From Actinomycetota bacterium (GTDB lineage: Bacteria; Actinomycetota; Acidimicrobiia; Acidimicrobiales; Ilumatobacteraceae): 47,124 nucleotides of DNA. The stretch lies in assembly GCA_016870295.1 (NCBI GenBank), contig VGBY01000001.1, positions 1 through 47,124 on the forward strand, in the 5' to 3' direction. The position numbers and the translations under genes are program-made. The notes under the pieces were generated by a model. It saw nothing but the letters and a program-made list of their open reading frames with translations. It ran no database searches and was not told the DNA's origin. Below, piece by piece: positions 1 to 47,124 of this stretch. The number at the start of each line of letters is the position of its first letter. Position 1 is the stretch's first letter.

Positions 1-85
1 GTGTCGAAGGGGGGACTTGAACCCCCACGCCCTTTCGAGCGCCAGCCCCTCAAGCTGGTGCGTCTGCCAATTTCGCCACTTCGAC
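1..85 (-). tRNA. tRNA-Leu (anticodon GAG), class II with a long variable arm. The 3' CCA runs off the window start.
   Basis: The reverse complement reads GTCGAAGTGGCGAAATTGGCAGACGCACCAGCTTGAGGGGCTGGCGCTCGAAAGGGCGTGGGGGTTCAAGTCCCCCCTTCGACAC. Acceptor is GTCGAAG/CTTCGAC, the anticodon loop is TTGAGGG, there is an extra arm, and the T-arm is GGGGG-TTCAAGT-CCCCC. Confidence 0.9.
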
Positions 86-153
86 GTGGTGTGAGACCAT
101 CAAACTATCGCCCGATTGGGCACCGCTACCCGTGGCGAGCCGTGGCTCGTCGG

Positions 154-393
154 TCAGGCCGAGAGCAAGATGCCGAGCGCGGTCACCGTCAAGAGCCACA
201 CCAGCGCCAGCACGGTGGTGATGCGGTTGAGGTTGCGCTCCGCCGCCGCCGAACCGAGGGCCGCCGCTCCGCCGCCACCGAACATGTCCGACAGACCGCC
301 GCCGCGCCCGCTGTGCAGCAAGACACCGACGATCATGCCGATCATCGAGAACACGTTCACAACGACGGTGATGATGGTGATTGCATTTCGCAC
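154..393 (-). CDS. secG: Preprotein translocase subunit SecG
   Basis: 79 aa with two hydrophobic helices separated by a Gly-rich loop (LHSGRGGGLSDMFGGGG). This is typical SecG size and motif. GTG start at 393. It sits in the expected neighbourhood downstream of tpiA. Confidence 0.85.
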   Translation of the reverse strand: MRNAITIITVVVNVFSMIGMIVGVLLHSGRGGGLSDMFGGGGAAALGSAAAERNLNRITTVLALVWLLTVTALGILLSA

Positions 394-418
394 CTCAACA
401 TCCTACCGACGCAGTCGC

Positions 419-1408
419 CTACGCCTCTGGGTGATGGCAGGCCGACAGTTGACCCGTCGCGCGCATCTCGAGCACGGGTTCCACCGTGGCGCACAGTTCC
501 GTCGCCTTCCAGCAGCGCGTTCGGAAACGGCAGCCGCTCGGCGGATTCACCGGCGACGGTACGTCTCCTTCCAACATGATGCGCGAGCGCTGGCGTTCGA
601 CACGTGGGTTCGGCACCGGCACCGCCGACAAGAGCGCCTTGGTGTAGGGATGTGTCGGGTGTTCGTAGACCTGTTCTGCCGGGCCGATCTCCATGATCTT
701 GCCGAGGTACATCACTGCAACGCGGTCAGCGATGTGGCGCACCACCGACAAGTCGTGGGCGATGAAGACGTACGACATCCCGAGTCGCGCCTGAAGATCC
801 GCGAACAAATTTACGACGCCGGCCTGGATGCTCACGTCGAGGGCCGAGACTGGCTCGTCGAGCACGATCAGTGCCGGGTCGAGTGCTAGCGCTCGGGCGA
901 CACCGATTCGTTGGCGCTGCCCGCCGGAGAACTCGTGGGGAAACCGTCGGGCGTGATCGGCTGCCAGACCCACCAGTTCGAGCAGGCTCACCACTTTTTC
1001 TTCGTGGTTGCCGGGCACTCCTTGCACCACGAGCGGCTCGGCAATCGAGGCGCCGACGGTCATCTTCGGATCAAGCGATGCGTACGGATCCTGGAACACG
1101 ATTTGCATCTTGCGTCGGAGGTTTCGCATCTCTTCGACATCCACGTGGGCAAGGTCTCGGCCTTCGAACGTCACCGTGCCACTGGTCGGCTCGATCAACC
1201 GCAACACACAGCGACCAACCGTGGTCTTGCCTGAGCCGCTCTCACCCACGAGTCCGAGCGTTTCCCCACGCGCCACCTCGAACGACACATTGGTCACTGC
1301 CTGCACCACACGCTTGCGGCGACCACCACGCTGCGAACGCATATGGAATTCCTTGACGAGGCCCTGCACGCTGAGCAACGGCGGGTTCTTTGAGGAATCA
1401 GTCATCAC
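419..1408 (-). CDS. ABC transporter ATP-binding protein, oligopeptide/dipeptide (OppF/DppF-like)
   Basis: Walker [13 protein letters not shown] signature FSGGQRQR, Walker B LIVLDEP. Cys-containing Opp-type C-terminal extension ([18 protein letters not shown]...ACHH). Confidence 0.88.
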
Positions 1409-1442
1409 CCGCTCATCCCCGTCGCGCCCTGGACAATGTGAG

Positions 1443-2414
1443 TCATGACGAGGTCAACACTTCCTCGGCGCGAATGCACGCACTGTGCGATGCGCCGATT
1501 TGTCGGAGGGTCGGCAGGGTTTCGCCACATTCGGCGACGGCGTGCGGGCAGCGGGCGCGGAATGCACACCCGGCAGGCGGGCGCAGCATGTTCGGTGGGA
1601 ATCCTGCGATTGGCGACAAGCGCTCGACGCCGGCCTGTGGTAGCGACGCAAGCAACCCACGTGTATACGGGTGCGATGGTGCATCGAAGATGTCGCCGAT
1701 TTCGGCACGCTCAACGACACGACCCGCGTACATCACGTTGACTCTCTCGCACACCCTGGCAACCACCCCGAGGTCGTGGGTGATCAGCACGACGGCAGTA
1801 CCGAACTGCTTCTGCACCTTCTGGATGACCTCCAAGATTTGTGCCTGCACGGTGACATCGAGCGCCGTCGTCGGTTCGTCGGCAATCAACACCTTGGGGC
1901 TGTTGGCAATGGCGATCGCGATCACCACTCGTTGACGCATTCCACCGGAGAATTCGTGCGGGTATTGCAGAGCGCGATCGCCCGACTGCGGAATGCCGAC
2001 GATCTCCAGCAAGTCGACCGACCGCGCCTTGGCGGCCTTGTCGCTCAGCTTCTGATGGGCCTGCAACATCTCCGCAATCTGGTCACCCACCCGATGCACC
2101 GGGTTGAGTGCCGAGAGCGGATCCTGGAAGATCATCGACATCAGCTGTCCGCGCACCGCGCGAAGTTCCTTCGACGACGCCCCGACGAGTTGGCGACCAT
2201 CGAGCAGCACCGATCCGGTGATCGTCGCAGTTTTTGGCAAGAGTCCCATCGCAGCGAGGAAACTCACCGACTTGCCCGAGCCCGACTCCCCCACCACCGC
2301 CAACATCTCACCGGCGCGCACGTCCAGATCGATACCGCGTACGGCGGCGAGAGGTCCGAGCGGGGTCGTGAACGTCACCGTCAAATCGCGAATCTCCAGC
2401 ACCGGCGCGCTCAT
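1443..2414 (-). CDS. ABC transporter ATP-binding protein, oligopeptide/dipeptide (OppD/DppD-like)
   Basis: Walker [10 protein letters not shown], signature FSGGMRQR, Walker [12 protein letters not shown]. Cys-rich C-terminal tail ([18 protein letters not shown]). 4-nt overlap with the upstream permease gene. Confidence 0.88.
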
Positions 2415-3334
2415 GCATCCCTCTGCAATCGCGGATCGGTTGCATCACGCAGCGCGTCACCGATGAAGTTGATGCACAGTGCGATGACCACCAGCGTGAG
2501 ACACGGGAACAACGCGAGATGCCAGAAGCCGGTGTTCACGGCGCCCTTGGCCTGCCCGACGAGGATGCCGAGCGACGTGGCCCCGTCGCCCGCCTGCGGT
2601 CCATAGCCGAAGAATGCGAGTGTTGACTCGCTGATGATTGCCGACACCACGGAGAACGTCAGCGCAACCATGATCGGGCCGATCGAATTCGGCAACAGGT
2701 GGCGTCGCACGATGTACCACCGGCTGGCACCGACTGCACGTGCCGCTTCGATGAACTCGCGCTCCTTCAAGGCCAACACTTGACCGCGCACGATTCGCGC
2801 AACCCCCATCCATCCGAAGATGGCGAACAGCACGATGATGAACCGCACCGAGTTGAGCTCCCCCGTCACTGGTTTCAGCCACGAGATACCGCCGATCATG
2901 TTTCGCATCACGAGCAAAGTGACGAGGAATGGGAAGGCCAAGAAGAGATCGGTCACGCGCATGACCACGTCGTCGAAACGCCCGCCGCGGAAGCCGGCAA
3001 CGGAACCAATCAGACAGCCGATTGCAACAGATATCAAACCCGAGAAGATGCCGATGATGAGCGACACGCGCACGCCGTAGATCAAGCGGCTGTAAAGGTC
3101 GCGACCGATGTCATCGGTGCCGAGCCAGGCGTTCGCCCGCGGTGAGAGGAAGTAGTTCGGTGGCGCCTGCACGGATTCGTTCACGCCGTAGCGGGCGGTG
3201 AATGGCGACAATGCCACGAAGATCACCAATGTCGCCATGATGAACACACTGACCACGGCGGCTCGGTGGCTGACAAAACGGTCGTACGCCATTCGTCGCG
3301 GCGAGATCGTCGGGAGTGCCACGTCGTCAGGCAA
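2411..3334 (-). CDS. ABC transporter permease (OppC/DppC-like)
   Basis: Multi-TM protein with the binding-protein-dependent transport EAA loop (FIEAARAVGASRWYIVRRHLLPN). Overlaps the neighbouring cistrons. Confidence 0.85.
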   Translation of the reverse strand: MPDDVALPTISPRRMAYDRFVSHRAAVVSVFIMATLVIFVALSPFTARYGVNESVQAPPNYFLSPRANAWLGTDDIGRDLYSRLIYGVRVSLIIGIFSGLISVAIGCLIGSVAGFRGGRFDDVVMRVTDLFLAFPFLVTLLVMRNMIGGISWLKPVTGELNSVRFIIVLFAIFGWMGVARIVRGQVLALKEREFIEAARAVGASRWYIVRRHLLPNSIGPIMVALTFSVVSAIISESTLAFFGYGPQAGDGATSLGILVGQAKGAVNTGFWHLALFPCLTLVVIALCINFIGDALRDATDPRLQRDA

Positions 3335-4301
3335 GGCGAATCCTCGGGTCGAGCCAGGCGTACGAGATGTCGGCGAGCAGGTTGAAGAACAGGGTCGAAG
3401 CCACGATGATCACCATCCATGGCATGAGCAGCGGAAAGTCACCTTCGCCGAACGCCGACAGGAAGTACTTGCCCATCCCCGGATAGCTGAACACATTCTC
3501 CGTGATGATCAAACCACCAACGATCGCTCCGACGTCGAGGGCTGCAATCGTGACGACGGGGATCAATGCATTACGCAATCCGTGCCGGAACAACACGCGC
3601 GCCTCGCTGATGCCCTTCGACCGGGCCGTGCGCATGTATTCGCTGTTCAGCACATCAAGCAGCGATGACCGCATGTAGCGCGAGTACACCGCAATGATCT
3701 GGATGGCGACGACAAACGTCGGCAGCACCATGTGCTTGAGCATGAGGCCGAGATCAAAACCCAGTTGCCCGGGTGGGTAGACGCCTGAGGTGGGAAACAG
3801 TGTTGAGCCGAACCAGCGACTCCAGTAGACCGCAAACAACAACTGGAAGAGAATCGCCGACACGTACGGCGGGATCGAGATGCCCACGAAGGCAGCGGTG
3901 TTCACGGCGACATCGCGCCGACCCCCTGGGCGCAAGGCGGCGAACACGCCGAGCCCGAGGCCGATGACGATGCCGACACTGCTCGCTGCAACACCAAGCC
4001 GGATGGTGTTGGCAAGTGCATCCTTCAGCTGCGGCCACACTTCGCGCGAGCCCTTGATGCTGCGCGGCCAATCGAGCGTGACGAAATTGCCCAGCCAACG
4101 GAAGTAGCCCCGCACAAAGTTCGGATCGAGGCCGTTCACCTCGATGTACTGCGCAATCTTGGCTTTGGAAGCCCGCGGATTGATTCGCTTGTAGCTCGCC
4201 ACCGGATCGGTGCCGATCCGCAGTGCAATGTACACGAGAAACGTGACGAAGATCAGCGTCGGTATCGCCCAGGCGAGGCGTCGCAACACGTACCTGAGCA
4301 C
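3327..4301 (-). CDS. ABC transporter permease (OppB/DppB-like)
   Basis: Six predicted TM segments. EAA-type loop YMRTARSKGISEARVLFRHGLRNALIP. N-terminus MLRYVLRRL is typical of OppB/DppB. Confidence 0.85.
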   Translation of the reverse strand: MLRYVLRRLAWAIPTLIFVTFLVYIALRIGTDPVASYKRINPRASKAKIAQYIEVNGLDPNFVRGYFRWLGNFVTLDWPRSIKGSREVWPQLKDALANTIRLGVAASSVGIVIGLGLGVFAALRPGGRRDVAVNTAAFVGISIPPYVSAILFQLLFAVYWSRWFGSTLFPTSGVYPPGQLGFDLGLMLKHMVLPTFVVAIQIIAVYSRYMRSSLLDVLNSEYMRTARSKGISEARVLFRHGLRNALIPVVTIAALDVGAIVGGLIITENVFSYPGMGKYFLSAFGEGDFPLLMPWMVIIVASTLFFNLLADISYAWLDPRIRLA

Positions 4302-4351
4302 GGGTCAAAACTACTTCAGACTGCGCTGCTCGTCACATGCCGCACAACGAA

Positions 4352-4393
4352 ACGGCGCGCAGGCCAAGCCTTGCGGCAAGACCTGCGCGCCGT
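4352..4393 (-). promoter_or_regulatory. Strong intercistronic stem-loop between the binding-protein and permease genes. Possible partial terminator or mRNA stabiliser.
   Basis: Perfect 12-bp GC-rich stem, acggcgcgcagg (4352-4363) pairing with cctgcgcgccgt (4382-4393), and the 18-nt loop can itself pair. A second 7-bp hairpin (accgttc-aat-gaacggt) lies at 4401-4417 just after the SBP stop. The trailing sequence is only weakly U-rich. Confidence 0.45.
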
Positions 4394-4425
4394 CGCGCGA
4401 ACCGTTCAATGAACGGTGCTCGTCC

Positions 4426-6174
4426 TTACTTGATGGCGACCTTTGGCTCGCCCTTCAGCAGGTTGGTGATGACGTACGCACCATCGTTGGTGGTGGCAAA
4501 CGCACCAGGCATGACCTGGTTGATCGTCGTCCAAACCATCCACGAGGAGTTCGCACACTCCGTCACCGGGTTCAAGCACTCTGGCCACTGCTCGGCGCCG
4601 ATGACGACTTTGCCGTCACCGTCGAGGTCGGTCCAGAGGTGGTTGTTGATGAACGAGGTGAAGTTGCGCAGCTCGGCATCAACCGGGCCACCCACCTTAT
4701 CCGTGCGCCAGAAACCCGACTTGGGGAACTGGAACAGCGGCAGCATCACGCTGTCCGCGGCCATCAACTTGAGCGCACTCTTGATCATTTCCGCACGCTT
4801 GGCTGCATCCGGCTCGAAGTCCGCATTGTGGAGCAAGTCGGAAGCTTCCGCGTTGCACCAGCCCTGCGAGTTCTGGCCTTGGTTGCTGTTTGCCTCTGTG
4901 GGGATCTGGTCACAGGTGAACGACGGCGTGAGGTAACCCGGGTCCGGCGGAGCGGTCGAGATATACATCGCCATGTCGTAGTCGAGGGCTGGCAGACGCT
5001 GCTGGAAGTAGCAGGCCGCATCGCAGTTGTCTGCGCGCACCTTGAAGCCGGCCGCATTGAGCAGCGGAATCAGGTAGGCCTGGGTGTTCTCGCGACGGGT
5101 GTTGCCCGTGTTGATGATCCAGCGGATGTCCGGCGCGGCACCGGTCGACGGATCGATCCAGTAACCATCGGCACCCTTGGTCCAACCGTTCTCGGTCAGC
5201 AGCGCTTCGGCGCCAGCCGGGTCGTATGCATTGGCGAATTCATCGCCATTGCAGTACGGGCCAGGCACCATCGGGCCACACTGCAGCGGCGATTCGCCAC
5301 CGAGCGGCACGTAGATCTGCTGGAAGAGCGCATCGCGGTCGATCGACTTGGAGAACGCTGCACGGAATACCGGGTTGGCGAACGGACCACACTTCTGTTG
5401 GAAGTAGAAGCCCTCGTAGTCACCACCGAATTCCTTCTTCAGGGTGATGTTCGGATCGGCAAACGCCTCTTCGATACCACCGAAGAACTGCGGGTAGGCG
5501 AAATCGATTTCGCCGGCCTTGAGTGCCGCGGCTTCCGTGTCGCTGTCAGCCAGCGGCACCATGACGAGCTGCTTGGCGACGGCCTTGTCGGCGCCCCAGT
5601 ACTTGTCGTTCGGTACGTAGACCACCTGGCTTGGGCTCCACGACTTCATCTTCCACGGGCGACCCGAGAAGCCGATGAATTCGGCAAAGTCCGCCGAGAT
5701 GTCGGACGTGTTCTCCACCGAGGATGCCTTGAGCAATCCACCGAAGAGACCCTTGTAGGGGCCGTAGACGCTCTTGAAGTCGATGACAACTTGCTTGTCG
5801 CTCGAGCCTGCGGCCACCGAGGTGATCTGGTCGTAGCCGACCGTGCTGATGGAGCCGGGCGTATTGAGCGCGGCTTCCCACGTCGCCTTGAAGTCGGCGA
5901 ACGTGATTGGTGAACCGTCTTCCCAGACCGCCTCATCGGCAAGGTCGTAGGTCACGGTCATGCCGGCACTGGCCGGCGGGGTGTAGCTGTAGTCGTAGGT
6001 GACTTCGGCACACTGTTCAAGCGTCGGATACGAAACTGGCTCAGCAGCCGGCTCCTCCGCCACAGTCTCCTCAGTCACGGCTTCTTCGTCGTCACTGCCA
6101 CCGCACGCCGACGCGACAAGCGCGACCGCGAACAGCGAAGCAGCGAAACGAATCGCCTTGCTGTGTTGCTTCAT
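4426..6174 (-). CDS. ABC transporter substrate-binding lipoprotein, family 5 (peptide/nickel type)
   Basis: 582 aa. Signal peptide with lipobox LVASAC followed by a GGSDDEE linker. Size and position at the head of the Opp/Dpp-type operon fit. SD-like ggggagg lies upstream of the ATG at 6174. Confidence 0.8.
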   Translation of the reverse strand: MKQHSKAIRFAASLFAVALVASACGGSDDEEAVTEETVAEEPAAEPVSYPTLEQCAEVTYDYSYTPPASAGMTVTYDLADEAVWEDGSPITFADFKATWEAALNTPGSISTVGYDQITSVAAGSSDKQVVIDFKSVYGPYKGLFGGLLKASSVENTSDISADFAEFIGFSGRPWKMKSWSPSQVVYVPNDKYWGADKAVAKQLVMVPLADSDTEAAALKAGEIDFAYPQFFGGIEEAFADPNITLKKEFGGDYEGFYFQQKCGPFANPVFRAAFSKSIDRDALFQQIYVPLGGESPLQCGPMVPGPYCNGDEFANAYDPAGAEALLTENGWTKGADGYWIDPSTGAAPDIRWIINTGNTRRENTQAYLIPLLNAAGFKVRADNCDAACYFQQRLPALDYDMAMYISTAPPDPGYLTPSFTCDQIPTEANSNQGQNSQGWCNAEASDLLHNADFEPDAAKRAEMIKSALKLMAADSVMLPLFQFPKSGFWRTDKVGGPVDAELRNFTSFINNHLWTDLDGDGKVVIGAEQWPECLNPVTECANSSWMVWTTINQVMPGAFATTNDGAYVITNLLKGEPKVAIK

Positions 6175-6328
6175 GAATTCGACCTCCCCGTCGAATGAGG
6201 TGGGGCGTCACCCCCAAGAATGATGACTACCTCACCTTAGCCCCGACCTGTGAAGAGGGACGCAGCCAGCAGGGGTCGTCCATCGCGGGGCGCGGCTAGC
6301 CCCAGTTGTCACGCCCAACAGGGCCCGC

Positions 6329-7114
6329 CTATACGGCGTGGCGGCGGTACTGCACGATCCGGGCGAACTCCGTGGGGTCGAGGCTTGCTCCCCCGACCAG
6401 CACCCCATCGATATCCGGCATCCGCATGATCTCGGCGATGGTGCCGGCCTTGACACTGCCCCCGTACTGGATGCGCACCGCCTGTGCGGCGGGGCGCGAG
6501 ATCAACGAGGCGACCTCTTCGCGAATTGCGGCGATTACCTCCTGGGCATCTTGAGGCGATGCATTCTTGCCGGTGCCGATGGCCCAGATGGGTTCGTAGG
6601 CAATCACCATCGACTTCACTTGCTCGGCGGTGCGCTTGGCGAGGGCGGCGCGTATCTGCGTCTTCACCTTGTCGAGCGTGAGACCTGCTTCTCGCTCGGC
6701 GAGTGTCTCACCGACACAGAGAATCGGCGTCATGCCGTGCTTCTGCACGGCGACCACCTTGCGGGCGACGAAGTCGTCGGTCTCGCCAAACAACTCACGA
6801 CGCTCGCTGTGCCCCACGATCACATACTGCACACCGAGCTTGGCGAGAAACAGCGGCGAAACTTCGCCGGTGAACGCACCCTTTTCTTCGTGGTGACAAT
6901 TCTGCGCACCCAATTTGATGCGTAACTGATCGGCGTCGATCAGCGTTTGCATACTGCGGAGATCGGTGAATGGCGGATGAATGGTCACATCGACTGCGTC
7001 GAAGTCATCCTTCTGGAGGAGGTACGCCAACTTCTGCACACATTGGATTGCCTCGAAGTGATTGTTGTTCATCTTCCAGTTGCCACTGACGATGGGTGTG
7101 CGCTCACCTTGCAT
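6329..7114 (-). CDS. tpiA: Triosephosphate isomerase
   Basis: Motifs SGNWKMN, VIVGHSERR and AYEPIWAIGTG. 261 aa. Overlaps the pgk stop by 11 nt. Confidence 0.95.
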   Translation of the reverse strand: MQGERTPIVSGNWKMNNNHFEAIQCVQKLAYLLQKDDFDAVDVTIHPPFTDLRSMQTLIDADQLRIKLGAQNCHHEEKGAFTGEVSPLFLAKLGVQYVIVGHSERRELFGETDDFVARKVVAVQKHGMTPILCVGETLAEREAGLTLDKVKTQIRAALAKRTAEQVKSMVIAYEPIWAIGTGKNASPQDAQEVIAAIREEVASLISRPAAQAVRIQYGGSVKAGTIAEIMRMPDIDGVLVGGASLDPTEFARIVQYRRHAV

Positions 7115-8216
7115 TCGGTGCCTCCCGCAACGCCTTCAGGCCGGGCAAATCGCCGAACTCGAGAAACTCGAGCGAGGCTCCGCCGCCTGTTGAGACATGA
7201 TCCACGTCATCGTCCAAGCCGAACTGCGCGAGCGCGGCGGCAGAGTCTCCCCCACCGACCACCGTGAACGCCTTCGTGTCTGCCATTGCCTGAGCAACAG
7301 TACGTGTTCCTTTGGCGAAGCGTGCGTCTTCGAAGACGCCCATCGGGCCGTTCCAGAACACCGAGCGCGCGTCCATGATCGCGTCGCTGAATGCCGCCGC
7401 CGTGCCCGGGCCGATGTCCATACCCTTGGCTCCGTCGGGCAACCGTCGGCCGAACGTGGTGTACACGCCGTCGGCATCGACGCCGATGATGTCTTCTGGA
7501 AGCATGATCGACTTGTGTTTCTCCAATAGACCGCGACAGCGGTCGATTTGGTCGCGCTCGCAGATGGAGTCGCCGACTGGATGGCCTTGCGCGGCAAGAA
7601 ACGTAAAACACATGCCGCCACCGATCAACAACTGATCACACATCGCGACGAGCGCATCAATCACGCCCAGTTTGTCGCTCACCTTTGCCCCGCCGAGCAC
7701 GGCGACGAACGGCCGCTTCGGTGTGGAGCGCAATCGGTCGACGACTTCCACCTCGCGCTGAATCAGTCGTCCTGCTGCCGACGGCAACGTGCGTGGTGGG
7801 CCCACGATGGACGCGTGGGCGCGATGTGCGGCACCAAACGCATCGTTCACATACATGTCGACGCCCTGCACGAGTTCGGCAACCGTGGCCTCGTCGTTGG
7901 CTTCTTCACCGGGTGAGAAACGCAAGTTCTCGAGCAGCCCCACTCCCGGAGCCAACTCGGCCAGTCGTGCTCGCACTGGCGCCATCGAGTACTTCGGCGT
8001 CGGCTGGCCCTTGGGTCGGCCGAGATGACTCGCGCACACCACCTTTGCCCCGCGCTCAGTGAGCCAGGTGATGGTGGGCAGCGCGGCACGAATGCGAAAG
8101 TCATCGGAGATCGACCGGGCATCGTCGCCACCACTCATCGGCACGTTGAAGTCGGTGCGTACGAGCACGGTTTTACCGCGCACATCCCCCAGGTCTTCTA
8201 GCAGAGGCAGTTTCAC
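7104..8216 (-). CDS. pgk: Phosphoglycerate kinase
   Basis: Motifs VRTDFNVP, SHLGRPKG, FWNGPMGVFE and STGGGASLEFLE. GTG start at 8216, 12 nt after the gap stop. Confidence 0.95.
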   Translation of the reverse strand: MKLPLLEDLGDVRGKTVLVRTDFNVPMSGGDDARSISDDFRIRAALPTITWLTERGAKVVCASHLGRPKGQPTPKYSMAPVRARLAELAPGVGLLENLRFSPGEEANDEATVAELVQGVDMYVNDAFGAAHRAHASIVGPPRTLPSAAGRLIQREVEVVDRLRSTPKRPFVAVLGGAKVSDKLGVIDALVAMCDQLLIGGGMCFTFLAAQGHPVGDSICERDQIDRCRGLLEKHKSIMLPEDIIGVDADGVYTTFGRRLPDGAKGMDIGPGTAAAFSDAIMDARSVFWNGPMGVFEDARFAKGTRTVAQAMADTKAFTVVGGGDSAAALAQFGLDDDVDHVSTGGGASLEFLEFGDLPGLKALREAPNAR

Positions 8217-8228
8217 GCGCTGAAAAAA

Positions 8229-9236
8229 TCAGGACAAGCTGCGGCCGATGTGGCTGGTGAGATCGACGAGACGATTGGAGTAGCCCCACTCGTTGTCGTA
8301 CCAACCGAGCACCTTCACGAGGCTGCCCATGCTCATCGTCAGGTCGGCGTCGTACACGCAACTGTGCGGGTTGCCCACGATGTCGCTCGACACGATCGGA
8401 TCGGTGCAGTACTCGAGCACGCCCTTCATCGGCCCGCTCGCTGCCGCCTTGAACGCGGCGTTGATTTCCTCGGTCGTTGCCGGCTTACCGAGATTCGCCA
8501 CGAAGTCGGTGATCGACCCCGTCGGTATCGGCACGCGCAGTGACGTGCCGTCAAGTTTGCCTTTCATCGCCGTCATCACGAGGCTGGTGGCGCGAGCGGC
8601 ACCTGTGGAGGTCGGCGTGATGTTGATCGCGGCGCCGCGGGCACGACGCAGGTCCTTGTGCGGACCGTCGACGAGCATTTGATCGCCCGTGTACGCGTGC
8701 ACCGTGGTCATCATGCCGTTCACCACGCCGAACGCATCGTCGAGCACCTTCACAAGCGGCACGAAGCAGTTGGTCGTACAACTCGCGTTCGACACCACCT
8801 GGTGTTTCTTTGTGTCAAAGTCGGTGTGGTTGACGCCGTAAACGAACGTGGCGTCGGCGCCCGTCGCCGGCGCTGAGATGATCACCACGCGGGCCCCACC
8901 CGCCAGATGGGCGGCCGCCTTCTCGCGTTCAGTAAAGAAGCCGGTCGACTCGACGACCACGTCGACGCCCAACGACTTCCACGGCAAATTCTGCGGATCA
9001 CGCTCGGAGAGCACCTTCAACGTCTTGCCATCGACGGAGAGACCATCGTCGGTGGCAAGAATCGTGTTCGGCAGAACTCCCATCACCGAGTCGTACTTCA
9101 GCAGATGGGCCATCGTCTTCTTGTCGCCGAGGTCGTTGACGGCCACGATCTTGATGTCGGATTTGCTCTTTTGTGTGGCGCGCCAGAAGCTGCGCCCGAT
9201 ACGGCCAAAGCCGTTGATTCCCACGCGTACGGTCAT
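8229..9236 (-). CDS. gap: Glyceraldehyde-3-phosphate dehydrogenase (type I)
   Basis: INGFGRIGR Rossmann motif and catalytic SNASCTTNC. 335 aa. Confidence 0.95.
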   Translation of the reverse strand: MTVRVGINGFGRIGRSFWRATQKSKSDIKIVAVNDLGDKKTMAHLLKYDSVMGVLPNTILATDDGLSVDGKTLKVLSERDPQNLPWKSLGVDVVVESTGFFTEREKAAAHLAGGARVVIISAPATGADATFVYGVNHTDFDTKKHQVVSNASCTTNCFVPLVKVLDDAFGVVNGMMTTVHAYTGDQMLVDGPHKDLRRARGAAINITPTSTGAARATSLVMTAMKGKLDGTSLRVPIPTGSITDFVANLGKPATTEEINAAFKAAASGPMKGVLEYCTDPIVSSDIVGNPHSCVYDADLTMSMGSLVKVLGWYDNEWGYSNRLVDLTSHIGRSLS

Positions 9237-9245
9237 GGCCAGAGC

Positions 9246-10109
9246 CTAGTTTTTTTCGATGTCGCGGTGCGCTACGCGTGCCTGCACGCCACGATTGGCA
9301 AGACGCAAACTCAACGCTTCGGCGATTGCGACCGATCGGTGACGACCACCAGTGCAGCCGACGGCGATGGTGAGGTAACTCTTGCCTTCGTTGCGGTAAG
9401 CCGGAATCAACGACTCGAACAGCCCTTCCACGCGATCGAGGAAGTCCCGTGTCGCTGGTTGCTCGAGCACGAAGGCGCGCACGGGCGTATCGAGACCGCT
9501 CAATGGCCGCAGCGTCTCGTCGTAGTGCGGGTTGGGGATGAATCGCACATCGAATACCGAATCCACGTCGAGCGGGAGTCCATGTTTGAAGCCGAACGAC
9601 ACCACGGACACCTGCAACGTGTCGGGTAGGTCTTCGAACGAGAACAGCTCCGACATCTGCGTCTTGAATTGCGCGAGTTGCAGACCGCTCGTATCAATGA
9701 CCTTGTCGGCAAACTCGCGAACGGGTTCGAGCAGGTCACGTTCGTGCTCGATGGCCTCCGACACCGTGCCGGTCTCGCTGCGCAGCGGATGCTTGCGGCG
9801 TGACTCGGTGTAACGCTTCACCAGCGATTGGGTGGATGCTTCAAGAAACAGGATGCGCACATCGTGTCCGGCGCCGCGCAGACGCGGAACGAGCTTGACG
9901 GCGTCGGTCTGCTGTGATGTCACACCAATCACGAGCGCAAGCCGTGAGGATTTGTCGACCGACACCCCCGCCAACTCCACGAACTTGTCGACCAATTCGA
10001 CGGGCATGTTGTCAACGACGAACCAACCGAGATCCTCCAGGGCATCGGCGGCTTGCGAACGACCGGCACCCGACAAGCCCGTGATGAGCAGAATTTCGGC
10101 CACGAGCAA
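9246..10109 (-). CDS. rapZ: RNase adapter / nucleotide-binding protein RapZ (YvcJ family)
   Basis: Walker A GLSGAGRS near the N-terminus. Conserved C-terminal CTGGRHRSVA motif. 287 aa. Canonical position downstream of uvrC. Confidence 0.88.
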   Translation of the reverse strand: MLVAEILLITGLSGAGRSQAADALEDLGWFVVDNMPVELVDKFVELAGVSVDKSSRLALVIGVTSQQTDAVKLVPRLRGAGHDVRILFLEASTQSLVKRYTESRRKHPLRSETGTVSEAIEHERDLLEPVREFADKVIDTSGLQLAQFKTQMSELFSFEDLPDTLQVSVVSFGFKHGLPLDVDSVFDVRFIPNPHYDETLRPLSGLDTPVRAFVLEQPATRDFLDRVEGLFESLIPAYRNEGKSYLTIAVGCTGGRHRSVAIAEALSLRLANRGVQARVAHRDIEKN

Positions 10110-10112
10110 ACG

Positions 10113-11975
10113 CTACTGAGGCGGTGTGAACCGAGCGTGAACCTCGCGTGCCACTTCATTCGGCAACAACTCGCTGAGCCGTTCCAACGATGCCTCACGC
10201 ACTCCACCGATGCCGCCGAGTGCCTTGAGCAGGTTGTCGCGACGCTTCGGACCGAGACCTTTGATGCCGTCGAGTTCGCTCGCCTTCATGCGTTTGGCCC
10301 GACGCTCGCGATGGAAGGTATTGGCGAAGCGGTGCGCCTCGTCGCGCACTACCTGCAACATGTACAGCGCTTCGCTGCCGCGCGGAATGCGGATCGGCTC
10401 GCCGCGGTCGGGTACGAATACTTCCTCGAATCGTTTGGCGATGGCCGCCACGTTGATCTCGTCCTCGAGCCCGAGTTCGCGCAGCACCTGCACGGCCACT
10501 CCGAGTTGCCCTTTGCCGCCATCCACGAGCAACAGCTGAGGTGGGTAGGCAAAGCGGCCGGGCTTCTCCCCTCGTTCGTGCGCTGGGGCATCCCGCTCGG
10601 CGACGTACGCCGACAGACGGCGCGTCAGCACTTCGTACATGGCCGCGTAGTCGTCGTTGCCGTCGACCGTCTTCACCTTGAACTTGCGGTACTCGCGCTT
10701 TTGCGGAAGACCGTCCTCGAGCACCACCATCGACCCCACATAGTCGCTGCCCTGCAGATGTGCCATGTCGAAGCACTCGATGCGCAACGGAGCCTGGGTC
10801 AGCGACAAATGATCCTGCAACTCGGAGATGGCGCGACTACGCGAATTGTGATCACTGGCTCGCTTCAGTTTGTGGCGGATGAGCGCCTCGCTGGCATTCT
10901 TGGCGACGGTGGCCATCAGTTCGCGACGATCGCCACGCTGTGGGATGCGAACATCGACGACCGAACCGCGCCGTTCACTGAGCATCTGCTGGCACGCCGT
11001 GAGGTCGTCGGGCTCGATCGACACCATGACCTCCTTCGGCCAACCGAGAGCGGGCTCATCGGCGTACAAGTCGACGATCACTCGGCGCATCAGCGCTGCC
11101 GGGGTGAGATCCTCCGACTTGTCGATGACGAAGCCGTTACTACCGAGCACCCGTCCTTTGCGCGCATAAAAGACGTGCACACTCGCCTCAAGTTCGCTGT
11201 CAACGAGTGCGATGACATCAAAGTCTTCCCCGCGCTCACCCACCATCAATTGGCGTTCGAGCGCGCGGTCGATGGCACCGAGGCGGTCGCGCAGGCGTGC
11301 GGCTTCCTCGAATTGCTGGTCGGCGGCGGCGGTTTGCATCGCTGTTGACAGTTCGCCGCGGATGTCGTCCGTATCGCCGCCGAGAAACGTGACGAGCCCG
11401 TCCACGTGCCGCCGATACACATTGACTGGAACCTCGCCGACGCATGGGCCGGCGCATTTCTCGATGTGAAAGAGCAAACAGGGGCGACCCAGTCGTTCGT
11501 GTTGACGGAACTTGGCGGGCGAACAACTGCGCACGGGAAACGTGCGTAGCAGCGCATCCAACGTGTCACGAATCGCCCATGCATGGGCATAGGGTCCGAA
11601 ATACTTGGTGCCCTTGCGCTTGCGTCCGCGCATCACGACCGCGCGCGGCCATTGCTCGTCGACGGTGACGGCAAGAAAGGGATAGCTCTTGTCGTCGCGC
11701 AACCGAACGTTGAAGCGCGGACGATGTTGCTTGATGAGGTTGTACTCCAACAGCAATGCAGCGACTTCGCTATCGACCTCGATCCAGTCCACCTCGTTGG
11801 CGACGGCAACCATCGCGGCCGTGCGCGTATGCAAGAGCGCAGGATCAGCGAAGTAGCTCGTAATCCGCGACCGCAGGTTGGCAGCCTTGCCCACGTAAAT
11901 GATTCGTCCGTGCTCGTCCTTGAATTGATACGAACCAGGCCCTGTCGGGATCGTGGCGGTGTCTGGGCGTCGCAT
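10113..11975 (-). CDS. uvrC: Excinuclease ABC subunit C
   Basis: N-terminal GIY-YIG (GSYQFKDEHGRIIYVGKA...LRSR), a UVR domain (FEEAARLRDRL), an endonuclease V-like middle region and a C-terminal HhH region. 620 aa. Confidence 0.95.
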   Translation of the reverse strand: MRRPDTATIPTGPGSYQFKDEHGRIIYVGKAANLRSRITSYFADPALLHTRTAAMVAVANEVDWIEVDSEVAALLLEYNLIKQHRPRFNVRLRDDKSYPFLAVTVDEQWPRAVVMRGRKRKGTKYFGPYAHAWAIRDTLDALLRTFPVRSCSPAKFRQHERLGRPCLLFHIEKCAGPCVGEVPVNVYRRHVDGLVTFLGGDTDDIRGELSTAMQTAAADQQFEEAARLRDRLGAIDRALERQLMVGERGEDFDVIALVDSELEASVHVFYARKGRVLGSNGFVIDKSEDLTPAALMRRVIVDLYADEPALGWPKEVMVSIEPDDLTACQQMLSERRGSVVDVRIPQRGDRRELMATVAKNASEALIRHKLKRASDHNSRSRAISELQDHLSLTQAPLRIECFDMAHLQGSDYVGSMVVLEDGLPQKREYRKFKVKTVDGNDDYAAMYEVLTRRLSAYVAERDAPAHERGEKPGRFAYPPQLLLVDGGKGQLGVAVQVLRELGLEDEINVAAIAKRFEEVFVPDRGEPIRIPRGSEALYMLQVVRDEAHRFANTFHRERRAKRMKASELDGIKGLGPKRRDNLLKALGGIGGVREASLERLSELLPNEVAREVHARFTPPQ

Positions 11976-11987
11976 GGCCGGCGGGCT

Positions 11988-14831
11988 CTATGCGCGCAAA
12001 GCGTCGACGAGGAAGCGTCCGGTGTGGCTGCCCTTCACGCGCGCGACGGCCTCGGGAGTTCCTTCGGCGACGATGGTGCCGCCTCCATCGCCGCCCTCGG
12101 GACCGAGATCGATCAGCCAGTCGGCGGTCTTGATCACGTCAAGGTTGTGCTCGATGACGAGCACGGTGTTGCCCTGGTCAACGAGCCGCGCCAACACGAT
12201 GAGCAGGCGACGCACATCCTCAAAGTGGAGACCCGTCGTGGGTTCGTCCAACAGATATATCGTGTGCCCGGTGCTGCGGCGCGCCAGTTCGCTCGCCAAC
12301 TTCACGCGCTGCGCCTCGCCACCCGACAAGGTCGGTGCCGACTGACCGAGGCGCACATAGCCAAGACCAACATCGACGAGTGTTTGCAAGTGGCGGGCGA
12401 TACGCGGCTGGTTGGAGAAGAATCCGAGCGCCTCACTGATCGGCATGTCGAGCACTTCCGCGATGTTCTTGCCCTTGAAGCGAATCTCGAGGGTGTCCCG
12501 GTTGTAGCGCGCACCCTTGCACACCTCGCACGGCACGTACACGTCGGGGAGGAACTGCATCTCGATGCGGATCGTGCCATCGCCCGAGCACGCCTCGCAA
12601 CGTCCGCCCGACACGTTGAATGAAAAGCGTCCTGGTTGGTAGCCGCGCACCTTGGCGTCGGGCGTATTGGCAAAGAGTTTGCGGATGTCGTCGAACAGAC
12701 CGGTGTAGGTGGCGGGGTTCGAGCGCGGCGTGCGCCCGATTGGTGACTGATCCATATCGATCACCTTGTCCAGTTTGTCGATGCCGGTCACGCTCTTGTG
12801 GCGGCCGGGCGACTCCTTACTCTTGTAGATCTTTTGCATCAGCGCGGGCAACAGGATGTCGCGGACCAGCGTGCTCTTGCCGCTGCCCGAAACGCCGGTG
12901 ACGGCGACGAAACAGCCGAGCGGGATCCGCACGTCGATCTGCTTCAGGTTGTGTTCGCGCGCGCCCTTCACAACAAGTGCCTCGGTGCCGATGAGGCGTC
13001 GCTTCTTGGGCACTTCGATTTTCTGTTTGCCGGCGAGGTAGGCGCCGGTCACCGAATCCGCCACCTTCTCCACGCCCTTCACCGGGCCGCTGTACACCAC
13101 TGCCCCGCCGTGTTCGCCGGCACCCGGGCCGATGTCGACGATCCAGTCGCTGGCACGAATCGTGTCTTCGTCGTGTTCGACGACGAGAACGGTGTTGCCG
13201 AGGTCGCGCAAACGATGCAACGTGTCGATGAGACGGTGGTTGTCGCGCTGGTGCAATCCGATCGAAGGCTCGTCGAGCACGTACAACGTGCCGACCAGAC
13301 CTGAGCCGATCTGGCTGGCCAGACGAATGCGCTGTGCTTCCCCGCCCGCCAGCGTGCCCGCCGAACGCGAGAGCGTGAGGTAGTCGAGACCGACATCGAG
13401 CAAGAAGCCGAGACGAGCGTTGATCTCCTTGGTGATGCGCTCAGCGATGATCTTCTCGCGTTTGTTCAGGCTGAGTCCGGCCAAGAATTTTGCCGATTCG
13501 CCGATCGACATCTCACACACTTCGGCGATCGACTTGTCGTTCACCTTCACGGCGAGTGACTCGGGCTTCAAACGGGCACCCTTGCAAGCCGAACAGGGTT
13601 TCTCGCGCATGTAGCTCTCGTATTGCTCGCGCTGGTAGTCACTCTCTGCGCTCTCGTGCCGCCGCTTCAGCCACGGGATGACACCCTCGAACGTGGTGCT
13701 GTACTCGCGTACACGCCCGTAGCGGTTGCGGTACTTCACGATCACGTTGTCGCCGAGACCGTTCATGATGATCTTCTGTTGTTTGGCGGTCAGTTTCGCC
13801 CACGGCTTGTCGGTATCGATGCCTTCCTCCTCGGCGACCGCCTCGAGCATGCGCGTGAAGTACATCGTGTGGGCACTGCGCCATGGTGCGATTGCACCCT
13901 CGCTGATGCTGAGATCCGGGTCGGGCACGACGAGTTCGGAGTCCACCTCGAACGTCGTGCCGAGCCCCAGGCACTTGTCGCAGGCGCCATACGGAGTGTT
14001 GAACGAGAAGTTGCGTGGTGCGAGCTCTTCGTACGAGGTGCTGCACTTCGGGCACACCAACTGCTGGCTGAAATTGAGCACTTCGGCGACGTCGTCACCC
14101 TTGCCCATTACCTCGACGGTCGCCACCCCGTTGGCGAGCCGTAGTGCCGTCTCCATGCTGTCGGTGAGACGGCGCGTGATGCCGTCTTTGCGCACGAGTC
14201 GGTCGACGATCACGTCGATCGTGTGTTGCTCGTAGCGGGCAAGTTTCTTGCCGCTCTTTTGATGATCGGCGATGTCGGTCGTGAGCCCGTCGACACGTAC
14301 GCGGGTGAAGCCTTGCGCCAACAAGTCGGCGAGTAGCGAGTCGTACTCGCCCTTGCGACCGCGCACCACCGGCGCCAAAACCTGGAACCGAGTGCCCTCC
14401 TTCAACTCCAGTACTTGGTCGACGATTTGTTCGGGCGTTTGCTTGGCGAGCCGCGCACCGTCGTGCACGCAGTGCTGAATTCCCACCCGCGCGAAGAGCA
14501 GACGGAGATAGTCGTACACCTCGGTGATGGTGCCCACCGTCGAACGCGGGTTGCGTGACGCAGACTTCTGATCAATCGAAATCGCCGGTGACAGGCCTTC
14601 GATGACATCGACGTCGGGCTTGTCCATCTGTCCGAGAAACTGCCGTGCGTAGGCGCTGAGACTCTCCACGTAGCGACGCTGTCCTTCGGCGTAGATGGTG
14701 TCGAAGGCGAGGCTGCTCTTACCCGAACCCGACAAGCCGGTGAGCACGATCAGTCGATCACGCGGCAACTCGAGGTTGACGTTCTTCAGGTTGTGCTCGC
14801 GTGCACCGCGGATGATGATCGAGTCGGTCAC
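11988..14831 (-). CDS. uvrA: Excinuclease ABC subunit A
   Basis: Two ABC modules ([14 protein letters not shown] and [10 protein letters not shown]; signatures LSGGEAQR twice) and zinc-finger Cys pairs (CPKC...CDKC; CEAC...CEVC). 947 aa. Confidence 0.97.
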
Positions 14832-14840
14832 GTGGTCACG

Positions 14841-16886
14841 CTAATTCTTCGGCTTGCCTTCGCGAACTTCGCGCCGCAATTCGCGAATCTCGTCGCGCAG
14901 ACGGGCCGCCTGTTCGAAGTGCAGGTCGGCGGCCGCCTGGTGCATCTCTTCTTCCAACGTTTGGATGAGCCGTTCAAGTTCGCTCGCGCCGAGAGCCTGC
15001 AGGTCACGGATCACCTTGTCGCGCTCGCGTGAGGTGCGGCGACCTTTGCCCGGGTACGGGGCGGTCTCGTCCGGTCGCAGGATGGAGAGGATGTCCCCTA
15101 CCGCCTTGCGGATGGTCTTGGGTTCGATACCGCGTTCCTTGTTGTAGGCGATTTGCTTCTCGCGTCGCGCATTGGTGAGCGCGATGGCTGACTCCATAGC
15201 GGCGGTGCGTTTGTCGGCATACATGATCACTTGACCGTCCACGTTGCGTGCCGCACGACCGATGGTTTGAATCAACGAGGTTTCGCTGCGCAAGAAGCCT
15301 TCCTTGTCGGCGTCGAGAATTGCGACGAGCGACACCTCCGGCAGGTCGAGACCTTCCCGCAGCAGGTTGATGCCGACGAGCACGTCGAACTCGCCAAGTC
15401 GCAGAGCCCGGAGAATTTCGATGCGTTCGATCGTGTCGATATTGGAGTGCAGGTAGCGCACTCGCAAGCCTTGCTCGAGGAGGTACTCGGTGAGGTCTTC
15501 GGCCATCTTCTTGGTCAGTGTGGTGATGAGCACGCGGTCGCCCTTTTCCACGCGCTGTCGCACGTTGACGATGATGTCGTCGATCTGGCCCTTCGTGGGC
15601 TTCACGATGACCTCCGGGTCGACGAGTCCGGTGGGTCGCACGATTTGCTCCACCACCTGTGTGGAGTTCTGGAGTTCGAACTTCGCCGGCGTGGCCGACA
15701 TGAACACGCACTGGTTGACCCGCTCGAGGGTCTCTTCGAAGCGCAACGGACGATTTTCCATCGCGCTCGGCAGACGGAACCCGTGTTCGACGAGGGTGCC
15801 CTTGCGGGCGCGGTCACCGGCGAACTGGCCGTACAACTGGGGCACGGCGACGTGGCTCTCGTCGATGACCAGGAGGTAGTCGTCGGGAAAGTAATCGAGC
15901 AACGTGAAGGGCGGCTGGCCGGGCGTGCGACCGTCGATGTGCATCGAGTAGTTCTCGATGCCGTTGCAGTAGCCCATCTCCTGGATCATCTCGATGTCGT
16001 ATCGCGTGCGCATGCCGAGGCGCTGGGCCTCCAGCAATTTCCCGTCGGCATTGAACACGACCAGCCGGTCGGCAAGCTCGGCCTCGATTCGTTCGATTGC
16101 CACACGCATTCGATCCTCGCCAGCCACATAGTGCGTGGCGGGAAAGACGACGATTTCGGTAGGCGACGAAAGCGTCTCGCCGGTGACGGGGTCGACCACG
16201 GTGATGCGATCGACCGTGTCGCCGAACATCTCCACACGGGTGACACACTCCTCGTACGCGGGATGCAGTTCGATGGTGTCGCCGCGCACGCGGAAGTTGC
16301 CGCGGCCAAGTGCCGTGTCGTTGCGTTCGTACTGCAGATCGACGAGTCGGCGCAGAATGCTCTGCTGGTCGTAGTCGACGCCCTGGTGCAACTCGAGCAG
16401 GTGACCCTTGTATTCGTCGGGGTCACCCATTCCGTAGATACAACTCACGGAAGCCACCACGATCACATCGCGCCGCGTGAGCAATGCCGCAGTGGTGCTG
16501 TGACGTAGTCGATCAATCTCGTCGTTGATCGACGAGTCCTTCTCTATATATGTGTCACTCGACGGAATGTACGCCTCGGGCTGGTAGTAGTCGTAGTACG
16601 AGACGAAATACTCAACCCGGTTGTTGGGGAAGAACTCGCGCATCTCCTGTGCCAACTGTGCCGCGAGGCTCTTGTTCGGGGCGAGAATGAGCGTCGGCCG
16701 CTGCACACGCTCGATCGTCCACGCAATCGTCGCCGACTTGCCGGAGCCGGTGATACCGAGCAGCGTTTGAAATCGATCACCGCGTTCGATGCCGTCCGCC
16801 AATTGGGCAATTGCCTCCGGCTGGTCGCCGGCGGGCTGGTACTCGCTCTCCACCTTGAAGGCGTGTTTGGCGCGCGTGTCGACCAC
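14841..16886 (-). CDS. uvrB: Excinuclease ABC subunit B
   Basis: Helicase motif [13 protein letters not shown] box, helicase C motifs and a C-terminal UVR domain ([11 protein letters not shown]). 681 aa. Confidence 0.97.
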
Positions 16887-16895
16887 GCGGCAAGG

Positions 16896-17549
16896 CTACG
16901 AGTCGGGTGAGGCCGACATCCGACCAGCATCGGGCCTGGCGGGTGGCAGTGAACACATCCACTGCCAGGCCTGCGACACCTGACGGGCGAGGTCGAGTCG
17001 CGTACCCGAATTGTCGATGATCCAGTCCGCCGCGGCGCGTCGCTTGCCGCGCGACGACTGGCGGGCGACACGGGCGCGCGCGTCTTCCTCGCTGAAGCCT
17101 CGTTGCGCCACCAACCGGGAGACGGCGATGTCCGGGTCAAGGTCAACGACCAATACGCCGCACAAACCAGTTCGTGGATTTTCGATCAGGAGGGGCACGT
17201 CGAGCACCACGACGGAGTTCGTTGCGCGGCGGGCGTCGATCTGGCGCATCATCTCCCGCCCGACGGCCGGGTGCACGATGGCGTTCAACTCGGTGAGCGC
17301 TGGCTGATCACCGAAAACACGCGCCGCGAGTGCAGCCCGATCCAGATGTCCGCTCGCAGACAGCACTTCGGAGCCGAATCGCTCGACGATGCGTCGCAGC
17401 ACCTCCTGGCCGGGCATTTGCAGTTGTCGCACGATGACATCGGCGTCGACGATGATCGCGCCATGCGCGGCGAGTTGTGCCGACACGACGGATTTGCCCG
17501 CCCCAATACCACCTGTGAGACCGACGAGGATCATCGGTTCACCATGCAA
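16896..17549 (-). CDS. coaE: Dephospho-CoA kinase
   Basis: N-terminal GLTGGIGAGKS P-loop. 217 aa. Conserved actinobacterial position between rpsA and uvrB. Confidence 0.88.
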   Translation of the reverse strand: MHGEPMILVGLTGGIGAGKSVVSAQLAAHGAIIVDADVIVRQLQMPGQEVLRRIVERFGSEVLSASGHLDRAALAARVFGDQPALTELNAIVHPAVGREMMRQIDARRATNSVVVLDVPLLIENPRTGLCGVLVVDLDPDIAVSRLVAQRGFSEEDARARVARQSSRGKRRAAADWIIDNSGTRLDLARQVSQAWQWMCSLPPARPDAGRMSASPDS

Positions 17550-17558
17550 ACACGTTGG

Positions 17559-18827
17559 TTAGGTGTTGGGCTGACTTTCGGTTTGGTACATGTCACCCCA
17601 CGCGGCCTCGCGCGAAGCATCGTCGGTGCCGACCCAATTGCCCTGTTCGTCGGCCTTGAACTGGTCGCGATACTCCGGCGCAAGTTCGCCACCTTCGGCG
17701 GCTTGCTTGATGGAGAGACTGATGCGGCGACGCGCCAAATCGAGATCGATGATCTTGACCCACAGTTCTTCGCCGGGCGTGACCACCTGCTCGGGCGCTT
17801 CAACATGGTGCGTGGACATCTCCGAGATGTGCACGAGACCTTCGATGCCGTCGCCCACTTGCACGAACGCGCCGAACGGCACGATCTTGGTGACGCGCCC
17901 GTAGACCAACTGGCCAACCGCGTGCGTCGTGGCGAACGCCTGCCATGGGTCTTGTTGGGTGGCCTTCAACGACAAACTGATGCGCTCACGGTCGTTGTCA
18001 ATCTCGAGCACCTTGACGTCGACTTCGTCACCGATCTTCACGATGTCGGCCGGATTGTCGACGTGCTTCCACGAGAGTTCCGACACGTGGATGAGACCAT
18101 CCATGCCGCCGAGATCGACGAACACGCCGAATGCGACGATCGACGAAACGCGACCCTTGCGCACCTCGCCGACCTTCAGGTTGACGAGGAAACCGTCACG
18201 GCTCTCGCGCTGTGTGGCTTCGAGCACGGCGCGGCGAGACAGCACCACATTGTTGCGGTTGCGGTCGAGTTCGAGGATCTTGGCCTGAATCTTTTGTCCG
18301 ACGTACGGCGTCAGTTCCTTCACGCGACGCAGTTCGACGAGGGATGCCGGCAAGAAACCGCGCAACCCAATGTCGACGATGAGTCCGCCCTTCACCTCTT
18401 CGATGACGAGACCTTCGACGATGCCGTCCTCATTCTTGATGCGCTCCACGTCGCCCCACGCGCGCTCGTACTGCGCCCGCTTCTTGGAGAGCAACAGGCG
18501 ACCTTCTTTGTCCTCGAGCGTGAGCACGAGCGCCTCGATCTTCTCACCGAGCTTCACGATGGTGGCCGGGTCGACGTCTTGGCGAATCGTCAGTTCGCGG
18601 GCGAGGATGACGCCCTCGGTCTTGTAACCGATTTCCAGCAGCACTTCTTCGCGGGTAATCCGCACGACGGTGCCGCTGACGAGCTTGCCTTCTTTGATCT
18701 CGACGAATGTTGCGGCGATCTCGTCGGCGAAGGAAGCGTCTCGCTCGGTGACTTTACGTGGAACGTAGTTGCCGCTTGGATCGAATGAGCCCATCGCGGA
18801 AGATGGGGTGAGAGTGGTGTCGGACAT
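17559..18827 (-). CDS. rpsA: 30S ribosomal protein S1
   Basis: Four tandem S1/OB repeats (G.V..I...G..V.IG...G..H.SE pattern is repeated). 422 aa. Confidence 0.95.
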   Translation of the reverse strand: MSDTTLTPSSAMGSFDPSGNYVPRKVTERDASFADEIAATFVEIKEGKLVSGTVVRITREEVLLEIGYKTEGVILARELTIRQDVDPATIVKLGEKIEALVLTLEDKEGRLLLSKKRAQYERAWGDVERIKNEDGIVEGLVIEEVKGGLIVDIGLRGFLPASLVELRRVKELTPYVGQKIQAKILELDRNRNNVVLSRRAVLEATQRESRDGFLVNLKVGEVRKGRVSSIVAFGVFVDLGGMDGLIHVSELSWKHVDNPADIVKIGDEVDVKVLEIDNDRERISLSLKATQQDPWQAFATTHAVGQLVYGRVTKIVPFGAFVQVGDGIEGLVHISEMSTHHVEAPEQVVTPGEELWVKIIDLDLARRRISLSIKQAAEGGELAPEYRDQFKADEQGNWVGTDDASREAAWGDMYQTESQPNT

Positions 18828-18891
18828 TGGTTGCTTTCGGTGGATAGGAAGAGTAGGGATAGGACATTTCCCGCTTGGTTGGGCGGACAGG

Positions 18892-21687
18892 TCAGGCTAC
18901 CTTCGCCGCTGCCCAACTGCTTCCCCACGACGCATTGACCACGAGCGGCACATCGAGTTTCGCCGCGCCCTCCATGGCACGTAGTACGAGGTCTCCGACC
19001 CGCTCACGCTCGGCGGGTAGCACTTCCAGAATCACTTCGTCGTGCACTTGCAGCACGAGTCGGCTGGCGAGCTCCTCGGCCTCCAGTCGCTGATCGATTG
19101 CCACGAGCGCGATCTTGAAGATGTCGGCAGCAAGCCCTTGGATACCGGCGTTCATCGCCATGCGCGCCGCAGCCGCATCAACATTGCGGTTTGTGCCGAA
19201 GCCCTCGATCTGGCGGCGACGACCAAAGAGCGTGGTGGTGAATCCGAGTTTGCGGGCGCTCGCGACCGCATCGTCCATGTATTTGCGCACCCGCGGGAAT
19301 GCCGCGAAGTAGGCATCGAGGATCTGCTTGGCCTCCCCTACGTCGATAGCGAGGCGCTGCGCGAGACCGTAGGCCTCCATGCCGTACGCGAGACCGTACG
19401 ACACCATCTTGGCTTTCGATCGCTGCTCGCTCGTCACAGCACCGACATCGACACCAAAGACCTGCGCGGCAGTTGCGCGGTGGATGTCGAGCCCGTCGTT
19501 GAACGCGCGCAGCAAACCCGGGTCTTGCGCCAGGTGGGCGATGCAACGCAACTCGATTTGGTTGTAGTCGGCCACGAGGAACTCGTATCCCGGTGTCGGC
19601 ACGAAGGCTTCGCGAAACACGCGACCGGCGTCGGTGCGTACCGGAATGTTGTGCAGGTTGGGGCGATCGCTGGAGAGCCGGCCCGTGCGCGCCACGGTTT
19701 GGTTGAAGCTGGCGTGAATCCGTCCGTCAGCGGCGACCTCGGCGAGTAGCCCTTCGGCGTACGTGGCGCGCAGCTTCTCGGTCTCGCGGTACAACAGCAG
19801 TGCATCGATGAACTCGGGCCATTCATCGCGAATCTTCTCCAACGTTGCGGCATCCGTACTGTGCTTCTTCGTCTTTGTTCTCTTGCCGCCGGTGAGCCCA
19901 CGTTCCTCGAACAAGATCTGAATCAGTTGCTTGGTGGAGTTCACGTTGAACTCGCGCCCCGCCAACTTGTGCAGCGTGGCCACCAGTGCGCGACTCTTTC
20001 CGCCGAGGTCAGCCTCGAGCGCCTGCAAGCGAGGACGATCGACGGCGATGCCGAGGTGCTCCATCTTCGCCAGCACGCGTACGAGCGGCAACTCAGTGTC
20101 TTCATAAAGCGACAGAACCTTGGACTCGCTGAGGGCCTGACGCAGCACTGGCTCTGCCATCACCGCGACTGCGGCCTGGGTGGCGGCGTCGTGCAGTGCC
20201 GTGTCGTCGAGCGAAGAGTCGAAGTTCAACTCGCCTTCGGGAGCACCTTCTGGTGCAGCCACTCTTCGACGCAGCCAGCGGCGCGCCACTGCCGTTGCGT
20301 CGTAGGTGCCCGTCTCTGCTTCAGCGAGGTAGGCGGCGATCGCACTATCGAAGGCCAGATGCCGTACGTCGATGCCGAGCGCGAGTAGTGAGCGCAGCAT
20401 GTTGCGCGCATCATTCGCCACGAACGAAGCACCGCTGGCGAGAGCCTTCACGAATTTCGCATCGTGCAAAACGCTGGCGTCGATGGCCGTGCACGACACA
20501 GCACCAAGTGGATCGTCAGTGCCGCCTCTGTCCTTGGTGACATCACCGCGACAAGTGACGAGCGCGATGATCTCGCTACGCCCCGGTTCGCCGCGCCATG
20601 CAGCAGCCAGCCCGATGTGCCCGTTGCTGGCGGTGATCGCAGTAACGGCGTCGGGCACCGTGTGCACTCGCTGCACGACACACCGGAGCAGATCGCCCTG
20701 CGTCGCGAGATCGTCAAACATCGTGGAATCACCTTGCGTCGCTGAATCGCTCTGTGTCACGGCATCTTTCTGCACTTCCGCCTCTTCGGCAGCCGTTGTA
20801 GTGCTGGCAGATGGGGCGGCGAATCGCGAGAGCAACGGTTTCCAGCGGTTCAGCATCGTGGAGAACTCCAACCGTGTGAACTGCCGCCCGAGCGCGGCAA
20901 GATCCGGTCGCGGAGTCAACGCCTCACGCGGCACCTCGACGGGCACGTCGCGTACGAGCCGCATCAACACCGCATTACGCATCACCCGCTCACGAGAGGC
21001 ATGAAGTGCCTCTTTCAGTTTGGGAGTCTGCTCGTCGGCGTGATCGAACACGTTCGTCAAATCTCCGTAGGCGGTAATCAACTTGGCAGCGGTCTTCTCC
21101 CCCACGCCGGGCACACCATCGAGGTTGTCGCTCGGGTCTCCGCGCAGTGCGGCGTAGTCGGGATACTGCGCCGGCGTCACACCGGTGCGTTCTTTGATTC
21201 CGGCTTCGTCGTAGAGCGCGTAGTCCGAGACGCCGCGCTTGTTGTAGATCACACGCACCTGCGGATCGCGCACCAATTGGTAGGAGTCGCGGTCGCCCGT
21301 GACGATGAGCAAGCGGTCTTCCGACGCCAGGCGATTCGCAATGGTCGCAATGATGTCGTCACCCTCGTAGCCCGCGCAGTCAACGACCAAGACCCCTGCA
21401 GCAGCAAGCACCTGCTTGATGACATCCATTTGCGCGTACAGCGTGTCGGGTTGCTTCTCGCGCTGCGCCTTGTACTCCGGCGCCTGCTCATGGCGGAACG
21501 TTTTCTCCTTGCGATCAAACACGACGACGATCCCGTCAGGTTCATGATCCTTCAGCAACGTGGCGAACATCGAACAGAAACCGAACACCGCATTGGTCAC
21601 CTCGCCATCGACGGTGGTCATCGTGTCGGGCAGCGCAAAGAATGCTCGGTAGGCCAACGAGTTGCCGTCGAGGGCCATCACCTTCAT
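18892..21687 (-). CDS. polA: DNA polymerase I (5'-3' exonuclease, degenerate 3'-5' exonuclease-like domain and polymerase domain)
   Basis: N-terminal FEN-like domain (LDGNSLAYRAFFAL, GDRDSYQL). Pol A motifs DYNQIELRCIAH, RSKAKMVSYGLAYG and QVHDEVILE. The DTET-type ExoI motif is not recognisable, as in other actinobacterial PolA proteins. Confidence 0.96.
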   Translation of the reverse strand: MKVMALDGNSLAYRAFFALPDTMTTVDGEVTNAVFGFCSMFATLLKDHEPDGIVVVFDRKEKTFRHEQAPEYKAQREKQPDTLYAQMDVIKQVLAAAGVLVVDCAGYEGDDIIATIANRLASEDRLLIVTGDRDSYQLVRDPQVRVIYNKRGVSDYALYDEAGIKERTGVTPAQYPDYAALRGDPSDNLDGVPGVGEKTAAKLITAYGDLTNVFDHADEQTPKLKEALHASRERVMRNAVLMRLVRDVPVEVPREALTPRPDLAALGRQFTRLEFSTMLNRWKPLLSRFAAPSASTTTAAEEAEVQKDAVTQSDSATQGDSTMFDDLATQGDLLRCVVQRVHTVPDAVTAITASNGHIGLAAAWRGEPGRSEIIALVTCRGDVTKDRGGTDDPLGAVSCTAIDASVLHDAKFVKALASGASFVANDARNMLRSLLALGIDVRHLAFDSAIAAYLAEAETGTYDATAVARRWLRRRVAAPEGAPEGELNFDSSLDDTALHDAATQAAVAVMAEPVLRQALSESKVLSLYEDTELPLVRVLAKMEHLGIAVDRPRLQALEADLGGKSRALVATLHKLAGREFNVNSTKQLIQILFEERGLTGGKRTKTKKHSTDAATLEKIRDEWPEFIDALLLYRETEKLRATYAEGLLAEVAADGRIHASFNQTVARTGRLSSDRPNLHNIPVRTDAGRVFREAFVPTPGYEFLVADYNQIELRCIAHLAQDPGLLRAFNDGLDIHRATAAQVFGVDVGAVTSEQRSKAKMVSYGLAYGMEAYGLAQRLAIDVGEAKQILDAYFAAFPRVRKYMDDAVASARKLGFTTTLFGRRRQIEGFGTNRNVDAAAARMAMNAGIQGLAADIFKIALVAIDQRLEAEELASRLVLQVHDEVILEVLPAERERVGDLVLRAMEGAAKLDVPLVVNASWGSSWAAAKVA

Positions 21688-21714
21688 GTGGACACCGTCG
21701 TCACTACGTCGTGG

Positions 21715-22293
21715 TCATGCAGTGGGTGCTGTCTCGCCCTTCAGCACCGACTCGGCGACGGCGCGCATCGTGGTGCGCTGACTCATTGCACTCTTCTGGA
21801 TGAATGCGAATGCCTCCGACTCCTTCATGCCGTGTGCGTCGATGAGTCGACCCTTGGCTCGGTCGATGACCTTTCGTACCTCGAGTCGTTCCGTGAGTTC
21901 GCCAACTTCGGCGATCAGCGCCTTGGTCTCCGCATAGCGGGCGATCGCGAGTTCTATGGCTGGTACGAGGTCGGACTTTTGAAACGGCTTCACGAGATAC
22001 GCGACCGCACCTGCATCGCGGGCCTGCTCTACCACCTCGCGTTGACTGAAGGCCGTCAGCATCAATACCGCGCACACGCCATCGGCGGTGATGTGGCGGG
22101 CCGCCTCGATGCCGTCCATGCCCGGCATCTTCACGTCGAGAATGACGAGGTCGGGACGCAACGAACGAACGAGTTCGACCGCCTGGTCACCACGACCGGC
22201 CTCACCGACCACCTGGTAGCCCTCCTCTTCCAGCAGTTCACGCAAATCCAAGCGAATGATCGCCTCGTCCTCGGCGATGACGATCGTGGTCAC
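21715..22293 (-). CDS. pdtaR: ANTAR-domain response regulator (PdtaR-like RNA-binding antiterminator)
   Basis: REC domain (IAEDE...DLVILDVKMPGMDG...LTAF...YLVKP) followed by an ANTAR helix bundle (IDRAKGRLIDAHGMKESEAFAFIQKSAMSQRTTMRAVAESV). GTG start. No cognate kinase is adjacent. Confidence 0.88.
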   Translation of the reverse strand: MTTIVIAEDEAIIRLDLRELLEEEGYQVVGEAGRGDQAVELVRSLRPDLVILDVKMPGMDGIEAARHITADGVCAVLMLTAFSQREVVEQARDAGAVAYLVKPFQKSDLVPAIELAIARYAETKALIAEVGELTERLEVRKVIDRAKGRLIDAHGMKESEAFAFIQKSAMSQRTTMRAVAESVLKGETAPTA

Positions 22294-22319
22294 GAGACGA
22301 CTCTAGAACTTGGTGCGCG

Positions 22320-22646
22320 CTACGAGAGGGGTCGTTCGAATTTTGCGAGTGCGTCGAGGAGCGCGTCTTGCTCGGCTTCTAGTTCGGCGATTCGAGATTC
22401 GAGATGCGTCCTATGCCGTTGAATGGCGACGAAGTGTCCCTGACTCTCGCGATGCACCGCTTCGGCACTCGGAGTCTCCGACACGATGGCCCGCAACTCA
22501 GCGTCGGCAGCGTCGTCATGCATCACTTCGTAGTGTTCGCGTGTCACGCGCATGTCCTCGCGCAGTTCTTTCAGCGTTGCGGTGCACCGCGTCAGGCGGT
22601 GGCGGGTCAGTCGTTCGCTGATACCCATCGGTAACTGCACGCTCAT
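22320..22646 (-). CDS. Hypothetical small coiled-coil protein (about 108 aa; alternative ATG at 22628)
   Basis: The ORF-track N-terminus (22647-22754) overlaps a tRNA gene, so I trimmed it to the first ATG downstream of the tRNA. The C-terminal heptad-like segment is HLESRIAELEAEQDALLDALAKF. I recognise no family. It is co-oriented with pdtaR and lies 26 nt upstream of it. Confidence 0.5.
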   Translation of the reverse strand: MSVQLPMGISERLTRHRLTRCTATLKELREDMRVTREHYEVMHDDAADAELRAIVSETPSAEAVHRESQGHFVAIQRHRTHLESRIAELEAEQDALLDALAKFERPLS

Positions 22647-22673
22647 CGGGCACCTCATCCTACGAGTCAACGT

Positions 22674-22760
22674 TGGTGCCCGAGGTGGGAGTCGAACCCA
22701 CACGCCCTTACCAGGCAACGGATTTTGAGTCCGTCGCGTCTGCCATTTCGCCACTCGGGC
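22674..22760 (-). tRNA. tRNA-Leu (anticodon CAA), class II, with encoded CCA
   Basis: The reverse complement reads GCCCGAGTGGCGAAATGGCAGACGCGACGGACTCAAAATCCGTTGCCTGGTAAGGGCGTGTGGGTTCGACTCCCACCTCGGGCACCA. Acceptor is GCCCGAG/CTCGGGC, the anticodon loop is CTCAAAA, there is a long variable arm, and the T-arm is GTGGG-TTCGACT-CCCAC. Confidence 0.92.
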
Positions 22761-22830
22761 AACGCCGTGTCAGGCTACTGCTGCTCGTAACCTGAGAAGA
22801 GCACGCTTTGCCGCCGAGGAGGTTGTTTCG

Positions 22831-24006
22831 TTGCTTGCGTTCTTGTTCCCCGGTCAAGGCTCGCAGCGCCCCGGCATGGGTCGTCCGTGGGTCGGCCACG
22901 AGAGTTGGGAACTCGTCGACGAAGCTTCCGCCATTGCCGGTCGCGACATCGGGCGACTCCTGCTCGACGCTGACGCCGATGAATTGAAAGATACGCGCAA
23001 CGCCCAACTCGCGACGTTCGTCAGCAGCCTGATGGTGCTCGATGCCGTCGAGCGACTCGGCATTGAGCCGAGTGTGTGCGCCGGTCACAGTCTCGGCGAA
23101 TACACCGCACTCACAGCGAACGGATCACTCGGCTTCGACGACGGTGTCCGGCTCGTGCTCGAACGCGGCGACGCCATGCATGCAGCTGGTACGTCGTCAC
23201 CTGGAGTCATGTCGGCCGTGCTGGGTCTCGACGATGATCAGGTGGAAGTCGCCTGCCGACGCGCTGACGACCAAGTGTGGGTCGCCAATTTCAACGCTCC
23301 TGGGCAGGTGGTGATTGCCGGCTCTCCTGACGGTGTGCAGAAGGCGTCCCAGCACGCCAAGGATCTCGGCGCCAAACGCGTCATGTCGTTGCCGGTGTCG
23401 GGTGCCTTCCATACACCGTTCATGAACGCAGCCCGCGACCGTTTGCGTGCCGCCATCTCCGCCGCCAAGCCGCGCGACTCCGATGTTCCGATCGTGTCCA
23501 ACGTTGATGCACTTGCACACCGCGAAGGTGACGAGTGGGCTTCTCTCTTGTCGGCACAGTTGTGCAGTCCGGTTCGGTGGAAACATTCCTTGCTCGAACT
23601 CTCCCGCCAAGGAGTCGCCGGTTACGCCGAACTCGGGCCGGGAGGCGTGCTCACCGGAATGGTGAAGAGAACCATCGAGGGCTCGCGCAGCATCAGTGTG
23701 GCGACCCCCGACGAACTCGACGCCCTCCTTGAATGGGTGAGCACGGTCGCTCCGGCGACGACGGCGCCACATGAAGGAGAACATCTCTTCGTCGTCGAAC
23801 GTCTCGTGGTGGCACCTGCGGCCGGCGTCTTTACCCCACAGGATGGACTCAACGATGGTGTACGGATCGAGGTGGGCACGGTGCTCGGTCGCGTCGGGGA
23901 CGTCGAGGTTCGCTCCCCCTTCGCCGGCATCCTGCAGAACTTCATCGCCCATAATGGAGAGCGACTCGCAATGCGCGAGCCTGTCGCATGGTTACGGACT
24001 CACTGA
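22831..24006 (+). CDS. fabD: Malonyl-CoA:ACP transacylase fused to a C-terminal lysine-free biotinyl/lipoyl-like domain
   Basis: TTG start preceded by a gaggagg SD. FabD motifs FLFPGQGSQ, GHSLGEY (active Ser), NFNAPGQVVIAG and SGAFHTP fall within about aa 1-303. aa 304-391 form an extra linker plus a hybrid-barrel-like segment (VVAPAAGVF...IEVGTVLGRV...VRSPFAGIL...NGERL...PVAWL). Confidence 0.9.
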   Translation: MLAFLFPGQGSQRPGMGRPWVGHESWELVDEASAIAGRDIGRLLLDADADELKDTRNAQLATFVSSLMVLDAVERLGIEPSVCAGHSLGEYTALTANGSLGFDDGVRLVLERGDAMHAAGTSSPGVMSAVLGLDDDQVEVACRRADDQVWVANFNAPGQVVIAGSPDGVQKASQHAKDLGAKRVMSLPVSGAFHTPFMNAARDRLRAAISAAKPRDSDVPIVSNVDALAHREGDEWASLLSAQLCSPVRWKHSLLELSRQGVAGYAELGPGGVLTGMVKRTIEGSRSISVATPDELDALLEWVSTVAPATTAPHEGEHLFVVERLVVAPAAGVFTPQDGLNDGVRIEVGTVLGRVGDVEVRSPFAGILQNFIAHNGERLAMREPVAWLRTH

Positions 24007-24935
24007 TGACCGGTAGTCGCATCATCGGTTGGGGCACGGCGCTGCCGGAGAAGGTGCTCACCAACGACGAGCTCTCGTCGATGATGGACACCAACGACGA
24101 GTGGATCACCGAGCGCACGGGTATCAAGCGTCGCCATGTCGGCGGTAGCACCGCATCGCTCTCGATCGAGTCCGCCCAGCGTGCCATCAGCATGGCGGGT
24201 GTCGATCCGGCTTCGATCGACGGTCTCGTGCTGTCGACCACCACGCCGGATCGAACGGTGCCGGCCACTTCTGCCGCAGTGCAGAACGCGCTCGGTTTGC
24301 GTTGTGGGGCATTCGACGTGAACGCCGCTTGCTCCGGTTTCGTCTATGCCTACGTCGTCGCCAATGGCCTGATCGCCATCGGAGCCAAACGGTTGCTCGT
24401 CATCGGCACCGACACGTTGTCACGAATCACCGATTGGTCCGATCGCGGCACGGCGATTCTCTTTGCCGACGGATCGGGTGCAGCCGTCGTCGAAGCGACG
24501 AGCGATGCCGGACAAATGCTGGGGTGGGATCTCGACGCTGATGGCTCACTCGAGCACCTGCTGTACGCCGAGGTTGGCGGCTACATCCACATGGATGGCA
24601 AGGAGGTCTTCCGTCGCGCCGTGCGCATCATGGTGGATTCCGCCAAGAAGTCGCTGGCGAAAGCCGGGCTCACGACGAGTGATGTGGCGTTGTGCGTGCC
24701 GCACCAGGCGAACTACCGCATCATCGACGCGGCGTGCCGCCAGCTCGACATCCCGCTCGACAAGACGGCGATCGTGTTGCACGAAACCGGCAACACTTCG
24801 TCCGCCTCGATTCCGCTCGCGTTGTTCGACGCTGCCGACAAAGGTCGCTTGCGCAATGGCGACATCGTGCTGATGGTGGGGTTCGGTGCGGGAATGACGG
24901 CTGCCAGCGCAGTCATTGAATGGCGACAGCCATGA
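24006..24935 (+). CDS. fabH: 3-oxoacyl-ACP synthase III
   Basis: Catalytic triad contexts NAACSGF, PHQANYRI and GNTSSASIP. The ATG at 24006 overlaps the fabD TGA (TGATG). An in-frame upstream ATG at 23988 is the alternative start. Confidence 0.92.
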   Translation: MTGSRIIGWGTALPEKVLTNDELSSMMDTNDEWITERTGIKRRHVGGSTASLSIESAQRAISMAGVDPASIDGLVLSTTTPDRTVPATSAAVQNALGLRCGAFDVNAACSGFVYAYVVANGLIAIGAKRLLVIGTDTLSRITDWSDRGTAILFADGSGAAVVEATSDAGQMLGWDLDADGSLEHLLYAEVGGYIHMDGKEVFRRAVRIMVDSAKKSLAKAGLTTSDVALCVPHQANYRIIDAACRQLDIPLDKTAIVLHETGNTSSASIPLALFDAADKGRLRNGDIVLMVGFGAGMTAASAVIEWRQP

Positions 24936-25645
24936 CCGCCAACGGACGGGTCGTACTCGTGACGGGCGGCAGTCGTGGCATCGGCTTGGCGACTGCCCAG
25001 CGCTTCGCGGCACTTGGCGACAAGGTGGCGATCACCTACAACACCACGAAACCAAGCGAAGACTTCTTGGCGGTGCAATGCGACGTAACGAAGCAAGGTG
25101 ACGTCGACCGAGCGTTCGACGAAGTAGAACAGAAACTTGGGCCCGTCGAAGTGCTCGTCTCCAACGCCGGCATCACCAAAGACGGGTTGTTGTTGCGGAT
25201 GAAGGAAACCGACTTTGCCGAGGTGATTGACGCCAACCTCACGGGCACCTATCGCGTGTGCAAGCGCGCCACGCAGTCGATGTTGCGCGCTCGCAAGGGG
25301 CGGATGATCCTCGTATCAAGCGTCGTCGGACTACTCGGACAAGCCGGGCAAGCCAACTACGCGGCATCAAAGGCCGGACTCGTCGGCTTCGCGCGTTCGT
25401 TGGCGCGCGAACTCGGCAGTCGCAGCATCACCGTGAACGTCGTGGCACCGGGCCCGGTCGACACCGACATGACCAAGGCCTTGGGCGACGAGAAGCTGGC
25501 GGCGTTCGCCGAGCTCGTGCCACTCGGGCGCATTGCCACGCCCGCTGAGATTGCCGGGGTCATCGCGTTTCTGGCATCTGATGATGCGTCGTACATCACG
25601 GGGGCCGTCATCCCTGTCGACGGCGGGCTGGGGATGGGCCACTAA
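24920..25645 (+). CDS. fabG: 3-oxoacyl-ACP reductase (SDR family)
   Basis: VTGGSRGIG cofactor motif, NAG, and the catalytic S...YAASK motif. 241 aa. An alternative ATG at 24932 forms an ATGA overlap with the fabH stop. Confidence 0.88.
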   Translation: MATAMTANGRVVLVTGGSRGIGLATAQRFAALGDKVAITYNTTKPSEDFLAVQCDVTKQGDVDRAFDEVEQKLGPVEVLVSNAGITKDGLLLRMKETDFAEVIDANLTGTYRVCKRATQSMLRARKGRMILVSSVVGLLGQAGQANYAASKAGLVGFARSLARELGSRSITVNVVAPGPVDTDMTKALGDEKLAAFAELVPLGRIATPAEIAGVIAFLASDDASYITGAVIPVDGGLGMGH

Positions 25646-25712
25646 ACGGCGACACGGGTCTCTCGGCGGTAGAGCCCACTACGAGTAGAGTTGACGCGAA
25701 CAGGAGGTCCTC

Positions 25713-25952
25713 GTGAGCCAAGAACTTTTTGATCGTTTCACCAAGTGCGCAGTCAGCATGCTGGCGGTTGACGCAGCCAAGGTCACCCGCGACGCCCGCT
25801 TCAAGGAAGACCTCGAAGCCGACAGCCTCGACCTCGTCGAGTTCGTGATGGAACTGGAGTCGGAGTTCGGCATCGAAGTGCCTGAGCAGGAACTAGAAGG
25901 CATCACCACCGTCGGTCAGGCCTTCGACCTCATCGCGGCAAAAGCGAAGTAA
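25713..25952 (+). CDS. acpP: Acyl carrier protein
   Basis: 79 aa. Phosphopantetheine attachment motif LEADSLDLVE. GTG start with an aggagg SD 8-10 nt upstream. Confidence 0.92.
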   Translation: MSQELFDRFTKCAVSMLAVDAAKVTRDARFKEDLEADSLDLVEFVMELESEFGIEVPEQELEGITTVGQAFDLIAAKAK

Positions 25953-25960
25953 CGCTCCCC

Positions 25961-27145
25961 ATGCAGGGAGCAGGTCATCGCGTAGCCATTACCGGCTACG
26001 GAGTGCTCGCCCCGTGTGGCATCGGTAAGCAAGCTTTCTGGGAGGGGTTGCTCGGACCAGGAATCAACGGCGCCAAGACCGTCGAGATCGCCAATTGGGA
26101 TCCGCAGCCCTACTTCGCCAACCCGAAAGAGGCGCGCCGTTCGGACCGAGTCGAACAATTCGCACTCGCCGCCGCCGCCGAAGCCTTCGCCCAAAGTGGT
26201 GAGTTGCCCTACGACCACGCGCGGATAGGCAGCATCTTCGGCACGGGCATCGGCGGCTTGCGCACGCTCGAAGAACAGGTCATCACCCGAATGGAGAAGG
26301 GCGAGCGCCGAGTGTCGCCGTTCCTCGTTCCGATGATGATGGCGAATGCGTGCGGAGCAGCGATCTCGATGCGCTACTCGTTACGAGGACCCGCTGAGAC
26401 CATTTGCACGGCCTGCGCCGCCGCCACGCACGCAATTGGCTACGCGGCACGACTCGTGGCGTGGGGACGCTGCGATGCAGTCGTCACTGGCGGGGCCGAG
26501 TCGGCGGTAACCATCACGGCGGTTGCCGGCTTTGCCAACATGACGGCGCTCTCCACCACTGGTTGCAGCAAACCCTTCGATGCCTCACGCGATGGCTTCG
26601 TGTTCGGCGAAGGTGCGGCGGTGTTCGTACTCGAGCGTTACGACCTCGCGGTCGCACGTGGAGCAACGATCATTGGCGAAGTGCTCGGCGCCGGCAGCAA
26701 CGCCGACGCCCACCACATCACTGCCCCATCGCCGGGTGGTGTCGGAGCCATGGCGTGCATGCAGCAGGCGCTCGATGACGCTGGTCTCAGCGTGCGCGAC
26801 ATCAAACAGATCAACGCCCATGGCACGTCGACGCCGCTCAACGACCGGGCCGAGTCGGAGGCGGTTGCCACACTGTTCGGCACACCAACTCCGCCGGTGA
26901 CGTCAATCAAGGGTGTCACCGGGCATCCACTCGGTGCCGCTGGCGCGCTGGAGGCAGCTGCCGTCTTGTTGTCGTTCGAACACGGGTTGATTCCGCCCAC
27001 GGCCAATACCACCGCGCTCGGTGACGACATCACGTGCGATGTTGTGTTCGGTGCACCGCGGCCGTGGACACCAGGACCGACGATTTCCAACAACTTCGGT
27101 TTCGGTGGACACAATGGCTCGGTGATCCTGAGCCCTGCTCAGTAG
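25961..27145 (+). CDS. fabF: 3-oxoacyl-ACP synthase II
   Basis: Active-site contexts CTACAAATHAIG (Cys), NAHGTSTP (His) and GVTGHPLGAAG (His). C-terminal NNFGFGGHN. Confidence 0.92.
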   Translation: MQGAGHRVAITGYGVLAPCGIGKQAFWEGLLGPGINGAKTVEIANWDPQPYFANPKEARRSDRVEQFALAAAAEAFAQSGELPYDHARIGSIFGTGIGGLRTLEEQVITRMEKGERRVSPFLVPMMMANACGAAISMRYSLRGPAETICTACAAATHAIGYAARLVAWGRCDAVVTGGAESAVTITAVAGFANMTALSTTGCSKPFDASRDGFVFGEGAAVFVLERYDLAVARGATIIGEVLGAGSNADAHHITAPSPGGVGAMACMQQALDDAGLSVRDIKQINAHGTSTPLNDRAESEAVATLFGTPTPPVTSIKGVTGHPLGAAGALEAAAVLLSFEHGLIPPTANTTALGDDITCDVVFGAPRPWTPGPTISNNFGFGGHNGSVILSPAQ

Positions 27146-27156
27146 GTCCGCTACTG
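27140..27156. terminator. Short hairpin spanning the convergent fabF and fabZ stop codons
   Basis: cagtag-gtccg-ctactg, a 6-bp stem with a 5-nt loop. Only 5 nt separate the two convergent stops. This is a weak structure with no U-tract. Confidence 0.25.
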
Positions 27157-27582
27157 CGCAGAGACAAGCACGAACATCAGCTCGCATTCGCAGGCGATCT
27201 CGCCGTTGACGCTCGCCGTGCCGCCACCTTTACCGGCGCGCGCGCTCATGCGACCCAACTCCACGCTGATCACGAGTTCGTCACTTGGCACGACCTGACG
27301 TCGGAAGCGTGCCGAATCAAGACCACCGAACAGCGGTAACTTTCCCGCCCGGGTGGGATCGCTGAGTAACGCGTACGCGCCGACCTGGGCAATTGCTTCG
27401 CACATCAACACGCCTGGCAACGTCGGGCGACCGGGAAAGTGCCCGGGAAAGAACCACTCGTCCCCGCGCAACTTCCAGCGCCCCACCGCACGCGAACCTA
27501 CCGTCAACTCGTCGATGACATCAACGAACAAGAACGGCGCCCGATGCGGTAGCACCTCAGCAGGCGCGGCAAATAAAGTCAT
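27151..27582 (-). CDS. fabZ: 3-hydroxyacyl-ACP dehydratase FabZ
   Basis: Hot-dog fold motifs LPHRAPFLFVD and FPGHFPGRPTLPGVLMCEAIAQ. 143 aa. Confidence 0.9.
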   Translation of the reverse strand: MTLFAAPAEVLPHRAPFLFVDVIDELTVGSRAVGRWKLRGDEWFFPGHFPGRPTLPGVLMCEAIAQVGAYALLSDPTRAGKLPLFGGLDSARFRRQVVPSDELVISVELGRMSARAGKGGGTASVNGEIACECELMFVLVSAQ

Positions 27583-27585
27583 GGC

Positions 27586-28038
27586 CTACGCGTCGAGCGC
27601 TTCCAACAGGAACTTCGGGGTGTCTTTCGGCGAGATCTTGTACCACGCGTGGAGAATCTTGCCATTGCCGTCAATGAGGAAGGCCGAACGCTCGATGCCC
27701 ATGTACTCGCGTCCGTACATCGACTTCTTCTTCCACACCTTGTACGCCTTCGCGACAACATGCTCCTCGTCGGCCAGCAACGGGAACCCGAGTTTGTACT
27801 TGGTGTCAAACTTCAACTGTTTGGCCGGGGTGTCAGGGCTGATACCGATGATGACGGTGCGACCAATCTCGTCTTGTATCCCGCTCAGCAAACACGACTG
27901 CTGCGTACAACCGGGTGTGTCGGCTTTCGGATAAAAGTAGACGAGAACTTTACGCTTGGCGAACTCCTTCAGGGTGCGCCGTTCGCCGTGTTGGTCGAGC
28001 AACGAAATTGCCGGGGCCTTGTCACCGACTTTCAGCAT
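27586..28038 (-). CDS. bcp: Thiol peroxidase / peroxiredoxin Bcp
   Basis: YFYPKADTPGCTQQSC peroxidatic Cys motif. 150 aa. Confidence 0.9.
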   Translation of the reverse strand: MLKVGDKAPAISLLDQHGERRTLKEFAKRKVLVYFYPKADTPGCTQQSCLLSGIQDEIGRTVIIGISPDTPAKQLKFDTKYKLGFPLLADEEHVVAKAYKVWKKKSMYGREYMGIERSAFLIDGNGKILHAWYKISPKDTPKFLLEALDA

Positions 28039-28047
28039 GCGAAGAAA

Positions 28048-28821
28048 CTACTCGTCGATTGCTCTGCGCACCTCGGCCACGAACGCACCGACCGAGTCCA
28101 CACCTTCATCGAGCAGTCGCCGCATAATTGCTGCCCCTTGGATTACACCGTCGGCAACGGTGCAGGCTTCCCGAGCCTGGATGGCATCGGAGACTCCGAC
28201 TCCGACCAACACCGGTACGTCCGTAACGGCCTTCACTCGCCGCGCGATGGTGAGTGCGCTCGTGGCGAGAGTTTCTCGCTCACCCGTAACGCCCAGCAAT
28301 CCGACTGCGTAGACGAATCCCCGGGCCCGTACCGCAATTCGTGGCAGGCGTTCATTGGGTGCCGTCGGCGCAGCGAGCATCACGGTTGCCAGCCCGGCGT
28401 CGTCGGCTGCTGCACACCACTCTCCTGCTTCCTCCAGCGGAAGGTCGGGCACGATCACACCATTCACCCCCGCCGCTCTCACCTGATGAGCGAATCGCGC
28501 GTGGCCGGCGCGGAAGACCGTGTTGTAGTAACACATCACCACCAGTGGAACGTCGACGTCGAGGTCTCGCACGCCGTCAAGAATTGCGTTCACGGTGGCA
28601 CCACTACCGAGTGCGATCGTTGACGCACGCTGGATGACGGGTCCGTCCATGACGGGATCGGAAAATGGGAGACCAACTTCGACGGCATCCGCACCGTTCG
28701 CCACCGCCGTACGAATCGCATCGGTCCACCCCGGCACGCCACCCGTCACGTACGGCACGAGGATCTTGCGACCGGCGTTGCGCAGCTCGCGCAGTCGCGG
28801 TTCGAGTGCGACTCCAGGCAT
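28048..28821 (-). CDS. trpA: Tryptophan synthase alpha chain
   Basis: 257 aa. Motifs ILVPYVTGG, VEVGLPFSDPVMDGPVIQ and GVIVPDLP. Follows trpB. Confidence 0.92.
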   Translation of the reverse strand: MPGVALEPRLRELRNAGRKILVPYVTGGVPGWTDAIRTAVANGADAVEVGLPFSDPVMDGPVIQRASTIALGSGATVNAILDGVRDLDVDVPLVVMCYYNTVFRAGHARFAHQVRAAGVNGVIVPDLPLEEAGEWCAAADDAGLATVMLAAPTAPNERLPRIAVRARGFVYAVGLLGVTGERETLATSALTIARRVKAVTDVPVLVGVGVSDAIQAREACTVADGVIQGAAIMRRLLDEGVDSVGAFVAEVRRAIDE

Positions 28822-28838
28822 CGTTTGGTTGCCGACGA

Positions 28839-30020
28839 CTAGTGCCGCTCGGCGTCGAGGCGAGGCCCGAGCACGTTCATCATTTGAGCGACATCTTTGT
28901 CACCACGTCCGGACAGGTTCATCAGCACCGTCTTGCCCTGCATGTTCGGTGCTTCGCGGGCGATCCACGCCACGACATGTGCGCACTCGAGTGCGGGGAT
29001 GATCCCCTCGGTTCGCGACAGCAACTGGAAGCCCTCGATCACCTCTGCATCCGTGACGCTCGGGTACTCGGCACGACCACTCGACGAAAGGTACGAGTGT
29101 TCCGGCCCAACGCCCGGATAATCGAGGCCGGCTGAGATTGAATGCGCCTCCTGCACTTGGCCTTCTTCGTCTTGCAGCAAGAAACTCTTCATGCCGTGCA
29201 CGACGCCGGGCACACCGCGTCCGACCGCGGCCCCGCCAGCCGGCTCCACGCCGACGAGCCGCGCGTTCGTGTCGACGAAACCGCTGAAGATGCCGATGGC
29301 ATTCGAACCACCGCCAACGCAGGCGGTAACGACATCGGGGTCGCGACCAGTGAGTTCGCGCATCTGCTCACGCGCCTCGTCACCGATGATGCTCTGGAAC
29401 TGTCGCACCATGAACGGATACGGATGCGGGCCCATCACCGAGCCGATGCAGTAGTACGAGTGCTCGACACTCGCCACCCAATCGCGCATGGCTTCGTTGA
29501 CCGCATCCTTCAACGTGCGGCTGCCGGATTGCGCCGCCTCCACCTCGGCGCCAAGCAGACGCATTCGAAACACATTGAGTGCCTGGCGCTCCACATCGAC
29601 GGCTCCCATATACACCTTGCAGGTGAGCCCGAGCAGCGCCGCTGCAGTCGCCGACGCCACACCATGCTGACCCGCGCCGGTTTCGGCGATGAATCGCTGC
29701 TTGCCCATCCGCCTGGCAAGCAACGCCTGGCCGAGCACGTTGTTGATCTTGTGCGAGCCCGTGTGGTTGAGGTCTTCTCGCTTCAGGATGAGTCGAATGC
29801 CGAGCCGTCGCCCGAGGTTGTGGCACTCGGTGAGGATCGAAGGTCGCCCCGCGTACTCGCGCTGCAGCCGCGTCAATTCGCCACGAAATGCCGGATCGGA
29901 CCACGCCTCATGGAAGGCCCGCTCGAGTTCTTGACAAGCGGGAACCAAGGTTTCAGGAACGTATTGACCGCCGAACTCCCCGAAGCGACCATCGCGCGAC
30001 GGAGCAGCGAGACCGGTCAC
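28839..30020 (-). CDS. trpB: Tryptophan synthase beta chain
   Basis: Motifs [10 protein letters not shown], the PLP-lysine motif HTGSHKINN, and GGGSNAIG. I prefer the GTG at 30020, just after the trpF stop at 30025-30027. The ORF-track ATG at 30089 would overlap trpF by 65 nt. Confidence 0.92.
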
Positions 30021-30024
30021 TGTT

Positions 30025-30642
30025 TCACGATACAAGTGCGTCGAATGCGCGCTGCGCGTTCGCGACGAAGCGGCGCACCTTTGCGGCATCCTTGCGACCT
30101 GGCTCGCGTTCGACGCCGCTGCTCACGTCGACGCCGTACGGTGCGACGAGCGAAATCGCATCACCGACGTTGTCGGGTGTGAGACCACCCGACACCACGT
30201 ACCGCACACCCTTGGGCAGCGTCGTCAGTAGTTGCCAGTCGTAGGTTTCACCCGAGCCCGGGTTGACGGAATCGACGAGGATGAGGTCGGTGCGGTAGCG
30301 ATCGCACTGCTCGGCATCGCGTGAACCCGCTACGACCGCCTTCATCACCCAGCCGAACTCGGCGGTTACCTGCTCCACTTCAGAAACCGTTTCGCGGCCG
30401 TGCAACTGGGCACCACGCAATCCCACTTCGCGCATCACCCGCGACACCGACTTCACATCGTGGTCGCGAAAGACACCCACGGTGATGATGCCGGGCGGCA
30501 GTCGTTTCACGATGTCAGCGGCGCGACCCGGTGTGATCTGGCGCTTCGACGGCGCAAAGACGAAACCGATTGCCGTTGCGCCCATCGCGACACTGAGCAG
30601 CGCGTCTTCCTCGTTCGTGATGCCGCAGATCTTGACGAACAT
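30025..30642 (-). CDS. trpF: Phosphoribosylanthranilate isomerase (standalone TrpF)
   Basis: The true start is MFVKICGIT at 30642, 5 nt after the trpC stop. The ORF-track N-terminal 37 aa lie inside trpC. The C-terminal part reads GGLTPDNV...GVDVSSGVE. Confidence 0.88.
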
Positions 30643-30647
30643 CGTGA

Positions 30648-31451
30648 TTACGAAGGTAGTGCGACCCGCAATTCGGACACCGACTTTGCACGGTCGACGC
30701 TGCGCACCAGGTGCTCGCCGACGAGCACGGCGCGATAACCAGCCGCGGCGCAACGTTGCGCATCCGCCCGGCTGGTGATGCCCGACTCGGCGACGGCGAT
30801 GACGTCCCCAGGGATACGGGCTGCCACCCGTTCCGCACGGTGTACATCAACGTCGAACGTTCGCAGGTCCCGTTGGTTGACGCCGACCACTCGGGCGCCA
30901 ACGGCGAGGGCTCGGTCGAGTTCTGCCTCGTCGTGTACTTCGACGAGTGCCGCAAGATTGCAGTCGGTCGACAGTGCATGCAGGCTCCGTAATTCTTCAT
31001 CGGTGAGAGCAGCCACGATGAGCAATACCGCGTCGGCACCCATCAACACCGCGTCGAGGATGTCGACTTCACTGACGACAAAGTCCTTGCGCAACACCGG
31101 CAACGACACCGCGGCGCGAGCGGCCCGTAAATCGTCGGCACTGCCACCGAAATGCTGTACATCGGTCAACACCGACAAGCACGCCGCACCGCCTCGTTCG
31201 TACTCGTGAGCCACCACCGCTGGGTCGAGCAAACCATCGAGGTCGCCCTTTGAGGGCGAGCGACGTTTGATCTCCGCGATCACCGCCAATTGGTTGGATG
31301 CGGTGAGCGCATTCGTGAACGAGCGCCCAGTCGAACCGGTTGTCCGTGCCTCCCGCTGCGCGACCACGCGCTCGCGCAGTGCCGCAACTTCGCGGGTGTC
31401 GGCGGCCGCCCGCCGACGATGCCACGCGAGGATGTCATCGAGATAGGTCAC
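30648..31451 (-). CDS. trpC: Indole-3-glycerol phosphate synthase
   Basis: Motifs IAEIKRRSPSKG, LSVLTD...F.GS and VLRKDF. 267 aa. Confidence 0.92.
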   Translation of the reverse strand: MTYLDDILAWHRRRAAADTREVAALRERVVAQREARTTGSTGRSFTNALTASNQLAVIAEIKRRSPSKGDLDGLLDPAVVAHEYERGGAACLSVLTDVQHFGGSADDLRAARAAVSLPVLRKDFVVSEVDILDAVLMGADAVLLIVAALTDEELRSLHALSTDCNLAALVEVHDEAELDRALAVGARVVGVNQRDLRTFDVDVHRAERVAARIPGDVIAVAESGITSRADAQRCAAAGYRAVLVGEHLVRSVDRAKSVSELRVALPS

Positions 31452-31456
31452 ACCCG

Positions 31457-32764
31457 TCAGAAGCCGAGGCGCTCGGCGAAGTAGCCGATCAAACCGGCGA
31501 TCGGCACACGGTCTTGGGTCGTCGTGTCACGGTCGCGCACGGTGACCGCGCCATCTTCGAGCGAATCAAAGTCGACCGTGACACAGCACGGTGTGCCGAT
31601 CTCGTCTTGGCGTCGATAGCGACGACCGATGGCTTGCGTTTCGTCGTAGTCACACATGTAGCGGGCAGACAACGTGGCGAAGATGCTCTCAGCGAGCGGG
31701 GTGAGCGTGTCCTTTTTGGAGAGCGGCAGTACCGCAATTTGGTACGGCGCGATTCGCGGATGCAACCGCAGCACGGTGCGCGGCTCGTCGTTGACGATGT
31801 CCTCGTCGTAGGCAGCAAGGAGGAATGCCGCCATCGTGCGGTTCACCCCCGCCGCGGGTTCCACGACGTAGGGCACGTAGCGCTCGTTCGTTGCCTGGTC
31901 GAAGTAGTCGAGTCGCTGCCCGGAATGTTGCGAGTGCTGGGTGAGGTCGTAGTCGGTACGTTGCGCGATGCCTTCCAACTCCCCCCATCCCCATGGAAAC
32001 AGGAATTCAATATCGCAGGTGCCGGCGGAATAATGCGACAACTCGTCCTTGTCGTGCTCGCGTAGTCGCAGCATTTCACGCGGGACACCGTGGCTCACGT
32101 ACCAATCGAGCCGGGAGGTCTTCCAGTACTCGTACCACTGCGGACTCTCGCTCGGCGGGACGAAGAATTCGAGTTCCATCTGTTCGAACTCTCGAGTGCG
32201 GAAGATGAAATTGCCCGGCGTGATTTCGTTGCGGAACGACTTGCCGACCTGCGCGATACCAAACGGCGGTTTCTTGCGACTGGTCGCCAGAACATTGGTG
32301 AAGTTGACGAACATCCCCTGGGCGGTTTCGGGACGCAGGTACACCTCGGTGCCCGCACCTTCGATGGGGCCGGCATGCGTCTTGAACATGAGATTGAACG
32401 CCCGCGCCTCGGTGAATGCGCAGCCCTTCATCTTCTGCGGGCAATCGCGCGTCTCGAGTTGATCTTGGCGGAAGCGCCGCTTGCACACGGTGCAGTCAAC
32501 GAGTGGGTCACTGAAGTTCGCCAGATGGCCACTGGCCTCGAAGGTTTGCGGCGGATTGAGGATCGCGGCGTCGATGAGCACCACATCGGTGCGCTGCTGC
32601 ACGACGGCGCGCACCCAAGCATCCTTCACGTTGCGCAGCATCAAGGCCCCGAGCGGACCGTAGTCGTATGACGACCGGAAGCCACCGTAGATTTCGGCAC
32701 TGGGAAACGCGAATCCGCGGCGCTTTGCGAGATTGACGATCTGGTCCAAATCCTTCGCCGGCAC
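31457..32764 (-). CDS. glyQS: Glycine--tRNA ligase (dimeric class II, GlyQS type)
   Basis: Motifs RRGFAFPSAEIYGG and FRNEITPGNFIFRTREFEQMELEFF (class II motif 2 region), plus a C-terminal anticodon-binding domain. 435 aa. Confidence 0.93.
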   Translation of the reverse strand: MPAKDLDQIVNLAKRRGFAFPSAEIYGGFRSSYDYGPLGALMLRNVKDAWVRAVVQQRTDVVLIDAAILNPPQTFEASGHLANFSDPLVDCTVCKRRFRQDQLETRDCPQKMKGCAFTEARAFNLMFKTHAGPIEGAGTEVYLRPETAQGMFVNFTNVLATSRKKPPFGIAQVGKSFRNEITPGNFIFRTREFEQMELEFFVPPSESPQWYEYWKTSRLDWYVSHGVPREMLRLREHDKDELSHYSAGTCDIEFLFPWGWGELEGIAQRTDYDLTQHSQHSGQRLDYFDQATNERYVPYVVEPAAGVNRTMAAFLLAAYDEDIVNDEPRTVLRLHPRIAPYQIAVLPLSKKDTLTPLAESIFATLSARYMCDYDETQAIGRRYRRQDEIGTPCCVTVDFDSLEDGAVTVRDRDTTTQDRVPIAGLIGYFAERLGF

Positions 32765-32805
32765 TCGCCTCAGGCTACTGATTTGGACTGCGCGGCGTCG
32801 GCAAT

Positions 32806-33537
32806 TCAGCCGGCTTGCGGCGCCTTGAACAGCGCCGACGAACGAATGCGCCGCTCGAGGTGATGTTCCATCGCAGTACGCGCAAGATCCATCACTTCGC
32901 GCACCACGACGGTGGGTGTTTCGGCTCGTTGCAGCACGACTGCCACCCGACCATCGAGGATTGACTGCACGATGTTCATTGCTTCACCAGAGACTGCGAG
33001 CCCCCGCTTGTGCGTGCGGCATTGCGCGCCTCCCGCAACGATGTCAAAGGCGCACAAATCGTCGCGAGTCCCGCAGACGATGCATTGGTCGACACACGGG
33101 CCGACCCCTTCGGCGGCGAGCAGGCGCAACTGCAGTGCCGGCAAGACCAACGGCGAAAATGCAGAGTTCAGCTGACGAAGCGCACCGACCAACATGCGAT
33201 ACAAATGCGGGCTTGGTTCACGATCGTGCGCCATCTGCTCGACGACTTCACACATGGCCAGGCCGTCGGTGGTTGCTTCGAGGTTGCTGCGCAAGGAGTT
33301 GGCAATCTCCACGAGTTCCACTTGATTCACGACATCGAGGTTGCGGCCCCGATACAGCTGTACTTGCACGTGACTCAACGGCTCGAGTCGCGATCCGAAC
33401 CGCGAACCCGGTTTGCGCACGCCCTTGGCAACCGCGCGCACCTTGCCCGAATCCTGGGTGACGATCGTGATGATGCGGTCGGTCTCCCCCAACTTGTGGG
33501 TACGAACCACGACACCGACGTCCCGGTAGAGCGGCAT
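32806..33537 (-). CDS. recO: DNA repair protein RecO
   Basis: N-terminal OB fold (YRDVGVVVRTHKLGETDRIITIVTQDSGKVRAVAKGVR) and a zinc-finger-like CxxC...C region (CIVCG...C...C). 243 aa. The ATG overlaps the upstream stop by 1 nt. Confidence 0.9.
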   Translation of the reverse strand: MPLYRDVGVVVRTHKLGETDRIITIVTQDSGKVRAVAKGVRKPGSRFGSRLEPLSHVQVQLYRGRNLDVVNQVELVEIANSLRSNLEATTDGLAMCEVVEQMAHDREPSPHLYRMLVGALRQLNSAFSPLVLPALQLRLLAAEGVGPCVDQCIVCGTRDDLCAFDIVAGGAQCRTHKRGLAVSGEAMNIVQSILDGRVAVVLQRAETPTVVVREVMDLARTAMEHHLERRIRSSALFKAPQAG

Positions 33538-34109
33538 CAGGAATCGATTCCTCCGAAGCGTCGATCACGGCGAGCAAAGTCGTCGATGGCCATTTCGAGA
33601 TGTTCGGCATCCAATCCGCTCCATGGCGCGTCAAGGAACACGATTTCGGCATAGGCCAGTTCCCACACCAACGATGGCGGTATGTCAACCGCGCTACCGA
33701 GCACGACCACCAGATCGGGTTCACCTGGAGCCGGCGCCGAGATGGTTGCCGCCAACCGTTGTTCTGTGATGTGTGAGGCACCGATTTTGCTCGCCGCCCG
33801 CGCGATGCGTTCTTGTCCGTCGGCACAGAGATCGACGATGACCGTCACGCCGTGTTCGCCGAGCACGATGATGCGATCGGCGTATGGTTCACCGCCACAC
33901 TGGTCGCAGAGGGTCGCTCGGAGGTGCTCGACCTGCGACACGGCTCCCGGACCGTACGGAACAAGCGTCACCCACTCGGCTCCGCCACGCTGCGCCGCCT
34001 GCGCCAAGAGTACGAGGCGTTTCTTCCATTTCTCAGCGTCGGTTGCCGTCCATTCGGCGACGGTTCCTGCACACACCAAGATATGTGGGAGTGTCGACCG
34101 CGATACCAC
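33537..34109 (-). CDS. cis-Prenyltransferase (UppS) family protein, catalytically degenerate but retaining the C-terminal RxG motif
   Basis: 190 aa. The C-terminal half aligns by eye to UppS (PDLVVVLGSAVDIPPSLVWELAYAEIVFLDAPWSGLDAEHLEMAIDDFARRDRRFGG). The N-terminal DGNGRWA motif is replaced by CAGTVAEW, and the FS(S/T)ENW motif by VPYGPG. GTG start with a gagga SD. Confidence 0.65.
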   Translation of the reverse strand: MVSRSTLPHILVCAGTVAEWTATDAEKWKKRLVLLAQAAQRGGAEWVTLVPYGPGAVSQVEHLRATLCDQCGGEPYADRIIVLGEHGVTVIVDLCADGQERIARAASKIGASHITEQRLAATISAPAPGEPDLVVVLGSAVDIPPSLVWELAYAEIVFLDAPWSGLDAEHLEMAIDDFARRDRRFGGIDS

Positions 34110-34141
34110 CGTTACATCCTCGCACTAGCAAGTAGTTTCTG

Positions 34142-34843
34142 ATGGGCAACATGACATCGTCGGCAGCCGCTTCTCGGGTCGGGTCGGGTGCCCTGCACAT
34201 CGCCTGCATCATGGATGGCAACGGGCGTTGGGCCAAACGGCGCGGGCTGCCCCGCACTGCCGGACACACCGCCGGCGAAGAGGCGCTGGCCACGGTGGTG
34301 CGTGAGGCCGCCCAACGTGATGTGGGTTGGCTCACCGTCTTTGGCTTCAGCACCGAAAACTGGGTGCGGCCCCCTGCGGAAGTTCGTCACATCCTCGGGC
34401 TCCACCGAAAGTTGTTCGGACGCATCGAAGAACTCAACGCCAACAATGTGCGAGTCAACTGGATTGGTCGGCCCTTCGACGAACCAGGCTCGCGTACACC
34501 TGCCAACGTGCAGAAGGCGATTCGTCAGGCGATCGAAGACACGAAGCACAACACCGGCATGGTGCTGACCGTCGCATTCGACTACGGCAGTCGTGCCGAG
34601 ATCGTGCGGGCGGCGCGTCACGCGGCGGAATTCAGCCCGGGCGGTATCGCCGCCAATTTGTACGACGCCACGTTGCCACCGGTCGACGTGCTGGTGCGCA
34701 CCTCGGGCGAGTCACGTATCTCCAACTTCATGCTGTGGCAGGCCGCCCATGCCCGGGTGTATTTCACCGATTGCTCGTGGCCCGACTTCGGCGGTCGGCA
34801 ACTTGACGAAGCGATCGCACTCGCGCGAACGCATCGCGCATGA
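34142..34843 (+). CDS. uppS: Isoprenyl (undecaprenyl/decaprenyl) diphosphate synthase, cis-prenyltransferase, lacking the usual C-terminal RxG tail
   Basis: Catalytic motifs are present: IMDGNGRWA, GH, FGFSTENW, VRTSGESRISNFMLWQ. The protein ends ...LDEAIALARTHRA, directly at the position where homodimeric UppS enzymes carry R-E-R-R-F-G-G. The stop overlaps the dinG ATG (ATGA). Confidence 0.88.
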   Translation: MGNMTSSAAASRVGSGALHIACIMDGNGRWAKRRGLPRTAGHTAGEEALATVVREAAQRDVGWLTVFGFSTENWVRPPAEVRHILGLHRKLFGRIEELNANNVRVNWIGRPFDEPGSRTPANVQKAIRQAIEDTKHNTGMVLTVAFDYGSRAEIVRAARHAAEFSPGGIAANLYDATLPPVDVLVRTSGESRISNFMLWQAAHARVYFTDCSWPDFGGRQLDEAIALARTHRA

Positions 34844-36750
34844 CGGCGGCCGCGAAGAAGGCCACCCGCCTCTTGGAGCGGGTGCTCGCACATTTGGAGA
34901 ACGCCGAGCACCGCGACGGGCAAGCGGAGATGGTGCGCCACGTGGCCGACACGATTGAGGCGGGCGGCACCCTCGTGATACAGGCCGGTACCGGCACGGG
35001 CAAGACCCTCGGCTACCTGATTCCGATCCTCACGGCCGGGCAAACGGCAGTTATCGCGACCTACACCAAGGCTTTACAGGATCAACTGGCGAGCGTCGAC
35101 TTGCCGATGCTGCAAGCGGTGTGTGCCGACGATGACGAATTGGCGTTCACGTGGGCGGTGCTGAAAGGTCGCAACAACTATTTGTGTCGTCAACGCGCGT
35201 CGGAAATCGAGACGGGTAGTGATCAGTTGGATTTTGATGATGTATCGGCCACCGTGCAGAGGGAGGTACGCAAACTCGTGAAGTGGGCCGACAGCACCGC
35301 GACGGGTGATTCATCCGACGTGCCGTTCGCGTTCAGTGATGGCGCATGGCGCAAGGTGAGTCTGTCGTCAGATGAGTGCCCGGGTAAGGCGAAGTGCGAT
35401 TTCGGCGAAAGTTGCTTCACCGAACTGGCGCGGGAGCGAGCACATGGTGCGAACGTCGTCGTCGTCAACTTCAGTCTCTATGGCCTCGACCTGCAACATC
35501 AACGCGAGTTCCTGCCGCCCCACGAAGTGGTCGTGTTCGACGAAGTGCATGAACTCGAAGACGTCATTAGTGATACGGCCTCCGTTGTCATCACTCCGCG
35601 CAGCATCAGTAACGCAGCGGAGGTGAGTCGTAAGGCGGTCAGCAGTCAGAAGGTCGTCAACGCGCTCGCCAAGACAGCCACGGACCTCGATGAAGTACTC
35701 CACCGGCATGTCGGGGAGCGTTTCCGCGCGGCCTTGCCGCCCGATTTGGAGACTGCTCTGCGCCAGACCGCTGATCAATCGCGGCTCATTCTTGAGCAGA
35801 TCGAATGCTCTACCGACGAGAAGCCCGAAGCACTACGCGCCGAATCGACCCTCGAACGGTTGCAGCAAGATGTGGAAAAAGTGCTCGCCAGCGCGAGCGA
35901 CATGGTGAGTTTCGTCTCCGAGAACCGCAACGCGCCCCGTTTGACCGCTGCACCGTTGCGGGTCAACGGTGTCTTGGCCCCCGTCTGGACCGATGGCGTC
36001 GCCATCTTGACGAGCGCCACCATCCCACCGGGACTGCCGCGGCGTCTCGGGCTGGGAATCGAGGCCGACGACATCGTGCACGTAGCCAGCCCGTTCGATT
36101 ATCGGCGGCAGTCGCTCTTGTACCTCGCCAACGACCTGCCCGAACCGAACGCGCCAGATCGCAGCGACGCCGTGCATCGTCGCATCGCTGAACTCGTCAC
36201 GATGTCGAACGGCTCGGCACTCGTGCTGTTCACGAGTTGGTCGGCGTTGCATGCCGCGGTTGATTCACTGCGCGGAAACCTCGGCGATGGCATCGAGTTG
36301 TTGGTGCAAGACGACATGCCCAAGAAGATGCTGCTCGATAGTTTCCGGGACAATATTCGCTCCTGCCTCTTTGCCACGCGCGGTTACTTCCAGGGTGTCG
36401 ATGTACCGGGCGACGCGCTGCGCTTGGTCATCATCGACAAGGTGCCGTTCCCCGCTCTCAAGGATCCGCTGCTCGATGCTCGCCGCGAGCAAGTCGGCAA
36501 GGAGTCGTTCGTCGCGATTGATGTGCCGATTGCTGCAGCTTCACTGGCTCAGGCCGCCGGCCGTCTCATTCGCACCAGCACCGACCACGGAGTCGTAGCC
36601 ATCCTCGACCCACGACTCGCCACGCGTCGCTACAAGTCGTTGGTGCTGCATGGTGTGTCGCACATGCCCGAGACCAGTTCATTGGCCGAAGTTGAAGAGT
36701 TTTACATCAAGCGCCAGGCAGAAAGCGATAGCCAAGACCACGATTCGTGA
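34840..36750 (+). CDS. dinG: ATP-dependent DNA helicase, DinG/XPD (Rad3) family with an Fe-S cluster domain
   Basis: Walker A AGTGTGKT, DEVH box (VVFDEVHELED), four Cys in the Fe-S insertion (NYLCRQ; DECPGKAKCDFGESCF), and C-terminal helicase motifs (QAAGRLIR). 636 aa. Confidence 0.85.
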   Translation: MTAAAKKATRLLERVLAHLENAEHRDGQAEMVRHVADTIEAGGTLVIQAGTGTGKTLGYLIPILTAGQTAVIATYTKALQDQLASVDLPMLQAVCADDDELAFTWAVLKGRNNYLCRQRASEIETGSDQLDFDDVSATVQREVRKLVKWADSTATGDSSDVPFAFSDGAWRKVSLSSDECPGKAKCDFGESCFTELARERAHGANVVVVNFSLYGLDLQHQREFLPPHEVVVFDEVHELEDVISDTASVVITPRSISNAAEVSRKAVSSQKVVNALAKTATDLDEVLHRHVGERFRAALPPDLETALRQTADQSRLILEQIECSTDEKPEALRAESTLERLQQDVEKVLASASDMVSFVSENRNAPRLTAAPLRVNGVLAPVWTDGVAILTSATIPPGLPRRLGLGIEADDIVHVASPFDYRRQSLLYLANDLPEPNAPDRSDAVHRRIAELVTMSNGSALVLFTSWSALHAAVDSLRGNLGDGIELLVQDDMPKKMLLDSFRDNIRSCLFATRGYFQGVDVPGDALRLVIIDKVPFPALKDPLLDARREQVGKESFVAIDVPIAAASLAQAAGRLIRTSTDHGVVAILDPRLATRRYKSLVLHGVSHMPETSSLAEVEEFYIKRQAESDSQDHDS

Positions 36751-37396
36751 TGATGTAGCGCGGATCGTTGGGCGAATCCTCGATCTTCACGCGCAGGCGC
36801 CGAATGTGCGCATCGACCAGCCGGCTATCACCGAGATAGTCGTAGCCCCACACACGCTCGAGTAGTTGATCGCGACTCAACACCATGTTCGGGTGGTCGG
36901 CGAACTCAATGAGCAAGCGCAGTTCGGTCTTCGTCAGTGGTACTTCGACGCCGGCCTTCTTTACGATGCCCGCCTCGCGATGCAACTCGATGTCTCCGAA
37001 TCGCGAGACATCGAGTGAGCGTCCCGATACTTCCCGCACGAGCCTCCGCAGGGCGGCTCGAATACGTGCCGCCAGCTCCTTGGTGTTGACCGGCTTCGTG
37101 ACATAGTCGTCGGCGCCGGCTTCGAGCCCAGCCACGAGATCGTGCGTGTCGGTTTGGGCAGTAACGATGATGATCGGCACATTGCTCTTCTGGCGGATTT
37201 CGCGACAGACCTCGAATCCCGATACATCGGGTAGTCGCAAGTCGAGCAGTACGAGGTCGGGCTGTTCGCTGGCGGCCAGCGAGAGACCCGTGCGGCCGTC
37301 GGGGGCCTGCATGATGTCGTAGCCCTCGTCCTCCAGCGCCAGGCTGAGCGCCGCGCGGATACCGGCGTCGTCTTCAACGAGAAGTACTTGTGCCAT
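36707..37396 (-). CDS. OmpR/PhoB-family response regulator (MtrA-like)
   Basis: True start MAQVLLVEDD at 37396. REC motifs DLVLLDLRLPD and a winged-helix output domain (RVWGYDYLGDSRLVDAHIRRLRVKIE...RGLGYRF). The 3' end overlaps the convergent dinG by 44 nt. Confidence 0.88.
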   Translation of the reverse strand: MAQVLLVEDDAGIRAALSLALEDEGYDIMQAPDGRTGLSLAASEQPDLVLLDLRLPDVSGFEVCREIRQKSNVPIIIVTAQTDTHDLVAGLEAGADDYVTKPVNTKELAARIRAALRRLVREVSGRSLDVSRFGDIELHREAGIVKKAGVEVPLTKTELRLLIEFADHPNMVLSRDQLLERVWGYDYLGDSRLVDAHIRRLRVKIEDSPNDPRYIITNRGLGYRFLPGA

Positions 37397-37556
37397 CGCG
37401 AAGCATTCTGCCAAAGAAATCCGAATCGTTACACAAAACGCACAGTTCGACAGGCTTGCCGTCATCTTGTGCGATAACTGTGGTGAGCGAGTCGGCGCGG
37501 GTCATGCTCCCCCTTGGCCCCGCCGGCTCGACATTCTCGTAAGCCATGCTTGATGT
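37397..37556. promoter_or_regulatory. Divergent promoter region between the response regulator and sensor kinase genes
   Basis: At 160 nt this is the largest intergenic gap in the window. It is visibly less GC-rich (aaagaaatccgaatcgttacacaaaacgcacagttcgacagg). A CAGAAT -10-like hexamer lies 10 nt upstream of the regulator ATG. No promoter was rigorously mapped. Confidence 0.3.
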
Positions 37557-38969
37557 GTGGCTGCCTCGCCTGAGACCCTCACTCCGCGCGGCCGGGTTGC
37601 CCTGCGCCCGGGCTTGCGCACACGGATGGTGGTCTACTTCTCGTTGGCGACGTTCATCGGAGTGGTCATTCTCAGCATCGTCACCTTCGCCGCGACGCGC
37701 AATTACCTCGTCAACAAAGCGACGTCGTCGGCTCGCGACCAGGCGATTGCCAACGCACAGTTGGTGCGCACGCTCGTGGGCGCCAACCGTGTCGACGCCG
37801 GCGAGTTCGTCACGGATTTGCGCACACAGCCTGGCGGATATGCAGTGCTGCATCTTGGCGAAGAGAACCTCTTCTATGCGCAGGCGCCGCTGCGATTCAC
37901 CCAGTCAAACCTGCCGACCACGTTCGTACGAGACGCACTGGCCGGTGTCAGCGGGGTGCAGCGTGTCGACTTCCGCGGACGGCCATACGAAGCCGTCGCA
38001 ATCCATGTTCCCGCGATTGATGCAACGTACTTTGAGGTGTTTCCAATTGACGATGTCGCGGACACGCTCGGCACGATTCGCTCGACTCTCGTCGTAGCGG
38101 TGCTCGCCATCACGGTCGTCGCCGGCGTTCTCGGCTTCTTGTTCAGCGGCAGTGTGTTGGTGCCGCTACGACGCGTCACAGAGGCTGCAACGACGATCGC
38201 CGGAGGTTCCCTCGCCACACGCCTCGAGCCTGAGATCGACCCCGATCTGCAGCGCCTGGTGGCCAGCTTCAACGGTATGGCGGATGCCGTGCAAGAACGC
38301 ATCGAGCGGGAGGAACGCTTCGCGAGCGACGTCAGCCACGAATTGCGCTCGCCCATCACCTCGCTCGGTGCCGCGGTCGAAGTGCTGAAAGGTCGCGCCG
38401 AGGAACTTTCCGAGCGGAATCGCCAGGCGCTCGACATCATCGCGACACAGGTTCGTCGGTTCGATCGCACCGTGCTGGACTTGCTCGAACTCAGTCGGCT
38501 GGATGCACGGGCCGGGCAAGACAACCAGGAAGAACTGCACCTTGCGGCGCTTGTCGAGCGAATCGCCAGTCGACATGGCTACGGCTCGATTCTCGTGGTG
38601 TCGGACCTCGGCAGTGAGGACACCGTGTATCTGGATCGTCGGCGCGTCGAGCGCATCTTGTTGAACCTCTTGGACAATGCCCGTGACCACGCCGGCGGTG
38701 CGTCGGAGATTCTGTTGAGTAGCGACGACGACGGGAACTACCTCTTGATTGTCGACGACAACGGACCCGGTATCGGGGTGAGCGAGCGATTGCGGATCTT
38801 CGAACGCTTCGCCCGTGGCACTGGGTCGCGCAACAGCGTGGGCAGCGGATTGGGCTTGGCGATCGTTGCTGAACATGCCCTCGCCCTCGGGGGTCGCGCA
38901 TATGTGGATACGTCACCGAGTGGTGGTGCCAGATTCGTCGTCGTCATTCCGGCCAGGGGTACGCCGTGA
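37557..38969 (+). CDS. Sensor histidine kinase (MtrB-like; two TM segments, HAMP, HisKA, HATPase)
   Basis: H-box FASDVSHELRSPITSL, N-box LLNLLDNA, G-boxes DDNGPGI and GSGLGLAIV, and a HAMP segment before the H-box. GTG start at 37557 (alternative ATG at 37626). 4-nt overlap with the downstream lipoprotein gene. Confidence 0.88.
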   Translation: MAASPETLTPRGRVALRPGLRTRMVVYFSLATFIGVVILSIVTFAATRNYLVNKATSSARDQAIANAQLVRTLVGANRVDAGEFVTDLRTQPGGYAVLHLGEENLFYAQAPLRFTQSNLPTTFVRDALAGVSGVQRVDFRGRPYEAVAIHVPAIDATYFEVFPIDDVADTLGTIRSTLVVAVLAITVVAGVLGFLFSGSVLVPLRRVTEAATTIAGGSLATRLEPEIDPDLQRLVASFNGMADAVQERIEREERFASDVSHELRSPITSLGAAVEVLKGRAEELSERNRQALDIIATQVRRFDRTVLDLLELSRLDARAGQDNQEELHLAALVERIASRHGYGSILVVSDLGSEDTVYLDRRRVERILLNLLDNARDHAGGASEILLSSDDDGNYLLIVDDNGPGIGVSERLRIFERFARGTGSRNSVGSGLGLAIVAEHALALGGRAYVDTSPSGGARFVVVIPARGTP

Positions 38970-39592
38970 GCCGGCGAGCAACGACCCTGAGCACCGCGCT
39001 ACTTCTCGCACTTGCGGCGTGCGGCGTGCCAGAGGAGGGGCGCTTCGTCACCTTGGCACCGGGCGAAGTGCCCGAAGCCCTGCTCGTTACGACGACGACC
39101 ACGTCCACCACCACGACGATTCCCGCCCCGACCGAGGTCACCACTACCACCGTCGCCGAGGTGTTGTTCGACAACGTGGAGTTGTACTTCGTCAGCGCCA
39201 ACCGTGTCGTGCGATCCGAACGCAGAATCATCAGCCCCGCTACGCCAACCCAGGTGCTCGACACCCTGCTCACCGGTCTCGATGCGCAGCCCGAGAGTGC
39301 TGGCCTGCGCAGCGCCCTGCCTCGCGGATTGACGGCGACCATCGAGGTGCGTCGTGGCGTGGCGCGGATCGCCTCCACTGCCCCGTTCTTGTCAGAGTTG
39401 GAGCCACTCGACCAGCGTTTGGCAATCGCCCAACTGGTGCTCACGCTCACCCGACGACCCGGGATCGGACAGGTGATTTTCAGCGTTGACGGAGAAGACA
39501 TCTCGATTCCCCGCGGTGGTGGCGACTTGACGGCCCCCGGCGTGGCGGTGACCTACGACGACTATCTCGCGGTGTTGTCCACGCGCGACTAG
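38966..39592 (+). CDS. GerMN-domain lipoprotein (short LpqB-like protein lacking a beta-propeller region)
   Basis: Lipobox LLLALAACG. Thr-rich linker TTTTTSTTTTIPAPTEVTTTTV. GerMN-like domain (VELYFVS...PTQVLDTLLTGL...GVARI...LAIAQLVLTLTRRPGIGQVIFSVDGE). 208 aa. Translationally coupled to the kinase gene. Confidence 0.7.
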   Translation: MSRRATTLSTALLLALAACGVPEEGRFVTLAPGEVPEALLVTTTTTSTTTTIPAPTEVTTTTVAEVLFDNVELYFVSANRVVRSERRIISPATPTQVLDTLLTGLDAQPESAGLRSALPRGLTATIEVRRGVARIASTAPFLSELEPLDQRLAIAQLVLTLTRRPGIGQVIFSVDGEDISIPRGGGDLTAPGVAVTYDDYLAVLSTRD

Positions 39593-39620
39593 CGACGATT
39601 TCTCGTCTCGCAAGTTGGCG

Positions 39621-40460
39621 TTAGTACCCGAGTCGTTCGATCCGATCGGGTCTGTTCTGCCACCCGTCGTCGACGACCACGTGCAGTTCGAGGTATGCAC
39701 CGTCAGCCAGCTGCTTGCGTACGGCGATACCTACCTGTTTCAGCATCGCGCCGCCCTTGCCGATCACCATCCCTTTTTGGCTTTCACGCTCGACGATGAT
39801 CTCGCAACGAATACGTGGCCACTCATATTCGGTGACCCGCGTCGCGATGGAGTACGGAAGTTCCTCGCGCATTTCCCACAGCAACTGTTCGCGCACGAGT
39901 TCAGCGACCCAAGCCGTATCCGGGGTTTCACGAATCACGTCGGCGGGATACAACGCTTCCCCTTCGGGTAGATGCGAGGCCAACCAGTCGACGAGCACCG
40001 GTACGCCGTCGCCGGTCTTTGCCGACACAGGAAAGTAGGCGATAGCGCTCAGTGCAGCCAGGGCCGACAACTGCCTGGCAATTTTGGCATGCGACGTTGC
40101 GTCGGTTTTGTTGAGGATCACGATGCTGCGGGTCATATTCAGTTGATTGGCGACGAACTGGTCCCCTCGACCGAACGTCATCGTCGCATCAACGACAAGG
40201 GCCGTTACGTCAACCTCGCGCATTGCCTCCGCAGCAGTGGCATTGACGCGTCGACCAAGTTCGCTCACCGGCTTGTGGATGCCGGGGGTGTCGACGAACA
40301 CAACTTGGGCATCGTCGCGATGCAAAATGGCCCGCACTCTGGTGCGTGTCGTCTGCGGCTTGTCCGAAACGATCGTGACTTTGCGACCACACATCGAGTT
40401 GATGAGGCTCGATTTTCCGACGTTTGGCCTCCCGACGAGGCTCACGAAACCGCTGCGCAT
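39621..40460 (-). CDS. era: GTPase Era
   Basis: G1 GRPNVGKSSL, G3 DTPG, G4 NKTD, and a C-terminal KH domain (VERESQKGMVIGKGGAMLK). 279 aa. Confidence 0.93.
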   Translation of the reverse strand: MRSGFVSLVGRPNVGKSSLINSMCGRKVTIVSDKPQTTRTRVRAILHRDDAQVVFVDTPGIHKPVSELGRRVNATAAEAMREVDVTALVVDATMTFGRGDQFVANQLNMTRSIVILNKTDATSHAKIARQLSALAALSAIAYFPVSAKTGDGVPVLVDWLASHLPEGEALYPADVIRETPDTAWVAELVREQLLWEMREELPYSIATRVTEYEWPRIRCEIIVERESQKGMVIGKGGAMLKQVGIAVRKQLADGAYLELHVVVDDGWQNRPDRIERLGY

Positions 40461-40501
40461 CCGTATGCACGCTAGTTAGCCACATCTGCCAGACTCATCG
40501 C

Positions 40502-40918
40502 ATGCTTGACCGACGCAAATGGCTGGATCGAATGCAACCGCAGACCCTGCAGATTGCGATATGGCTGTTGTACATCAACGGCTTCTTTGCGTTGGTCGAA
40601 CTCGTGGACGGTGGCGGTGTGCTGCACTATTTTCGTGTGCGGTACGCGTTCGGCTTCATCATCGGGCTCGCCATCGTCGCCGCCTACGTGCTCGGTGGCT
40701 TCCTTATGGCGAACGAACGAAAACTTGGCTGGCGTGTAGCGGTCGGGGCGGCGGCCTCGCCGTTCGTGCTCACGTTCATCGCCTACTCCCAGATCGGGGC
40801 GTCGTTACGCTTCCGCATCTTCGGGGCCAGCCTGGTTTCCTTCGCCTTTGATGTGGCCGTCCTGGCGCTGTTGTTGCACCCGCAGAGCCGCGAACACCAG
40901 CGAATCTGGTATCACTGA
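40502..40918 (+). CDS. Hypothetical integral membrane protein (about 4 TM segments)
   Basis: I trimmed the ORF to the ATG at 40502 (MLDRRKWLDRMQPQTL) because the ORF-track start at 40424 overlaps era. There are four hydrophobic segments. I recognise no family. Confidence 0.5.
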   Translation: MLDRRKWLDRMQPQTLQIAIWLLYINGFFALVELVDGGGVLHYFRVRYAFGFIIGLAIVAAYVLGGFLMANERKLGWRVAVGAAASPFVLTFIAYSQIGASLRFRIFGASLVSFAFDVAVLALLLHPQSREHQRIWYH

Positions 40919-40921
40919 GCC

Positions 40922-41386
40922 ATGGCAAAAACGATCATGAGGGGCGCCGCGGGCGTCAAGGCACACGTCGGTCAGCACCTCGGCTATAGCGACTACGTCA
41001 CCGTGACACAGGAGATGGTGAACACCTTCGCCGACGCGACGGGTGACCATCAGTGGATTCACGTTGATGTTGAAAAGGCCAAGCAAGGCCCGTTCGGCGC
41101 ACCCATCGCTCACGGATACCTCACGCTCTCGCTCGGTCCGTCGTTGCTACCGCAGATTTACGGCATTGAAGGTGCGGTCATGGGCGTGAACTACGGTGCC
41201 AACAAGATTCGTTTTCCTTCGCCGGTGCCGGTCGGCTCGCGACTCCGCGTCGGCGCGAAACTGCTCAATGTGGAAGACATCGCGGGTGGTGTGCAGATGA
41301 CGCTCGAGGCAACCTTCGAAATCGAGAACGCCAAGAAGCCGAGCTGCGTCGCGGAACTCGTCTTCCGCACCTACTTCGCCTCGTAA
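40922..41386 (+). CDS. MaoC-like (R)-specific enoyl-CoA hydratase/dehydratase (hot-dog fold)
   Basis: Motif FADATGDHQWIHVD...PIAHGYLTLSL. 154 aa. Confidence 0.82.
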   Translation: MAKTIMRGAAGVKAHVGQHLGYSDYVTVTQEMVNTFADATGDHQWIHVDVEKAKQGPFGAPIAHGYLTLSLGPSLLPQIYGIEGAVMGVNYGANKIRFPSPVPVGSRLRVGAKLLNVEDIAGGVQMTLEATFEIENAKKPSCVAELVFRTYFAS

Positions 41387-41438
41387 CGGCTCGTCGTTTT
41401 CGCCTCCTAGCCGTTCGTCGTGACTCGAGAACCGCTTC

Positions 41439-42401
41439 CTAGCGGAAGTTCTTGGCCACGCCCGCAAAGAGATCGAGCGTGGTGGTCTCCGGGTAATCGG
41501 CGCACCACGGCACGAAACCGACGCAGCCAAGCGCCCGGTAGGCGGCGATCTTTTCACTGACCTGCTCTGGCGTGCCGACGAGTGAAGTGGCCTTCCATTG
41601 TTCCAACGGATGGCCCCACAGACTGCGTGAGCCCGCTCGTGTTAGTTCGGCTTCCGTCTCGCGCATGAATATCTCGGGCGACCACGTGAGTTGAATCTCG
41701 TCGAAGTTGCGTCCGACGTCTCGGCAATGGTCGGCAAGGATCGCCTTCTTGCGCTTGAAATCGTCGATCGTGCCCCCGAAGTTCGCGTAGTCGGCATGAC
41801 GCGCCACCACTCGCAACGTAAGTTGCTCGCCACCACCGCCAATCCAGATCGGTGGTCGCGGCCTTTGCACCGGCTTGGGGTCACAGTTGCCCCGCTCCAG
41901 GGTGTAGTACTTGCCGTGATAGGTCGTCTCTTTCTCTGACCACATCGACTTCACGATTTCCACGCACTCCCGCAACATCGCGATGCGCTCCTTTGGAACG
42001 GGGAACGGATAACCGTAACCCTTGCACTCGTTTTCGTACCAGCCGGCGCCAATCCCCCAATCCAGTCGCCCGCCACTGATGACATCGACGGTTGACGTGA
42101 TTTTCGCCAGCAGCGCTGGTTCGCGGTAAAGATTGCAGCCGACCATCTGCCCGAGCCGAATTCGCGAGGTGCGCTGACTGATGGCAGCAATCGTGGTCCA
42201 GCACTCGAATACCGCCTCGTGGGCGGGCTTGGGCACGTTGTGAAAGTGGTCGTACACCCAGATCGAATCGAAGCCGAGTTGTTCGGCGCGCACCGCGATC
42301 TCCACGGCCTTGGCCCACTTCGCCTGGTCATCGGGGATGCCGGCAAGTTCCATCTTCCAGCCTTGGGGCATGAAGACCCCGAAGATCGGTGCGGTGCTCA
42401 C
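41439..42401 (-). CDS. Luciferase-like monooxygenase family oxidoreductase, probably F420-dependent
   Basis: N-terminus FGVFMPQGW...AE.LGFDSIWVYDHF, and the TIM-barrel LLM pattern (GGRLDWGIGAGW). GTG start overlaps the upstream acyl-CoA dehydrogenase stop (GTGA). F420 dependence is inferred from family resemblance only. Confidence 0.7.
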   Translation of the reverse strand: MSTAPIFGVFMPQGWKMELAGIPDDQAKWAKAVEIAVRAEQLGFDSIWVYDHFHNVPKPAHEAVFECWTTIAAISQRTSRIRLGQMVGCNLYREPALLAKITSTVDVISGGRLDWGIGAGWYENECKGYGYPFPVPKERIAMLRECVEIVKSMWSEKETTYHGKYYTLERGNCDPKPVQRPRPPIWIGGGGEQLTLRVVARHADYANFGGTIDDFKRKKAILADHCRDVGRNFDEIQLTWSPEIFMRETEAELTRAGSRSLWGHPLEQWKATSLVGTPEQVSEKIAAYRALGCVGFVPWCADYPETTTLDLFAGVAKNFR

Positions 42402-43618
42402 AATGGCAAGTCTCCTGTCGCTGTCTTGGTCGTGCCGTGATCCTTGTAGGCGGCAATCGTCCGCTGGGCGATGCGCATCTGGTGAATCTCATCGGCGCCG
42501 TCAGCAAAGCGACTCCAACGGGCCTGCTGCAGCATGTGCGCGAGCGGAGTGTCGTTGGAGTATCCGAGCGCTCCGTGCACCTGAATCGCTCGGTCGATGA
42601 TCTGCCACAGGCTGTTAGCAACGAAGTGCTTGGCCATGGACACTTCTGACGTGAACGGCAGACCTTTCTCGATCTTGAACGCGGCATGCAGCACCATCAG
42701 TTTGCACTGGTAGAGCTCCATCGCCGAGTCGGCGATCAACCATTGGATACCTTGCTTCTCCGCAAGGATCGAACCATGTGAATAACGGTTCAGCGCACGA
42801 TCAACCATCATGTCGAGGGCCGTCTCTGCCTGACCAATCCAACGCATGCAGTGCGCCAGTCGTGCTGGCCCGAGTCGGTACTGGCCGAGCAAGTGGCCCT
42901 GACCGCGACCGCCCAACATCTGGCGGTTGTGCACGCGGAGATCCTTGATTTCAATTTCGCAATGATTGTGTCCGCCCGACATCGTTTCGATGTCGCGCAC
43001 GATATTGAATCCTTCGCTCGGGATGTCAACCAGGAAGCACGAGTTTGCGGCTTGTGGCATCTCCGGGTCGTCTTCCGTGCGGGCCACGAGCAGCGCAAAC
43101 TGTGCCCCGCGCGCCCCGGAGATGAACCACTTGTGCCCGTTGATCACCCATTCGTCGCCGTCTTGATATGCATGGGTACGAATCAGTGTCGGGTCACTCC
43201 CCGCGACCTCGGGTTCGGTCATTGCAAAACACGAGCGCGCCATCCCTTCACAGAGCGGCCGCAAGTACTTTTCCTTCTGTTCGGGCGTGGCCCAGTGCAA
43301 CAAGGTGTGCTGGTTGCCCTCATCAGGCGCTTGCGCGTTCAGCACGAATGGACCAATGCCAACCTTCGCCGCCTCGGCCGAAACGGCGGCCATGGCCGTT
43401 GGACCAAGTCCCATACCACCCCACTCGGCAGGCATGTGGGGCAACCAAAGTTTCACCTCGTCGCGCGCTTTCTTGCGCAGCTCAACGATTGCTTTCACCA
43501 CCTGCTTGCGGTCGCCTTGGTCGATGGAGTCCCAACGGGGTCGCACTGCTTCATCCATAAACGACCGCACGCGCAACCGCACGTCTTCTACTTCGGGCGG
43601 GAAGGTGAAGTCGATCAT
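42398..43618 (-). CDS. Acyl-CoA dehydrogenase
   Basis: I chose the start MIDFTFPPEVEDVR at 43618. ACAD N/M/C domain pattern (CFAMTEP..AGSD, KWFISGA, and the C-terminal QVHGALGYSND...IADGADEI motif). Confidence 0.85.
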   Translation of the reverse strand: MIDFTFPPEVEDVRLRVRSFMDEAVRPRWDSIDQGDRKQVVKAIVELRKKARDEVKLWLPHMPAEWGGMGLGPTAMAAVSAEAAKVGIGPFVLNAQAPDEGNQHTLLHWATPEQKEKYLRPLCEGMARSCFAMTEPEVAGSDPTLIRTHAYQDGDEWVINGHKWFISGARGAQFALLVARTEDDPEMPQAANSCFLVDIPSEGFNIVRDIETMSGGHNHCEIEIKDLRVHNRQMLGGRGQGHLLGQYRLGPARLAHCMRWIGQAETALDMMVDRALNRYSHGSILAEKQGIQWLIADSAMELYQCKLMVLHAAFKIEKGLPFTSEVSMAKHFVANSLWQIIDRAIQVHGALGYSNDTPLAHMLQQARWSRFADGADEIHQMRIAQRTIAAYKDHGTTKTATGDLPL

Positions 43619-43680
43619 GTGACCAGTGTGCCTGACGAAACGCGCGAACGACGAGGCGAGCCCACCGTAGCCTTGCCGTA

Positions 43681-44391
43681 ATGGCCCGTTCGCAGCGCAG
43701 CTGGGACACCGACGCACTACCCACCGGCGCCGCCAAAGCCCGCGCCGTACGGGACATGTTCGATGCCATCGCCCCGCGCTACGACTTGGTGAACCGCGTC
43801 ATGACGTTTCGATTGGACGTGCGCTGGCGCAAAGCCACCGTCGAGGCTCTGCATCTACCCCCGAAATCGCTCGTGCTCGATCTGGCGAGTGGCACGGGCG
43901 ACTTTTGCCGTGAACTCGAACGCCAGGGGTTGCGTCCGCTGTCGTTCGACTTCTCCTATGGCATGCTGGCCGCCGATACGAGCGAAGCGCCGCGCACTCA
44001 GGCGGACGCGCTGCGTCTACCGGTTCGTGACTCTTCGGTGCATGGCGTGACGTGCGGTTTCGCGCTGCGCAACTTCACCGACTTGCCTTCATTCTTCGGG
44101 GAGTTGGCCAGAGTCACGCAGTCGGGCGGACGCGTCGCTTTGCTTGACGTATCAGTGCCCACCAATCCGCTCGTTCGCCTCGGCAACACCATCTACTTCG
44201 GGCACATCGTGCCGAAACTTGGCGCGTTGTTGTCTGACGGACCCGCCTATCGCTACCTACCGCGCAGTGTGTCGTATCTCCCGTCGGCGGTCGACCTGGC
44301 ACGCATGCTGACGGATTCGGGATTTCTCGACGTGCGACATCGGCAACTCTCCGGCGGTCTAACGCAGTTGCTCACCGGTACCCGCGGCTGA
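43681..44391 (+). CDS. menG: Demethylmenaquinone / ubiquinone-menaquinone methyltransferase (UbiE/MenG)
   Basis: Motifs FDAIAPRYDLVNRVMTF and the SAM motif VLDLASGTGD, plus the C-terminal YRYLPRSV motif. 236 aa. Confidence 0.88.
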   Translation: MARSQRSWDTDALPTGAAKARAVRDMFDAIAPRYDLVNRVMTFRLDVRWRKATVEALHLPPKSLVLDLASGTGDFCRELERQGLRPLSFDFSYGMLAADTSEAPRTQADALRLPVRDSSVHGVTCGFALRNFTDLPSFFGELARVTQSGGRVALLDVSVPTNPLVRLGNTIYFGHIVPKLGALLSDGPAYRYLPRSVSYLPSAVDLARMLTDSGFLDVRHRQLSGGLTQLLTGTRG

Positions 44392-44402
44392 TAACGCACA
44401 TC

Positions 44403-45605
44403 ATGCGGCTCGTCACACGACCACTGCGGGAGTTCGTCGATGGTGATTGCGATCTCAATGACGTTGCCGGCCACGATGGTGTTCTCTTCGTGCGCAACGG
44501 AGTCGGCTTCGCGGGTGTCGGCGAACTGGCGCGGGTGCCGCTCAACGAAGCAGGCTCCGTGTTGTCAGAAATGATGTGCGATGACAACGTCGCATCGACG
44601 GGCACCGACGGAATTGCACTGGGTTGGCACAACTTCGCCGGAACCGAGCGAGTGGCCATCGTGCCGCGCATCGTGGTCGGCAAGAGCGTGACGGGCGATG
44701 CGTGGGTCACGTTCCCCGCCACTGACGAGGCACTGGTGCGCACCACGCTCACGACTTCCGCGCCGGCGCCTGCGACGGACAGTTCGTTCTCGATTCGTCC
44801 AGGGGTCGCCGTTGACACGTATCTCAACGCCGTATCGGTGGCCCGAGACGCGGTACAGCGAGGCGACATCACCAAGGCCGTCATTGCCCGGGACATCATT
44901 GTGGAGTCGTCGCAGAAGATCGACATTCACGCGCTACTCCGACGCCTGAAGGCGACATTCGGATCCAGTTACCGATACAGCATTGATGGGTTCGTCGGCG
45001 CGTCGCCGGAACTGTTGGTCGAACGACTCGGAGACGAGGTGCGCAGCCTGCCGCTGGCCGGCACCTGCCCACGCACTGGCGACCCGAGTGTGGACGCGCA
45101 ACTCGCGGCGGGTCTGCGAGCGAGCGCCAAGAATCAGATTGAGCACCGCGTGGTGATTGACATGGTGCACGACACGTTGCTGCCGTGGTGCTCGTACCTG
45201 GACTGGCAGCCCGAACCCGATGTCATCGCGGTCGCCAATGTGCAGCATCTCGGCACCCGCATCGAAGGGCGGCTGTCGCAACCGCTGCCGAGCGTGATTG
45301 ATCTCGTCGTTGCGTTGAACCCGACACCCGCACTCGGTGGCCATCCGCGCGATACAGCGCTACGACTCATTGCCAGCCACGAAGGCATGCAGCGCGGTCG
45401 CTACGGAGGTTCCGTCGGCTGGGTTGATCGTCACGGCAACGGCACATGGGCCGTCGCAATTCGATGCGCAGAGTTCTCGGCCGACCGCAGAAGCGCACGA
45501 CTCTTTGCGGGAGGTGGCATCGTTGCCGAGAGCGAGCCGCAGACGGAATTCGCCGAGACGCAAGCAAAGTTTCAGGCAATGCTGGCCGCGATCGTGCGTC
45601 CGTAA
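44403..45605 (+). CDS. menF: Isochorismate synthase
   Basis: Chorismate-binding enzyme motifs LNPTPALGG, RGRYGGSVGW and AGGGIVAESEP. 400 aa. Located in a men gene neighbourhood. Confidence 0.85.
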   Translation: MRLVTRPLREFVDGDCDLNDVAGHDGVLFVRNGVGFAGVGELARVPLNEAGSVLSEMMCDDNVASTGTDGIALGWHNFAGTERVAIVPRIVVGKSVTGDAWVTFPATDEALVRTTLTTSAPAPATDSSFSIRPGVAVDTYLNAVSVARDAVQRGDITKAVIARDIIVESSQKIDIHALLRRLKATFGSSYRYSIDGFVGASPELLVERLGDEVRSLPLAGTCPRTGDPSVDAQLAAGLRASAKNQIEHRVVIDMVHDTLLPWCSYLDWQPEPDVIAVANVQHLGTRIEGRLSQPLPSVIDLVVALNPTPALGGHPRDTALRLIASHEGMQRGRYGGSVGWVDRHGNGTWAVAIRCAEFSADRRSARLFAGGGIVAESEPQTEFAETQAKFQAMLAAIVRP

Positions 45606-45627
45606 CGTTGCCCCGCGCGACCGCTGA

Positions 45628-47124
45628 CTAGCCCGCCTTGACGGCCGCAATCACCAACTGTTGCAGCTCAGCATGGCGGGCGACGTTCGCGTCGCGATCC
45701 GTACGCACGATGATGACCTGCGGGCCTTGCCGCGCGACGGAAGAACGCAGTTCGGCGCTACCTGAGACGTGTGTTGTCCGCAGTCCATGTGCCGCAGCCA
45801 GAGCCGCCAAGTCCGTGCCGTGAGGCGTACCGAAAAGTTGCTCAAACCGATCAGATTCGAGGGTGTCACGTTGTGGCAAGAACGAGAAGATTCCGCCTCC
45901 ACGGTTGTCTATCACCACCACTCGAAGGTCAACCTGTCGTTCGACGAGATCGATGAATCCGTTCGAGTCGTGAAGGAATGCCACGTCACCGATGAGCAGT
46001 CCGGTAGGCAGCCCGCTCGCCAGTGCAGCGCCGACGGCTGTAGACACCACACCGTCGATGCCATTCGCCCCCCGATTCGCCATGACGCGCACGTGGCTCG
46101 ATGTTGCGCCGTACCACTCCACGTCACGGATTGGCATCGATGACGAAACAATCAATTGCGAGCCGGACGGCAACGCTGCGAGCACATTCCGTGCGATCCC
46201 GGGCTCACTGAGCACGGTCTCGTTGTCCAACTGTCCGGCTATCACGCTGCGCGCTGCAGCTTCGGCGGTCGTCCAGCGCTGAAGCCAGGATGACTCGCTC
46301 GGGGCAACTACCTGTAGCAGATCTGCGCACAGCCGATCAGCGTCGGTCACCACGTGCATCGATACTTGGCGCTCAGGGTCGATAAGAAACGGCGACTTCG
46401 TCACGGCGGTGACTTCGGCACGCGAATCGCGGAGCCAACCATTCACCACTTTTGACGCTGGCAGGGCTCCGAATCGCAATACGGCGTCGGGTCGCAAAGA
46501 TGCCGCAATGTCGCCGTCGCGCAGCCACGCATCTGCGTGCCGCACAGCATGTTCTGAATCGCTACGGCAACCACTGAGCGGGTCCGCCAGTATCGGCCAC
46601 GCGAGCCGGCTCGCCAGCTGCTGCACCGCTTCCCGTGCAACCCCGCGCTCACCAACGACGATGACACCACGTCGGCCACGCAGTCGTGAACCGATCTTCG
46701 ACAACGCCTCAGTGCCGATGGGTTTGGATCGCGAAGCACGGCTCCATTCATCGCGAGCTGGTAGCGGACCGACGACTCCAACGAGCGGCTCACGAAACGG
46801 CAGGTTCATCTGCACGGGACCTGGTCGCTCACCCATCGCATTCGCGTACGCGCGTCGTGCCGCTCGCCGCCACTCATCGCTTCGCTCATCGTCGGCGACG
46901 CCCAAATCGAGGTACGCGCGCACGACACCCCCGTACAGGTGCTTCTGATCGATGGTCTGCGGAGCACCGACACCCTGCAGCTCCGGTGGACGGTCGGCTG
47001 TCAACACGATCAGCGGAACCTCGGCATGCGAAGCCTCGATGACCGCGGGATAGAAATTCGCTGCCGCAGTTCCCGACGTGCACAGCAAAAGGGTTGGCTT
47101 GCCGCTTGCTTTCGCCGCACCCAA
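45628..47124 (-). CDS. menD: 2-succinyl-5-enolpyruvyl-6-hydroxy-3-cyclohexene-1-carboxylate synthase (partial; N-terminus lies beyond the window end)
   Basis: ThDP enzyme motifs TSGTAAANFYPAV, LTADRPPEL and GDVAFLHDSNG...NNRGGGIF. The ORF is open to the window edge. Confidence 0.88.
   Translation of the reverse strand: MGAAKASGKPTLLLCTSGTAAANFYPAVIEASHAEVPLIVLTADRPPELQGVGAPQTIDQKHLYGGVVRAYLDLGVADDERSDEWRRAARRAYANAMGERPGPVQMNLPFREPLVGVVGPLPARDEWSRASRSKPIGTEALSKIGSRLRGRRGVIVVGERGVAREAVQQLASRLAWPILADPLSGCRSDSEHAVRHADAWLRDGDIAASLRPDAVLRFGALPASKVVNGWLRDSRAEVTAVTKSPFLIDPERQVSMHVVTDADRLCADLLQVVAPSESSWLQRWTTAEAAARSVIAGQLDNETVLSEPGIARNVLAALPSGSQLIVSSSMPIRDVEWYGATSSHVRVMANRGANGIDGVVSTAVGAALASGLPTGLLIGDVAFLHDSNGFIDLVERQVDLRVVVIDNRGGGIFSFLPQRDTLESDRFEQLFGTPHGTDLAALAAAHGLRTTHVSGSAELRSSVARQGPQVIIVRTDRDANVARHAELQQLVIAAVKAG

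Follow-up and report, generated by a model that had tools for sequence, protein, structure and literature searches.

Two divergently transcribed genes of the UppS family, here called cat and deg, probably each encode one subunit of a heterodimeric cis-prenyltransferase, an enzyme for the synthesis of a polyprenyl diphosphate lipid carrier. They lie in a 47,124-nt stretch of DNA from an actinomycetal bacterium of the Ilumatobacteraceae, the whole of which we refer to as the window. In the arrangement that we propose from their sequence motifs, cat would hold the sole working active site, with its chain tunnel and its diphosphate sites for the allylic substrate and IPP, and deg, a catalytically dead paralogue, would pair with it, Region V serving as the conserved interface. 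Two parts of deg, its WxxAYAE segment and its C-terminal RRFGG tail, would then complete the active site of cat in trans, as the partner chain does in homodimeric UppS.

The two UppS-family reading frames, the spacing of their start codons and the overlap of deg with recO are all as described in the original prediction, which had been made from the window by eye of a model (Table 1). The deg/recO overlap is kept in 40 of 44 loci, and that of the cat stop with the helicase start in 27 of 38. The gap between cat and deg is mostly 32–144 nt in related loci (range 7–222 nt). In the window, GAGGA stands 7 nt upstream of the GTG of deg and no obvious Shine-Dalgarno sequence precedes cat; a scan of positions 33300–35100 for promoters and terminators returned no consensus promoter and no terminator. 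The gene downstream of recO, which served as an anchor of the comparison, we take to be glyS from a reading of its sequence; Pfam domains PF00587 and PF03129 were seen in the syntenic glyS gene of two related loci (L085 and L168). No further cis-prenyltransferase gene is present within the 47-kb window. In present annotation, both cat and deg are called an undecaprenyl or decaprenyl diphosphate synthase, or a protein of that family, labels that hide the split between them and would mislead metabolic reconstruction or single-gene heterologous expression. As a separate observation on the end of cat, an RRFG stands out of frame close to the cat stop in one related locus (L037); it is absent from the sister locus and was treated as chance.

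Table 1. Features of the cat/deg locus, with positions in the window.
Feature	Position	Strand	Remarks
glyS, glycyl-tRNA synthetase gene (presumed), downstream of recO	31457..32764	-	conserved synteny, comparison anchor
recO	32806..33537	-	TIGR00613, E 1.8e-44; ATG overlaps deg stop (TGATG)
deg, predicted non-catalytic accessory subunit	33537..34109	-	190 aa, GTG start
deg C-terminal tail RRDRRFGGIDS	33540..33572	-	RxG = R184-F-G186; multiple alignment
deg interface segment WELAYAEIVFLDA (W149-A161)	33627..33665	-	includes WELAYAE; multiple alignment
deg Region I remnant HILVCAGTVAEW	34050..34085	-	H9, W20 kept; hhalign and multiple alignment
Divergent intergenic region	34110..34141	.	32 nt between both start codons; direct sequence reading
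cat, predicted catalytic cis-prenyltransferase subunit	34142..34843	+	233 aa, ATG start
cat Region I motif DGNGR	34214..34228	+	E. coli D26-R30; family and multiple alignments
cat Region III motif FSTENW	34346..34363	+	E. coli F70-W75, incl. S71, N74; family and multiple alignments
cat Region V motif RTSGESRIS	34697..34723	+	E. coli R194, E198, R200, S202; multiple alignment
cat shortened C-terminus ALARTHRA and TGA	34817..34843	+	multiple alignment with E. coli UppS
DinG/YoaA-like helicase gene	34840..36750	+	NF053712, E 5.8e-137, below curated cut-off; ATG overlaps cat stop (ATGA)

The alignment of the cat protein with UppS enzymes of solved structure runs from end to end. The protein matches PF01255 over profile positions 1–209 of 219 (E 1.8e-64, 217.7 bits; gathering score 27) and scores 199 bits with TIGR00055 (cut-off 109.55). 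Among solved structures, 7CPN from T. fusca comes closest (E 1.6e-52), and Rv1086 and Rv2361c of M. tuberculosis are both among the PDB matches. The catalytic residues D26, R30, R39, H43, S71, N74, R77, R194, R200 and S202 (E. coli numbering here and below) are all present and invariant in the family. Every catalytic motif quoted in the original prediction was found, as were the ALARTHRA end at the RxG position and the AHARVYF variant: 3' of RTSGESRIS, cat reads WQAAHARVYF where canonical enzymes have WQxAYAExxF. Its last residue falls on the position of R241, one residue short of R242-F-G244. In complete cat homologues the C-terminus extends 0–7 variable residues beyond the LDxAL helix, and RxG occurs in none of the 39. 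Since RxG and the catalytic residues stand on separate polypeptides, neither cat nor deg is a canonical UppS, even though cat exceeds the TIGR00055 cut-off.

PF01255 matches deg in the C-terminal half only (profile positions 115–219, E 1e-10, 42 bits, for the same gathering score of 27). The best solved relatives of this half are homodimeric actinobacterial enzymes of the T. fusca 7CPN/Rv2361c type (E 5.8e-11). When the two families were compared by hhalign, residues 1–183 of deg aligned with 11–233 of cat (probability 95%, E 6.5e-9). An AlphaFold2 monomer model of deg had a pLDDT of 88.4 and a pTM of 0.87, with residues 186–190 below pLDDT 50, and its best 50 Foldseek matches in the PDB were all cis-prenyltransferases (TM about 0.57–0.65). 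On the strength of this model we are confident in predicting that deg keeps the complete cis-prenyltransferase fold, with a disordered tail. In deg, the first beta-strand begins after only 8 residues, and there is no N-terminal membrane-anchoring extension.

The residue equivalences guessed in the original prediction were returned by hhalign and the multiple alignment alike. In deg, D26 is replaced by G15, R30 by E19, R194 by V, R200 by D and S202 by P; the R39-H43 region is deleted, and FSxENW, with S71 and N74, is replaced by PYGPG. All the catalytic residues listed above for cat are substituted or deleted. The alignment confirms the predicted loss of DGNGRWA, FS(S/T)ENW and the RTGGE.R.S arginines, and the retention of AYAE and RRFGG. 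Y153 and E155 of deg correspond to E. coli Y211 and E213, both absent from cat. WELAYAE and RRFGG are invariant in the deg family, the RxG tail across 87 homologues. In the N-terminal half, H9, G15, W20, W28, P51 and R101 are invariant or nearly so; C13 is well conserved, not invariant.

The partition was examined residue by residue in 22 canonical UppS, 11 cat and 11 deg proteins, E. coli UppS included. The 17 positions of the catalytic set (D26, N28, G29, R30, R39, H43, S71, E73, N74, W75, R77, R194, E198, R200, S202, N203 and F204) are all invariant in the 11 cat proteins and all lost in 11 of 11 deg proteins; in the canonical enzymes they are invariant or nearly so, with no more than one exception at N28, R39 and F204. 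The converse holds for Y211, E213, R241, R242, F/Y243 and G244: neither canonical UppS nor deg varies at these positions, whereas cat has other residues there or none, except that the basal cat of L041 retains E213. In the literature searched, nothing was found on E213 or Y211 of E. coli UppS.

A metagenome pattern scan anchored on cat returned mostly unrelated canonical UppS, with only L088 and L089 from the clade, and served as a near-random control comprising 77 UppS genes from bacteria. Of these, 75 have [RN]xG as the tail and one has KFG, and the one tail-less gene belongs to the cat/deg clade. Tail-less UppS is thus rare outside this clade.

What cat has lost matches the residues by which one chain of a dimer acts on the other, and from this we infer that cat and deg form a heterodimer in which one active site is live, that the tail acts in trans and that the activity of cat depends on deg. 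The lost residues would still be needed in a cat homodimer, but not in a cat:deg heterodimer. In the human enzyme, the active site of DHDDS is contacted in trans by the NgBR tail and by NgBR R259, which lies in WHIRLTE; this segment, the equivalent of the deg interface segment, also contacts DHDDS E81 in trans; homodimeric enzymes show the same trans tail contacts; and the kcat of a DHDDS homodimer is ~400-fold below that of the heteromer (PMC7573591). Homodimers cannot do without RxG: the G244A mutant of E. coli UppS does not complement, and Giardia G238A is virtually inactive. Mutations in RxG also change product chain length.

We considered the possibility that cat acts alone, as a tail-less homodimeric UppS, and that deg is a pseudoenzyme with an unrelated role, whether recO-linked, regulatory or substrate-sensing. 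The loss of RxG is no strict proof of inactivity, since M. mazei MM_0014 is an active homodimeric cis-prenyltransferase without RXG. Yet MM_0014 keeps a conserved, trans-acting TLGG tail, whereas the C-terminus of cat varies in length and sequence. The absence from cat of Y211 and E213, invariant in 22 of 22 canonical enzymes, is likewise hard to square with a self-sufficient homodimer. As to deg, its overlap with recO and the invariant residues of its N-terminal half, which have no known role, would suit an unrelated function. However, the adjacency of uppS and recO is ancestral, so that the coupling of deg to recO was inherited and is not new, and the most strongly constrained parts of deg are the interface segment of UppS and the RRFGG tail, which are relevant only beside a cis-prenyltransferase active site. 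We consider that this explanation is improbable.

The pair is conserved across the clade. In 41 of 41 GTDB species loci with the flank present, cat is followed by the helicase gene and deg, in the opposite direction, by recO and glyS; no locus with cat and without deg occurs among the 41 species loci examined. All deg genes carry RRFGG or RRFGS. With the tail-less ends of all 39 complete cat genes, these loci bear out the co-occurrence of the pair, which the original prediction had proposed as a check. The same pair layout and partition are found in distant members of the Acidimicrobiales (L085, L089, L168 and L169). Both genes are under purifying selection: the median dN/dS of cat is 0.062, and deg has medians of 0.073 in its C-terminal half and 0.19 in its N-terminal half. 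The deg family comprises 49 clusters (50% identity, E <= 1e-30), most of them full-length matches.

It could also be that the heterodimer forms, but that deg is a dispensable modulator of activity or chain length and that a separate, complete UppS elsewhere makes the essential carrier lipid. A second cis-prenyltransferase is conceivable, as about 8–47 kb per genome was covered. Many Actinomycetota have more than one, for instance M. tuberculosis with Rv1086 and Rv2361c, and an effect on chain length would be in line with the RxG mutations mentioned above. Against this, the cat/deg pair takes the place of the sole uppS observed at the outgroup locus, cat is constrained like a housekeeping enzyme (dN/dS 0.06), and none of the loci examined carries it without deg. 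We regard this alternative as still less probable than a self-sufficient cat.

An artefact or decay, with cat cut by a frameshift or misassembly or deg a decaying pseudogene, is hardly credible: assembly errors do occur (the helicase or glyS genes of L041 and L059 are frameshifted), but more than 40 species-level genomes, each assembled independently, share the truncated cat and the degenerate deg, as do further metagenome contigs, and the dN/dS of deg (0.07–0.19) and the size of its family rule out a pseudogene. The frameshift near the cat end that the original prediction had allowed for is excluded by the conserved truncation and by the overlap of the helicase start with the cat stop. In 38 of 39 loci, no RxG remnant was found in any frame near the cat stop; in the window, the other two frames after it read ...RERIAHDGG... 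and the helicase N-terminus, neither of them with RxG.

Outgroup Acidimicrobiales (L052, L058, L061, L065, L067, L074 and L051) have a single complete uppS, with the tail RRDRRFGGVD, between the helicase gene and recO, followed by glyS (the L051 contig stops short of glyS). The ancestral single-gene state is thus still seen in sister lineages. One complete uppS in exactly the same slot fits a duplication in place followed by complementary loss. We propose that, within the Acidimicrobiia, an in-place duplication with inversion turned the one homodimeric uppS between the helicase gene and recO into two copies, which then degenerated in a complementary manner, each dropping what the other would supply. 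In neighbour-joining trees, cat and deg were each 100% monophyletic, both on long branches; deg was placed beside acidimicrobial UppS, without bootstrap support, and a sister relationship of cat and deg was not recovered. Because the long branches leave the trees without a sister grouping, synteny is what speaks for the duplication in place. The broader reading, which we see as an even call, is that in a large clade of Acidimicrobiia that are abundant in aquatic habitats (Ilumatobacteraceae including acIV lineages, and relatives) the housekeeping homodimeric UppS was replaced by an obligate heterodimer with one active site, through in-place duplication and complementary degeneration. The DHDDS/NgBR architecture would then have a bacterial origin too, independent of the eukaryotic and archaeal ones and convergent with them down to the substitutions in Region V, with intermediates preserved.

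The division of labour is the same as in eukaryotic DHDDS/NgBR, yeast Rer2 or Srt1 with Nus1, and plant CPT/CPTBP, where the catalytic subunit, like cat, has Regions I–V and no RxG. Accessory subunits are recognized by degenerate Regions I and III, the lack of Region II, and the retention of the first His of Region I, of the Region V interface and of RxG (Grabinska et al.). Judged by its sequence, deg combines all these features, with H9 as the first His of Region I, and cat those of the catalytic subunit of a heteromeric cis-prenyltransferase. The parallel extends to Region V, where DHDDS WQTSHSC and NgBR WHIRLTE stand against WQAAHAR in cat and WELAYAE in deg. Unlike eukaryotic NgBR, deg has no N-terminal membrane anchor; cat lacks the C-terminal helix-turn-helix of DHDDS, so that a dimer of heterodimers of the human type is not expected. 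The genes also differ from the eukaryotic pair in being adjacent and divergently transcribed, and their enzyme presumably yields a bacterial carrier of medium chain length rather than a dolichol precursor.

A PDB sequence search with deg gave actinobacterial and E. coli UppS as best matches and no NUS1 chain at E <= 1, and there was no NgBR or Nus1 chain among the best 50 Foldseek matches of the deg model. The likeness to NgBR/DHDDS put forward originally therefore holds for the split of motifs between two subunits and fails for common descent, deg being nearest to bacterial UppS. Given the complete uppS in the outgroup slot and the closeness of deg to bacterial homodimeric UppS, we conclude that cat/deg is analogous, not homologous, to NgBR/DHDDS and arose independently.

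A two-subunit organization is also found in the archaeal heteromers. The original prediction mentioned one archaeon, but they have been demonstrated in no fewer than three, namely M. acetivorans (MA3723/MA4402), M. mazei (MM_1083/MM_0618) and A. fulgidus (Af1219/Af0707). These are prokaryotic, soluble, two-subunit enzymes of C45-55 glycosyl-carrier lipids, with a tail-less catalytic subunit and an RxG-bearing, NgBR-like one. Their accessory subunits are described as belonging to the NgBR/Nus1 group, and by these descriptions they are set apart from deg, which derives from actinobacterial UppS at the recO locus. The ancestral type is represented by the best solved relatives, the decaprenyl diphosphate synthase Rv2361c of M. 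tuberculosis and the dodecaprenyl diphosphate synthase 7CPN of T. fusca. These homodimeric actinobacterial enzymes share the recO gene neighbourhood with cat/deg (in M. tuberculosis Rv2362c/Rv2361c). In them, catalytic residues and RxG are on one polypeptide, with two active sites per dimer, whereas in cat/deg they are split and one site is predicted. Two-subunit elongation of prenyl chains has a bacterial precedent in the hexaprenyl and heptaprenyl diphosphate synthases, such as B. subtilis HepS/HepT (PMC13586052). However, these are all-alpha trans-IPPS with DDxxD, unrelated in fold and chemistry, nor does their small subunit represent a degenerate copy with a tail acting in trans.

According to reviews up to 2026, all characterised bacterial cis-prenyltransferases are homomeric, and heteromers are treated as a trait of eukaryotes and some Euryarchaeota, their origin being discussed within eukaryogenesis. 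No bacterial heteromeric cis-prenyltransferase was found in the literature searched. If cat and deg do form a heterodimer of independent origin, the heteromeric architecture would be shown to evolve readily and repeatedly from a homodimer with a trans-acting tail, and the locus would illustrate cleanly, in nature, how subfunctionalisation or constructive neutral evolution turns a homodimer into a heterodimer. The pair would furthermore offer a small, soluble, anchor-free model for the activation of a catalytic subunit by an NgBR-type tail, which bears on the disease mutations of DHDDS and NUS1.

Evolutionary distances of cat and deg correlate beyond what their neighbouring genes account for (partial r 0.635), which, like the strict co-occurrence of the two genes, supports a physical complex indirectly. 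A mirror-tree signal of this kind is also seen for recO and the helicase gene (partial r 0.666) and is therefore shared beyond cat/deg, so that the correlation is weak support for the pairing. To judge from its sequence, the cat of L041, with its equivalent of E213, may be an evolutionary intermediate.

Two UppS-family genes are arranged back to back in the window: cat, which holds the catalytic residues and has no C-terminal RxG tail, and deg, a degenerate paralogue with such a tail. The stop codon of deg overlaps the ATG of recO (TGATG) and that of cat the ATG of the helicase gene (ATGA); the gene downstream of recO is, from a direct reading of its sequence, probably glyS. A full-length match of the helicase to the YoaA model NF053712 (E 5.8e-137) scored 458 bits, less than the curated cut-off of 680; the protein belongs to the DinG/YoaA family and is of uncertain subtype. 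A GAGGA Shine-Dalgarno sequence is found 7 nt ahead of the GTG of deg and none ahead of cat, and a consensus scan around the divergent region found no sigma-70-type promoter. Given the narrow gap and the lack of a Shine-Dalgarno sequence in front of cat, the promoters must be located within the adjacent genes, or the cat mRNA may be leaderless.

Features of the cat/deg region in the window
Feature	Position	Strand	Description
deg	33537-34109	-	190 aa, GTG start, UppS-family ORF
Divergent intergenic region	34110-34141		32 nt between the cat and deg start codons
cat	34142-34843	+	233 aa, ATG start, UppS-family ORF
DinG/YoaA-like helicase gene	34840-36750	+	NF053712 match, ATG overlapping cat stop
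Two-component system	36707-37465 onward	-	Adjoins the helicase gene; OmpR-type response regulator, HAMP/HisKA kinase, Germane-domain protein

The original prediction, that of an NgBR/DHDDS-like heteromeric bacterial UppS, started from the observation that the catalytic motifs and the RxG tail are split over these two genes. All of its motifs translate at the coordinates assigned to them, and the split was confirmed in full by mapping residues in a joint alignment of 22 canonical UppS, 11 cat and 11 deg sequences.

Distribution of key UppS residues (E. coli numbering) in the joint alignment
Residues	Canonical UppS	cat	deg
D26, N28, G29, R30, R39, H43, S71, E73, N74, W75, R77	Invariant (21/22 at N28, R39)	Invariant	Lost, 11/11
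R194, E198, R200, S202, N203, F204	Invariant (21/22 at F204)	Invariant	Lost, 11/11
Y211, E213, R241, R242, F/Y243, G244	Invariant	Replaced or absent	Invariant

In the deg protein of the window, D26 is replaced by G15, R30 by E19, R194 by V136 and S202 by P144, and the R39-H43 region is deleted. Two residues that the family retains are H9, with which Region I begins, and W20 (W31 in E. coli); together with G15, W28, P51 and R101 they are invariant or nearly so in the N-terminal half, C13 being well conserved without being invariant; maintenance of the fold is the sole explanation that we offer for these residues. The window cat protein ends at the position of E. coli R241, and cat proteins have K, R, Q or H at the E213 position, E being kept only in the basal lineage L041. 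In the latter (cat 3193-3873, deg 3974-4513), the E213 equivalent is present (WQSMGAEVYF) and the RxG tail is already gone; the cat gene of another lineage, L085 (4247-4954), encodes A at this position. L041 is thus a candidate intermediate, and the two lineages may reveal which of the trans-acting elements disappeared first.

We considered the possibility that one of the two genes is an artefact or a decaying copy. In a database of 5.8 billion proteins, 788 of 1318 word-sharing candidates were related to deg with E ≤ 0.001, the closest being proteins of about 190-197 aa from Ilumatobacteraceae, Acidimicrobiia and Actinomycetota MAGs. An HMM built from 87 family members, in all of which the RRxRRFGGxD tail is invariant, retrieved 49 clusters (50% identity) with E ≤ 1e-30, mostly as full-length matches. 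Median pairwise dN/dS (NG86) amounted to 0.19 for the N-terminal half of deg, 0.073 for its C-terminal half and 0.062 for cat. No remnant of an RxG motif was present in any frame near the cat stop in 38 of 39 loci; the out-of-frame RRFG found in the remaining one (L037) is missing from its sister locus L034 and was therefore treated as due to chance. Both cat and deg are thus genuine genes. Databases label cat as decaprenyl or undecaprenyl synthase, and deg as "undecaprenyl diphosphate synthase family protein" or "hypothetical protein". Of separate note, helicase, glyS or uppS genes are split across frames in L041 (661-3007, 6101-7789) and L059 (1381-3704, 3472-4359), which probably reflects uncorrected assembly indels and not real pseudogenes.

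The Pfam profile PF01255 covered cat over positions 1-209 of 219 (E 1.8e-64) and deg over positions 115-219 only (E 1e-10). Similarly, NCBIfam matches of cat stopped short of the last ~10-18 profile positions, and those of deg covered the C-terminal third alone. The closest solved structure for both proteins was the Thermobifida fusca long-chain cis-prenyltransferase (7CPN), followed by other bacterial UppS, the E. coli and M. tuberculosis enzymes among them; alignments with cat ended 10-30 residues before the C-termini of the targets, and those with deg reached the target RRFGG. Global alignment of the two families with hhalign (probability 95%, E 6.5e-9) paired residues 1-183 of deg with 11-233 of cat, indicating that deg is no fragment but a complete cis-prenyltransferase domain in compacted form; about 27 residues, equivalent to cat 108-138, are missing. 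The AlphaFold2 model of deg (pLDDT 88.4, pTM 0.87) had pLDDT values below 50 in its last five residues only, and the top 50 Foldseek hits with this model were all cis-prenyltransferases (TM ~0.57-0.65, 16-19% identity).

When a single genome for each GTDB species was scanned, deg homologues were detected at 45 loci (L001-L045). In all 41 loci in which the flank was present, the genes are ordered helicase<-cat|deg->recO->glyS. None of the 39 cat genes whose 3' end is complete encodes an RxG; each terminates 0-7 variable residues past the LDxAL helix. In all loci deg ends in RRFGG (RRFGS in three), followed by x-D-S/A/T. The arrangement is identical, with a tail-less cat, in the distant members L085, L168 (Acidimicrobiales bacterium mtb01, GCA_004379135.1) and L169. 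In the metagenome contig L089, cat adjoins deg and recO, its ORF being disrupted after about residue 159 and its C-terminus unscorable. Overlap between the deg stop and the start of recO is seen in 40 of 44 loci, and between the cat stop and the helicase start in 27 of 38; in the majority of the clade's genomes, translation of the helicase is coupled to that of cat. As a control, metagenomes were scanned with motifs common to UppS in general; of the 77 UppS ORFs obtained whose C-terminus was complete, 75 ended with [RN]xG and one with KFG. The sole ORF lacking the tail, L088, shares 69% identity with cat and has the helicase gene directly after it. The titles of seven public MAG records with an Acidimicrobiia-type locus (L003, L010, L011, L030, L036, L040, L046) name Bifidobacterium breve, Ferrithrix thermotolerans, uncultured Bifidobacterium sp. 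or Bifidobacteriaceae, evidently wrong taxonomic labels.

In other Acidimicrobiales, the interval between the helicase and recO->glyS holds a single complete uppS, whose product has RRDRRFGGVD as its end (L052, L058, L061, L065, L067, L074 and L051, the sequence of the latter ending before glyS); in L046 and L048 a complete uppS lies upstream of recO->glyS, no helicase being visible on the available stretch. These outgroup loci indicate that deg occupies the place of the ancestral enzyme and that cat is an additional, inverted copy, which fits with duplication in place and subsequent losses that complement each other. The trees built by neighbour joining recovered cat and deg as monophyletic, each with 100% bootstrap, and gave no resolution of their relation to the outgroup enzymes; this scenario is therefore based on synteny.

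The RxG tail of cis-prenyltransferases works in trans: the C-terminus of human NgBR crosses the interface and contributes to both substrate sites of DHDDS, the backbone amides of L291 and G292 holding a phosphate at the IPP site, and equivalent transverse contacts exist in homodimeric enzymes (PMC7573591). NgBR R259 also forms a trans salt bridge with DHDDS E81, and the kcat of the DHDDS homodimer is ~400-fold lower (PMC7573591). In the verified NgBR sequence, numbered so that the C-terminal residue is K293, R259 falls within WHIRLTE, which aligns with E. coli W207-E213, i.e. WELAYAE in deg. The G244A mutant of E. coli UppS does not complement and the Giardia G238A mutant is virtually inactive (bioRxiv 10.1101/139675). 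Everything missing from cat, namely Y211, E213 and the tail, therefore belongs to elements serving the active site of the partner, and everything missing from deg to its own active site. A cat homodimer would still require the trans elements, yet these are gone; a cat:deg heterodimer with one live active site would need exactly what each gene retains. This complementary loss is the strongest internal argument for the predicted heterodimer. Mirror-tree analysis adds weakly to it: the cat-deg distance correlation was 0.878 (partial r 0.635 controlling for recO, helicase and glyS), and the recO-helicase pair gave a partial r of 0.666, indicating that the signal is not specific. The 47-kb window contains no further cis-prenyltransferase gene. 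Actinomycetota often carry a short-chain Z-FPP synthase too, which would not duplicate the role of a long-chain enzyme.

The partition of Region V is shared with human DHDDS (WQTSHSC) and NgBR (WHIRLTE...RLGK), and the pair matches, in its predicted function, the definition of heteromeric cis-prenyltransferases (Grabinska et al.). The deg protein does not belong to the NgBR/Nus1 lineage. An RXG motif is absent from M. mazei MM_0014, which is nevertheless active as a homodimer; this protein retains a conserved tail that acts in trans (TLGG), whereas the C-terminus of cat is variable. Heteromeric enzymes are documented in eukaryotes, Methanosarcina and Archaeoglobus, a 2026 review describes every characterised bacterial enzyme as homomeric, and full-text literature searches found no bacterial heteromeric case. 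The cat/deg pair is a candidate bacterial heteromeric enzyme of independent origin, well supported by the comparative data.

Bacteria outside the cat/deg clade may carry degenerate cis-prenyltransferase paralogues as well. A second, distinct family of degenerate UppS-like proteins (P0341, P0373, P0296, P0314) is present in L081-L084 (184-789 in L081), L086 (434-1093) and L087 (1251-1895), with HVAWV in place of HVAIIMDGN, then GGxRRVPDLLxWExAYSE and an RRYGG tail. Its gene lies just upstream of recO, with a short intervening ORF (~85 aa in L081-L086, 133 aa in L087), and no catalytic partner is visible on the short contigs L081-L084, L086 and L087. Two partly degenerate paralogues are of normal length: P0383, with HVALIADD for IMDGN, NW(S)RP kept and an RRFGQ tail, and P0376, with IMDGIDRW and DFSSDVS. 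Finally, the two-component system next to the helicase is kept in the distant relatives L085 (1-2285) and L168 (4413-7420), indicating that the syntenic block is larger than the five genes analysed.
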